Assembly: GCF_002113885.1 (NCBI RefSeq)
Contig: NW_018480074.1
Location: 1-64,000, forward strand
Length of the DNA: 64,000 nt
Direction: 5' to 3'
Origin: Mizuhopecten yessoensis
Taxonomy: Eukaryota
Below the pieces are notes generated by a model, which was not told where the DNA came from, did not search any database, and worked only from the letters and a program-made list of their open reading frames with translations. The translations under genes were made by a program, and so were the position numbers. Positions within the stretch are counted from its first letter, which is position 1, and every line of letters starts with the position of its first letter. Below are positions 1 through 64,000 of this stretch, piece by piece.

Positions 1-830
1 TTGTCGTTATAGACATATGATCCCAAATACCTTGACTGATGTTACGTGAATATGTCGCCGATGCCATCTGATCTTCACTATCTCAACTTATGTTATGTAA
101 ACTTTTTGTCACCGACATCTGAATCTCAACTAACTGGTTACTGTAAACTATATCTCCCTGGTAAAAGTCACTGATCATGGGGTCTGCTCGTCCATGTGGA
201 TGAACAAGTTTGTCTAAATGTAAATGTGATATTTCAGGAATAAAGCTGGATAAACCTGGTTATGTTAATGCAGGCCTTGAAAGTCTTTGCCAAGGCTCAC
301 CATAAAGCAACATCATATCATGTTCAACCCTTTGGAACATGATAAACGAAAATGGCCCAGATCTCCACCTACCTGTCACCATAAGCCATACCCCTTTGTA
401 TATGTTACTTATCCTTAACTCTCCCTATTTTGTCACCATAAGCCAAACCTGTTATATATCAATGACCCCCAAATATCACCGACTTGTCGCTGCAAGCTCT
501 ATCGTCCTGGTACACATCACTGATCTCTAATTCTCACGAACTTGTCATCGTAAGTCATATCCCCCTGTAATACCCAGTATGTCATTTACCTCTAATTCTC
601 ACGGACTTGTCACCGTAAGTCATAACCCCCTGTAATACCCACTATGTCATTTACTTTAATTCTCACTAACTTATCACCGTAAGTCATTACCCCTTGTAAT
701 ACCCAGTATGTCATTTACTTTAATTCTCACTAACTTGTCACCGTAAGTCATAACCCCCTGTAATACCCACTATGTCATTTACCTCTAATTCTCACTAACT
801 TGTCACCATAAGCCATATCTGCCTGGTACA
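1..830. repeat. ~64-65 bp minisatellite derived from the PLGRKT exon 3 end and splice donor, decaying toward the window start
   Basis: Units gtcattta(c)ctctaattctcac..acttgtcacc.taagtcat..cccctgtaatacc start at 581, 646, 710 and 774; degenerate copies lie upstream. Confidence 0.8.
179..358. mobile_element. MITE family A, degenerate copy in opposite orientation to the 10864 and 42852 copies
   Basis: atgcaggccttg....tttg.caaggctc core is the reverse complement of the core at ~10960 and ~42945; ends ataaacgaaaatggccc. Confidence 0.55.
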
Positions 831-3176
831 TGAACACAAACGTCAGTGGTAGAAGTGGCGCAATAGCTGATGGATTCTTCTTCCTCATGAACCTGTCAAT
901 ACCAAAAATAACATTTTTTTTTTTTTATATTTTCTGGCTGAGTCAGAATATGTTAATAGCAAAATAATGCAAGTACATACAATACCATATCGTGTCATTA
1001 TTGAAACAACATAACAGTTACACTTAGCCAGAAAATAACCTGTTTTGGTTGCTTCATCTTCTATAAAAAACAAAAAGGGAGAATATATACTCTAAGTTAA
1101 AAAAAAAATCAGAGTGGAACTCTTCTTTGTGATTAAAGCTGATGCATTGGCACCCTTTCCCTTAAATGTCACAAATGATTTGACAGAGAAAAATATGATA
1201 AAGAAATCTAACATAACAGAATGACTTTCTGAAAAAAGAAAAAGAAATAATTTTTGATATGAGGTTAAAGAGTATGTTCATGTAATGTAGGTTAATGTTA
1301 GCAGGAAATCAAATTTTATATGCTATGTTAGTTGAAAAGGCAAGTAACATCACCCATCATTAAACAAACTACATTGTACATGAATACATACACTATATGA
1401 AGAGAACAAGAGGTCCAATGGGCCTGTATGACTTATGTATAATTTTACATCCCTGACCTTTCATTACAATACACATGAATCTTTGTTGAAAGATTTTAGC
1501 TCTTATTATTAATGTAACCTTTAAAGATGGTCTAGGTCATTCGTTTCGATCACATACATCATTGCACTTTACACCATTAAGCTACAGGCCAAATATCATG
1601 ACCCTCAAAATATCATAAATCAGAAAAAAATGTTTTAAAGGTTTAACCTCATATAACTCAAGGTCATTCGCTTGAACAAACTTGATAGCCTTTCAGCCCA
1701 GCATCCGAGGCCAATGGGTTCTTCAGAAGAACTTATATATAACGGTAGTTGAAGTTTTAATTATCTGACCTTTGACGTTGAAATTGGGTTAATGCAAGGT
1801 AATCTATTTGAAAAAAATTGATAGGCCTTCATACTAGCATGCTACTGGCTAAATATCATCACCCCAAGCCTTTTGGTTATTGTTATATAACTTATCAATG
1901 TCAACACTTTCAACTGAAAGACATTTTAAACCAACAACTTACCTCTTTATCCTATGCCACAGGAATGAGGAAATAATCAGATAACCAACAAGAGTGAGGG
2001 GAAGAAATGTCTGTAACTGGCTTGTGTATGACTTATCTTTTATATGAGTTACAGTCAGGGGAGTTTGAAGTTCAAGCCATAGCAAGGCTGCAACCTCGCA
2101 TGTTTTGTAGAGCCAACAGACAGTATACGTAGCTATATACCTATGACTGTCAGTCAAAATATGCATGTACACAGAATATTGAGCAATGGTTTCCTCATAA
2201 TCATCTACCTAAGCAGAGAACAGAAAATCCTCCATTATGGATGGACCACATAGTAGTTGCATCCTCCGATCACTTATCCTCAAACTTTAAGTGATTTTTG
2301 TGACACTGACCTAGTACTTCTTGGTCATGCACCAAAGGAAATATATATCTAATACCTGAATGTTTAATTGCAAAGTGTGATACTTATTACCAGTATTAAT
2401 CACACAAAATTTGATTACATGTATACGTGAAAATGCTAACCTCCTTACCCTGCTATTCCACCGATACAGGCAAGGCCATAGAAAGCAGCATAGAAATTAA
2501 ACATGTCCCTTGCTCTGGCGACTTGTGCTGCCATAGCTCGCTCCCTCATCTGATTATTCATCTGGATCATACGCTCCAGCTACAATAGCAGAAGAAAAGC
2601 AAGTACTGTACATTTCTCAAATATTAAATATCTGATGCATATATGTAGCACCTATTCCTTAAGTGCAAATATACACCAATAATATCTTCATGTGTACAGG
2701 TACCATCTCAGACTGTTTATATAAAGCTGACCCTTGAGACTCTTGATTATTTCGGACCAACAATGGCAGTAGATATTACTTACGGTAGTACATTGAGTTT
2801 TAATGGACGAATATTGCAGAAAGCATTTTTTTTCGCTGAAACATTCTTTTAAGGATTATGATGAAAAAGGAGTCATTTCCCAATTTCTAAAATCTCAATC
2901 CTTGGGGTAATCTTCTGAAATGTCAAACATTCAGGTCTTGGCATGCAAAGGTTGCTCCCCTCTGATTGAGATTTCTTTGCCATTAACTCAAACCTGATTC
3001 TATTATTACAAATAACCAAGATTAACATTAGCATTGATATCTGAAAATTGTTAGAAGCTCCTTAGAACTTCTACACGTATAAGATTCACATTTACCTGAA
3101 TTTGTTGCGTCTTCAGCATGAAATCTTGCTGCTTCTTCATGTTTTCGTCCATAGCTTTTCCGACAATTGACCCCAT
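783..3176 (-). CDS. PLGRKT: Plasminogen receptor (KT) homolog; first three coding exons, last exon(s) beyond the window start
   Basis: Exons 3176-3096 (MGSIVGKAMDENMKKQQDFMLKTQQIQ), 2579-2449 (LERMIQMNNQMRERAMAAQVARARDMFNFYAAFYGLACIGGIAG) and 892-783 (FMRKKNPSAIAPLLPLTFVFMYQADMAYGDKLVRIR). All GT-AG with consistent phases (0, 2, 1). Matches recalled PLGRKT motifs MG..K.M.E.MK.Q..FM, LERQ..MQ..MRER.MA.Q.A, P.PL.F..YQ.D..YG. Confidence 0.93.
1405..1900 (-). mobile_element. Helentron-associated (HINE/pearl-like) element remnant with internal tandem units
   Basis: Begins aacaagaggtccaatgggcc, the reverse of the 3' palindrome/tcttgtt end seen at ~46680. Repeated ggtcattc / tgctactgg..aaatatca motifs recur at 39500-39810. 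Confidence 0.55.
1943..2208 (-). CDS. Candidate alternative (mutually exclusive) exon in PLGRKT intron 2
   Basis: Acceptor ttttctgttctctgcttag, consensus donor AG|gtaagt, 266 nt fully open in frame 0 (VDDYEETIAQ...TFLPLTLVGYLIISSFLWHRIKR). Phases 0/2 are identical to exon 2. Confidence 0.4.
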
Positions 3177-4294
3177 TTTGTCTATTTATCTACAAAATTA
3201 TGGAAAATTTCATAATACATGTACAAAACACTTAAAGCTGTGCAAATTTTAACTGATTTTTGTACTGTCAATACCATACAGTGGGAACAAAACCAGCTCT
3301 CTGATTGGTTGACAAAAATATAAGTTTATTAATTAAATATTTGTTGACCAAACAGATTGCTGATTGTAAAACCACTCTTTTAAAACCCGCGGAACATTCG
3401 TTGAATATTTGAAACATTGCCAGCTAGATGAATCAGTTTTGGCCTTGCTGTGATCATGATTCATTAATTATTCAATGAAACTGAAGATTTTGTAATCAAG
3501 GTATATGATCTCACCATTGCTGAATTGCAGCTAAACACAACCAAACCTGCCCAGCTCCTGTTCCAGGTTTGGGAATGTTAGAAGTACATTGTCATACTCA
3601 TGATCAATATAGTAGGATTTGGTAGGACTCTTGTTATATTCACAGGTTAGATTGATCCTTCACATCCTTCTCTTGTTAAGTGCAACTACTCTGAAATGGC
3701 CGACTACATATGTCTCCTTTTAGATTTTTTTTGACGGAGCGCTGAATCAACTTTTTTTTTAAAAGCATACTTTTTTTGGACTTATAAGTGCAACATACCC
3801 TGGTTTACAAATTTAAACTCATTTACTATCCTGTCTGAAAACTTTTCACTACATCTTTACTTTTTTAAGAATAACATTTAACCAAAGAACTATGTGTATT
3901 CTTAATCAATATTGCAGTATAATCTGGAGTGACCAGTTTCTCAGCCCTTCAGGGAGAAAGTACCAATTAAATGAATAAGAGCAAAATTAAACAATGCTTC
4001 ACATTGGTAATCAATAATGCTATTTTTGTGCAAACAAAAAATGCAGAAAATCTGAAAATATAAAATCAACAACACACAGGACAAAAAAATCAAAGTACTA
4101 AGTTGAAACATACATAGTCCAATGCTGAAACTGGAAATTACCCTAGAGTAGTACCAAAACATCTCATTGCCAAAATACCATTAACCCTTCTGCATTTGTG
4201 TTATGGTCCAAAATTGCTGAAACTATATACATCTGATAAAAAAAAGTCGACCAGTAGCATCTTACATTGAGTAGTGGTGAATCTGTAGAATGAG

Positions 4295-4790
4295 ACCAAC
4301 CCCAACATTAACCCAAGTTTTCTCTGGCCCTGACACCAGACTTAGAGATATTGACACAAAAATGTCTGGTTATCAATCTCTCAAAATGTCTCCGCCTGGG
4401 CATCAGGGCCAGAAAATACTTGGGCTACTAATATAAGATACTCGGCCCTGAGTTTACCCAGATATTCTATACATACAGAAACCCTTACTGGTCGGAGTTT
4501 CCTCTGGCCCTGACACCAGACTTTGACACATAAATGTCATCAAACTCTCAAAATGTCTCAGGGCCAGAAAAAACTTGGGCTTTTCAGATAGCCCTGAATT
4601 TACCTGGATATCCTAGATAAAGATACCCTGACTAGCCCAACTTTCCTCTAGATCTGTTCCTGACACAAGAATAAGACATTTGACACATTGGCCTAGATGT
4701 CTGGTGTAGGTCCCATTACATATGAAATAACATGTCAGGGTATTAGCCCAAGTTTCCTCTGGTTTTGACACCATGCCAGAGTTTGACATT
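4295..4790. repeat. Degenerate tandem/inverted repeat cluster
   Basis: Repeated cccaagttt.ctctggccctgacaccaga and its inverse tcagggccagaaaa.acttgggc. Confidence 0.6.
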
Positions 4791-4977
4791 TTGACAAATA
4801 CTGAGATATAGTACATTGTCATGTCATTTGGAGTACCCGGTACTCCTCGCAAACAAACATATTTGCTTCAAGAAAGTCACAATAGAGTGCATCATTGCAA
4901 CCTTCTGTATCAGGATTTTCCATCCAGACATCAATAACTTGGATTAATTGTAGAACAGTCGACCTTCCACAACACAC

Positions 4978-5325
4978 TAGTGGAACTGGACTGGTTGGAT
5001 CATTGGCGACCAGATAACTCAATTGGTCGAGCGTCCGTCAACAGTTCGGAGGGTCCCAGGTTCCTCTGGCCATGCATTTCCCATCTGCTATTACATTTGG
5101 TGCCAGTGACCAACCCTTGTTTCAAGTACTAGGGATACCTGAACCTGGGTTGTAAATACATGTAGTTGTGTCTATGGGGGCAAAGACTTAGGAAAATGAG
5201 GGAGGAATGTAGCAGAACTGGACTGCGTAGATGATGTCAGCGACCAGTTATAGGTTACATCTAGAGTTCGAAGGGTCCCAGGTTCGAACCCTGGTCTGAC
5301 CGTGCATTTTTCATCTCCTATTACA
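4978..5325 (+). mobile_element. Miniature non-autonomous LTR retrotransposon (TRIM) with tRNA-like sequence in both LTRs (Ajax-like)
   Basis: LTR1 ~4978-5095 ends ctattaca; PBS-like tggtgccagtgacc follows; ~110 bp internal region; PPT ggaaaatgagggaggaa; LTR2 5208-5325 (TGTAG...TTACA). LTRs carry A-box-like taactcaattgg and B-box ggttcgaacc. Confidence 0.7.
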
Positions 5326-5326
5326 C

Positions 5327-5788
5327 AGGTTGGGCACAACAGTGCATATGGGTAATAATCCTGCATTTGGGTAACATCTTTGTATGTTATGGGTGAATGC
5401 ACTTCGAATCTACTTTCACTATCCTATATAAAAAGTCAAAATTTTGTACTTCACTATCTTTATTAAAAATCGCTATTTATATGGTTATTATAAACAACTT
5501 TTGGTTAAACGTTTTTTTGTGTTTGGACATTTTCGTGATTTTAGAAGTCTCAACTTTTCTAAGGCTTCAAAGGTCGTGAAATACTTTCAAAACCAAAAAC
5601 TGTTCAACCAAAAGTTGTTTGTAATAACCGATAGATATGGCGATTTTCAAAGACGTAAGTTAAGTACAAAATTTTGATGTTTTATATAGGATATAGTGAA
5701 AGTAGATTTGAAGTGCATTCAACCATAACATACAAAGATGTTACCCAAATGCGGGATTATTGCCCATATGCGCTGTTGTGCCCAACCT
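5327..5788. mobile_element. Foldback/MITE with ~190 bp inverted arms
   Basis: aggttgggcacaacag.gcatatggg...aacttttggtt is mirrored by aaccaaaagttg...cccatatgcgctgttgtgcccaacct. The paired ORFs 5172-5402(-) and 5674-5859(+) are by-products. Confidence 0.85.
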
Positions 5789-6229
5789 TTTACACACACG
5801 ATAAATTAGAAAATGAATATAACAATGTCCATCATTTACAAAATATACGTGTATCTTAAGGTGGTCAAAAGTTATATATTTTTTTACTGGTTTACCTTTC
5901 AACATAATGTTTGTTACTCCTTTAAGTATAATTAAGAGTTTAAATATGTATTATAAACTATTTATAAGTATAAGTATAGTTTTAATCCCTGCACAACCGG
6001 AGTGCGCTGTTGGCAGGCTATTCTGCTGGCAACATATCAAGTGAGAAGAGGACATTCCTATCGACGTTCAACAACAGCAACTGAAGGACGAATTGTTCCC
6101 TGACAGTGCCAACGGAGCCGAATCAAAAACCTGAAACTTGCCCAATAACACAATCAAAATACTCCAAATAGAAAATGCATACCTGACAACGCCCACTGCT
6201 CTACGTACCTGTCAAGACAAACCAATAAA

Positions 6230-6420
6230 ATACTAGACCAGTTTAAAGTTCGCCGTCCAAACCGGGCCGTTCTAAATAAAATTACCCGGATATGTAAACA
6301 TTAAGATAAGGGGTCGAGGTCTGTTGACCGCTTAAATTCTAAGCCTGACTTGCAAGCGTCCAACGAACAGCGACCGGAAGTTTAGATGCTGGTAGATGAT
6401 GGAGTGATATAATGATGTTT
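6230..6420. promoter_or_regulatory. Probable bidirectional promoter between PLGRKT and the FN3-like gene
   Basis: Locally CpG-richer; ETS-type CCGGAAGT at ~6375; donor-like sites on the minus strand at ~6180 and ~6206 (possible PLGRKT 5'UTR exon); plus-strand ATG at 6700. Confidence 0.4.
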
Positions 6421-6699
6421 TCCAGTTTTGAGGCCGTTGTTTTAAAGAAAAACAGCTTTATACGTATATATGTTGATTGCGATTTCTTACTTAAGCAAAA
6501 AACGTAATATTGTGTACAGGTTTACACTATGAAAGATCATCGATATGTGAGATAATAGAGTGTTTACAGTCAAATTCGACAACCCGAAAAATGTAATACA
6601 TCGAACTCTGATGAGGATGTGACTACAGAATCGATATGAAGTTTATATGCAGTGACAAGTTACAAAAAAAGACGTCGCCATACTCTCTTCAAATCTGAA

Positions 6700-9600
6700 A
6701 TGAGACATAAAGTTAAACTTCCACTTATCTTGCAGTGCATCGTGTTTTTGGGTAATTACTCGGGGAATTATTTTGGACATGACAGTTTCACAGTACAAAA
6801 CAGCAAAATGTGTGCATCTAGGCACCTCTTCAGACCCACCCACCCCCCTCCATTGTAGTGAATTAATTGTTAACTGAACTGTATTTAAGTGACCACATGT
6901 GTTAATCAAGTCGTTTCGGGACATATACCCGATTGACAGTGTGTTGTTACCTGATGAAACTAATCTCATTATCAAATACAGATCTAGAGGAACTTATGAT
7001 ATTCAACATCAACTTCTTTCATTACTGATAGGATTATTCCTTATTTGATATTGTAATAATATGTTTTCAATTCACTTTATTCTCTGTTATTGTTATTGAC
7101 ATTAAGAGACGAATGAGTTAACATTGATTCTAACAATGTTTTAAGCATTTATTTTTGCTACATATTGTAACTTAATTTCATGAAAGTAAATACATGAATC
7201 ACATACAATATATTTTAGAATCAATTCATTAAATCCAGCAATATAGTTAATAAAATCATGTAATGTGTAATGGTAAATGTTTGAAGGGAGAAGACTATGA
7301 CAAGTTGTTATAATTATATACGACCGTTTAAATTTGACGGTAGTTTTATGGTATGGCTCCGTCCGTCGTAACTTTATTTGTCCGGCAATCTCCTCTTACA
7401 TTTTTCGACTGATCTATTTGAGACTTGGTGTACATTATAATCATGATATGAAGTTGTGTCTCCCTTAAAAGAATTTTGATTCAACGATTTTTGCAAAATT
7501 TATTGCCTTTTGTTCATTTCAGTATTTGAATTTTTTGTCTGAAGATTTTCTCCTACATTTTTTATAGCATATCAGCTAACCACTCTTAGAATGATGCAGA
7601 TCTTATTTCAATGTAAGAAAGTATATAACACTATATGGAATTCGACGAGCGTATCTTGTTCCGCCCCGCAGTACTCTTGTTATCCAATCGAATGTCTAAA
7701 ATTTAGTTGACATTTAAATATGTCTTAGAAAAAAAAGGGGGCAATGGACTTGGTATCTACAAAAGATTAAAAAAATGACTTTCGTCTTGTTCCGAAAACA
7801 ACCTGCCACCTGTTTAAAGACCACCTTTAAGTTTAGGACATCCTGCGTGTGGTCTCTTACTACATGTTTGACTGTAACAGTTACTTATGTGATGTATAAA
7901 CAGGTACCAAAACTGGGCCCATAATGGCATTGTTCAATGAGGACAACAAGAATGGTTGAGTTGTCATTACAGAGTAAATGATGTAATTATTGCAAAATAC
8001 ACTATTTTTATACCTGTTCACTGGCCTGGTAAATTTTAGGAATTGTATTTCCAAAGAAATGTACTCTATGTGATGAAAATATCTGTTAGAACCTAAATAC
8101 CAGGTACTAAATATGGTCACTGTTGAGGTGTGGATGTTTTTTTATGTTCCTAATGAGTCCAAAAGGTGGTTGATAGTACTCATGGGAAAAAAAAAGAGTT
8201 TCACTGTAGTTTACAATCTTGTAGTTCAAATTTTATTTACATATAATATATTTTTCACAGGTGCCTGTATGCTGGCATACACTGGAACACTCCCAGGGCT
8301 TCACATGGAGATGGAAAGTGTTTGTGTGGATGGAGCAGCCATTTTAGTATCACTACATGCACTGACCACAACACCTGTTTCGTGTACTGTGTGGTACAAG
8401 GATTTGGAAAGAAGCAGATCTATAGCCAATAAAACTGAGCCAATTATGGTTACCGAGAACAATGTCACACTAGGCAATCTCAAAAAGACCACACAATATC
8501 TCGTCCATGTGATTTGTGATGACAATGAGTCCCTTCAGAAAACTGTACTTACAGGTAAACACCGTCATCTATATCTATAATGTGATTGTTACAATGTTCA
8601 AATGTTACTAGCCCATACTCAAGCTGTGGAGAAATCCGTTCATCCCTTATCTTGTTTCTATATATATATATCATAACTTCCGAGTATCTTAATTTTATTT
8701 TGTAAAACTTGATAGAGGAATGTATCATAGCATGACAGTAGGTCACATTAAAAAAAATGTTTGTGTGCAGTCTCCCAATTCAACCAACATGCTTAAAATG
8801 GCACCTACTCAAATTTAGTTTTGGAGCTTTTGGTAAACATCTTATTTTTCTTAATGAAAAAATCACAGACACCAAGGGTTTTAATAAAGAAATACGAGAT
8901 TTCTTAAAATATATAAAAAAAAAAAATCAAATTAAGAAATGTGAGTTGGGAAACTGCAAACAAAGAATTTTTAAGGATGGCCTTAAAATCATAAGCAGTC
9001 TGGATTTACATTTGAAACTGTATTACAATGTGTTATTAGACTAATAAAATCTTTTACCTGTAACTGAGTGAGATCGGGTTATCTCAGTCGAGGGTTACAG
9101 GTAATATGATAATTACCTCTTCACTAATAAAGCTACATTTGAATGCTTCTGCGTATAAATGTAGTCTGTGCTTACATAGATTACAGCGTATTTCACAGTG
9201 TAGATTATATTTTATCTACAACATCAAAACTATACATATAACGACAAAACATTTATAATGCAGAGTGTCAATTTCAAGCAGTTAACGGGAGGATGAATAC
9301 ATTGCAGTGTAAAAATTTCGTGAAATGTCACGTAAAGGTACAAGATAGGTCGGACAGGATAGAAAAATCTAGCATGGGGTATGACATGGGATATCGATAT
9401 CTCTGTCTGAGGTGCGAGAAATATTTGTCCATCTCATGACTCCATCCTAGAATTCATTTGTATATATCAGATGTTCATTGTAGACATTTTTCATAGTCAA
9501 TAATAATATCCTTATCCTTATATTAGGCCATATTGCTTGAATTAACTTTACACAATTCAAGTTTTTAGTAGAATGTGTTGACAGTCATCCCTTCTATGTA

Positions 9601-10176
9601 ATGCATTACCCTACATCCAGAAATTGACTTTGTACTTACCAGGTAAATGCCTGCCAGACCAGAGATCCAATTCTAACAGAGATGATGGGCCCAATGTCAT
9701 ATACAAGGAGCAAGCTATTTTTTCATCGTCAGCTGTAGACATCATACTAGGTTTGATGTTTAGTGTGGCGGCCATCATCACGGTTACCATGACAGCCTAT
9801 TATATGTATCGCAAGTATCAACGCAGAAGACGACTACAGCAATTTCTTCGGTTAGTTTTTAACTAATTCTTACTCGAAAAATCTTTTTAAGATGAGATTT
9901 AGATCGCACAAAAGATTTCAGAAACTATATAAAGCTTTGTTTGATTATCATTTCTTTACATGTAACTTTTCCAAATAAGAAATCTTGTCACACTGTCAAC
10001 ATCAAGTTTATTGTTGGTCAAACCTCTTCCTCTAACAATAATTTGCTGTTCTTGCAATATAGCAGAATTCGGAAACATCACTTCACTAAATGAGCATTGT
10101 TTGTTGTCTTTGTTGCAGTACGCCACACACAGATCCCTTTGAAAGTCTTCAGAGTTACATGGAAGACGACTCCTGA
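6700..10176 (+). CDS. Small type I membrane protein with one FN3-like domain (203 aa)
   Basis: Exons 6700-6751, 8261-8554, 9643-9850 and 10119-10176 splice in frame (phases 1, 1, 2). Signal peptide MRHKVKLPLILQCIVFLGACMLA; FN3-like VTLGNLKKTTQYLVHV; TM IILGLMFSVAAIITVTMTAYYMY; basic RKYQRRRR; tail TPHTDPFESLQSYMEDDS*. Confidence 0.85.
7313..7681 (+). mobile_element. HINE/DINE-1-like element in intron 1 of the FN3-like gene
   Basis: 5' ttatatacgaccgtttaaatttgacggt stem, tccgtccgtc microsatellite, 3' end ...tactcttgtt. Confidence 0.55.
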
Positions 10177-10863
10177 TCAGGGGAGAAAACTCCTGCTCAA
10201 ATTACATCACACGAAGCTCGCCACTGTCTGAGGACAAGAAGATATCTGGAATATCAAGCCTACTGAGGATGGTTATGATTTTGTCACAAAGATATTGACA
10301 ATGTATTTTCAATAGATGATAAAGAAATATCTATAAGCCTGGTAGTACTAGTGTAATGTTTGCTAGACTTGTGTGCATGATTTAACTCCATCTACCAGAC
10401 AATTACAGCAGCTTTCAGGGCACAAACTCTTGTGTATTGGATTTGGTTTTTCCTGCTTGAATGCAATAGAATTCTGTACCATGCATCCTGTCATGGACTT
10501 GTATCTTTATGACCCTAGTCAAAATTTCTAATTGAACGAGACCAATTATCATTTTAAAATATCTAGGAATTTTTAAAAATAACCTATGAGTATTTCTTCC
10601 CTTTGAGTTCTCTGCAATCACTGAATATGCTTGAATATCTGTGAGATTGTAAATTTCATTATTTCTGTTGATTGTAACATTTATATTTGATTGTAACATC
10701 TGCCAGTCAAAATCCCACTAACTATTTAAGGTTAATGTATGCTAAAAATATTTATGATCATTGAGGTTGGTAACATACACTGTAGTGATATGTAATCATT
10801 TGATGTGAACAATGCAGTAAAATCCATGCTATAGATGTATCTTCACTGACATTTCTAAAGCCT

Positions 10864-11028
10864 GGGCTGGTTTCATTTTTATCGTCATCCAACCGGTTGG
10901 TCCAGAGTTGTTCGTTTATGAAAAAAGGTCGGACCCAGTAATCTGATGCTGCTTTCAGGCGAGCCTTGACAAAGCCTGGCAAGGCCTGCATAAACTTTTG
11001 CATGTCCGCCAGAATTTAGACGGGCCCC
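10864..11028. mobile_element. MITE family A copy
   Basis: Shares gtaatctgatg...tttcaggcgagccttgacaaagcct.gcaaggcctgcataaac with the 42852 copy; ends gggc...gcccc. Confidence 0.7.
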
Positions 11029-11279
11029 TTGTATTAACTGCACAATGGGACATTTTTGCCACAGTTCTAACTGCCTTTTTCATCCACCACAACGAGAGCA
11101 AATGTATCTTACAAAAAACCTTAATAAACATTACATATAAACATACTGATGAATGTGAATGGAGTAATCAAATACAAAAGGCAGAATTAACACTCGGCGA
11201 ATAGGGACTTTATCGGCATATGACTAACTTTTTCAGGTACATTGTATCAGTTTGTCTGTTATGAACAGATTTGATAAGT

Positions 11280-11469
11280 TATTCCGTCTTTGCATATTGC
11301 AGAGTTATCTTCTCTCGGGAGCAGGTATTGATTGTTACGTCATTGGCCTGTGTGAGAAAATTACCTTGTTTTCCCAAAAATTGATGACGTTACTCTCACA
11401 AACAAGTGACGTAACAATCAATACCTGCTCCCAAGAGAAGATAACTCTGCAATACGCAAAGACGGAATA
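11280..11469. mobile_element. Palindromic MITE (~190 bp)
   Basis: tattccgtctttgcatattgcagagttatcttctc...gattgttacgtca is mirrored by tgacgtaacaatc...gagaagataactctgcaatacgcaaagacggaata. Confidence 0.85.
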
Positions 11470-11676
11470 CAAGTGATATCAATACACACCACAAGTGTTA
11501 TTGTCTGTATTTCTACTGATACAGTTCCTGGGGAGTTGCCATGGATGACTGTTACATACAGTGTGAGCTTTGTGTGATGTTTTCTATACTGCCTTCATAT
11601 TAACTATGCCAAATAGATATATATATATATATATATACATTGTGACTAACTGTCCTCTACTTCACAAATTCTGTAT

Positions 11677-12189
11677 GCAGGTGTATGGCTGTCACCCTGT
11701 AGAATTGTTGGTTCTGGACGTTTAACATTGTAGAGAACTACTTCTATAAGCAGGTGTATGGCTGTCACCCTGTAAAATTGTTGGTTCTGGACGTCCAACA
11801 TTGTAGAGATCTACTGCTATAAGCAGGTGTATGGCTGTCACCCTGTAAAATTGTTGGTTCTGGACGTCCAACATTGTAGAGATCTACTGCTATAAGCAGG
11901 TGTATGGCTGTCACCCTGTAGAATTGGTGGTTCTGGACGTCCAACATTGTAGAGAACTCCTGCTATAAGCAGGTGTATGGCTGTCACCCTGTAAAATTGT
12001 TGGTTCTGGACGTCCAACATTGTAGAGATCTACTGCTATAAGCAGGTGTATGGCTGTCACCCTGTAGAATTGTTGGTTCTGGACGTTTAACATTGTAGAG
12101 AACTACTGCTATAAGCAGGTGTATGGCTGTCACCCTGTAGAATTGTTGGTTCTGGACGTCTAACATTGTAGAGAACTACTGCTATAAGC
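11677..12189. repeat. 73-bp minisatellite, ~7 copies
   Basis: Unit gcaggtgtatggctgtcaccctgtagaattgttggttctggacgtccaacattgtagaga.ctactgctataa; explains the four staggered 60-aa ORFs. Confidence 0.95.
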
Positions 12190-15100
12190 GACTTTGTGAT
12201 TTGCACAATACTTATCTGCCATTAGAGAGGTATATAGTTAAACAACGAAATGCTCATTCTATGTACATGTCAGGTAGAATATGAGTCTTGTGCTGTAGTA
12301 GAACACTTTTTTAATGTTCTTGACATCCAATATTACAGAGTACTGCGACAAGCGTCTCTCTGAATTGTATGATACTAATTTATTATTCCAATCAGACTAT
12401 TATCAGACCCTCTTATTGGATGTTTTTATTCTGTCGAGAACAAATATATAAGACATATAAAACCTGCCTGTTTCTGTGGTTATCATCTGTATTCTTGTTA
12501 CATTGGGTTGGTAAAGATTTATTTATCTGATTTTATAGTTATATTTAAGGTTCACTGAAGATTGTGTATTTATTGATATATCTGATAGTATTGAAGACAT
12601 GTACTGTAGTTGTTTCTATGTCAAGAATATTTTCAAAAAAATCTTGAGTTAAAATAGATTCAGTTTTACTGATTCTAAACAAAAAGAAATTTGGAGTGTA
12701 TTTGAAGCAAAATCAAGTTCGAAAACCTGTCTAGCATTTTTCATCTCCTGTTACATATCATTCTGGTTAAATGTTTTTTTTTGGTAAAGTACAAAACAAT
12801 AAGAAATTTTACATCTCTTGCTATCAAAAGATTCCGTTGAAAGGTAACTTTTCAGAATTTCATTATAAAATTGAAGCACAGTACATTTCACAAATTTAGT
12901 AATGAAAAACACTTTCAGGAGCAAAAAAAAAGTGATTAGTTTTCAAGCTACTAGAACTTTTGACAGTATAAAGAGCTGCCTTCTATTATCATATCTTAAC
13001 TACAATTAACTTTAAGTACAATCCATGAAATAATGTTGAATAAAAAAGGTTTTTTTTCAACATTTTGATGAATTGCACATTTTTTGTGATAAGAAAATAG
13101 TTACATTCTGACTTAAACATGTTCCTAGACAGTATGTATTACTTGATAATTCAAAGATGTTATATTAATGTACATTGCTGAAGTACAAAGCTTTGGTGGT
13201 ATAAACAAAATTTATATTTGTTAAAGATATTTATCAAAAAGGAGTAAACAGATCGCTTCATTGGCCTGGTAAAATTGTAGATAACATTTCAATCATTTTA
13301 AACTTATTCATTATTTATTGCCAAAATTTATTTTGAAAAGAAATCCAGTTTTCAAATGTTTTATAGAAATCAAAAGTGGTTTATTATAACACTGAGTTGA
13401 ATCTGAGATGATACTGTTGAGTTGGAAGGAGATTGTAAACATTATTCGAATCAATGTACGAGTCCGTACATTCTTAATCTCTTCATGTGTTGCTGTAAAA
13501 TTTTAGTGTATGTAGTTCACACATATGTCTAAATGTTGTTGTGTTCCAACATGCTTTTACTGGTTGTATCTCATTTGTTAGTGTGTAAGTATTTTGTATT
13601 TCATAATATGTGTTTATTATTTATTTCTGAGTCTGAATGATATAATCTGGTTATTGAATCGTTTTGTGAGGAGTCTATGGTTCTAGAAGGGTTCTTTTTT
13701 ATGTATTAATTAATAGATCATATTGCCAAATGTACTTAGAACATTCCTGATCAGTAGAGTACATGACTGACAGAAGTAGATCAATGTGCCATAGAAGTTA
13801 AAAGGATTTAATAATCAATTTTCCTAAATATGTAGCTACATGTGAGTCACATACATTGTAGGTTACATAAAGGGAGATTACTCATATTAGTTCAAATCGA
13901 TAGAAAAATAACTTTATTACGATTAGCAAAATCTAAATCATGTGACAGCCCAAAGATTATATCCTCTGTATCTAAACACTTGCCCATAATCTCCACACAT
14001 AAGAGGAGGCTTAACTCAAAACTATGAAGTTTGATAAGATCTTTTTTTTTTAAATATATGTATGAAAACAGTTTATTATCCGCATGCAGCTATCATAAAT
14101 GTGCAATACTATTGAAGTCATGAATATGCAAATTTTAAAATAATGTTTTCTCCCCTATTATGAGGACTATGATTGTTTAGATAAATAACTACTTCTAATG
14201 ATTAAATCAGGTCTTTTTATTTCATCATTTTCCTTTGTTGTTCAAGAGGAAATCTTAATAATTGTTTTATGGTTTTATTTGAAGGTGATTATTTAGAATG
14301 CCTAGAGATAGTACAAACAGTGAACTGTAAATGACTTAAGTCAGTTGTTAGTTGTGGTAATTAAAATTCTGATGTGAACATTTTATAAATATGTCCCTGC
14401 CTCTATTACTCTGTATACATCAGCAATAATAAAAGATCTAAACTGGTTATTAATTATATCTTGTTAGGTAATTTTACATGCATGTGCATGTATTTTTTTC
14501 CAACAAACCTTTCATTTGCAACATTCTTCCCGAAGCCTTGAACAGGTAAGCCGTGTGTGACTTATTTTGGATGGGTTAATTTTTTCTTTTTGAAAAAGAC
14601 TACATGACAAGTACATGTACATATCTAAACACTGGCCCAGTATACCTGCTGGCTGAAGCTCCAAAAAGGATGAGATTTGCTTTGAATTCGGCTTGTTGGT
14701 GAAATGAAAACGAGGCATCATGTGACAAATGTTTGTATACCCAAGAGATCAACCTAAATTAAACAGCTGGATGATCGAGGTAACATTGCCTTGTATATGC
14801 ATGGAAATAGTTACAAATTTATACTAAGTTACAATTTCAAGTGGTAGAATAGAAATAATCAGCCTATGTGTGAATGTTATGGTGGACTATATAACTCGGG
14901 ATTGGAAAAAATGTTGGAACAATAATTAACTCGGGCCAAAGGGGCTTTGTAAAACAGTTTTCATAATATTTAAAAAAAAAAAAATGTCTCTCCCTTGTTA
15001 TATGTCCCACCATATCACATGCAACTAAAAGTAATCTGTCTGGTCTTTCCATCGGCATCTACAATTCAGGAAATAAGACTAGAATTTTTTGTTGCCGTAA

Positions 15101-16079
15101 ATCAGTTTTATAAATCTTTAATATGAATTAAGTATAAAACACTTATAACATCTTCTTTGAATTATTAGATTTACCGGTAAGAGCTATGTGATGTGTATAC
15201 ATTATAATTTTTATGTTGTGTGTTGAGTTCGTTTTTATTACATTCATTTTATAGTATTTTAAATTTGCATTAGATAACTGGAAGGTCTTTCTAAAGGAGT
15301 TATGCCTTCAGGTCAACATTTCTCAGCATGGGTTAAGAAGTTTTTTTTGCGTTATATTTTTTTGAAAATATAATAAACTATTTGATCGTTAGGCTGTAGA
15401 AGTGTATCAACAAAATATGATATGGAAGTTTACCTTTAAATACCAAAATCAAACATGTTGACAATTTTTAAGAATTTCAAAGTTAAGCATAGATCTGGTT
15501 TGGTAAGTTTTGAGGGATTTTTGGGTATCTTTTACTGGTAATTGTTTTCTGATGAAACTTGTGGCCTTCTTATTAACATTTGTGCTTTTACAATTTTAGT
15601 GTATTTAAATAGATGTTTTGTAACCGTATGAATATTCATTTATGTCAATCAAAAGGCATTTTAAGCGAGTTTATACTTTTAATTTTTTTACTGTTATTTT
15701 TGAAATTTTTGTTCCATTTTGTAATTTGTATTTCTTGGCAATAAAAAGCAGGAATTCTTTAAAAAAAGAACAGCATTTCAAAATGCAGTTTATATTTCTC
15801 TTAAATTTCAGTTAGCAGTTGTGAATCTGTCTATGGTGTTTGGTTAAAAAAAAGTGAAAGAAATATCAAGCTTATGCATTTAGGGACCAGGAGAAACAAT
15901 CGTTGTTCAAAATAAGTGTTTTGTTTGCAATATGATGGATTCTTAACAATGGACTGCACTTATATACAGGTGTCGGTTAAGACAGGTTCTACTGTATTAT
16001 ACAGATTGTCATGCTTTACTTTAGAAGTTTAAGACTAACATGTGATAATGTATTGTACAGGATTCAGTTAAGGCATATT

Positions 16080-16570
16080 ACACTTTACTATGAAAAAAGT
16101 GTCACTTTAGACAGGTATAATTGTAAAATACAGAATGTCAGTTTAGACAGGTTCTCCTGTATTATACAGAATGTCTGCTTATACAAGTAAACTGTATTAT
16201 ACAGATTGTCTGCTAAAGAAGGTATACTGTATTATACAGATTGTCTGTTTATACAGGTAAACTATTATACAGATTGTCTGCTTATACAGAGATACTGTAT
16301 CATACAGATTGTCTGTTTAAACAGGTATACTGTAATATACAGATTGTTTGTGTATACATGTGTACTGTATTATACAGATAGTCTGTTTATACAGGTATAC
16401 TGTATTGTACAGATGGTCAGTTTATACAGGTATACTGTATTATACAGATAGTCTGTTTATACAGGTATACTGTATTGTACAGATGGTCAGTTTATACAGG
16501 TATACTGTATTATACAGATTGTCTGTTTATACTGGTATACTGTATTCTACAGATGGTCAGTTTAGACTGA
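16080..16570. repeat. ~35-bp degenerate minisatellite
   Basis: Repeated tatacaggtatactgtattatacagattgtctgtt. Confidence 0.85.
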
Positions 16571-16824
16571 CATGCTTTCCAGTGTTATGAGATTTAGTTT
16601 GGACATGTGATAATGTATTGTTAAGATTCAGTTTAGAAGGTTTATACTGTTCCATGGAAAGTGTCGGTAATGATGAAGTATACAGGTTCTGTCAGTTTAG
16701 ACATGTTTTACAGTACGATAAAAAGCCTGTTTACACAAATCATACTATATTATACAGGGGGGCCAATCTAGACAAATGTCACTTACACAGGACATCAGTG
16801 GAGACAGGTAACACTACTACACTG

Positions 16825-17240
16825 AGTCAGTTTGGACATGTTATACTGTGTTACACAGGTGTCAGTTTAGACATTTAACATTGTATTATACAGTATTATT
16901 AAGTGTCAGTTTGACATGTTACACTGTGTTACACAGGTGTCAGTTTAGACATTTTACATTGTGTTATACAGTATTATTAAGTGTCTGTTTGACATGTTAC
17001 ACTGTGTTACACAGGTGTCAGTTTAGACATTTTACATTGTATTATACAGTATTACTAAGTGTCAGTTTGACATGTTATACTGTGTTACACAGGTGTCAGC
17101 TTAGACATTTTACATTGTATTATACAGTATTATTAAGTGTCAGTTTGACATGTTACACTGTGTTATACAGGTGTCAGTTTAGACGTTTTACATTGTATAA
17201 TACAGTATTATTAAGTGTCAGTTTGACATGTTATACTGTT
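16825..17240. repeat. ~78-bp higher-order tandem repeat related to the ~35-bp unit
   Basis: Repeated tttgacatgttacactgtgttacacaggtgtcagtttagacattttacattgtattatacagtattattaagtgtcag, ~5 copies. Confidence 0.85.
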
Positions 17241-18373
17241 TTGTAGAGATGTAAGTTTAAACATTGTACATACATGTTATACAGAGCTGTATATTTATAG
17301 AATACATTAATTGTCTTTACTCAAGTATCTTATCAGTTTGTTGCAGTACCTCCAGCATCCATTGCCAGGTTTTATACCTAGATAGCTTGATTAAACTGGG
17401 TTTATTTCTTAATTTATTAATTGACAATAAGTCATAGTCTACAAAGTTTATAACCAACTTTTTATGTAGTTGTGTGATAATATCTGATAAGTATCAACTG
17501 CATTTGTTTAAATGTCTTATTAGTATGTAAAACATTAAAATATATTTGAATATGTTTATGTTTGCGTTTCTTATATCGGAGACTTTTCTGTCCGAGTGGT
17601 AGGCAATGGGTTCTGTCCCTACGGCGAGAATGCCAAAGTCCTTAACATGCTAATAGCTGTTCCCTGCTTAATGTCCAGCATTAGATCCGTGCTGTCGCGT
17701 ATTTATAACGACGTATTTATATTTATATAAGGAGGCGCCAACATACCCGGACTCTAGCAAACATACATGCATACATTACACATACGAAGGCATGTCCTTA
17801 AATGACCTTAGTTGTTAATAGCACCTAAATCCTTTACAACCAATCTGCCCATTGTTCATCCCGTTTATACAATGCAGTATGGTTTATGCACAAAGTGTGA
17901 AATTCTTCGAAAAAAAACTGTGAGTCACGATGATTTGGTACTTTTATTATGTATAGTTTTGTTGCATGTACCAATCATACAGAATGAATCGAAATGGTCA
18001 ATGGTCTTTGATGAGCTTACAAATTCAGTCGCATTGAACGGTCGTTATTACTATGATCAATCCAGATGGACCCTTTGGATTTCTGTTGAAAGGTTCCTTC
18101 TGTACAAGTTCCCATTAACAAAGTTATAATCAGTAGTATATGCTGGAATAGTTGTGTTCCTCCATCCGTCATCTACATTGCTAAAACTTAACATTACTTT
18201 TAGCTTGTGTGGTCACGAGGATCCTACATGTAGTTGATCTTGATTTGTGGTATAACAAAAGAAGCTAAAGGTACCTTACACCTAGATCGTTCCCTGTTTG
18301 GTATACTTCCACCACGGATATCTAATAGACTTCACAGGCTGACCACCAACGAGATGAAGATTACTCCTATGGA

Positions 18374-18445
18374 CATCCTCGATATCCAGGGGTTACGCTC
18401 TCTTTCGCTCTCTAAAGTGAGCGTAACCCCTGGATATCGAGGATG
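18374..18445. mobile_element. 72-bp minimal Mutator-like MITE with 9-bp target-site duplication
   Basis: Perfect TIR catcctcgatatccaggggttacgctc / gagcgtaacccctggatatcgaggatg, flanked on both sides by tcctatgga (18365-18373 and 18446-18454). Confidence 0.8.
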
Positions 18446-18775
18446 TCCTATGGAGAGTTGGGATCAAAACTGAATGTCCAGTGGCCTGTTGTGTGGAAGT
18501 ACCTTTAAAGAAACCAGGGAACTGATTTTGTTAAATTAAAAAAAAATATTATTAGGATTTCCTGGGGTTGAGTTTGGTCCTCTGTCGAACTTAATTCCTC
18601 GGACTAAGAATTCATTATACATTAGATCTCGGGTCGTCCGTAATTCCTTTGCCTAAGAATGAGACATCATGTCCCTGTTCTAACAACATTCATGAGACAA
18701 AGACATTAGATTTTCATTGCATGCCATCCATCCCTATGACTGAATGGGACAGGTTGCAGGGTCCATGTCCTTTCC

Positions 18776-21126
18776 GGAACTTAGAATAGGACACTAGGTC
18801 CATGGCCATACGAAGTTCCCAGGACTAAGAATAGGACACTAGGTCCATGGCCATACATAGTTCCCGGGACTAAGAATAGGACACTAGGTCCATGGCCATA
18901 CATAGTTCCCGGGACTAAGAATAGGACACTAGGTCCATGGCCATACATAGTTCCCGGGACTAAGAATAGGACACTAGGTCCATGGCCATACGTAGTTCCC
19001 GGGACTAAGAATAGGACACTAGGTCCATGGCCATACGTAGTTCCCGGGACTAAGAATAGGACACTAGGTCCATGGCCATACGTAGTTCCCGGGACTAAGA
19101 ATAGGACACTAGGTCCATGGCCATACGTAGTTCCCGGGACTAAGAATAGGACACTAGGTCCATGGCCATACGTAGTTCCCGGGACTAAGAATAGGACACT
19201 AGGTCCATGGCCATACGTAGTTCCCGGGACTAAGAATAGGACACTAGGTCCATGGCCATACGTAGTTCCCGGGACTAAGAATAGGACACTAGGTCCATGG
19301 CCATACGTAGTTCCCGGGACTAAGAATAGGACACTAGGTCCATGGCCATACGTAGTTCCCGGGACTAAGAATAGGACACTAGGTCCATGGCCATACGTAG
19401 TTCCCGGGACTAAGAATAGGACACTAGGTCCATGGCCATACGTAGTTCCCGGGACTAAGAATAGGACACTAGGTCCATGGCCATACGTAGTTCACGGGAC
19501 TAAGAATAGGACACTAGGTCCATGGCCATACGTAGTTCACGGGACTAAGAATAGGACACTAGGTCCATGGCCATACGTAGTTCACGGGACTAAGAATAGG
19601 ACACTAGGTCCATGGCCATACGTAGTTCACGGGACTAAGAATAGGACACTAGGTCCATGGCCATACGTAGTTCACGGGACTAAGAATAGGACACTAGGTC
19701 CATGGCCATACGTAGTTCACGGGACTAAGAATAGGACACTAGGTCCATGGCCATACGTAGTTCACGGGACTAAGAATAGGACACTAGGTCCATGGCCATA
19801 CGTAGTTCACGGGACTAAGAATAGGACACTAGGTCCATGGCCATACGTAGTTCACGGGACTAAGAATAGGACACTAGGTCCATGGCCATACGTAGTTCAC
19901 GGGACTAAGAATAGGACACTAGGTCCATGGCCATACGTAGTTCACGGGACTAAGAATAGGACACTAGGTCCATGGCCATACGTAGTTCACGGGACTAAGA
20001 ATAGGACACTAGGTCCATGGCCATACGTAGTTCACGGGACTAAGAATAGGACACTAGGTCCATGGCCATACGTAGTTCACGGGACTAAGAATAGGACACT
20101 AGGTCCATGGCCATACGTAGTTCACGGGACTAAGAATAGGACACTAGGTCCATGGCCATACGTAGTTCACGGGACTAAGAATAGGACACTAGGTCCATGG
20201 CCATACGTAGTTCACGGGACTAAGAATAGGACACTAGGTCCATGGCCATACGTAGTTCACGGGACTAAGAATAGGACACTAGGTCCATGGCCATACGTAG
20301 TTCACGGGACTAAGAATAGGACACTAGGTCCATGGCCATACGTAGTTCACGGGACTAAGAATAGGACACTAGGTCCATGGCCATACGTAGTTCACGGGAC
20401 TAAGAATAGGACACTAGGTCCATGGCCATACGTAGTTCACGGGACTAAGAATAGGACACTAGGTCCATGGCCATACGTAGTTCACGGGACTAAGAATAGG
20501 ACACTAGGTCCATGGCCATACGTAGTTCACGGGACTAAGAATAGGACACTAGGTCCATGGCCATACGTAGTTCACGGGACTAAGAATAGGACACTAGGTC
20601 CATGGCCATACGTAGTTCACGGGACTAAGAATAGGACACTAGGTCCATGGCCATACGTAGTTCACGGGACTAAGAATAGGACACTAGGTCCATGGCCATA
20701 CGTAGTTCACGGGACTAAGAATAGGACACTAGGTCCATGGCCATACGTAGTTCACGGGACTAAGAATAGGACACTAGGTCCATGGCCATACGTAGTTCAC
20801 GGGACTAAGAATAGGACACTAGGTCCATGGCCATACGTAGTTCACGGGACTAAGAATAGGACACTAGGTCCATGGCCATACGTAGTTCACGGGACTAAGA
20901 ATAGGACACTAGGTCCATGGCCATACGTAGTTCACGGGACTAAGAATAGGACACTAGGTCCATGGCCATACGTAGTTCACGGGACTAAGAATAGGACACT
21001 AGGTCCATGGCCATACGTAGTTCACGGGACTAAGAATAGGACACTAGGTCCATGGCCATACGTAGTTCACGGGACTAAGAATAGGACACTAGGTCCATGG
21101 CCATACGTAGTTCCCGGGACTAAGAA
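18776..21126. repeat. 45-bp satellite, ~52 near-identical copies, with degenerate copies on both flanks
   Basis: Unit gggactaagaataggacactaggtccatggccatacgtagttc(a/c)c; 4 units per 180 bp. Confidence 0.98.
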
Positions 21127-23274
21127 GTATCTACTGGATCCCTGATAGTAAATAAGTCCTAGGACTCGGAATAAGAAATTAGACCCAAGAACGAATATCA
21201 TTCTGGGGACTTAGAACTTAGGTCACTGATCACACGTCCTTCCTAGGTCGTTGGAAAAGCTTTTTTTTTGTTTAAAAAAATTGATTAAAAAGTGTTTATG
21301 AAATTAAGAATATATATAAACGACATCAAACGTCCGTTTTAACTGTGAACAATGCAATTCTGTACTTGGTGTTTATTTAATCAGATAGATTATCCACGAA
21401 GCGTGTGGAGATATTCCCCGTACTGGTATTTTAAAACAAGTGTTACTTTTATTGATATAACTTGTTAGGATCAAAGGGAATATTACTGTAGATTTTTACT
21501 GTTTATCTTTCACTCAATAACGCCTTTGTCTCTGTTCAAATTTCACCCGAAGATCAATTTTTGTTGACGATAGTGCTAATGTCCCTATATGGACTCCCGG
21601 AGATAGCCTGGCCAATCGGCGCTATTGCTTGATGAAACAATCTACAATGGTAACTTGTACTTACGGGCATTTATGGCCACAAAATGGCTCTGGTAAGTGT
21701 TATTGATACAAATATATATACACCGTACATACAGGTCTATATTTGATGGAACAAAAAACTTAACAAATTGTGCCATTCAGCACCTATAAGTTACACCACG
21801 GACTTAGATAACAATCTAATTTCGTGGTTACACTGTAGTCTGAATATGTCGTTTTAATTTTATCTACATAATTGTAAATTTGTCGCAGATAACGACCCTC
21901 AAACAGTTAATAATTCCCGTTAACGTCGTGAAGGTAAGTTTATATAAATCTCAACAGGTTGTATTTTGTTAGCTTTTTTTGATATTTTTTACAAAAGAAA
22001 TTTCAAAGCTCTGACACTTAATAATTTCGTTATTGACAGACCTAGATAATTACTCGTGAGCATTTGTGCTTGTAGATCGAACCCTTTGAAGAGCAGCGAC
22101 CCCTAAATAATGGCGGTCTTTGAGAGCTAGTGGCGCGAACAGGACCAGGTCGACACTTGAGATGATCGTAGACCGAAGCGCTCGGGCGGAGATCAGCTAA
22201 GGCGTGCTTAACTGTACTTATATAACGGAAGAGTAGTTACATTGGCGTTAATTAGTTACAAGACATGTGAATGGACTTATAATTTTAAAAAAACACAGGT
22301 GTGTATTAGCGATCAGGTACCACGCACAGGTGTGAACACGGATTTGTTTAACGTCGGTAGATTAACTTGTTGACATTATAAGTTCACATTTTACGACAAG
22401 AATTTTACTTCTAAACCAAATACGTTGTAAAAATATTTGACATGTGTCCAATAGCCTGGCCTAGATGACAGGGGCAATATTGTGTATTGTGAGAATATTG
22501 ACTCGTGTTACTGAGTAGGGAAAGCAAACTTTCCTCTACAGCAGTCCAGATAAGGTTTGTTACAAACCCTATCGTTAGCCTATCGATTGTTTAGCCTGGT
22601 GCTCGTCGTTGCCCGGACGTAATTGATGAACCGCTGGGACGGCCCTGAGAGAAGTTGGGATCTACGTAACGAAGTTGAGAGGCACATTCGTGAGTCGAGT
22701 AGACCTACAGACACGTATATATTATGTGACAAGTGGGCTGTGCTGGAATTTACAAGTAGATATTTATCTACACGAACTAGTATGATTGAAAGAGTTCTAG
22801 TAATTTTTTTCCAAAGCCGTTAGTTCAAGGAAGTATTCACCTTTGGAAACCCGCTGATGGAGTGTAAATCCATTTCAATGAGCGCGCTTATCGCATGCCG
22901 GGCGAGCTGATCATGAAAAGCAATCGCGTGCTTTGCTAGGTATTTGCATTAAGTTGCATTTTATTGCTCAATTCACTGAGGTATAAACATTAAAGCTAGA
23001 CGTCACTGCGTTATATATTGAGTATCGGATATCTCATCAGTGTTTACAGGACAAAACCCTGTTGACGTGGTTCCAACTGTCAATAAGCTCATGACCATAC
23101 CGGCTCGAGCCATTTTATTTAACGACTAGGCTGTCCTCAACGCTGGCAATACCACCGCCGAGGATGGATTATGATTTCTGTGGATGATAGCTGAGAAAGT
23201 GGTATTAAAACTGGATAAAAGTCTGTGAAGGATTATTCACTAAGTTTTAAGGAACTCTCTGTAACATTTACAAT

Positions 23275-24282
23275 ATGGATTTGGAAACGCAAGCTCGTGA
23301 ACGTCGTCTCAGTGACGTAGCGCGCGGGAAACAGTATCTTCGTCAAATCGACAGTCTAGCGGAGAAGCACTGGAACAAACTCGAACCTAGGAACATAAGC
23401 ACAAGGCAAGTGTCAGTGGGTCCTCTTAAAGAATATACATTCATTCTAAACGGATCATACCAGCAGGGAGATGACAGTGTTTCAAACAGGGTAAAGTCAA
23501 AACGTAGGATTCATTCCGAACAAATCCCGAAAATAAACGGGAAATTGTTAACAGATCGTGTGCAATCTGAGAGACTGGGCGGACACTATGGCGTGAATTC
23601 TCTGAGAGGAACGCATTTGTTTAACCAATGGGGATCGAACATCGATCCTTTGGCTGAAAAGGTGACTCTTAAAAAAGGTGATATACAACAAACATTTTCG
23701 TTTGGCGATGCAAACCGGAAAGTTCAGAAACCAAGTCCCAAAAAGGGAGTCTTAATGAGCCGAGTAAGCTCGGACTTCAAGGACCGACAAATAAAAACAA
23801 ACACCGACTTCCGGTCATCGCGGAATGGGATGGTGGCAGTCATACATCCGGTTGGTCCGTCACCGGACGCGGAAATCGCGCCAGACGTCATCGACCAACA
23901 GATGATAGAACGCGAACAGACATCAGTGATGCTGAGCAGGATAGACCGGATGTTACACCCGAACAGATATGCGTTGAAAACAAAGCTGGCCCCAAGTGAA
24001 CAGGAAGTGTCTCACAATTCCTTCCAAGCGTCGTCAGACACTTGTAAAAGTCTAAAAAAGAACATCCAGCAGGCCCATTCTAACGGTGGACAGAAACTTG
24101 TTCCTCGGACAAAAGAAGATCGTCCCAAACTGTTATCTAACCCCGCCTACGCGCCAAAGACCTCTGGCAATCCAGTTAAAACGTTTGCGCAGATGCTGAA
24201 CGAATTGGACAGTACACAAATTAACGTGGACCGGAAGTGTCGTTTATGGATCAATAAATTGACGTTCGATTCCTACGAGTGA
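23275..24282 (+). CDS. Uncharacterised 335-aa basic, largely disordered protein; single coding exon
   Basis: 1-kb ORF richer in GC than its flanks; upstream spliceable exons (donor after 21692, exon 21889-21933, acceptor 23049). No domain recognised. Confidence 0.75.
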   Translation: MDLETQARERRLSDVARGKQYLRQIDSLAEKHWNKLEPRNISTRQVSVGPLKEYTFILNGSYQQGDDSVSNRVKSKRRIHSEQIPKINGKLLTDRVQSERLGGHYGVNSLRGTHLFNQWGSNIDPLAEKVTLKKGDIQQTFSFGDANRKVQKPSPKKGVLMSRVSSDFKDRQIKTNTDFRSSRNGMVAVIHPVGPSPDAEIAPDVIDQQMIEREQTSVMLSRIDRMLHPNRYALKTKLAPSEQEVSHNSFQASSDTCKSLKKNIQQAHSNGGQKLVPRTKEDRPKLLSNPAYAPKTSGNPVKTFAQMLNELDSTQINVDRKCRLWINKLTFDSYE

Positions 24283-24775
24283 CAAACGGATGTTTATAAC
24301 TTATGTTACCTGTTGTTGTAGACGCAGTTCCTTATTTTTGTAAACTAAAATCTGTCTCAAAAATACATGTCTTCTTACATATAGTTACTATGAAATTGTT
24401 TATGTTATCATTTCAACTAAATTGCTCATAAGCTAAAAAGTACTTTATTAATGAAAACACTTTTGGGGACGACTTCAAAGAGTAATGCAAAACTATTTTT
24501 ATGTGATCTGTTGGAAGGATTTAAGTACCATTCGTTTTAAAATCTTAAATACTTTTGCTCAGTTATTGACGAAAAGTCTTGATTTTAGTGAACCGGTTGC
24601 TGTAAGTTTTACAGAATCATGAGATTGTTTCTCAACAAACAGAAAAATTGTACAGTGATATGTTTATTAGAATGTAGCTTAAGAGAACGACGATATATTT
24701 AGTCTTGAATTTTTCGCAACTGCGTACATTTTCATAGAACACCTATACCTTTTACAGTTTCTGTCTATCGATGAT

Positions 24776-24907
24776 GGGGGCCGCGGTGGTCAAGTAGTTT
24801 AGGCGTCGAAACCTACGTGGGGCAGTCGCCAGGTACTGGCCGTAGGTCGGTGGTTTTTCTCCGGGAACTCCGGCTTCACCCAAACTTGGCATGACCAAAG
24901 CTGTTGA
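24776..24907 (+). mobile_element. tRNA-derived SINE fragment (V-SINE-like)
   Basis: Head ggggccgcggtggtcaagtagtttagg, then V-domain-like ggtcggtggtttttctccgggaactccggcttc. Confidence 0.6.
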
Positions 24908-25064
24908 TTCATGGACCTAGTCTGAGAAATTCATCTATGTATTCACCTCAGCCTTCGGCCTAAAAATGGTATTGCTGAGACAAGATTCGAAAATAGCGGA
25001 CATACATCTATAGCAAGTCAACTTATCATTTATTCAAGTAGCAATGTCGATCCTGTATTACATC

Positions 25065-25370
25065 ATATTACATAAGATATCTAGTATAATATATAAGATA
25101 TCTTATTGGTATATATTGCATAAGATATTTCATATACAATGTATATCTCATATATATGATATATCATGCGTAATAAATAAGATACCCCATGTTCTACATA
25201 TTCTATAGGAGATGTTTTATTTAGTATACAGTATACGATATATAGTATACAACTTAAGAGATCTCATATATTCCATAAGATATCTCTTTATACTAAATTA
25301 GATATCTCGTCTACTACATCATGTATTTTATATACTTTATAAGATACCTCATATAATACATAAGACAACG
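25065..25370. repeat. Degenerate ~20-bp AT-rich minisatellite
   Basis: Recurrent ataagatatctcatat motif. Confidence 0.6.
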
Positions 25371-26942
25371 TATGTAGTTTTATAACATTCGGGATTGACA
25401 TGGCTCTTTGAATAAATGTAAAATTGGCTTGCCTTTGACGTCACATGAAGTCCATAATCGTCATTGTTATCTCTTTTGCGTTGCAATACGTTTAAAACTC
25501 GTTCACTAGATTTCTGACCCAAAAATGCATATATGTTCAGAAAAAAGTTCTTTGAAAGGGATATTTCTTGAAAATTACCATCTGTTCATGCAATGAAGTA
25601 AAATAATGGGTCTTTGGAATTTATTATATTTTACCCGTATATATTTCCATTTAAAAACTTATTAACTGATGATGGAACATCGATTACTGTTGCATTGTTT
25701 TACTTTAGAACTGATATTTGAAAATTTAGAATTTGATAAACAGATCGCAAAATGGATAACAAAGTTTATGAAAATATGTAGATGACTTAGTGACGTTATT
25801 TTTTCTTTAAAAACAGGAACGATACTCCAATAATAATATCTACGGTCATGTGTGACCCCTTATACATGTAGTAACGGTCTGTAATGGTACTCGATTAGAA
25901 AATGAACATTTTAATGTACTTATCAGTTAGTTTTTGTTTGGCCGTATGTTTAAACTACTTTGGACCGTTGGTGATAAGATAGTTACACACAACAACGTTA
26001 ACACTCTAACAATCTTTCATGTTAATCGTACTAGTTTGTATAAACACATAATTTACCGTTATTGGTATGTTAACAAGCCCGGTACTGTTTAGCAACCCAA
26101 TGTAAGTGTGGAGGAAGCACACTGGCGCTCTGTTCGCTATTTACACACCAATTTACCAAATTAACACGTTGACACTTGACTGAGGAAAAGAAGTACATTA
26201 TGTGCTGGATAGGGTAAGGATAATTGTCTATAAACATAAGTACAAATCACGTTGTCGAGAGACTCTGATCTATAATTACTCGTGTTTCTGTATTTAAGTT
26301 ATTTTGGTAATGTTTACATCCATCCCTCCAGTGGTTTAGAGTGTTAAATTAAAGAGAAAGTGACAGGGTCATTTCTCTGCCTGCCTCTTTCGGTACTCCT
26401 GTAAGGATGCAATCTCGCTTTGGTCGTGTCCAGGTTCTTCTAATCCTTTATCTCTGGACTGGATCCTACCTGGCGTGTTACCTGTACGTCTGGGTCGCTT
26501 GTAGGCAGTGCTATCTGATGAGAGCGAATGTCGTCTGTTTGGGAGTTGAGAGTTTAGTTCCCCATTCTCCTTCAGTGAATGCATGTATTGGTACCTGTCA
26601 CGAATTAGAATACATTAAGTTCATAAGACTATTTTTCTCCTTTGCGACATGTACCTATAATGGTATGCTACTACCATTGCCTCTCTTACTTCTTCCATGC
26701 AGATGATTGTGAAATAGCAGATATTGCTTGGGGTATTACTTTAAAAATGTATCAGCGGTCCATATTGTTATGATAAAACAGTTAAAGTGTGGGATTATAT
26801 GGATATAGCAAGTTTTAACTGTATTTTAACCCCGATATTAAACGTCACGCGTCATGTAAACAGACCCAGTTATTTAAGCCCCTGGTGTCTATTGATCCGT
26901 CCCTTATCTATTAGAATATTACAAGCTGTTAGAGTTTACGCA

Positions 26943-29900
26943 ATGGTGTCACTTAAGTCACTAGTTATCTCCTTAGGCATTGCACAAATTGGTAAGTATG
27001 AAAAAATGGTTTGTTCATCTGGGTTTTTTTTATCTGCATAATGGGAGATGTTTTATTGACAGTATTGATTTGACTCAGACTGCAACACATTTTATTTTAT
27101 ATATATATATATGTATGAACTTCTTCTAGACATTCGTACAAACATAGGCACTTGGCTTGATACGATCCACAAGAGCTAAAATGAAACAAATGTAGCCATG
27201 TCCTTGTTTTCTTTACTTATTATATTTGACTCGTATTTATAATGACAAGTGCCTGTGGGACGGTATGTACACCATATATATATAGCGATGTCGACATTCC
27301 ACTGTCTTATCTACTATCCCAGACCTAAATTCGTCTCCAAAGATTGTGGCCCAACCTTGATATGTCCTACTATCAGTAGAGTTTGTAATTTAATCTATAT
27401 AAATAATCCTCACCGATAGTGTACAACCAGACGCTAATATGAGAACTTTTATTTTATGTTTGTTTATTATATGATATCACATATGGTGACACTATTATTA
27501 CAGCCAAAGAAATTTGAAGTAAACACGGCGTGTCATACCTTTATGATTGAAATTATTGTATCATCCATGCATGCACCTGTCGTACAACTAATCAAAGATA
27601 TAAACAGAAAGGTGGCTCAAGTGCTGAATATATCAATACCGTTCACTCGTATGATACGGTAATACCTTGTCCGAGTTATCACAAACGTGGATTTAAGTCC
27701 TATAGGTTATTAACCCAACCATAGCTAGCTACTGGGTAGATCTAGACCATGGAACGAATCAGCTGATAATTCTGTTGGAAATACTACTCGGGGATTGAAG
27801 ACCGAGGACATATCGTAACCATTTAATTCTGCCATCTTAACTGCTTCGATTTTCCTCCTGATCTCACAAACTCACTGTAATTTTTAGTCGCTAGGAATCT
27901 GTCTAAGAACTTTGGCATGGTATCTGGTGTACCTTCTAGACAGAAGGATACTACTAATTGACGATACGCTGAACACATGAAACAGCTTGGACTCTCGCTG
28001 ATTGTAATGAGAAGACTCAGTCGGTAACATTCCATGTTAGAGATGTCCTTTCGGTAGATCTAGCTGATAACTCGGCTAACCTCGGCTTATTCCGGTACCC
28101 TTCATCAATAGGTACGGAATCTGCCGAGATGTGACGAGTGGGTTTGATGTGCCCAACGTTGTAATTCTCAAACTGTACTGTCAGCTTCTCCCACTTCTGT
28201 TTTCATGCTGTTGTATAACATGACACCAGTCCATCTCATCCCAAGACGCCTCCAACCACTTACTGTATATACTCAGACGCTGTTGTCTTTTTACTCTATT
28301 CCCAGAAAGGTTTACTACACATGTAAAAACCTTTCTTTTCTTCTTAGTTTCTTCTAATACCGTCTTGACAATATCACAATGCCGCGCACTGGACCTTTTC
28401 CTTTGGTGCTTCTACTTTTTCTAACATTTATTTACCTGTGCTCCCGTGTGTATGGTCGTTTCAATAATGCTGCACACCTGTGCCTAATATCTACTGAATT
28501 TATGTGACAGCCCATTAAACGTTTGTTCGTCTTTATAGTGTCCTCTCCACTTGTCGCTCTCTCTACCCCACACAACCACCCCAGGCTACGGTCATGTCAG
28601 CACACCAAGGGCGACAATAGCAAACTCTTCAAGATAGAGTTGTCTAAACCAATTGCAGCAATAACTGTTTTGTCGGAATCCAAGTGATCAGCCTTTGGAT
28701 ATGGTAGGCATCACAAGTGTAAACTTCTTCTAGCAAAGATTAAACTCATAGGGGTCGAACATTTTCATCAAAGTTTGAATCTTACTTTTAAGAACCGTAT
28801 TTAAATGCATATGCTTTGGCCTGCGCACAACATCATATGACATATAGTTTGTATTTTTTATTTTTTTCATTCTCAGCTTTGGCCGTATGCCCAGACGGCT
28901 GGATCTGACGAGGCCAGTCTTGCTATTTTATTTCGGAAGATCGACACCGAAATGGGGACTCTGGGGTAAGAACCTGTTTTTTGTATGTTATTCAAGTTCG
29001 TTTAAGGTAAAGGATACCGCGGTAAAAGTTACAACTGCGAAGAAGAGTTCCAATTCAGAGCCCGATCCCTTTTTTCTTGAGGGCATTTCCATTTCTCTAT
29101 AGAAGATGAAAAAACATAGAGTTTTTTTCTGTGTTTACGTCACTTGTATTATCCGGGAAGTCATGTTTCGAACTGATGCTGTGCATTTGCTATTCCTGGA
29201 TATGAACATCGGTAAAAGATTAGAAACGGGAGTAGATAGGTCACGAGTTTGCCTCCATGTTCATTTTGTGGTTTGTTTAATGTCTTGCTGTTTTCAAACA
29301 ACATCTTAACATAGAATCCTCAGACAGCTGATTAGTCATGTGAAATAGTTCCTTGAACTCATATATGTGTAAAATGGTTCTACCTGCCTACTTCCAGTAC
29401 TGTGTAACAAATATGGGAAATGGGATGTTTATTACAAATTATGTCGTCTGAGAACTTCCAAATGTCCGTTACTGGCTTTCCTTTTTTATGTTCTTTACAA
29501 GACAATGCAAAATCTTCATTCTGTTTCACCAGTGTATTTGTTTCTCTTGGAGTTGTTCTCCTTTTTTTGTATTGAACACACTTTGATGTTTCGAATAGTT
29601 TGGACTAGTTTCTGATATGCTGTCAATAGATACATTGCGCGGCCTTTGACAGTCAGACGGAGGACTTATTCGGAAAGTTGCTGTACGAGAAGAAGATAAC
29701 ATCATTTGAACATCTTAGTCAATAAACATTTCACAGGTCATTGAACATCAACGGACGGAATGACATAACAATTTTCTGACACCAACGAAGCGCAATTAGC
29801 AAAACGTAATGAATTACTTTATACCGAGAATTTTTCGCCTCTGTTTAACTACCGCCCTTTTTACTCTTGGTAACGAGGGCGAATTTATCGTTAGAGCAAA

Positions 29901-31430
29901 TATTAGTAAACAACTTGATAAATAGCAAGCAAATGTGAAGGGAGAAATTAACACCTTGCAAATACTGATTTCAACAGCTTATGGCGAAAGTTTGATTGGG
30001 CGAAAGTTTCACTGGACATAAGTTTGACTGGGCGAAAGTTTCACTGGACATAAGTTTGACTGGGCGAAAGTTTCACTGGACATAAGTTTGACTGGGCGAA
30101 AGTTTCACTGGACATAAGTTTGACTGGGCGAAAGTTTCACTGGACATAAGTTTGACTGGGCGAAAGTTTCACTGGACATAAGTTTGACTGGGCGAAAGTT
30201 TCACTGGACATAAGTTTGACTGGGCGAAAGTTTCACTGGACATAAGTTTGACTGGGCGAAAGTTTCACAGGTTAGCATTTGCATGTTAAAATATAGGTCT
30301 GCATAGTCACATTTACTGATTAGTTATTCGGATTATGCACAAAGACGACCATCTGCAGATAAGGGTGAATTAATCAAGTACACTGTACATGTATACATAT
30401 GATATTACACATACAAACTGGTATGTTTTAAACTCACATTTGTTTGTTTCAGATGAAGTGCAGGTCAGAAAATGCGACTCTAGCCCAAGTGGATGATACT
30501 TACGAATTAGAATTCCTCAGAGCATTGGTCAAGCGATTTCCAACAGGTATAATGATGCATAGTATACTTTATGGGCGATATGGATGGACCACATTATTCA
30601 ATACATTTAAATCCATGCAGCTTGTTATAATGTATCGTTTATCGCAGGCAACTCGCATACAAAGTGTATCTTGTAAATGGTTTACTCCCAAACAACTAAA
30701 TACAAAAAGGTATGAAGTATAGTCGCCACATCAAAGATTTATTATAAAGTCAATATGATGTATATGTCTGCAAAATGAACTTATAAGTTACATCCACGGA
30801 GAATATTTTATAAATTCCTTGCAATTACTTACAGATCCAACAAGCAAACATTTCTACTGGATTGACGGTGTGCGAGGTAATAGTAACCATTGGTTACGAA
30901 ATAGTGACCATGCCTCTCTTGCCTTTTTCGCCTGGGGTTCCGGGGAGCCTAACAACAGATTTGGAGGGAACGTTTGCTTGGCGTTATATAACCATGTAGA
31001 CTTTTACTTCGCGGACACTTCCTGTTACGAAAACGGCCAGTTCATCTGTGAGTTGAGGTAGGTAAGTCTAAGGTTGTGTTTGTACAGTCATAAAATGATA
31101 AACAGGTCTACGATTTGATACGCGTGTTCAGTTAACTGAAATCGATGCACTAGATATTGTGCTACATCCATGTAACAATAAAAAAAATGCTGGTTGGCCT
31201 TGGATATTTGCGACATTAGCTGATATTTTGAGAAACATGCCCCGTTGGATTTGATCTTTCGTTAGCAATTTTCGGGGCAATTGATCTCACAAATTGAAAC
31301 CTCAAAATTATATCAAGGTAATCTGATGTAAATGCGTTGATTGTTTTCCAGTGATCCTGTCAATCCATGCATACAGACAACACCGCCTCCTACTAACTCC
31401 ACAACTGGGGCGTGGGTACAATTAGGCTAA
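26943..31430 (+). pseudogene. Secreted perlucin-like C-type lectin (EPN) with in-frame TGA in exon 2; pseudogene or null allele
   Basis: Exons 26943-26991, 28877-28965, 30453-30546, 30835-31057 and 31352-31430 give MVSLKSLVISLGIAQIALAVCPDGWI*RGQSCYFIS...MKCRSENATLAQVDD...YWIDG...WGSGEPNN...CLAL...FADTSC...FICELSDPVNPC...QLG*. TGA at 28906-28908. Confidence 0.85.
29983..30268. repeat. 32-bp minisatellite (dimer of related 16-mers), ~9 copies, in lectin intron 2
   Basis: aagtttgactgggcga + aagtttcactggacat repeated. Confidence 0.95.
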
Positions 31431-31446
31431 CTAAAAGGTGACGTAA

Positions 31447-31992
31447 AGGGCCTGTCACACCTAGCCGATTTGGGTCGCCGGAGCTTTACCGGAGCACAGA
31501 TTTGGTGATTTTCGGGGATCGGTACTAGTACGGCAGAGCAATGGTATCACATCGCTAAGAACGATAGGACATCGTCGGGACATCGTCAGAATATCGGCGA
31601 AAATTTTAGCAACGGGCGGCGACGTTGAACATGCTCAAAAATGTCCGCCGTTGCGCTGCCGGAGCGAGCAACGGGACTACAACGGCAGTACTCCAGTATG
31701 ACTTAGTTGATGGGTAGCGCCCCGTAATGGATCAGCGGCTCTCCGTTGGCCTCAATGTGTACCGTACTGGTACCGATGTGATACCAAAGTACTACCGAAT
31801 ACCACCGAAGTAGCATTGATGCGCCTCCGATGTACTAACAACAGAAAAGTAGTATTTGGTAGCACATCGGTCAATTTTGATTTTATTTTTGAAGTACTTT
31901 CTCTCCGGAGCTCTGCCGATTTTCTCGCTGTAGTCAATTTTCTGCTCCGGTTTAGTCCCGGCGAGGTACATCGGTAGTGTGTGACAGGCCCT
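31447..31992. mobile_element. PIF/Harbinger-like MITE inserted 16 bp after the lectin stop codon
   Basis: TIR agggcctgtcacac / gtgtgacaggccct, TAA on both sides, GC-rich interior. Confidence 0.85.
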
Positions 31993-32479
31993 TAATGGAT
32001 CGGTGGATGGCCGGTCGGTGTCACATGCTTGTATAAGCCTTAGTTTGTACTGGTATATGGAATTAAAATATACACCAATAGCATCACGTGTCTTAGTTGT
32101 ATTATTTTTTTAGCAGAAACCTATGCAACATACACCCAAATATGTTGAAAAATAACCCACCAGCTAAACGGGGAGATTTTACAGATCAGAGAAATTTATT
32201 ACCGCGGAGAGTATATGAACAAGTAAGTCGAACTTGCTTGCTAAGCAAAATTACAAAAAGGATAGAAATCTTACGATCAGGCTTTGATTTATACTGAATT
32301 TCCAACGTGATGCAAGGTATCCATTAAAAAACCCACCACAAACAAAATTTTGACAGCAATATCACCACAGCAGTCAAAAAGCCAGCCAAATAATTGAAAT
32401 TTGGTTTCAGACATTCAGAAGAACGTTCACATACGCCTACCAAGGAAACTAGGGAAAGCATCATTCTGCACCAGTGCAT

Positions 32480-33760
32480 GCATAAAGTTCGAAATTGTAA
32501 TTCTATTCATTAGAATGTATACAGGTTAGAACATTACATATGATCTGATGATGTGTTTGCCTGCGTCTGCTGAAAATATCTGCAGAGTTGGCACTTGCAA
32601 TATCTTGCAATGAAATGTTCCAAATTGTTATGCTGATGAAGAAGGTTCGCTGCAGGGATCGGAGCGAAGTGTAGAGCTTTAAGAAAGAAGAATAGTGGTG
32701 GCTGGCTTCAAGTAAAGTTCTGTCTTGTTTTAATGAATACGATGTACATAGTCTGGTTGGATAACTTGATTTAAAGTACATTCCTTCCTGGATGAATTGT
32801 CTATGTTGGTGTGGAGTACGATCTTGCTCTTTAGAGTTTTGTATCCGGGCTGATGAAAGGCGCACACTGCTGGTATATTTTAATAGTTGTTCATTACCAA
32901 TCAGGCCCTCTTAGTTGCATCTTTTTAAACAGAGTGTAATTAAACTTGGTAACGGGATCTCAGACAGCGTCTACATACTCCAAAGTTAGTCTTTCACATG
33001 TCTCGAAGACTGGTCATATTGCTGGTAGCGAGCATTGGCTCACGAACTTGTCTTTTTCTTTATCAACTTGGTGTGTGTTGTTACCCTGACGATATATAAA
33101 TAACTTCAATGACGTACCAGGAAACATACCCTCAACAGATGCACATCAAGCATAACTATGATCGGGAAACGCTGTATACCCGTTGACATAGGACTGGTTT
33201 CTTGGTAATAAAAGAACTGATCCGATGACGAATGGGTTCTCATTTAGGCTTGTCACAAGAAATACAATTTGTTTTGTTTTTACCTCTTTGATGTTATTTA
33301 AAAGTCAGAGTATCATGGGCTATGCCTCACCAGATATAACATAAGATGGGGATAAAGTTTTTCTTTTAGGACTGCAGCTCGGGTTCTGTGGGATAAAACA
33401 ACATTTATCCGTCGGAATTTTTCATCTCTTATTCCATATTGATGCTGCGAGTGAACAAAACGTATATCGGATCGCCAGCATCGTTTTCATGGGCGAGGGA
33501 CTAGCGTTCAAGTTTTAGGGCGTGATCCAAGTGTTGAGGGTTCGTAGGCAAGAGATTGTATTTTGTCGAAGAAGATTCAAAACATCGATATTTTCGAAAA
33601 TTACGTTGATTTCGTCGGGAAATATTTCATGCCTTGTGTGAAATGAAGGTCGATGCTTTTGAATGTGCTCCTTAGTGTGTCATACGGTTTTGTTGTCATT
33701 ACCCAGATTCTCATTGGCTTGGATATGATTTACATGATGACAAGTATCGCGGATGAAGCA
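32480..33760 (-). mobile_element. Highly decayed non-LTR retrotransposon (CR1/L2-group) RT and C-terminal remnant
   Basis: Minus-strand remnants in the expected order: SKASTFISHK (cf. SKAFD.V.H), RLTLEYVDAV*DP (cf. RP.LEY...VWDP), FFISITIWNISLQDIASANSADIF (cf. SFF..TI..WN.LP..V..A.S...F). Confidence 0.55.
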
Positions 33761-33788
33761 GAAAACGCTTCGTTTTCCTAAATACCTG

Positions 33789-34052
33789 GGCCCGTATTCA
33801 TGAAACCGTTCTCATGCTCAAGAATGGATTATGTGCTCAAACCAACTTTCTTGAAACAAACTTAAATCATGTCAAACGATCAAAAAATTAAATGTTAACA
33901 TTGAAAACAGTATTTGGCTTTAAGTCATTTAAATTATTTTCCAAATCATTGACAAAAAAAGATTTTGTTATTAATTTATAGCCGGAACAAGAAATTAGAC
34001 TTGAGTACAAAAAACATGCTTGAGCATGAGAACGGTTTCATGAATACGGACC
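33789..34052. mobile_element. MITE family B (Harbinger-like, CWG-type flanks)
   Basis: TIR ggcccgtattcatgaaaccgttctcatgctcaag / cttgagcatgagaacggtttcatgaatacggacc; second copy at 45040-45296. Confidence 0.85.
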
Positions 34053-36760
34053 CGGGTCTTACGTTCATGGTGATGTTTCAAGGATCTTCATGTAAATCCT
34101 GACTTCGTTCATAGTTCGCTCTAGTTTTACTGGTTAACCGACATTAGCTTAAAGTGACTAAGAGTTGTAATTTATACAACATTGATGGTTTTCTTTTCTT
34201 GATCTGTTAAATCTTCGTAACAGCTAAAGCCATATGAAAACGGAAGCCCAAATCATACCACCGAAAAGTCAGAGTAGGTAGGAGAAAAAAGGAAGACTAG
34301 AGATCTTCTTGCAATACTATGCAAAGTATTGCAATGGGGATAGGGGGGATTTTGTTTCTGTCGATGTCCCCTTAGAGACGCAGAATAATTTCTACTCGTT
34401 GGTTTGTTTCTCACTCTTGTGGCTTTTCTGACTGACTAGGTTATCCAGGGCACGTTGATTCAAATTCATGTTTGATGTCTTCAAAGTTCCAACATTTCCG
34501 GTTAGATTGTCCTTAATTTTTTTGTACATGGTGTTTGGAGTTTTCTTTTCAAGATATACACTTATAACACATTATTCTGTGACTATGATTTAAGTTAACC
34601 TTCATATAATGTTAAAAATAACACAATGTTATAATTCAGAACTATTGCAGGAGATGGCTGAGTGGAATTTTACCAGAAACTTTTCTTGTGTCTTGGCATG
34701 GTTTCCATATTTTGCACTTTTATCGATTTATTTCACCGTACTTATTAATAAGCCTTCCAACCAAAGTTCGTGTGCTGACCGACGTCTTCAGAAGAAATGG
34801 CAAACGGATGATAACCTATATATTTGGATTGTGTCCTTGACATCGAAGTGTTGAGATACGGTGTGAACAATATCACAGAACTTCGTCTCGGTAAACTGAA
34901 AGATAAGGAAATACATGATAATTACCAAGTTTGTGCAACATCTATGGCGGTATAGCGATAATTGAATGCACATTGTCTTACGGTTTTACATGTGTGTACT
35001 TTCAAGAAATCTCTCAAATATAGACAGAGGACTAAGACCAGGTTACACTATCACGATCCTTGAATAACAAGCGTCTACAACGCTCAAAACCTTAAAATGT
35101 CCTGTCAAATATAAGCAGCCATATGGGTGTTGTATCAATGCATCGTGAACATTATTGTTTTACAATGAATTAACTGTTTTAATAATTGTCCATATTTTGG
35201 CACAGGTAGTTTTATAGTATGTACAAAAGCGTATTGGAAAACGTGACCTTATCTCACTTTAGCATATTAAAAGCAAATTTATCGAAATAATATAATATAC
35301 AAAAGATACATATTGGCGTATCATAAACTACCACAAACTAAATGAGAGATAGGTGAGTTGGTTCAGTCTGGCGTCTGATAGTCAGAAAAAAACACACCAT
35401 TAGATAGTTCGAAAGTAAATTTCTGAAAGCCCTATATAGTCCGAATATTTAGTTAACCGAAAACGTGATCTCACTTCAGCATATAAAAGGCAAATTTATC
35501 GAAACTAGCACGATTAAAGAAACGTCTTCACTGTAGCCATAAACACGAATGAGAAAAGTACTATGAGAATTTACATCTGGGCGCAATTCGTCACGAGCAC
35601 GTCAAAATTGAGAGCGGCACCAATGGTGCTTTTCCTAAATTTCATATAAGGTCAAATAAGCGTATGACATAAGTCTAAAGGGAGGAAGTATCCTAGATAA
35701 GACATCGGGAGTATGTTCTGAACCGAAATCATTCAGGAACTTGAAGAAAACGTCATGCTGACCCTGACTTATAGAAGTCCCAGTGCACAGTGCTCCTGAC
35801 AGAAAAAGTTTCCAGTGGGTTTTTCAACAGGCCACCTTAGAGCGACTGACAGGGAGGCAGTCTGAATAAAAAAGGCATTCTCTGTACAGATTTCATCTGT
35901 CTTCCTCTGTGTTCGATGCTAAAGTGTCTTCTTTCACCTTCTATTTTATTGACTGTCAGTTCCATTAGCTGTGTTTCTATGGTTTGAGAATGCTATCTGC
36001 TTCCAGGTTAAGTTGCTATGTTTAGCATTTACATATTGTCAGCATAAATAGCAAGCGCCTGTGGTGAGGAATTCAAAGCGTTCACGTGCAATTATTTGAA
36101 TAATAACTGCTTTTGGTTAGGCCGAATAATTGAATGAAACATCAAACCATTAAATCTGGCTTTTTCATAATAAGGTTGTTCGTGTGTTATTCCCTTAAAC
36201 CACAGAGTATCTTAACATAATTATGTGCTATTGGAAACTATTCAAGCCTTTATGAAGTCCAACAAACGATTCCTTACTGAATACTTTATTTAGACCCCAC
36301 ATTTCGGAAGCTCCACCTACCACTTCAAGTTCTCGCAGGGCTCAACGATGATAACGATATTTCATGTACAGTGTCTTCGTGTTGAGATATGATATTATAC
36401 AAGACCAAACATTTATAACATCGTTTCCATTTCGGCGACTCGTGTTGCTGTGAAGCATGTTTTGTGGCTTGGTTTAGACCGCTGTAAGACATTTAGGTTA
36501 TTCTCTATGAAATAGTTTTTAGAATTTGGTAGCATGTGCAAGAAAATCTCTTGATAAATGATGTTAAAAAATAGCTCTTGCCAAACTATGAAACTACTGT
36601 ATTCGGTCACACCTTATATAACGATAATTTGAATACTAACCGGCGTGCGCCAGGTATCATCCACGTGTACGTAGATATTCACGTACATCTTTCGTAATGA
36701 ACAAACACAAATTGTCAATAGTTTTTGAGTCTGTATTCACCAAGTTGTGATAATTAATAA

Positions 36761-37561
36761 CTAAAAACAATTTGACGTCTTCGGAGAACAAAACTTGTTG
36801 ACTGGTAGACCGAGGGATGTCAATTGACCTTTGACCTCCGTCAGAATTTCGCTACTCAGCTGCGGTATCCGAGAGAAGACGACAGCCCCTTCGTAGTACC
36901 AGTCGGTTGCCACATGGCCGCAGTAGTAGCCAATCATATAGCTCAATTTAGGGTCCTGGTACAGGATTCTCCAGTCAGTAGTGGTCTCGTGTCCCATCTG
37001 CATGCTTTTGTACTCCAGTAGTCCTTGAAACGATGCGTTGTTTTGCACGGCAGTCTCGTTAACTAATTTGTGCTTCAGCTTGCCGTCAATTGTGTGAACT
37101 TCAAAACGCTCGTTCACAGATATAGTGTTGGAAGTGTTCGAAAGGCTAAAGGTTGTAACTTGGCAGTCAAAACAGTCAAAATTAGGGTTCAGTCCCATAA
37201 CGATGTACCATGAACCTTTCAGTTGTTGTCGGGACAAAGTTTTTAAAGGCAGATGTGGGGGAGTGCATCGGAAGTCGGGATCTGGCGAAACCATAGTAAT
37301 GCATTTATATTCCGTAAAAGCACACTTCATGAAGGTGTCGAACACGTCATCCTCGTACGAGTACAAACAGTCAAACATACATGTCTGGTTTTTCGTTCCA
37401 CAGCCCGTGATGCACGCGAGCGCCGACCGACAGTCTGGATCTAACATGCAGTTTTTAGACTCATCCGCGCAATGCACCATCATGCAGATTATGTTTTGAC
37501 CATTTCCGCCTTTTGGACAAAACAGGAAAAATAGTGATATGAATAGAAATACAGATAACAT
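36761..37561 (-). CDS. Violaxanthin de-epoxidase-like protein (VDE/VDL family: Cys-rich domain + lipocalin), 266 aa, intronless CDS, signal peptide
   Basis: Ten Cys spaced Cx4Cx6Cx5Cx5Cx3Cx6Cx3Cx14Cx6C, as in the VDE N-domain. LKGSWYIVMGLNPNFDCFDCQ (VDE G.W.I..GLNPTFDAFDCQ), DWRIL (DDWYIL), YYCG...W..YEGAVVFSR (YYRG...W.GYGGAVVYTR) and a terminal Cys. TATA-like element at ~37685; AATAAA at 36290-36285. Confidence 0.9.
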   Translation of the reverse strand: MLSVFLFISLFFLFCPKGGNGQNIICMMVHCADESKNCMLDPDCRSALACITGCGTKNQTCMFDCLYSYEDDVFDTFMKCAFTEYKCITMVSPDPDFRCTPPHLPLKTLSRQQLKGSWYIVMGLNPNFDCFDCQVTTFSLSNTSNTISVNERFEVHTIDGKLKHKLVNETAVQNNASFQGLLEYKSMQMGHETTTDWRILYQDPKLSYMIGYYCGHVATDWYYEGAVVFSRIPQLSSEILTEVKGQLTSLGLPVNKFCSPKTSNCF

Positions 37562-38779
37562 TATTGCAGTTGGTTTACGTCCAACGTCGAGCTGTAGAAT
37601 ACCTGCACTATAGACAGTGGTGCCAAAGATAACAGTATTGAGCTCAAGAGGTCATATGTCAACGACTTACTATTAAACGTCATCTATATAACAGCGTATT
37701 TGATTGGATTATATTGATCACATGACTGATCTTGTGCGTGAACAGCTATATCTATACATCCATATATAGATGGCGGTTTTCTGTCGCGTTTGGGATGTTA
37801 TTTTCACACCAAAATAACATATCTAGCGTCACGTATGCCCTAACTAGAGCTCTCTGCGATATAACAACGCAATCACATGGCATATAACTCGGAATGAAAA
37901 TGTCATTGATGTACGTAATTGTTTGTAGATGGTCGTACCATTCAATTGTGATGTTCGTACCCTATCGATAATGCATGATTCCAGATTTAAGTTATCATAT
38001 TTAGATGGAATGGTAATTAATGCTTTATTTCGTGCAATATCTATTAGTTAGAAATCACTAAAATCTGAACTGTCAGAAGGAAGTAAGCTGCAATGGAAAT
38101 GTCAGTCATGGACAAGAGGATGTTAATGGACTGTACAAAAAAAATCTTCAATTTCCTTCTTTCACTTCCAAAACCATTTTTGTCAGATAGCTATCGGTTT
38201 AAAACATAGATTTTTACTTAATATAAACAATACATCTATTGGCTTATCGTAAATTACATCACACTTAATGGATTACCCAGCTAAAACTGACCATAATGTT
38301 GGTCTTAAAATTCTGATCGGTAGCCTATAGTACCGATCAGAATTTCGAAGGCTGTGATTTTGGTTAGTTTTAGCGGACAAGTAATGGAATCTAATAGAAG
38401 TTATCAATCTCTTATTTAAGTTGCGCTTGATCGTCGAAAATCTTCAAAACGTCAAAAAGAGTATGTAAGTTCCTATGAAAGGTGTTGAAAGGAAAAGTAC
38501 AGTCAATGTATCATCTAGCCTACTTATAACGCAAACAAATTCCGGAAAAATAGTGGCAGTATAACAAGTTTTAACAATTTTACTTTATATTTTCTGGGCA
38601 TCTCGGCGGTCATGCACATTTATAGTTATCTACCATACCCGAAATTCTTAAATGCGTAAGTTATAAACGAATATATACTAATATGATGTGCTTAGCCTAA
38701 CGGTGTCAAACAAGAAATGAAACATTATTAAAAAATACAGACATATAAATGACCGACGATTCCCTAAATTTCACAGTGT

Positions 38780-39290
38780 CACAAGATAGCTGGCTCAGTG
38801 TGGCGAAACAGTCCTGATAGTCAGAAAAAACCCACCATAAGTTAAGATAGTCCGAAAGTAAATAAGTCCGGCCGATATTCAGAAGGCCCCATAGTTCAAA
38901 GACTTAGTTGACCGAAAACTCGGTCTGAGAGTCTAAAGAGTCCATCTTCAAAATATAAAAACTTAAACATGAAAACACAATCAATATCAAAACCTAACAC
39001 GAAATCATTACTGACACGAAAACCTAAACAACATTGATTTTAATTGTTTATGTTTCCATTTTGTTGTTTTGATATTGGTTATGTTTATGTTTTCGTTATG
39101 TATGTATCTCAAACTATCGGCGGGCGCCGGATCTTTTCGGGTTTTTATTTCGGACTATCGTACTTTTTGGCTGTTAGATCATTGGGCCTGTGGAGTATGG
39201 CATAGACTGTTTTCCCTTTTGACAACCGGATCTTCGGAATACCGGGCCTTTTAATTCGAACTACGGGGTCTTCAGATTATTATACCTTAC
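38780..39290. repeat. Element with inverted arrays of short (at)agtccgaa motifs; partial copy at ~35355-35465
   Basis: ctgatagtcagaaaaaa..caccat...agatagt.cgaaagtaaat shared by both sites; reverse motifs ttcggactat at 39110-39290. Confidence 0.5.
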
Positions 39291-40982
39291 TGTTTCGACC
39301 AACTACACATTTTGGTTGTGATATCCTTGAAACCCCAGTGTTCAGCTCTCGATGCGCTAATATGTCATGACAAAATCGAAAGGTCTTTACGCGAGTCTTT
39401 GTGGATGATAAAAGGGGACTACTCTGGAATCTTTGATAAAGACCGGCAGCGTAACGGTAAAATTACCAGGCCTCATAGTTGAAGTAGTAATGTTCAAAGG
39501 ACATGTATCAGCCTATACCTGAAACCTGGCAAATAACTTACAATGAACCTTCATCCGTTATAAAGGTCACAGGGGTCAAAAGTGTATACACATTTGACTC
39601 ATGTGACCTTTATAATGGGTGAATGTCATTAAATAACAAAACCTGGTACTCCTTCATCCCAAAATGCTACTGGCCAAATGAAGAAGCTATCCTTTAAAGA
39701 TTTTAAACACATTTTGTCCCTGTGACCTTGAAAGTGGATCCTGGTCATTCACTTGAACACAATTGATAGTTCTTTGTCTAAGTATGCTACTGGCCAAATA
39801 TCACCACCTCGACTGGCTACCAGCCCCTCAGTTTTTATGGAGAATTTCTCGGCTGCATTTTACTACTAGCTTATCTCCCCCTAGTTTAGAACTTAGAATC
39901 AGGCATCCAAGTGATCAACATTTTTTTAGTTAAACTTTTTTCTTAATAATTCAATATTCTAGAGACGGGGGCCAGTCTAATCACCACCCTATCTTCGAAA
40001 CTCCAGGTGTTACGCTCGCTTACGTTCTCTGGAATTTGTCGTGACAAAGCTGTTTGATTGATTTCAGGTAAAAAAAAATCAATCGCTAGACTGATACCGG
40101 TCTTTTAAATAGTACAGAAGAGCGACACTAAAGCCATTCAATTTTACCGGTACACCACCGCACAATTATTGTGATGTACATCAAAGGATTAAACTCGTCT
40201 ACTTGTATCATCCGTAATGAGCTGCGTACAGAGTCTTCGAATTCACTGTATTCCAGGAATGCAAGAAGTGTGTGGAGATATATTACAAAAACATAATGAT
40301 AAATTATAGGCATACATGTTGTAAGTAACACTCTTATAGTTAATATTTACACAAGTGTATTCCTGCAATGACATGCATGCTGTTTCTTTACTTCATTTAC
40401 TCAAATATTTGCAATCATCCATATATCAATATGTGTCGTTTGCAAAGACAGAGATAAAGAAAGAAGAACAAACTGCAAAGAAAACAGATTGAAGAAAGAT
40501 AGAGAACATGAGTATTTTCTGAGATATAGTATGCAATTTACAAGCAAAGGATCACTCAATTGTATCAGAAAAAAACCCCTATTTCTTCGTTTACTTTGAA
40601 ATCTTAACGTTTAAGCAGAGACGTTTATATTAATATATACGTCTCTGGTTTAAGTAATATCTGTTGATCTAAGTTAATTGCTGAACTGATATATATAATT
40701 CCACTGTTCCAATAACTATGTACTTTGAAATAGCAAGAATGTCACCTATTTTATACGGTTATTGTAAAAGGCGGAATTTCTTCGAAGTCGTTCCGTCATT
40801 TGGTTTTTATGTTACAATTATCAAGCACTCTTGTGACGATGTTATTCCAATTACAAGCGCCTGAGCGCATCGATTCCCACATGTGTGAAGAGCCCGTCGG
40901 GCTAATGTTTATAATTGTTGTTATTCTTTAATCTTTCAATTTTATGTTCAAACTCTAAATCATCAAAGCTGAAATAGGAAAT

Positions 40983-43900
40983 ATGGGCAAACGTAAATTC
41001 AAGAAAAGTGTGGAAGGATCTCTGGGTAATTTGAAAACAAGCAGACGACTTTCACTGTCTGCAGTAGCCTGAGTTCTCTCTTGCACCACACACCAGACAT
41101 TTACCAATCTATCTGTCAAAATGTCTATGTCTGGAGTCAGGGCCGGAGAAAGTCGGGCTATGTCTTAAGCTGTTCAGTATCAGTAGGCTGGTACCAGTCA
41201 CCTGTTCACTGACTCTTTATAGTTACAATGTATGGCTGATATTTTACTGTTCAAAGGATGCATATTGAACTGTACAGTTTGTTGGCAAAATGTAATCAAG
41301 TCACAGCCTAAATATAACTGGTGGATCACAGGGGTTCGCTACAAATGTCTGTAATACACATATGCTATACTGATATGGTTCACAGCACACAAACATTTTA
41401 TGTGTGCTGTGACCCATAACAGTATAGCATGTGTATTTCAGACATTTGTAACGAACCACTGTCGGTGGATGTTAAAAGTACTAGTACATGTAGTGTATCT
41501 CGGACCAGTGTCATAAGACAGGTCATACTTTTAATTAACATCAATGAATTGTCTGACACACAGGGAATTGAGAATTTGTTAGAGCTATAGTTGGACCTAA
41601 ACTAAGGTGTTCCGGGTAATTGTACAAGTTTTAGGTGTTTAGATCATCTTTCAGTAAAAATGCCATCCCAATCATGATATTATACAGGGGGAAAGCTCTT
41701 GATGTAAGAAAAACATTTCTAGTTGAATCCTGTGGTTTGATTGGCTAAAAGTGAAGCCATTCTTTTGTCTAAAATAACATGCCAATCAACCCCACATGTT
41801 TCGGCATGTGACTGACGTCAGTCTCATGAATATGGAAAAAGTTGGTCTAAGACTGCAAAAATTTTGAAGTTCGGAAATGGTGTGTGTTTTTGAAGGAAAA
41901 GGAGACCATGCCTGTGAAAGGAGAATAAATTTTACGTTCATATAGGAGGTTTTTAAAATACAAATTGTCCATCTTTCGTACTTTGTACTAAGCATTTCAA
42001 TGTATATCATTCAATGTCATCCAATAATGAATATATTAAAATTTAAGATGTAATGTCCAGTTCTACTCTTCTTCAGAAATTTATAAATTCCTATCAGTGT
42101 TAGTTTCCCTTAGACACACCATATTGTACTGTGTTTTGAATATGAAATTGAAAAATTATTTGATTAAATTGCCAGTTAAAACGAACAAGAAAAAATCTGA
42201 ATTCAGTAGCTTTGACAAATCATTGTGTATCTGGTGTATGTTTGTATTGTTAAATATGTTAGAGAAAAAAGTGTCTGACTGTACCAGGAAAGTTATTGAA
42301 TATGCTCTTGTTTTCATTCTAGTGGAAAGGAGGAGACGGATACAACAAGCAAAGAGGGAAGTGGCTCTTGAATCGAAAGGCAAATCCCCAAAATACAGTG
42401 TTGAGCAGCTTTTGGAGAAGGTAGATTGTTGCTATAGAATGACATTTATCACTGGCTACTGGTAACTCAAATTGAGTTATATGAGAAGTAAATGAACTTT
42501 TTACATCAGAGATTAACTCATGAAAATTTTAAAGTAGTTTACTAAACCTTTATGTAAGTTTTGATAGCTGCTATCTAGTGTGGATTGGATACTGTAATGC
42601 TTGTTTTAATGTTAGTCTATAAATTTCAGGAATAAAATGTGCCTCTGCTCTTTCTTGGTGCAACATACAATACAGAGATCAGAACTGGTTTAAATAAAGA
42701 ATGATGTGATTAATTCAGCAGGGTTTTGACACATTCAAAGGAATAATTTAGGACCTAAATATTTAGTTGCAAATATAATGTAACATGGCATGAAATGGTG
42801 AACAAATAGAGTAAAGGGAGACAATTTGCTCTTTACTGCTGAGAAACACTAGGGCCGTTTTCGTTTAAATGGTTCAACTGGTGGGACCACAGTTGTTGGT
42901 TTATTAAATAATGTCGGACATAGTAATCTGATGGCACTTTCAGGCGAGCCTTGACAAAGCCTTGCAAGGCCTGCATAAACATTTGCAGGTCAGCCAGGAT
43001 TAATACCGAAATTATTACATTTAAACAAACCAATTGTTCCGCATAAACGAACAGGTCCTTTTGCTATATGTCAGTGACGAAACAGACATTTGTTCATGAT
43101 TCTGTTAGAGGGGATTTAGGCTGAACATGTGAGGATCGAAAAAGTCTCTGACATAATATGTTTTCTCATCGCTAGATAACGTTGTGGCTATCACTGATAC
43201 GTTCTTTATATACATACATTATGTAGAGCGTAATGAGTCCATTTCTATGGGACATCAGATATTATCCAACAAGTTTTATCCAGAGTTAAAGGGAAGTTAC
43301 CATTGAAATTACTTCTTTGACCCATAACTCATGGCTATCGGATGATATACCTTAAATTTTCATCTGTCCATACTGATTATCATTGGTTGAATAGTAATCA
43401 AGTCCATTTTTTTATACAGTCGTGTTTATGATATACATGATCATGTGTACATCCAGTTGAAATATTCACAAGCTAATGATAATAAGTCATTAGTGCTATG
43501 TTTTCCATACACAGGCAGAAGATTGTATAGACAGATTTGAATATGAACTTGCCCAGAAATTCTGTCAGAGGGCTTTGGAGATGGAGCCTGATAGCATTCT
43601 GGCTCTGGAAACAACTGGATCCCTTCTCTTAGAGCTTGGAAATCAGGAGGCAGCCAAACAGGTATGGATACTGACAGATGTGGAACTGAATATTTGTGTG
43701 ACAAGCTTCTGGTTTCTCCACAATTCCACAGTAGATTTTAATCAGTTTGTCACTTGCAGATTACTTTTTCTGTATTTCAGTACATGTTTGGTCTAATTAA
43801 AGTCAGACCATTATTGACAACATAATTTGCAATGCTCTTAATATGTAGAGCATTATATTAATTTGGATTACATGTATTCTTAATATGTAATTAAAGTTAC

Positions 43901-46900
43901 TTAGGATACTCTTTAGTTTTGATACATGGAGTATTGTAGTAAAGTAGGATACTCTGAATATGTAGAGTATAATAGTGAATGAGGATATTTGTAATACATA
44001 GAGTATTTCAGTAAATTGAAATAAAGGTATTCTAAATATAGAGAGTATTATACAGTGCCGTCAACTCTGTGTAAACCAGACTGTTTTGTCTAAGCAAGCC
44101 AAACTACTCTGTCCTGGCTCTAAATTCTTCTTTAACTATGATACTTCAGTAATATTGTCCAAGTGGCATTCAGTTTAGACCGAGTCCACTGTAGAAATAA
44201 GGATATGACCTTATTGGATTGACATGTACATAATTTTTTATGCATTCCCTTTATGTAGAAAAAACAGAGAAACAATACTTCCTTTTGTTTGAATTTCAGT
44301 ACGAGGTACATATTCTGCCTTTTGCTGCTTGCAATACCAGGTTATTTCCCTTGATGTGTTATTCTATCTAGATCTGTTGGTTTTGAAGAATTCCAGCTTA
44401 TTAATAATGGTAATTTTTGTTCTTAAGCTTTATTTTTGTTTCATTCCACTACCCTTGCAGTGTTTTGGCCGAGCTGTGGAGGTCTGTCCAAACCAAGGCC
44501 ACTCCAAGTACATGTACCTGGGGCAGTTGTTTGAAGGTGCTCAGGCTGTTCAATGCTTTCAGAAGGGGATAGAATTGATGATGAAGGAACATGAAGCAAA
44601 GCAAGCATCAGAGGTATGCAGTGGAAAAGATATCTTCTCATATTCATTAGTTTTTGTATTCATTTAAAGTTGGAATTATTCAGTAGATAAGATTTAGAAC
44701 GCTATAAATAAAATAGAAAATTGTATTTGGAGAATAAAGACCTCTTGTGATTTCCTGCAAACAAGATATTAACGCAAAAACATCTGTATTTTAAAAGAAA
44801 GCCATTTCTCATATATCAGTGATGTCCAATCTTTGTTGAAATTTATTTTACTAAAGTGTAATTGGATGTTAATAGTTGGCAGCCGCCTGCGGGGGTGGAC
44901 CACGAGAGGGGGTCTCCTGTGAGGAGATCTGCAATGCTTACCTGTCCCTGGCTGAACTCTACATGACAGACTGTTGGTAAGTGTTCACATATTGTCACAG
45001 GGGAGCAAAATTCACATCAGCCCAGTCAGAACTATACTGGACCTGTATTCATGAAACAGTTCTCATGCTCAGGCGCGGATTCTGCGCACAAACCAACTTT
45101 CTTGTAATACACTTACATCATGTGACACGATCAAAAGGTCAGGTGTAAATACTCAAAATGGTGTCTGGCCGTAAGTCTTGGTAAAGTTCTTGCAAAATTG
45201 ACAGGTGATTTTTTTATTAATTTATCATAGTAACATTAAATGGGGCTTGAGCACAAAATCTGAGTTTGAGCGTGAGAACGGTTTGATGACTGGTCCCTGG
45301 TGTTGTGATGGTAAACTTTTAAATGTGGGTGCCGATGGAAGACACCGCATCAGGTGGTCTAGTATTGCCATGAAAAAATAAAAAAAATATGACAACACCA
45401 TTATTTATTATTGAAAGAAAGTTTAGTTCCCTGCTTAGCTCGCCGTCATCTCCAAAGACTTGCTCTTTTTATCATTGAAACTTTTGATTGTTTCTTAACT
45501 TTTCATATTTAAAATTGTAGTATGGAGGAGGATGCAGACAAGAAATGTGAACATAACATAAATCAAGCACTGGCGATAGACGGTGATAATGCTGAGGCCT
45601 ATCAGATGATGGCCAGCTATCACCTCTCTAAAGAAAATGAGGAAGTAGGTATTCTTAATATCCACCACAGTATGTTTAGTTCTCTTGAGAGAGTGACGTG
45701 GGTTTTTCGTTTCATTACATACTCCCTTATCATTGTGCAGTTGCTAATTTGCGATGAGCAGGAGAGGGAGTATACTTCATATATTGAACTGTAAATAGAA
45801 TGTGAAGATTTCATTTTCTCTTATGTTTCTATAGAAATCAACATTCATATTATCCAAGTCTGTTATTTTTGTTAACATTTATCAGAGATTTCATCTCTTA
45901 GAATTGGTATTTATGGAGGAAGTAAACAAAACCTTACTGGTTTTTAGGTCACCTGAGCTTTGCTCAAGTGACTTCTTTTGATCACTTTCCGTCCGGCGTC
46001 GTCCGTTGTCCATAAACTTTTTACATTTTCGATTTCTTCTCAAGAATCAGAGCATGGAATTTTTTCAAACTTGGTCAGAATAATCCTTGTTAGATGAGGC
46101 TACAATATTGTAAAATTGGGATTCCTACCCCACGTCCTGGGGACCAAAAGGGAAAATTAACCAATATTTCAAAAATCTTCTTCTTAAGACTCGGAGGTAC
46201 TACAGTCATTTTCTCTGCATGAATGGAAAGATCATGTAAATTTCAGGACCCCCAGGCCATCCCTTCTCCCTTGGGGAGGGAGTCAAGTTTACTATAGGGA
46301 ATGGCTTTATTGAAATTGTCAATTTCAGGACCCCCCATCCATCCGTTCTCCCTTGGGGAGGGGGTTTAGTTTGCTATAGTTTATATAGGGAAATTTTTGG
46401 GTATATTTTATCCATTTTCAGCAGAAAATGATTCAAACTTGGTCAGAATGGTCTTTGGTGGATGAGGGTATCACATTGTAAAATTGGGATTCCTGCCCCA
46501 TCCCCAGGGGCTAGGGCGGGGCCCCAAAGGGAAAATTTACCAATATTTTAAAATTCTTATCCTTTGATGACATTACAATTATTGAATTTAACATAGTTTA
46601 CATGCTGATTTCCACATCACATCTCGACAATGAAATTGAGCTGCCAGTACCTGTGATATAACTCAGGTGACCGCTTGGGCCTCTTGTTATATAATCTTTT
46701 AAAAAACTTATCATTGCTGAAGTCTGAATATTGCAATGTTTTAGATGGCTACGGAGATGATAAAGAAAAGTGTATCGTTATGGTTACCAAAGTACAAAGC
46801 AGCTGATAAAGGGGAAGTGCCAGACGAGGAGTTTAACCCACTAGAGGTAATCATTGATACTGTATATTACTTCACTTTGGATGTAAGAAGAAACTTTGTT

Positions 46901-49900
46901 TTGAATTAACACAATTGTTATACAACATCGCTGTTGTAGCAAATCCTGGGGGAATATTAAGAGAACATGTTGGTATTGCAAAGTTTGTTGTTGAATTGAT
47001 TGTACACAGGCAAATTCAGTTGTTCTCAATAATATTAATTGTGAAAAAAAGAAATCACCTTGAAAAGTAATTTGGAAATTGTATTTAGGATTTTTTATAA
47101 ATATTTTGTCATTCAATTGAAGGGAGATAACTGTGAATATCCAACTCGGTTATGATGTATTTATTACAACACATTATTTATCAGGGTGGAAACAATAGAA
47201 CAGGTTGTTAGCTGAACTCACACATTTTCACAGCTTATTGGCATCTGTTGTAATATTAAACAAGGGTCAAACTTTGGGCTTTCAAAACATTGTGAAGTTT
47301 GTGATTTTGCAGGTTTTTGTGAGGGGTTAAATTGATCCCGAGGTGGGAGATGTACCAAATTGGGGTTTTGGCTAATTTTGATGGATTTTCCGTCACTATC
47401 CAGCACAATCAGGTGATTGACACCTACCTATACATTAATTATGTTTTCTATGTGGTGCCTTGGGACTTTTAGGACAACCGTTTCTTTTCCAGTTGACACC
47501 ACTAAGTTATGATACCAGGATAGCAGCAGCCAAAATTTTAACTGAAGTAAAAGAATACGAGGTTGGTAATATGTATTTCCTTCTTCATTCTCATAGGAAC
47601 ATGTTCATGCACACTTAAATGATACTGAAAAGTCCCAATTTAGATCGTATATTCATGTTCTGAAAGGTAATTCTTTATTCATTTATCAAAAATTCATTTG
47701 TTTTTATTACAAAATTGTCATCTTAAAGTAAGTACTACTCTTGCATGACTCAATCGAATTCCCCATCCACCTCCAAAAATGGTTTCTACATGAAATATAC
47801 CTAGTACTTATTTCTATTTAATTAAATGACATTTGTTTATGTTTAAATGAAAAGTTTTTAACTCGGCAAGACTAATATAGATGATCTTGGTTAAAAACAA
47901 CAGAGCTTCGTACCGATGCTAAGATTACTTTTTTAAGCTGAATTCAGATGTAAAGATTAGTTTTGGTTTGCTTCTAGAAGATGTTAAGATTAACTTTTAC
48001 AAACTTAGTTATCAAGACATTCAGATTAATTTGAGGATATTTGAATCGAGCAGTTTCCTGTCAAAATAGACAATGATTTGTTCACACTGAATCTATCACC
48101 TAGACTGCTGTGGATGTGCTGGAAGGTTTACTGGACGAGAATGATGAGGTTCCACAGGTCTGGTATATGATCGGCTGGGCCAACTACTTACAGGGCCCTG
48201 ACTACAAAGAGAATGCCCGATACTACCTACAGCAAGCCAAACAGGTAGGTTCTGTCAAATCTTCATTAGTCACTGTGAACTTAACTACAGCAGGAAAAAC
48301 AGGTAGGTGTTGACAAATCTTCATTAGTCACTGTGAACTTAACTACAGCAGGAAAAACAGGTAGGTCTTGACAAATCGTCATTAGCCACTGTGAACTACA
48401 GCAGGACAAACAGCTAGGTTTTGACCAATCAACATTGGTCACTGTGAACTACAGCAGGACAAACAGGTAGGTTTTGAAAATCAACATTAGTCACTGTGAA
48501 CTTAAATACAGTAGGAAAAACAGGTATGTTTTGACAAATCGACATTAGTCACTGTGAACTACAGCATGACAAACAGGTAGGTTTTGAAAATCAACATTAG
48601 TCACTGTGAACTTAAATACAGCAGAAAAAACAGGTAGGTTTTGACAAATCGACATTAGTCACTGAACTACAGCAGGACAAACAGGTAGGTTTTGAAAATC
48701 AACATTAGTCACTGTGAACTTAAATACAGCAGGAAAAACAGGTATGTTTTGACAAATCGACATTAGTCACTGAACTACAGCAGGACAAACAGGTAGGTTT
48801 TGACAAATCGACATTAGTCACTGTGAACATTACTATGCAGTAACAATCAGTTCAGCTGCAAAATGAGATTTTCTGATATTTAACATGTTGTTCAATAACG
48901 CTTGGTGTATAATTAATATACAATCCTCCGATTCCAGTTGATGATTCTGATGTATAAAGAAGTAACAGCACAAATCTAGAAAAAAAGAAAAGTTTATTTT
49001 GTAACTGAAGGTTGCATTATGCATCTGTGAAGTACATTACCTTTGTGTAATCTCGCATGGCTACGTCTTTTACAGGTGTATGACAAGATTAAATGTGATG
49101 ATCCGGATCTTTTGAAACACGTGGAAGAACTAACAGAGGAGATTGGCCCAGGTATGTAGTCTACTATCTAGTTCTGAAAGTTAAATAGATATATTAAGTC
49201 CAATTTATGAAGATTCAATTTAAATGAAGATATTAACTTGACTACGAAATTTCAGAGCGCTTGAAATTTAGATACAAATATGTTGTAACTGATTTTGGAA
49301 AATAAACCTTTGGTCTATTAAAGTCTAGTTTTCCTGAAGTTACTGGATATGTCCAGTCTTTCCCAAAATGATCTTTTCTGACCCCCTTCATTCATGTTGT
49401 GGGCTAGTGACACAGTATTGAAAATCCTTGATTGCATAATTTATTAAAATTTCATGTTTTTCTCAACCTCTGGCATAAAACCAGAATTAGGGGATAACCC
49501 TACTGTATTTTGAAATTTGCTGCGGTATATCATGATTATACTGTCGCAAATTGAGTTTTACTGGCGACGAGGAGCGGAGCCAGTAAAACTGATTGACGTC
49601 TTTGAAAAGTTCCTTGTGGTAGAAGTGTTACCTTGTTACCAATGCCTTTCATAGCTGCAGAAATGTTGCCTTGTTTTATACACAAGTCAGACCTCTATGG
49701 TTGTTGTAGAAAAGTTGTGTGTCAACTTTCAAAACTAGTAAGTGTAGTATGTGTTTTCAATGACTAGTTCAGTATGTACCCTGTCAACTTCGTAAGACAA
49801 ATTACAAATCTAATTTTATGTACCCAAAAGTGCAAAATATATACCAGTTGGCAATATATAATCAAAGTCAGTCTGCATATGCCGTAAGCATATGACCACT

Positions 49901-50765
49901 TAGTTGTTATACATGTATGAAATGTCGAATCAAATTAACAATTCTATTCGGCTATGCAACGATACATTAACATGACAATATGATATGTATCACGATTCAT
50001 GTAGACATATAACGTTACATGTAGTAACAGTAGAAGCAAAGAGAAAATATATGTTGCAAATTTTTAATGGCAATATTACAACAGGAAATAGACTTGGTCC
50101 AAAATTGTCTTGACTTTAAAGTTTCACACAATGCCGACCTTGGTGTCACTTACCATGTGGACACAGATATGAGTAGACTTAATTCAGAAATGACAGAATC
50201 CGGAAAATATTGCAGCTGTATTGCGCCCTGCCTAAAAGTATCGTGTATCATACTTTATTCAAAACATCGTGATATATCGTCGTACGACATATTGTTTCAG
50301 CCCTATTTAATACCTGGTCATAGATGTGCGAGAGTCTTTGAGCCTCTCATAAGTATAACAGCTAAGTGTACATGTTGCTAACTCGTACATACTTTATACC
50401 TCTGTGTACATACGCTTCACTGGTCATTTGTCTGATGAAAGTTGCAGGGTACGTACCATACTAGTCACTGAATCGAAAACGTCATGAACACTTACTGGTT
50501 GTAATACATAACCTGTCTACAATTCATAGTTACTTACCTCTTTGGTTTAGCAAAATATCTGTGTCCCGATTATGTTAAGTGTAACCATTACATACCTCTA
50601 TAGCTAAAGAGTATAATTGTTGCCTTCCCTCACCATACCAGTATCTGTATTGTAGGGGAGGAGGAGGGCGAGGAGGAGGGTGCTGAAGAGGATGTGAATG
50701 AACTAGATAGTGACAGTGATGATGAAACAGACAATAAAACAAACGGTGAAGCAATGGAACACTGA
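40983..50765 (+). CDS. TPR protein, probable assembly chaperone of ribosomal protein L4 (Acl4-like), 387 aa, 11 exons
   Basis: Exons 40983-41025, 42323-42420, 43515-43661, 44461-44613, 44876-44976, 45521-45644, 46745-46846, 47493-47561, 48104-48244, 49076-49151 and 50656-50765 splice in frame. Motifs GHSKYMYLGQL, SLAELYMTDCCMEEDA..KC, AYQMMAS, SLWLP, YDTRI..AK.L.EV, LLDENDEV.QVWY..GW; acidic tail; AATAAA at ~50780. Confidence 0.9.
41327..41463. mobile_element. ~137-bp hairpin MITE in intron 1 of the Acl4-like gene
   Basis: Near-perfect palindrome (ggttcgctacaaatgtctg...cagacatttgtaacgaacc) flanked by ggtggat direct repeats. Confidence 0.75.
42852..43058. mobile_element. MITE family A copy
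   Basis: Imperfect TIR gggccgttttcgtttaa / ataaacgaacaggtcc; core shared with the 10864 copy. Confidence 0.7.
45040..45296. mobile_element. MITE family B copy
   Basis: gacctgtattcatgaaacagtt(t)ctcatgctcagg...tgagcgtgagaacggtttgatga; CTG on both flanks. Confidence 0.75.
45941..46688 (+). mobile_element. Helentron-associated element (HINE/pearl-like)
   Basis: T-rich start, subTIR ggtcacctgag / ctcaggtgacc, (gtcc)n-like tract, duplicated internal blocks (ttcaaacttggtcagaat at ~46064 and ~46433), 3' end gggcctcttgtt. Confidence 0.85.
48230..48828. repeat. ~52-58 bp minisatellite seeded on the Acl4-like exon 9 end and donor, ~11 copies
   Basis: Unit ctacagcagga.aaacag|gtaggttttgacaaatc..cattagtcactgtgaa(cttaa). 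Confidence 0.9.
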
Positions 50766-51989
50766 TGTCATTCATAATCAATAAATATTTACTGTTATAA
50801 GCTGGTTCCCTTCAGTTCCTTTGTCTACTTAAAGACGACAGAAATACCCGCCACACACAATAGATGGAATGTACACCTATGTGTCCTCAACGCATGTCAT
50901 CTTGAAGAACAAGGCAAGAGAAGTTTTGCTACTTTCAATGTCATGGTTGACCAATGATCTGGAAGGGTTGCTTTAAATGTGATATTATTTATTACAAAGG
51001 CTGCCAAGTTTTTCATACTCACATTCACTGCGTTATTATTAGGTTGAGATTCTTTGCATGCTGCTTGTAGAGTTATGAGATGTGGTTTCAGCATTAATGG
51101 ATTTGGTTCAATTTCTGTCCAAGGACTGTATACCTACCACAACCCACAGTTGGTCCTTCGTTCACATCAATACATCGTCTTCAAATAAACTTTTTTGTTT
51201 GAAAGGTTGTTATGACCATTCCTATTGACTTGCTACGGAGATAATGAGTTTGTCATGTTCCAGGACGGTCTCCACTTTGAACTCTCATGTCAACATAACA
51301 AGAGGAATTACTACAATAAGCATTACATGTATATGGTTTAATTCATCAGAAAATAATCCCCATCCATGATAGGTTCTGTTTTCAAAAAATCAGAATGCAA
51401 AATATATTAATCGGTACGTTTATTGTTAAGTATACAACTCTTTCTGCAAGCAATCGTAGATATACACATTTAGGAATGTAAGGTGATAAAGGATAGCCAC
51501 TTTGATGTTAGTTGCTGACAAGTTTACCAAAAGCTAAAAACTGTGGCTGTAGGATAATTTCAAATTTTCAAGAGGCCATGAATAGAGCTGTATGGTCAAT
51601 TCATATTGCTATATATTTTTATACCACTGGGTCGATTATCATTATTCATCTTCCTTTGAAATGGCAATAAAATTGATCCATGAAAACTTACAAAGATAGA
51701 AGAATTGATTGACACGCCCGCCGAACTTGACCAGATTGTCAGTCATGTCTGTTTAGTTCTATTTGAGGGGGAATATGAAATATGATATACACGGAGTGTT
51801 TAAATTGCCTTACATCCATATTATCAAAGCCTACTAAATAATAGATATACTGATACTGGTATTTCACAGGAAAAAAGGTTTGTAACAATAGCAGCTACAG
51901 TTGTATCTGTTGCTTGGTAGCCACCTGGTCCGGGTTTTTTCTCTCTTACACAATTTCTGTTTTTAGCTGAACATAAATGTAATAAGTGG

Positions 51990-52265
51990 ATGATTCTGTT
52001 GCTAAAATTATATATCATATAAACTAAAATGATATTCTATTACAGCCACGAACTCTGTATTGTGTTCAAAATAGAACTTTGAGGATGTCAAATGTTGCCA
52101 CACAGAGATTTGTTTGGACGCACTTATATTAATTACGATATAATATTTCGTCTTTTTTCCAATAAAACAATCCAAGAAAGGACTAGGATTATATTTATTC
52201 AGTTCGTTGCTGTAATAGAAAATCATTTTAGTTTATATGGTATATAATTTTAGCAACAGAATCAT
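51990..52265. mobile_element. MITE with ~65-bp TIRs
   Basis: atgattctgttgctaaaattatatatcatataaactaaaatgat.ttctattacagc.acgaact is mirrored at ~52200-52265. Confidence 0.8.
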
Positions 52266-53707
52266 ATTTCTTTAAAAGTCAAAGATCAATCCTTGAACGA
52301 TCTCTAACCATCGCTCATGATATCAAACTCCATAAGTTGATATGTAGTTATCTTCATATCATGTGCTAGTCTTTATAATGTCCCCAGACCTTGTGTCTCA
52401 TTTAAGGATACGATTTTTTTTAAGGTAGGAATTGAAATGGTTTAAACAATATACTACATCTAGTTGGACAGGAAAGATAAGTCACCTCAAGGATTACTTT
52501 GCATAATTATGTAGTTTTACCTTGATCGACAGAAACGCAGGGTTTAAGCTATTGTATTGTACCCTTGTTATTCAAGTCACTTCTAGCGTAACTAGAACAT
52601 ATCTACACCACTAAAAGGATCCCTATCCCATTGCACTGTGTTGTTTTTGTATATACAGTAATCTCCCCTTAATAACTGAAGTACAGTTAATTGGGCCAGG
52701 ACTATTCCGATGGCTGGGTAGCTAATTTGGTTGGGCAAATGGTATAACAATCTGAAGTAGAGGGCTCGAATCTCGGACAAGCCCCACTTATTTAATACCG
52801 TCAGAACACTGTTTTGATTACTGCGAATCACTTGATTTGTCGTCGTAAAGCGCTGTCTAGATCAACGTGAAATGTCTAAACTAGGAAATAAGCGTTATCC
52901 GAATCATCAAAGTATTTTATTTAAAGTTATCGGTTCTACTCTTGCTCTATCTAAATGACAGAAAGCATGTTATTTACTCTACCCGTCTCAACTCTTAAGC
53001 GCTGACAAGAATCTAAGTGCTTTATTTAAACTCGGCAATGCAACTCATTACCAATATCCAAATCAAAGTAATTAGTACTGTCTAAATCAAAGTGTTTTGT
53101 ACATAGTCGCCAAAACGCATCCGTTGTCACACATTTGGTTTCAAAAGTTTGAAAAAAATTCCTGTTCTTCTCTTGTATTCAGCGTGCTCGTCACTGTGAT
53201 AGAAGAAAAACGATTAAATGTTCCCGTTTACAGAAACGGTTTAATAGAGTTACATTATATCGGTCGCTACATGAAGCTGATTTTCAGTTTCTATTTGTTA
53301 TGCGTTTTAAACGAACTGCCGGCTTCATAGTTATTGACACGACATGTACATTGGCACTTACGCCATTGTAGAACCATCTTTGTATTCAAAGGAGGTATTA
53401 TTATTGTTGTACTCATTCTGGAATGGTTTTGGAGTTGCTTGCTGTAACGAGGAATTGCACTGCTAGAGATGATAATAACATCAATGATATTAAACTTTTT
53501 AACGGGAAACACTAGTGGTGTCACAGTAACGCTATCGACATCGATAATTCATTACTGATTTTGGTATTCCAACGACTTACCTGACAAATACTACAACAAC
53601 GCTGGTGATACGGCACCCTGATGTAGTTCTTTTAGCGAAATTGGCAATGTTCTGTATCACCATTTTGGTCTTCTTCACGGACTTTAGGCCTGGGCAGAAT
53701 GTCACTT

Positions 53708-54056
53708 CATCCTGCATACTCCATCCTCGATAACCAAGGGTTACGCTCACTTTCGCTCTCTGCACCCCTGGAATATGTCATAGCAAAATCGAAGGCTCNC
53801 ATACTCTAGGGGTTACGTTTATGTCATAGCAAGATTGAAGACAGCTGTTTGATTGGTCTCGGGTAAAAACCCTGACCATTCGCTGGGATGATATCTGTCC
53901 TTTGAAGATTACAAAGGGGTTACACACGACTTCAAAGCCAGTCAATTTTACCGCGACGCGACGAACATATTCTTTTGATGTATATCAAAGGATCAGACTA
54001 GCCTTCCCTTCCTGTAGTGAGCGACAGTGAGCGTAACCCCTAAAGTATCGAGTATG
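53708..54056. mobile_element. Longer copy of the Mutator-like family seen at 18374; contains an N
   Basis: catcctcgata.cca.gggttacgctcactttcgctc ... gtgagcgtaacccct..agtatcgagtatg; flanks aatgtcactt / aatgtgactt. Confidence 0.65.
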
Positions 54057-56191
54057 AATGTGACTTATGAGCTCTACAATGCGTTGCAACAGGTTACGTT
54101 AGCGAAGAACTACACTTACTTAAATTGATTAGTCTCGCAATAAATCCTTTGGAAGTTAGAGGATTGTATAAGTTTTTTCAGTATTGGAGTAAGTTTACAA
54201 TAACCTTGTGGTGCTGTTTATATTCTATATTAAGTAAATTTTGGATGTCTAATTTGGCCGCGCCATCAGTTAGGTGACCAGATTCCCTTTTCTTGTTGTT
54301 GAAACATTTTCATCATATCAAGATCTTGATAACTTCCTAGCTGTATGTTATAAAAAAGATGACCGTTATGTACTTGTTACGTCACATATGTGGGCTACCC
54401 ATATCGAGGCGATCACCGCTGATCTCGGAAACGGAGGCCAGCGCGACGTTCGCACTTTTTTAAGCCTTTTATTTCCTTATATGAGAAAATCATAGTGTTA
54501 TATAGCAAATCATTCAGGGAGCACTTTAAATTGTGTAATTCATGTACCCACCAGAGCATGATTATATTGATCAAACTTTGCTTGTTCGAAGCAGTATCAT
54601 GTCTGATTCCTAAATGTGTTGTTTATTCTTCGTCCTACTTTAAAATGTCGAAAGATGTGAATTATATAGCCTACGGAGCTATTTTGATATTTTCAAAGGC
54701 GGTTGTACGCTTTTATGCAATAAACCCCATTACAATTAGATGCGAAACTTTAGATTTAGTTTTCGCTGGTAAAGGAATTGAAGCGATTCTCACTATTGCA
54801 TCTTTTTTCATCTTTTATGTATTCCTTAATTCTCTGTGACATTTATTTCCCATAAATTGTATAGATTTTAGCAAATATGTTCTAGATATTGATGCGGATG
54901 GGGCCTTAAGAGGATTTACTATACTATACAGATATTAATCACTGTATGTACGTTGTAGCCAGATTCAAATCCCTTGTCATTATTAATCTATAAGTGATCT
55001 TTCTATTTACAAATGGAATGAGCAATACTTTTGTCGAGTTTTCACTTGACAGTTGACTTGTATACAGATAAACGTAGATTTTGTATAGACGAATAGAATA
55101 TAACGACAGTAAAATGTTCACAACTCAAAACACTTAATACCACATTTATAAAACATTATTTTATTCAGTTTTCGTCATATTCAAATTAAATATGTAAAAA
55201 ATATATTTTACCTTTTTATTTCATGTCTCAATTCGGCAAATACATATTCAGTATTCAATAATAATATGACAAAAATAACGAAGAAAACATTTTACTTCAA
55301 GTATTTAACAAAGTCATAACCGTTAAGAAAACATTTAAGCTATAAAATGATTTGAGTTGGATATCGGGATAAATTGATAACGGGATATTAATTAAAATGC
55401 CCAAACGTGTTATATTCAGCGTGTATACCCGGCTCCTTACACCTGTAAACCCTTTATCCATGATCACATAAAGCGTTTTCAGTATGTGTATTGGTTAGCC
55501 TCCTGAATGGTATCGATCCACATACTGCCCGGTACGTGCCTGAACCCATAGACGGGCCCTGAATACATAGAAAGCTAACGAGGTTATTTATACAGGGAAG
55601 TGATTACCTGAGTCAGATAGACACCATTGTGCTGTAGACTCTTACGACTTCTGTGGACGGATCCGAGTGTTTATTGAGACACTTTACGTATATACTAATA
55701 CATACGCCACTCGCTGCGCCATGACAACTATTTAAACAAGTATGGCGGCCTCCTGATCGTTCTGTAATGGAGTCCAGTATAGAAGATTGTAGACACGACT
55801 GTATATGGTGGAGGGATTATTTACCGCCAACCACTTACACTCCACAGATATGGTAACTATGTTTTTGTCGATTTGGTTAACACGTTTTTACCATGGTATG
55901 TTCTTATGTCTATTGTATTTATTATTGAACTTGGATTACAATGTTCTATTTTTGGCACATCGCATTCTAACACAATGGAACTAGATCTGTTATTTGCTAA
56001 TCAGTAGTCACTTAAACAAGTTGAAATCATAGCCATATAAATGTGCCATATTAGCCTTGCTAATACATGAATATATGCTACCATAAGTATACATACACGA
56101 TATTCTAAACACTGATGTACATACATTCTTTATCATTTCAGATATAAAGTGAACAGTTATACACATGCTAAGCACGATAGATTAGGAAACA

Positions 56192-57082
56192 ATGGCATCA
56201 AAACAGAAGTATTCTGTGACCCGGCTCCAAAAACTGCCTCCCATACGTGAGGAATCATTCGCTGGCGCATCTCCCCGGACTCCCCGAGTTCCCTATTCAA
56301 CCGCCTCAGTACCGGTCAAGGCAGGCTCTTCTATCCCGCCTTCTAATGAACCGAGGGCTAATCTGGCAGCTCTAAACACAACCTCACTAAGTAAGCCAAG
56401 AATACACGTCAGGCCGCTCCCGGGCGCCGATTCTGACGATGAAGTTGATAGACCACAGTTGATACAGAAGCCACGTCTGACCGTGGAGATGCCGATGACC
56501 CCGAACGATAGCCACACTCTGGTTGATGGACTAGTGGCAGACTACCTCCATTACGCGGCCTATGGCCACATTATCCCTGTGTACGAGGGCATCGGTCAGT
56601 TACAGTGTTCTTGTTGTAATGAAAGGAACAGAGAGAACGTCCGAAACCTTCTTGGCCTACCGTCCTCGGACAAAAAGGTGATAAAGCACAAGAGGGCACA
56701 GTTAGGTCGGCTTCAGCCTAAGTTTGTACCACCGACCAAACCTAAGGAGAATCACGAGGCTGACGAGAAGGCATGGAACGCGCCAAAGAAGAAACACAAC
56801 GAGAAGATCGATTGGAAGAACGAAAGCTGGATGAAACACCAACCGCTACCAGCGGCAACAAACTTTTTGAATCCCGAGTTCAATCGTCCTATATATGCCT
56901 ACCAAAAACCGCCCGAAATTGAGATACCTTCATTAGTGTTTGACTCTGTGCTTCATGCAAACACGAAGTACGACCAGTCTATGAAAAGATTGGAAAAAAT
57001 GTTTCGTATTGACCCGGAAATTCCCCCTAATCCGGACGAGGACTACCTATATAACGGTGCTCCAGAGTGGAGCGGCATTTAG
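56192..57082 (+). CDS. Uncharacterised 296-aa Pro/Lys-rich protein; single coding exon
   Basis: 891-nt ORF richer in GC than its flanks; acceptor tttcag at 56141; probable upstream 5'UTR exon ending ~55851; ordered-looking core DYLHYAAYGHIIPVYEGIGQLQCSCC. Confidence 0.8.
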   Translation: MASKQKYSVTRLQKLPPIREESFAGASPRTPRVPYSTASVPVKAGSSIPPSNEPRANLAALNTTSLSKPRIHVRPLPGADSDDEVDRPQLIQKPRLTVEMPMTPNDSHTLVDGLVADYLHYAAYGHIIPVYEGIGQLQCSCCNERNRENVRNLLGLPSSDKKVIKHKRAQLGRLQPKFVPPTKPKENHEADEKAWNAPKKKHNEKIDWKNESWMKHQPLPAATNFLNPEFNRPIYAYQKPPEIEIPSLVFDSVLHANTKYDQSMKRLEKMFRIDPEIPPNPDEDYLYNGAPEWSGI

Positions 57083-60000
57083 ACTCTTCATTGCTCAATT
57101 AATTAATACTGTTATATTGCTATTTCTGAATGTGAGTTGATTTCATAAACATTTATGTCATAAACATGTTTACATTGTTACTTACTTTGTTAAGCATAAT
57201 GCTATTATTTTAACATTTACTTTGCCCTACGTAATATTTTGGTTATTCATTGTTATTTCTTCAATTGCTTGAAACCAAAATTTGATACACCTCGGTAATT
57301 GACACAGACTATTCAGTGATTTAGTTGTACCTTTATTACCTTTGACTCTAAACTCCAGACGTTAAATACCCAATCTGAACAGATCCAGAAAGCTGTGTTA
57401 AAATGGAACTTCTAATACATTGCATTGTTAGTTTGAGGAACTGCTAATTCAATTATTCAACATTTTCTTTAAAAAAAAACAAAAAAAACCCAGCGGATAG
57501 ACAGACAGACAGACATTCTTTATTTCCTCCTTTAGGAGATTTCATATGTCAAAACAGTTTTACAAAATGTGTCTTAATTTATATATAAACATCGTTTTGA
57601 GAAGTAAATGTATTAAATAATGACGTATTGGACATTCATATAACAGCATTATATAATTCATAATACAAAATGTTCACTACAATATATATTCCTCATACAT
57701 CTTTTACATATATACGTTTACACTTATATATACATCAATAGGTTAATTATAGAAAACTCTCCATCTCACATACCATTCCTTTGATATTTCCAGCCATATT
57801 TATCATTAGTGTTTCCGACTCTATATCAGTCAAGTATACATGTGAATGATCGCCAAGTAAAAAGCTGCACTGGTCTTTGTTTTTAAATACTAAATATGAA
57901 GCGTTATCAACGCTTTTGTTAAGATGATATGGTTACAATCATCCTTGTCAAAATGGCATTGCATATAGCTATCATTTTTAAAGGTATCATTAAAAGTTTA
58001 GTCTGCAAGGGACGATCATGCGTCCACAAATTAATTATTCATTATTGAGTGTTGGTGCTTCCATCCAGTTCATGTCCTATTGCGTAAAATCATAATAAAA
58101 TAAGTATTTGTAAGCTAATAAAGCGAGGTATTTATTGTTTATTGCACTTGTTCGGGTAGGTAAGCCATGACGTATTGTTTTTCCTTAGTTATATTGATAT
58201 GATGTTTTATATTATTTCAGATTCCAAATCTGATTCAATCCAGATGTTTAATTCCACTCCGATACCCTACGTTCTTTGACTGGAAGGTAAATAATCGGAG
58301 TGGAATTAAAGATATGGTTTTGATCAGAATGTTATATTGTCATAATAATAAACTATTCCAAATTTTGAATTCACTAGGAAAAAGTTTGTGATTGGTTTAA
58401 ATATCAAGCAAAAGTTCCTTTTGTTTGCATGTATTGACTGAGCATGACCGTAATTTATTGACACTAATGCAAGCTTAGACAATAGAATATAACAAATGAT
58501 TAACTCCACATCCCGGAAACCAGTCACAATTTATTGTTAGTAAATTTATGGAAATAATTGTAGAAATATTTAACTTAATTAATAGAAAAATGTATGTATC
58601 TAATGTACGGTTGTTCAATCATTAATTTAATGGCATGTCAGTTAACTCAAAGTTATGGATTAATAAATTCGTTATCAATGCTAACATTTTGTTATTTAAT
58701 AGCAAAAACAAGGTATTGTTGTTGATAATTTTGATATAAGTTGTAAAACTTTAAACCTCGAATACTTACTTGTTATTGTTCTTGGGTAATAGATATTTCT
58801 ATTAGTTTTCCTCCGTATAGAAATGGTCGTTTTATCAAAATAACATTTTCGTGTCCATCGTGACTTAGATCTGTAGTGACCGATGTATAATCCTTGCAAT
58901 GATAAGAGACATTGTCACGATTCAAATATCTCTGTCTGTGGTGCAGGAAACTCGCTCTTATCGGAGTTAACCTCCGTTTTGTGGGGATTCATGCTGTTTT
59001 CCTTTGTTTGTGGTATCTTCTTTGTTTCTGTCATTGTCTTTTCGTAAGTTGATAGTATTTAAACTATCAGAGTGGCTGTTTCTAATGCTATTTTGAGAGA
59101 AAAAATGAAGACGAAGCAACGGCTTGTAAGTGGTGAATACATTATGTTCAGATACTAGTTAGATTGCAAACTATTTGAATAATTATAATAACATGAATAA
59201 ATGGGTTGGGTTTGGATGGATACATCGTGATCAGTGTCACCAGTTGAAGGTGTGTCAGTTTAAGTGCACATTGTAGGCAGCAGATAGTAGCGACGATGAG
59301 ACGGAGCTGTTTTTATACGGTGTACCTAGATAAAAGTTGTAAGCATTTTAAGAGCAAAGTATATATAATCAATGGATTTTATGACATCAGTCCGGTTAAA
59401 AAAATATAGTTGGTGTGACTCTTTAAAGCACGTAACATACACAAAGGTGATTGCACCTTTTGGATTTGGTAATAAATACAGTAATCCAAAAAAGAATTTC
59501 ACTGCATTGTACAGCTGTTTCGTTCTTCTAGGACTCGTCGATGATGCCAGGGGCCATACAAGTTGGAAATCACAATCGGTCTAAACAACTGTTGAACCAA
59601 ACACATAAACCCAGTCGATCAGTTTAATAATTGAGTATCTCCAGTCGCTCAGTTTGATAACAAAGTATCTCAAAACACATATTCCTTATAGCTCAGCTTG
59701 ATTAAAAAGTGTCAATACTTATCAATTCAGTGGTGTACTCGTTAAGTTCAAATTAATAATGTGTACAGTGTGTGAATGTTCAATGTTGTCAGTGGATTGA
59801 AGGATCGGCGAGACAAAAACATCTATATACGGTATGGCTAGTTACAAGTTAAATCGAAAATGTAATAATTTCAATAACAAAGTCATCAACTGATGTTTTT
59901 GTTGGTGTAGTTGGCGGATAGCTGGGTTGGTGGAGCTTTGAACTGTAAATCTCTTCATTTCCATGACTACTTATATTCGCGAAAGTAGGATAAATTACCT

Positions 60001-61262
60001 ATCCGCCAAGTGAACGGTCAATAATTGCGTTTCTTCTTTAAGTATTCGAGAATAGGTAGTCGTGTTTTGTAATAGACAACAGATACAAAAATCGATAAAA
60101 CTAGTCAACGATTTTATTTGACGTGCAAGCCCTTCCAATATCCATTCAACGTAATGCATCATTTTCTTTGAAATTTTCATCACAGATATATGATGACAGC
60201 GAATCAATAAAATTTATACTCAGCAATACTGAAACGCATCTGAAAAAGTCTTTATATAAATTCAGTGGTAAAACCAAAAGCAAAGTTCGAATTTGATTGA
60301 AAAGTTCAAATTTCTGGTTATAAAAAAGTCTAGTAAAAACCATCTGAATAAATACAGATATTGATTTGATAAGGATAGGCAGCATTCAATACAATGTCAT
60401 TACATTAGCAAGTGTAAACATAGAAACGAAATCAATGCGACTGGATAAGGTGAGGGGAGAAAATTAAAAGTTTGTGCTTATAAAATATGCCAAACAAACC
60501 GCATATGGCATAAAACATTATCAAATGGGGGTAGGGTAGGGTGGTTAGGGGGAAGGGGATACATATGATATTTTCTGTCTGTGTATTTGAGAGTGCACTT
60601 GAGACCAAATATGTCTCTATACGATTTTGACAACGGACTTCATCTGCTCAGCACACCGTTGCTTAGTCAGTTGTTTTACGCTCTGTGTTAACCGGTCATT
60701 TGCACTCTTTGTTTGACAAAGAAAAATGTGATTTGAATAGGTGTTGTATACAAAAACAAGCACTGAGTTTAAATTATCACTTTATTTATACTATAAACAA
60801 CGAAGCTATGCACATACTCTTTCCTAAACCATCCAGAAAAACGATGTATGATGTTTACATTCACCGTTATTCATGGAAGTGGTGAAAATAAAGACATTTC
60901 ATCACATTTACATAAATATACTTTGATATATAATCATGTGAGAAAGATACTTATGTTTAACACTTATATCTAATGATTATTGATAAATGGACATTCTTGT
61001 TTTACAAGCATTTAGTTTATCGTTGTCTATTGGTTTTGGCACATTATATTAGTTCTAGATTACAAAAAGTGAGCTGTTTGATGATTTCTTTCGTCTACTA
61101 GTCCCGGTTTTCGTTTTGCAGTAATTCGATCCGGGAGTCAGTTTAAAAAGAGATTTAAACTTCTTATCTATATGTCTCAGATAACATTATCCCACTCTGC
61201 ATGTTGGGTGCATTGTGTTCATTACTGGTTCTTAGTGGACATTAGGCACCCTGGTCAGATTA

Positions 61263-62493
61263 CTAGTCGGCATTCGGACTAGAGTCATCCAGATAATGAC
61301 CTTCAACAGACTCTATCACTTCATGGACAGCTATTCTGAAGGGATCCGTTGCCTCGGGATCGGCCATCAACCTGTCATATACAATATTATTAAGTATTAC
61401 ACAATAAGATGTAAAGACGTATTGTATTACTTTAGAGTGTACAGCGGTTCTAAAAAAGACAGTTGTGAGCCAATTTCAATATAAACGATAGGATCAGCAA
61501 ATTACTATTATTAACAACATGCTAAGTGTTCTACGTAATTAGACAATCACTTTTATATGCTTAGCTATCCATAAACCTCAGAGAAGGAGAGGAACTCAGA
61601 AAATATCGAATGCTTTGAACAGGATCACTATTTCAAAAGCAGTATTTTTACTGTTTAAATCGTTGTCCGTGGAATGAAATACTTATATTTCAATTCATAA
61701 ATAATTATATACGTACGTATTTATATTAAAAAACCCCAACAATTTTCTTTTGTATAATTGCCTTCAAATGCATTCATGGGGTAATTTAGAGTTGCACTGC
61801 ATTCAATAGGTATTCTTTGTCAATACGACTGCCTTTTGGAAATGACAAATTTGATTTCTTGCGTAAGCGCTTCATGCTGAATTGTTCCATTTGAAAAATT
61901 CATATTTACTTTGAAAGCAAATAAAAATCATTTTTATTGAAAAGCTTATTATAATTATAATGTTATCTCACTGAAAATCACATTAATTTCTTCACCGTCA
62001 ATGACTTCAGATATCGGGCCATGGCATTCATAAACTGATATGAATGTGATAATTTGCAAGGTTAGATTTATTAATTTATCGAAAATTGATTTTTATTGGT
62101 CTTTGAAACATGCGTATTAAAGAAAAGCTAGTTTTCTCCGTACCAAACAGATGCTTTGCCTTTTCAGATCGTATTTAGGACGTAACTTACTAAACAGAAG
62201 ATTTCTCAGATCGTACTAAATTTAGGACGTAACTTCTTAATTCAAATGTGACTTACTGTCCAGGTGAAGTATTACGAACAGATTTTCTACCGTTTCACCA
62301 CGTAAGACTATTTAATATTGAGATTAAGGAAATCGGACCCGGACGGTCTTGTGTAATCAACTTATTACCATTCTTTGGACATGTCCAGTATCCACTGTTT
62401 AGCTTCCGTCAATCCCACCGAGTCACATGCCTCTATCAACGACCGGTATGCATGAATGTTGCTCTCACTTTTCTCCCGGGCAACTACCAACAT
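61263..62493 (-). CDS. Last two coding exons of a gene entering from the right; possible death-domain C-terminus
   Basis: Exon 62493-62369 (acceptor tttcttctttctaag, donor TG|gtaata) joins exon 61371-61263 in frame: MLVVAREKSESNIHAYRSLIEACDSVGLTEAKQWILDMSKEWLMADPEATDPFRIAVHEVIESVEGHYLDDSSPNAD*. Confidence 0.55.
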
Positions 62494-64000
62494 CTTAGAA
62501 AGAAGAAATATTCCTTATGATACAACATGTTTAGAAAACGTACATCTTAAAGAAATACTGAAACACACAGAAATTGGCCTACATAGAAAATAAAATTTAT
62601 ATAGTGTTGCGGTAGAACAGAAAAAAAACTTGCACAAAAACAGTATACAAAAAAAATCGATCATTCAATCAGTGTTATGTAATTTAATTGTCATTGTAAT
62701 ATACCACTTAAGGATCCTTGCAAGAAATACTGTAAATATGTATTGAAAACTGTTCTGGTATGACTTTAGCCTTAGTAAATCATTTCTGACAAGAAATCCG
62801 TACTTTGCAGGACGTTAATAAATATAATCAACAAGAGGTTTTTTATCGTAAAAGTAGCCAGTCTAGACCAGGATTCGAACACTTGGCATCATTGTTATAC
62901 TATCATTCTAACAAACAGATATGGCTGGTCAACGAATGTCTAAGCCAACTGTGCTGAAGTTTTATCGAAAACGAAGTTAAGGAGAGGATATTCCATATAT
63001 GGAAAACAACAGTGCAGTCAGACTGAGATCCTTCAACACAGATGCATATAAAAACGCAAATAATACCATGCAAAATTAAACAAAATACACCGAAATACAA
63101 TTGAGAAAGAAAAATTAACAGGAAAGAAATAAGTTAATAATCTAACATACTTATAACATAAAAGTAGAAGTGAAAGAAACGAAATCTGGCGCTGCTCACC
63201 ATTATGTATGCAATTAAGACATGCATGGGTTATTATTGAATATTGTTTTTAATCAGTCAAAGAATATCATGATTGTATGTCTTTAAATGAACGTTATTTT
63301 CAGTAATGGGACGTAAGTATTTCTAGTACCTGTCAAACATAGTTCATGTTGTAACATACTAACTGGTTATATTTTCAGTGGAGCTTCCAAGCTAGTCACA
63401 TGCATATTTCTAGCTCTCTGTGTTTCTGTACAGAGAGCTAATTTAGTCAAGAGAGTTTTTTTGGTGATCTCTGAGAAAGGAAACACGAAAGCAATCAAAA
63501 TATAAATGATAACGATATTGTAGTGAAAAGTGGTGATGGTTTATGTAAGGGAGACGTTCTAATGAGTTAAAATCAATTTATGCATTTTTGATGAACTTAT
63601 TTCGGAGTTTTTTTTATTGACCAATGTTACTAAATTTGGACTTGCACCCCGTCAGGGACCCCTAATTCAGAAGTGGGATTCCGTTCGCGAAGGTTCAAGA
63701 GTGGGCATGAAAACTTGGAAATATATTCGTGCTAGGATGCTGATATCTAAGCTACGACTAATACCAGCGCTACAGTGTTGGGTCAAGTTAAAAGTGCATT
63801 AGATAATACATCAGCAGATAGCGGTATCCCCGAACTACAGGATACAGGATATGATTCGGGCGATGCAGAAGTGGATAACTTGGCTGTCACGAAAGTGGAT
63901 AATCCAGAGAAACATATCTAGGTAGATGGTCGTACTTGATACAGTGATAAATATGTTAGATGATGCAGTGGCCGATACTTGGATACATGAAAAGGCATAT

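What the first reader, a model, noticed from the sequence alone, without database searches (positions are those of the whole stretch)
36761..37561. Violaxanthin de-epoxidase-family gene in an animal genome: candidate carotenoid-modifying enzyme
Seen: an intact 266-aa ORF with the diagnostic VDE 10-Cys domain (spacing matches plant VDE as I recall it, apart from one shorter loop) fused to the VDE-type lipocalin (GLNPNFDCFDCQ; YYCG; GAVVFSR), embedded among spliced metazoan genes and animal-type repeats. Knowledge: VDE drives the xanthophyll cycle in plants and algae, algal VDL paralogs act in neoxanthin/fucoxanthin synthesis, and bivalves convert dietary epoxy-carotenoids by largely unidentified enzymes. 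Inference: an animal enzyme or carrier for algal epoxy-xanthophylls, acquired horizontally or retained patchily. Homologs may already carry automatic annotations, but I know of no functional description in animals.
Basis: partly seen in the sequence, partly recalled or inferred. Interest (0 to 1): 0.93.

Follow-up and report, generated by a model that had tools for sequence, protein, structure and literature searches.

The report
Secreted plant-enzyme relative in scallops
Scallops, and many other algae-eating marine animals, carry a real gene for a secreted relative of the plant light-protection enzyme violaxanthin de-epoxidase; it probably handles dietary algal pigments, and no paper I found describes its function.

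Summary
The 266-aa ORF is real. It matches Pfam VDE (E 5.9e-48), its 10-Cys spacing matches plant VDE except one loop, and its predicted lipocalin is closest to the VDE crystal structure. It is a scallop gene, not contamination: it is syntenic in Pecten and Ylistrum, under purifying selection (dN/dS about 0.07), and present in RNA-like assemblies. Homologues occur in oysters, ark shell, abalone, chiton, Lingula, amphioxus, an acorn worm, sponges (about 70 clusters), a chytrid, an algivorous amoeba and a few bacteria. These form short, secreted, disulfide-rich lineages outside VDE (AU-rejected) and not nested in VDL. Old inheritance with patchy loss therefore fits better than recent transfer from algae. 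It is not a true de-epoxidase: it lacks catalytic D177 (Thr here), H121, R138, the transit peptide and the acidic tail. Most animal relatives keep a VDL-like Glu at that site; scallops and oysters instead carry Glu151 and Glu169, inferred to face the cavity. Best reading: a secreted or lysosomal protein that binds, and probably acid-rearranges, dietary epoxy/allenic xanthophylls. A 2008 paper saw an oyster EST and dismissed it as contamination. The scan noted this same stretch once before, not on other DNA.

The parts
36761..37561 (-). Intronless coding sequence of a 266-aa VDE-family protein
   Evidence: 83-85% identical orthologues in Ylistrum and Pecten; dN 0.077, dS 1.04 vs Pecten
37499..37561 (-). 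Putative signal peptide, residues 1 to about 21 (no plastid transit peptide)
   Evidence: Kyte-Doolittle 11-mer up to 3.0; similar hydrophobic N-termini across homologues; no dedicated predictor was run
37301..37486 (-). VDE-type helical 10-cysteine domain, residues 26-87
   Evidence: Cys spacing; four helices in the model
36767..37273 (-). VDE-type lipocalin barrel, residues 97-265, with Cys 99, 130, 133, 214, 258, 265; no Glu-rich C-terminal domain
36977..36979 (-). Thr195 at the position of catalytic D177 of Arabidopsis VDE (Glu in VDL)
   Evidence: alignment with 3CQN and family alignment; role of D177 from PMC13181403
36923..36973 (-). Conserved Trp197 (W179) and Tyr213 (Y198 of VDE)
37055..37111 (-). 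Glu151 (position 135 of VDE) and Glu169 (Q153 of VDE; Glu in all 7 VDL rows): candidate replacement acids
   Evidence: facing the cavity is inferred from strand alternation and VDE equivalence, not measured
36562..36760 (-). Probable 3' UTR, at least this far
   Evidence: a contig of run X1 spans 36562-36733
40944..49173 (+). Neighbour, not part of the gene: exons of a divergently oriented TPR-protein gene; synteny anchor
30828..31063 (+). Neighbour: C-type-lectin-like exon; synteny anchor on the other side
   Evidence: named from motifs only

Best explanation
This is a true scallop gene of an old, undescribed, short and secreted branch of the VDE family that many algae-eating invertebrates kept. 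SHOWN: domain layout, selection, synteny, taxonomic spread, and a tree position outside VDE and not inside VDL. INFERRED: the protein enters the secretory or endolysosomal route (signal peptide, 4 N-glycosylation sequons, extra disulfides). It takes the ring end of a dietary 5,6-epoxy or allenic xanthophyll into its barrel (Trp197, Phe138, Tyr213 kept). It then rearranges or opens the ring by acid catalysis without ascorbate, as VDL does, and does not reductively de-epoxidise. Most animal members use a Glu at the D177 site. Scallops, oysters and ark shell lost it and probably use Glu151 and/or Glu169. Likely outputs are the known orphan conversions in bivalves: epoxide opening or rearrangement and allene-to-acetylene conversion.
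For: Family identity. In 68 sponge-clade proteins the D177 site is Glu in 61, and W179, Y198 and D114 are kept in 67, 67 and 68; such conserved buried polar residues suggest an enzyme. VDL has Glu there, works without ascorbate and peaks at pH 5-6. Glu169 matches all VDL rows. Named carriers are suspension feeders, grazers, an algivorous amoeba and a chytrid parasite of an alga (feeding habits from my own knowledge). Bivalves open epoxy rings and convert allenes to acetylenes (PMC3093257). Expression is patchy: high in run X1, near nil in X22-X24, absent in X20 and X21.
Against: There is no biochemical or tissue data; the runs are coded, so the expressing tissue is unknown. The scallop protein lacks the acid that VDE needs. 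The orientation of Glu151 and Glu169 was not read from coordinates. Bacterial and other heterotroph homologues may act on non-carotenoid ligands. Absence from non-algivores was not tested.
Confidence: 0.45

Rival explanations
1. Non-catalytic carrier: the scallop and oyster branch is a secreted lipocalin that binds and transports or stores xanthophylls, like crustacyanin, and has lost catalysis.
For: D177 is replaced by Thr or Ser in scallops, oysters and ark shell. The Cys99/Cys214 pair aligns with Cys of the ApoD-like sandercyanin. Most lipocalins are passive carriers.
Against: Two Glu are conserved at inferred cavity positions in exactly these bivalves, and D114, Q119, W179 and Y198 are kept. 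The Cys domain needed for VDE activity is intact.
Confidence: 0.27
2. Enzyme or carrier for a non-carotenoid hydrophobic ligand, such as a lipid or sterol epoxide, an oxylipin or a chlorophyll breakdown product, reflecting an ancestral function older than plastid VDE.
For: Homologues occur in a chytrid, an amoeba and bacterial MAGs, and the family diverges deeply (25-40% identity).
Against: All characterised members (VDE, VDL1, VDL2) act on epoxy-xanthophylls; the named carriers mostly eat algae.
Confidence: 0.2
3. True ascorbate-dependent de-epoxidase making zeaxanthin or diatoxanthin from dietary epoxides.
For: The ascorbate-side residues D114, Q119 and Y198 are conserved. Scallops are rich in diatoxanthin derivatives.
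Against: D177, whose mutation abolishes activity, is Thr. H121, R138 and the acidic tail are absent. A VDE clade is rejected.
Confidence: 0.07
4. On origin only: horizontal transfer from an alga or bacterium into early animals (once or twice), rather than vertical descent from an opisthokont or earlier ancestor. A recent transfer into bivalves is unlikely.
For: The coding sequence is intronless in molluscs, Lingula and the acorn worm. No intron position is shared between amphioxus and the chytrid. Sponge and bilaterian groups are not resolved as sisters. A sister position to VDL is not rejected.
Against: The gene is present in sponges, protostomes and deuterostomes. Bilaterian rows plus the chytrid form one group (94/99). 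Nesting in VDL or joining VDE is rejected. GC3 resembles neighbouring ORFs.
Confidence: 0.3
5. Algal contamination or chimeric assembly.
For: Suggested in 2008 for an oyster EST (PMC2483416).
Against: The gene order is the same in two other scallop genomes, on 3.6 Mb and 52.7 Mb sequences. Orthologues lie on multi-megabase scaffolds of oysters, abalone, chiton, amphioxus and acorn worm. The stretch is held by 19 runs of the same organism from 7 studies.
Confidence: 0.01

Closest known systems
Violaxanthin de-epoxidase (VDE/NPQ1; Arabidopsis, PDB 3CQN/3CQR)
   Same: 10-Cys domain plus VDE-type lipocalin; D114, D117, C118, Q119, F123, W179 and Y198 equivalents kept
   Different: No transit peptide and no Glu-rich tail; D177 is Thr, H121 Thr, R138 Glu, Q153 Glu; extra Cys; signal peptide and glycosylation sequons; separate clade
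VDE-like proteins VDL1 (violaxanthin-neoxanthin tautomerase) and VDL2 (diadinoxanthin to allenoxanthin) of chromalveolate algae
   Same: Same fold; no H121; Glu at the Q153 site; most animal relatives share Glu at the D177 site
   Different: VDLs are plastid proteins with long N- and C-terminal extensions and their own motif set; the bivalve rows are not nested in VDL; scallop has Thr at the D177 site
VDR (VDE-related) of plants and algae
   Same: Cys domain plus lipocalin; function unresolved
   Different: Distinct, long-branched clade (100/100); plastid-localised
ApoD/crustacyanin/sandercyanin-type secreted pigment-binding lipocalins
   Same: Secreted barrel; matching Cys positions before strand A and in strand G; Z 17-19
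   Different: They lack the 10-Cys domain and the VDE signature; about 15-22% identity

Membership tests
VDE family (Pfam PF07137) | Profile score above the curated cut-off | tested here: met
   163.9 bits vs 25.7
VDE family (Pfam PF07137) | 10-Cys N-terminal domain followed by an 8-stranded lipocalin closest to VDE | tested here: met
VDE proper (EC 1.23.5.1) | Catalytic D177 | tested here: not met
   Thr195
VDE proper (EC 1.23.5.1) | Catalytic Y198, with W179, D114, Q119 | tested here: met
   Y213, W197, D129, Q134
VDE proper (EC 1.23.5.1) | pH switch H121 with Y214, and R138 | tested here: not met
   T136, F229, E154
VDE proper (EC 1.23.5.1) | Plastid/thylakoid targeting peptide and Glu-rich C-terminal domain | tested here: not met
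   25 residues before the first domain Cys; protein ends at the barrel
VDE proper (EC 1.23.5.1) | Member of the VDE clade | tested here: not met
   p-AU 4.8e-44; reference rows labelled by motif and architecture, not by database name
VDE proper (EC 1.23.5.1) | Ascorbate-dependent de-epoxidation | not testable with these tools
   needs an assay
VDL | Glu at the D177 site | tested here: not met
   Thr in scallop; met in abalone, chiton, amphioxus, acorn worm and most sponge rows
VDL | Nested in the VDL clade | tested here: not met
   p-AU 7.7e-5
VDL | Sister group to VDL | tested here: inconclusive
   not in the best tree; p-AU 0.12
VDL | Epoxide-to-allene tautomerase activity | not testable with these tools
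   needs an assay
VDR | Member of the VDR clade | tested here: not met
   VDR rows are a separate 100/100 clade

The most novel reading that the evidence does not exclude
The secreted VDE-family branch is the missing enzyme family by which bivalves, sponges and other algae-eaters open, rearrange or dehydrate algal epoxy and allenic carotenoids (fucoxanthin to halocynthiaxanthin or mytiloxanthin, diadinoxanthin to its ring-opened products). It may also represent the pre-plastid state from which plant VDE was recruited, with the catalytic acid relocated in scallops and oysters.
Probability: 0.3. Interest if true: 0.9.

Novelty: new variant of a known kind. Interest (0 to 1): 0.72.

Why it matters
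A 2026 review treats VDE, VDL and VDR as genes of photosynthetic eukaryotes (PMC13181403), and the one animal sequence seen earlier was written off as contamination (PMC2483416). Real, conserved animal members, expanded in sponges, overturn that view and change where the xanthophyll-cycle enzyme may have come from. They also give a concrete, expressible candidate for the enzymes behind bivalve and sponge carotenoid metabolites, which I found assigned in no paper. That bears on shellfish colour in aquaculture and on carotenoid biocatalysis. Automatic annotations already name some of these proteins, so their existence is not hidden; the function and the evolutionary reading are what is new.

Tried and rejected
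Contamination was rejected by synteny. Recent transfer from algal VDE or from within VDL was rejected by AU tests. Shared intron positions as proof of vertical descent: none found; amphioxus has 3 introns, the chytrid 1 elsewhere, the rest none, so this is uninformative. A 5' UTR intron: not shown; the X1 contig starts at 37552 and no joint was seen. A profile search of the word-indexed database with alignment A1 returned only 7 proteins and added little. Literature searches for a function in animals found only the 2008 EST remark and a one-line mention in the Manila clam genome paper. No second copy lies in the window. I did not fetch other copies of this genome, and left the single N at 53799 untouched. 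Rows left out of the trees: partial or frameshifted proteins (including P0048) and the 68 added sponge-clade rows, which were only scored at key columns.

Full report
Observation. The minus-strand ORF 36761-37561 encodes 266 aa with no stop. Pfam VDE matches residues 25-259 at E 5.9e-48. The best solved relative by sequence is the Arabidopsis VDE lipocalin (3CQN, E 4.7e-13). The AlphaFold model (pLDDT 90.1) has four short helices and then an eight-stranded barrel with a C-terminal helix. Foldseek and VIA both rank 3CQN first, although other lipocalins follow closely (Z 20.3 vs 19.1). The ten-Cys spacing equals that of plant-type VDE rows except one loop of 6 instead of 8 residues.

It is a scallop gene. 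The nearest proteins are from Ylistrum balloti (83%) and Pecten maximus (85%). In both genomes the gene lies head to head with a spliced TPR gene, and window exons at about 41-49 kb and at 30.4-31.1 kb match collinearly on both sides. The downstream exon reads as a C-type lectin domain. dN/dS against Pecten is about 0.07. GC3 (0.54) resembles two other long ORFs of the window (0.49, 0.53). Nineteen runs from seven studies of the same coded organism hold the sequence. In run X1, contigs cover the ORF and about 200 bases beyond the stop at depth 91, with none over the 1.8 kb upstream and only about 4 over the first conserved TPR-side block, as a transcriptome would (RNA status is the tool's guess). 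Three confirmed RNA runs of 2026 give next to nothing, and two runs of another study lack it. Expression thus looks restricted, but the tissue is not known.

Spread of the family. Named homologues: Crassostrea virginica, gigas and angulata, Ostrea edulis (three loci); Tegillarca, Haliotis, the chiton Liolophura, the chytrid Quaeritorhiza haematococci; Glandiceps, Branchiostoma, Lingula, an extra Nannochloropsis paralogue, the amoeba Leptophrys; the sponges Halichondria and Dysidea among 70 related clusters; and three bacterial MAGs. An Atlas cluster of 174 members is mostly Mollusca where the phylum is known. Most of these share a short architecture: hydrophobic N-terminus, Cys domain, barrel, end. 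They have extra Cys at query positions 99, 130, 214 and 258. Cys99 and Cys214 align with Cys of the ApoD-like sandercyanin; in ApoD such a pair forms a disulfide (own knowledge), which hints that the secreted form is the older state.

Tree. A 62-row ML tree (258 columns) gives VDE (99/93), VDL (100/100), VDR (100/100), a bacterial group (100/98), a sponge-containing group (100/97), and a group of all bilaterian rows plus the chytrid (94/99). VDE, VDL and VDR rows were labelled by motif and architecture, not by database names, and the tree is unrooted. Joining the bivalve-type rows with VDE is rejected (p-AU 4.8e-44), and so is nesting them inside VDL (7.7e-5). A sister position to VDL is not rejected (0.12). 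The chytrid and Lingula are long branches. The simplest reading is presence in early animals with many losses. An ancient transfer cannot be excluded: most animal copies are intronless and no intron site is shared.

Active site. By the review PMC13181403, VDE needs D177 (proton donor) and Y198. W179, F123, F155 and Q153 bind the carotenoid; D114 and Q119 bind ascorbate; H121, Y214 and R138 form the pH switch. The scallop protein keeps D114, D117, Q119, F123, W179 and Y198 equivalents. It has Thr for D177, Thr for H121, Glu for R138 and Phe for Y214. VDL has Glu at the D177 site, needs no ascorbate and peaks at pH 5-6. Abalone, chiton, amphioxus, acorn worm and 61 of 68 sponge-clade rows also have Glu there, which argues that the animal family is enzymatic in a VDL-like way. 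Scallops, oysters and ark shell have Thr or Ser there, but all carry Glu151 (position 135 of VDE, next to H121) and Glu169 (Q153 of VDE; Glu in all VDL rows). Both lie on the face of their strands occupied by hydrophobic residues, so I infer they point into the cavity and may replace the lost acid. These sequences are kin, so this is a single event and not a statistical covariation.

Mechanism. I favour a secreted or lysosomal protein of the digestive system that binds dietary epoxy or allenic xanthophylls and rearranges them by general acid catalysis (0.45). Rivals are a pure carrier (0.27), a non-carotenoid ligand (0.2) and a true de-epoxidase (0.07). Bivalves are known to open epoxy rings and to convert allenes to acetylenes in fucoxanthin and peridinin (PMC3093257), so such chemistry needs enzymes. 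Localisation, substrate and catalysis are all inferred.

What is known. Coesel et al. 2008 (PMC2483416) found one C. virginica EST, could not place it, and suspected algal contamination. The Manila clam genome paper lists VDE among oxidoreductase families in one sentence (PMC5499747). The 2026 review discusses only photosynthetic members. NCBI labels some orthologues 'violaxanthin de-epoxidase, chloroplastic-like'. I found no functional study, within a library that misses most subscription papers.

Verdict. A real animal gene, a member of the VDE family but not of VDE, VDL or VDR proper: a new variant of a known kind. Interest 0.72.

Noticed in passing
P0059, P0225-P0292; L009:10001-10910: Large expansion of the family in sponges (about 70 clusters at 90%; Halichondria and Dysidea named), with a nearly invariant Glu/Trp/Tyr/Asp set; the best group for finding the catalytic function. 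The L009 copy is split by a frameshift, perhaps a long-read error.
   Followed up: partly
L006:3290-4729; L007:3905-4753; L008: Bacterial VDE-family genes, although a 2008 paper said none exist in prokaryotes. One is a lipoprotein-like fusion in a Spirochaetales MAG; another lies between a LysR-like regulator and a membrane transporter (named from motifs). They keep Asp at the D177 site and group with Leptophrys.
   Followed up: partly
L014:5001-6120 (P0056): The homologue in Quaeritorhiza haematococci, a chytrid parasite of the astaxanthin alga Haematococcus (host from own knowledge), falls with the bilaterian group on a long branch and also has Glu151 and Glu169.
   Followed up: partly
P0085: Nannochloropsis oceanica has an extra paralogue of the short Cys-rich type, outside VDE, VDL and VDR.
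   Followed up: no
L012:38-823 and 5001-5900; L003:2639-10795; Ostrea edulis LOC130046680-82: Tandem duplicates of the gene in Lingula and in an unnamed animal contig (three copies); three consecutive locus numbers in O. edulis suggest the same.
   Followed up: no
window 37480-37561; P0008: A database model identical to this protein starts at Met28 and so drops the signal peptide; the orthologues support the upstream ATG.
   Followed up: yes
window 39350-40200 and 41100-41460: Interspersed repeats that attract many partial RNA reads from elsewhere in the genome.
   Followed up: no
window 16848-17246: ORF made of a tandem repeat with a unit of about 22 codons; likely a satellite.
   Followed up: no
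window 23275-24282 (+) and 56192-57082 (+): Long single ORFs (335 and 296 aa) with no Pfam hit.
   Followed up: partly
window 53799: A single N; left as is.
   Followed up: no
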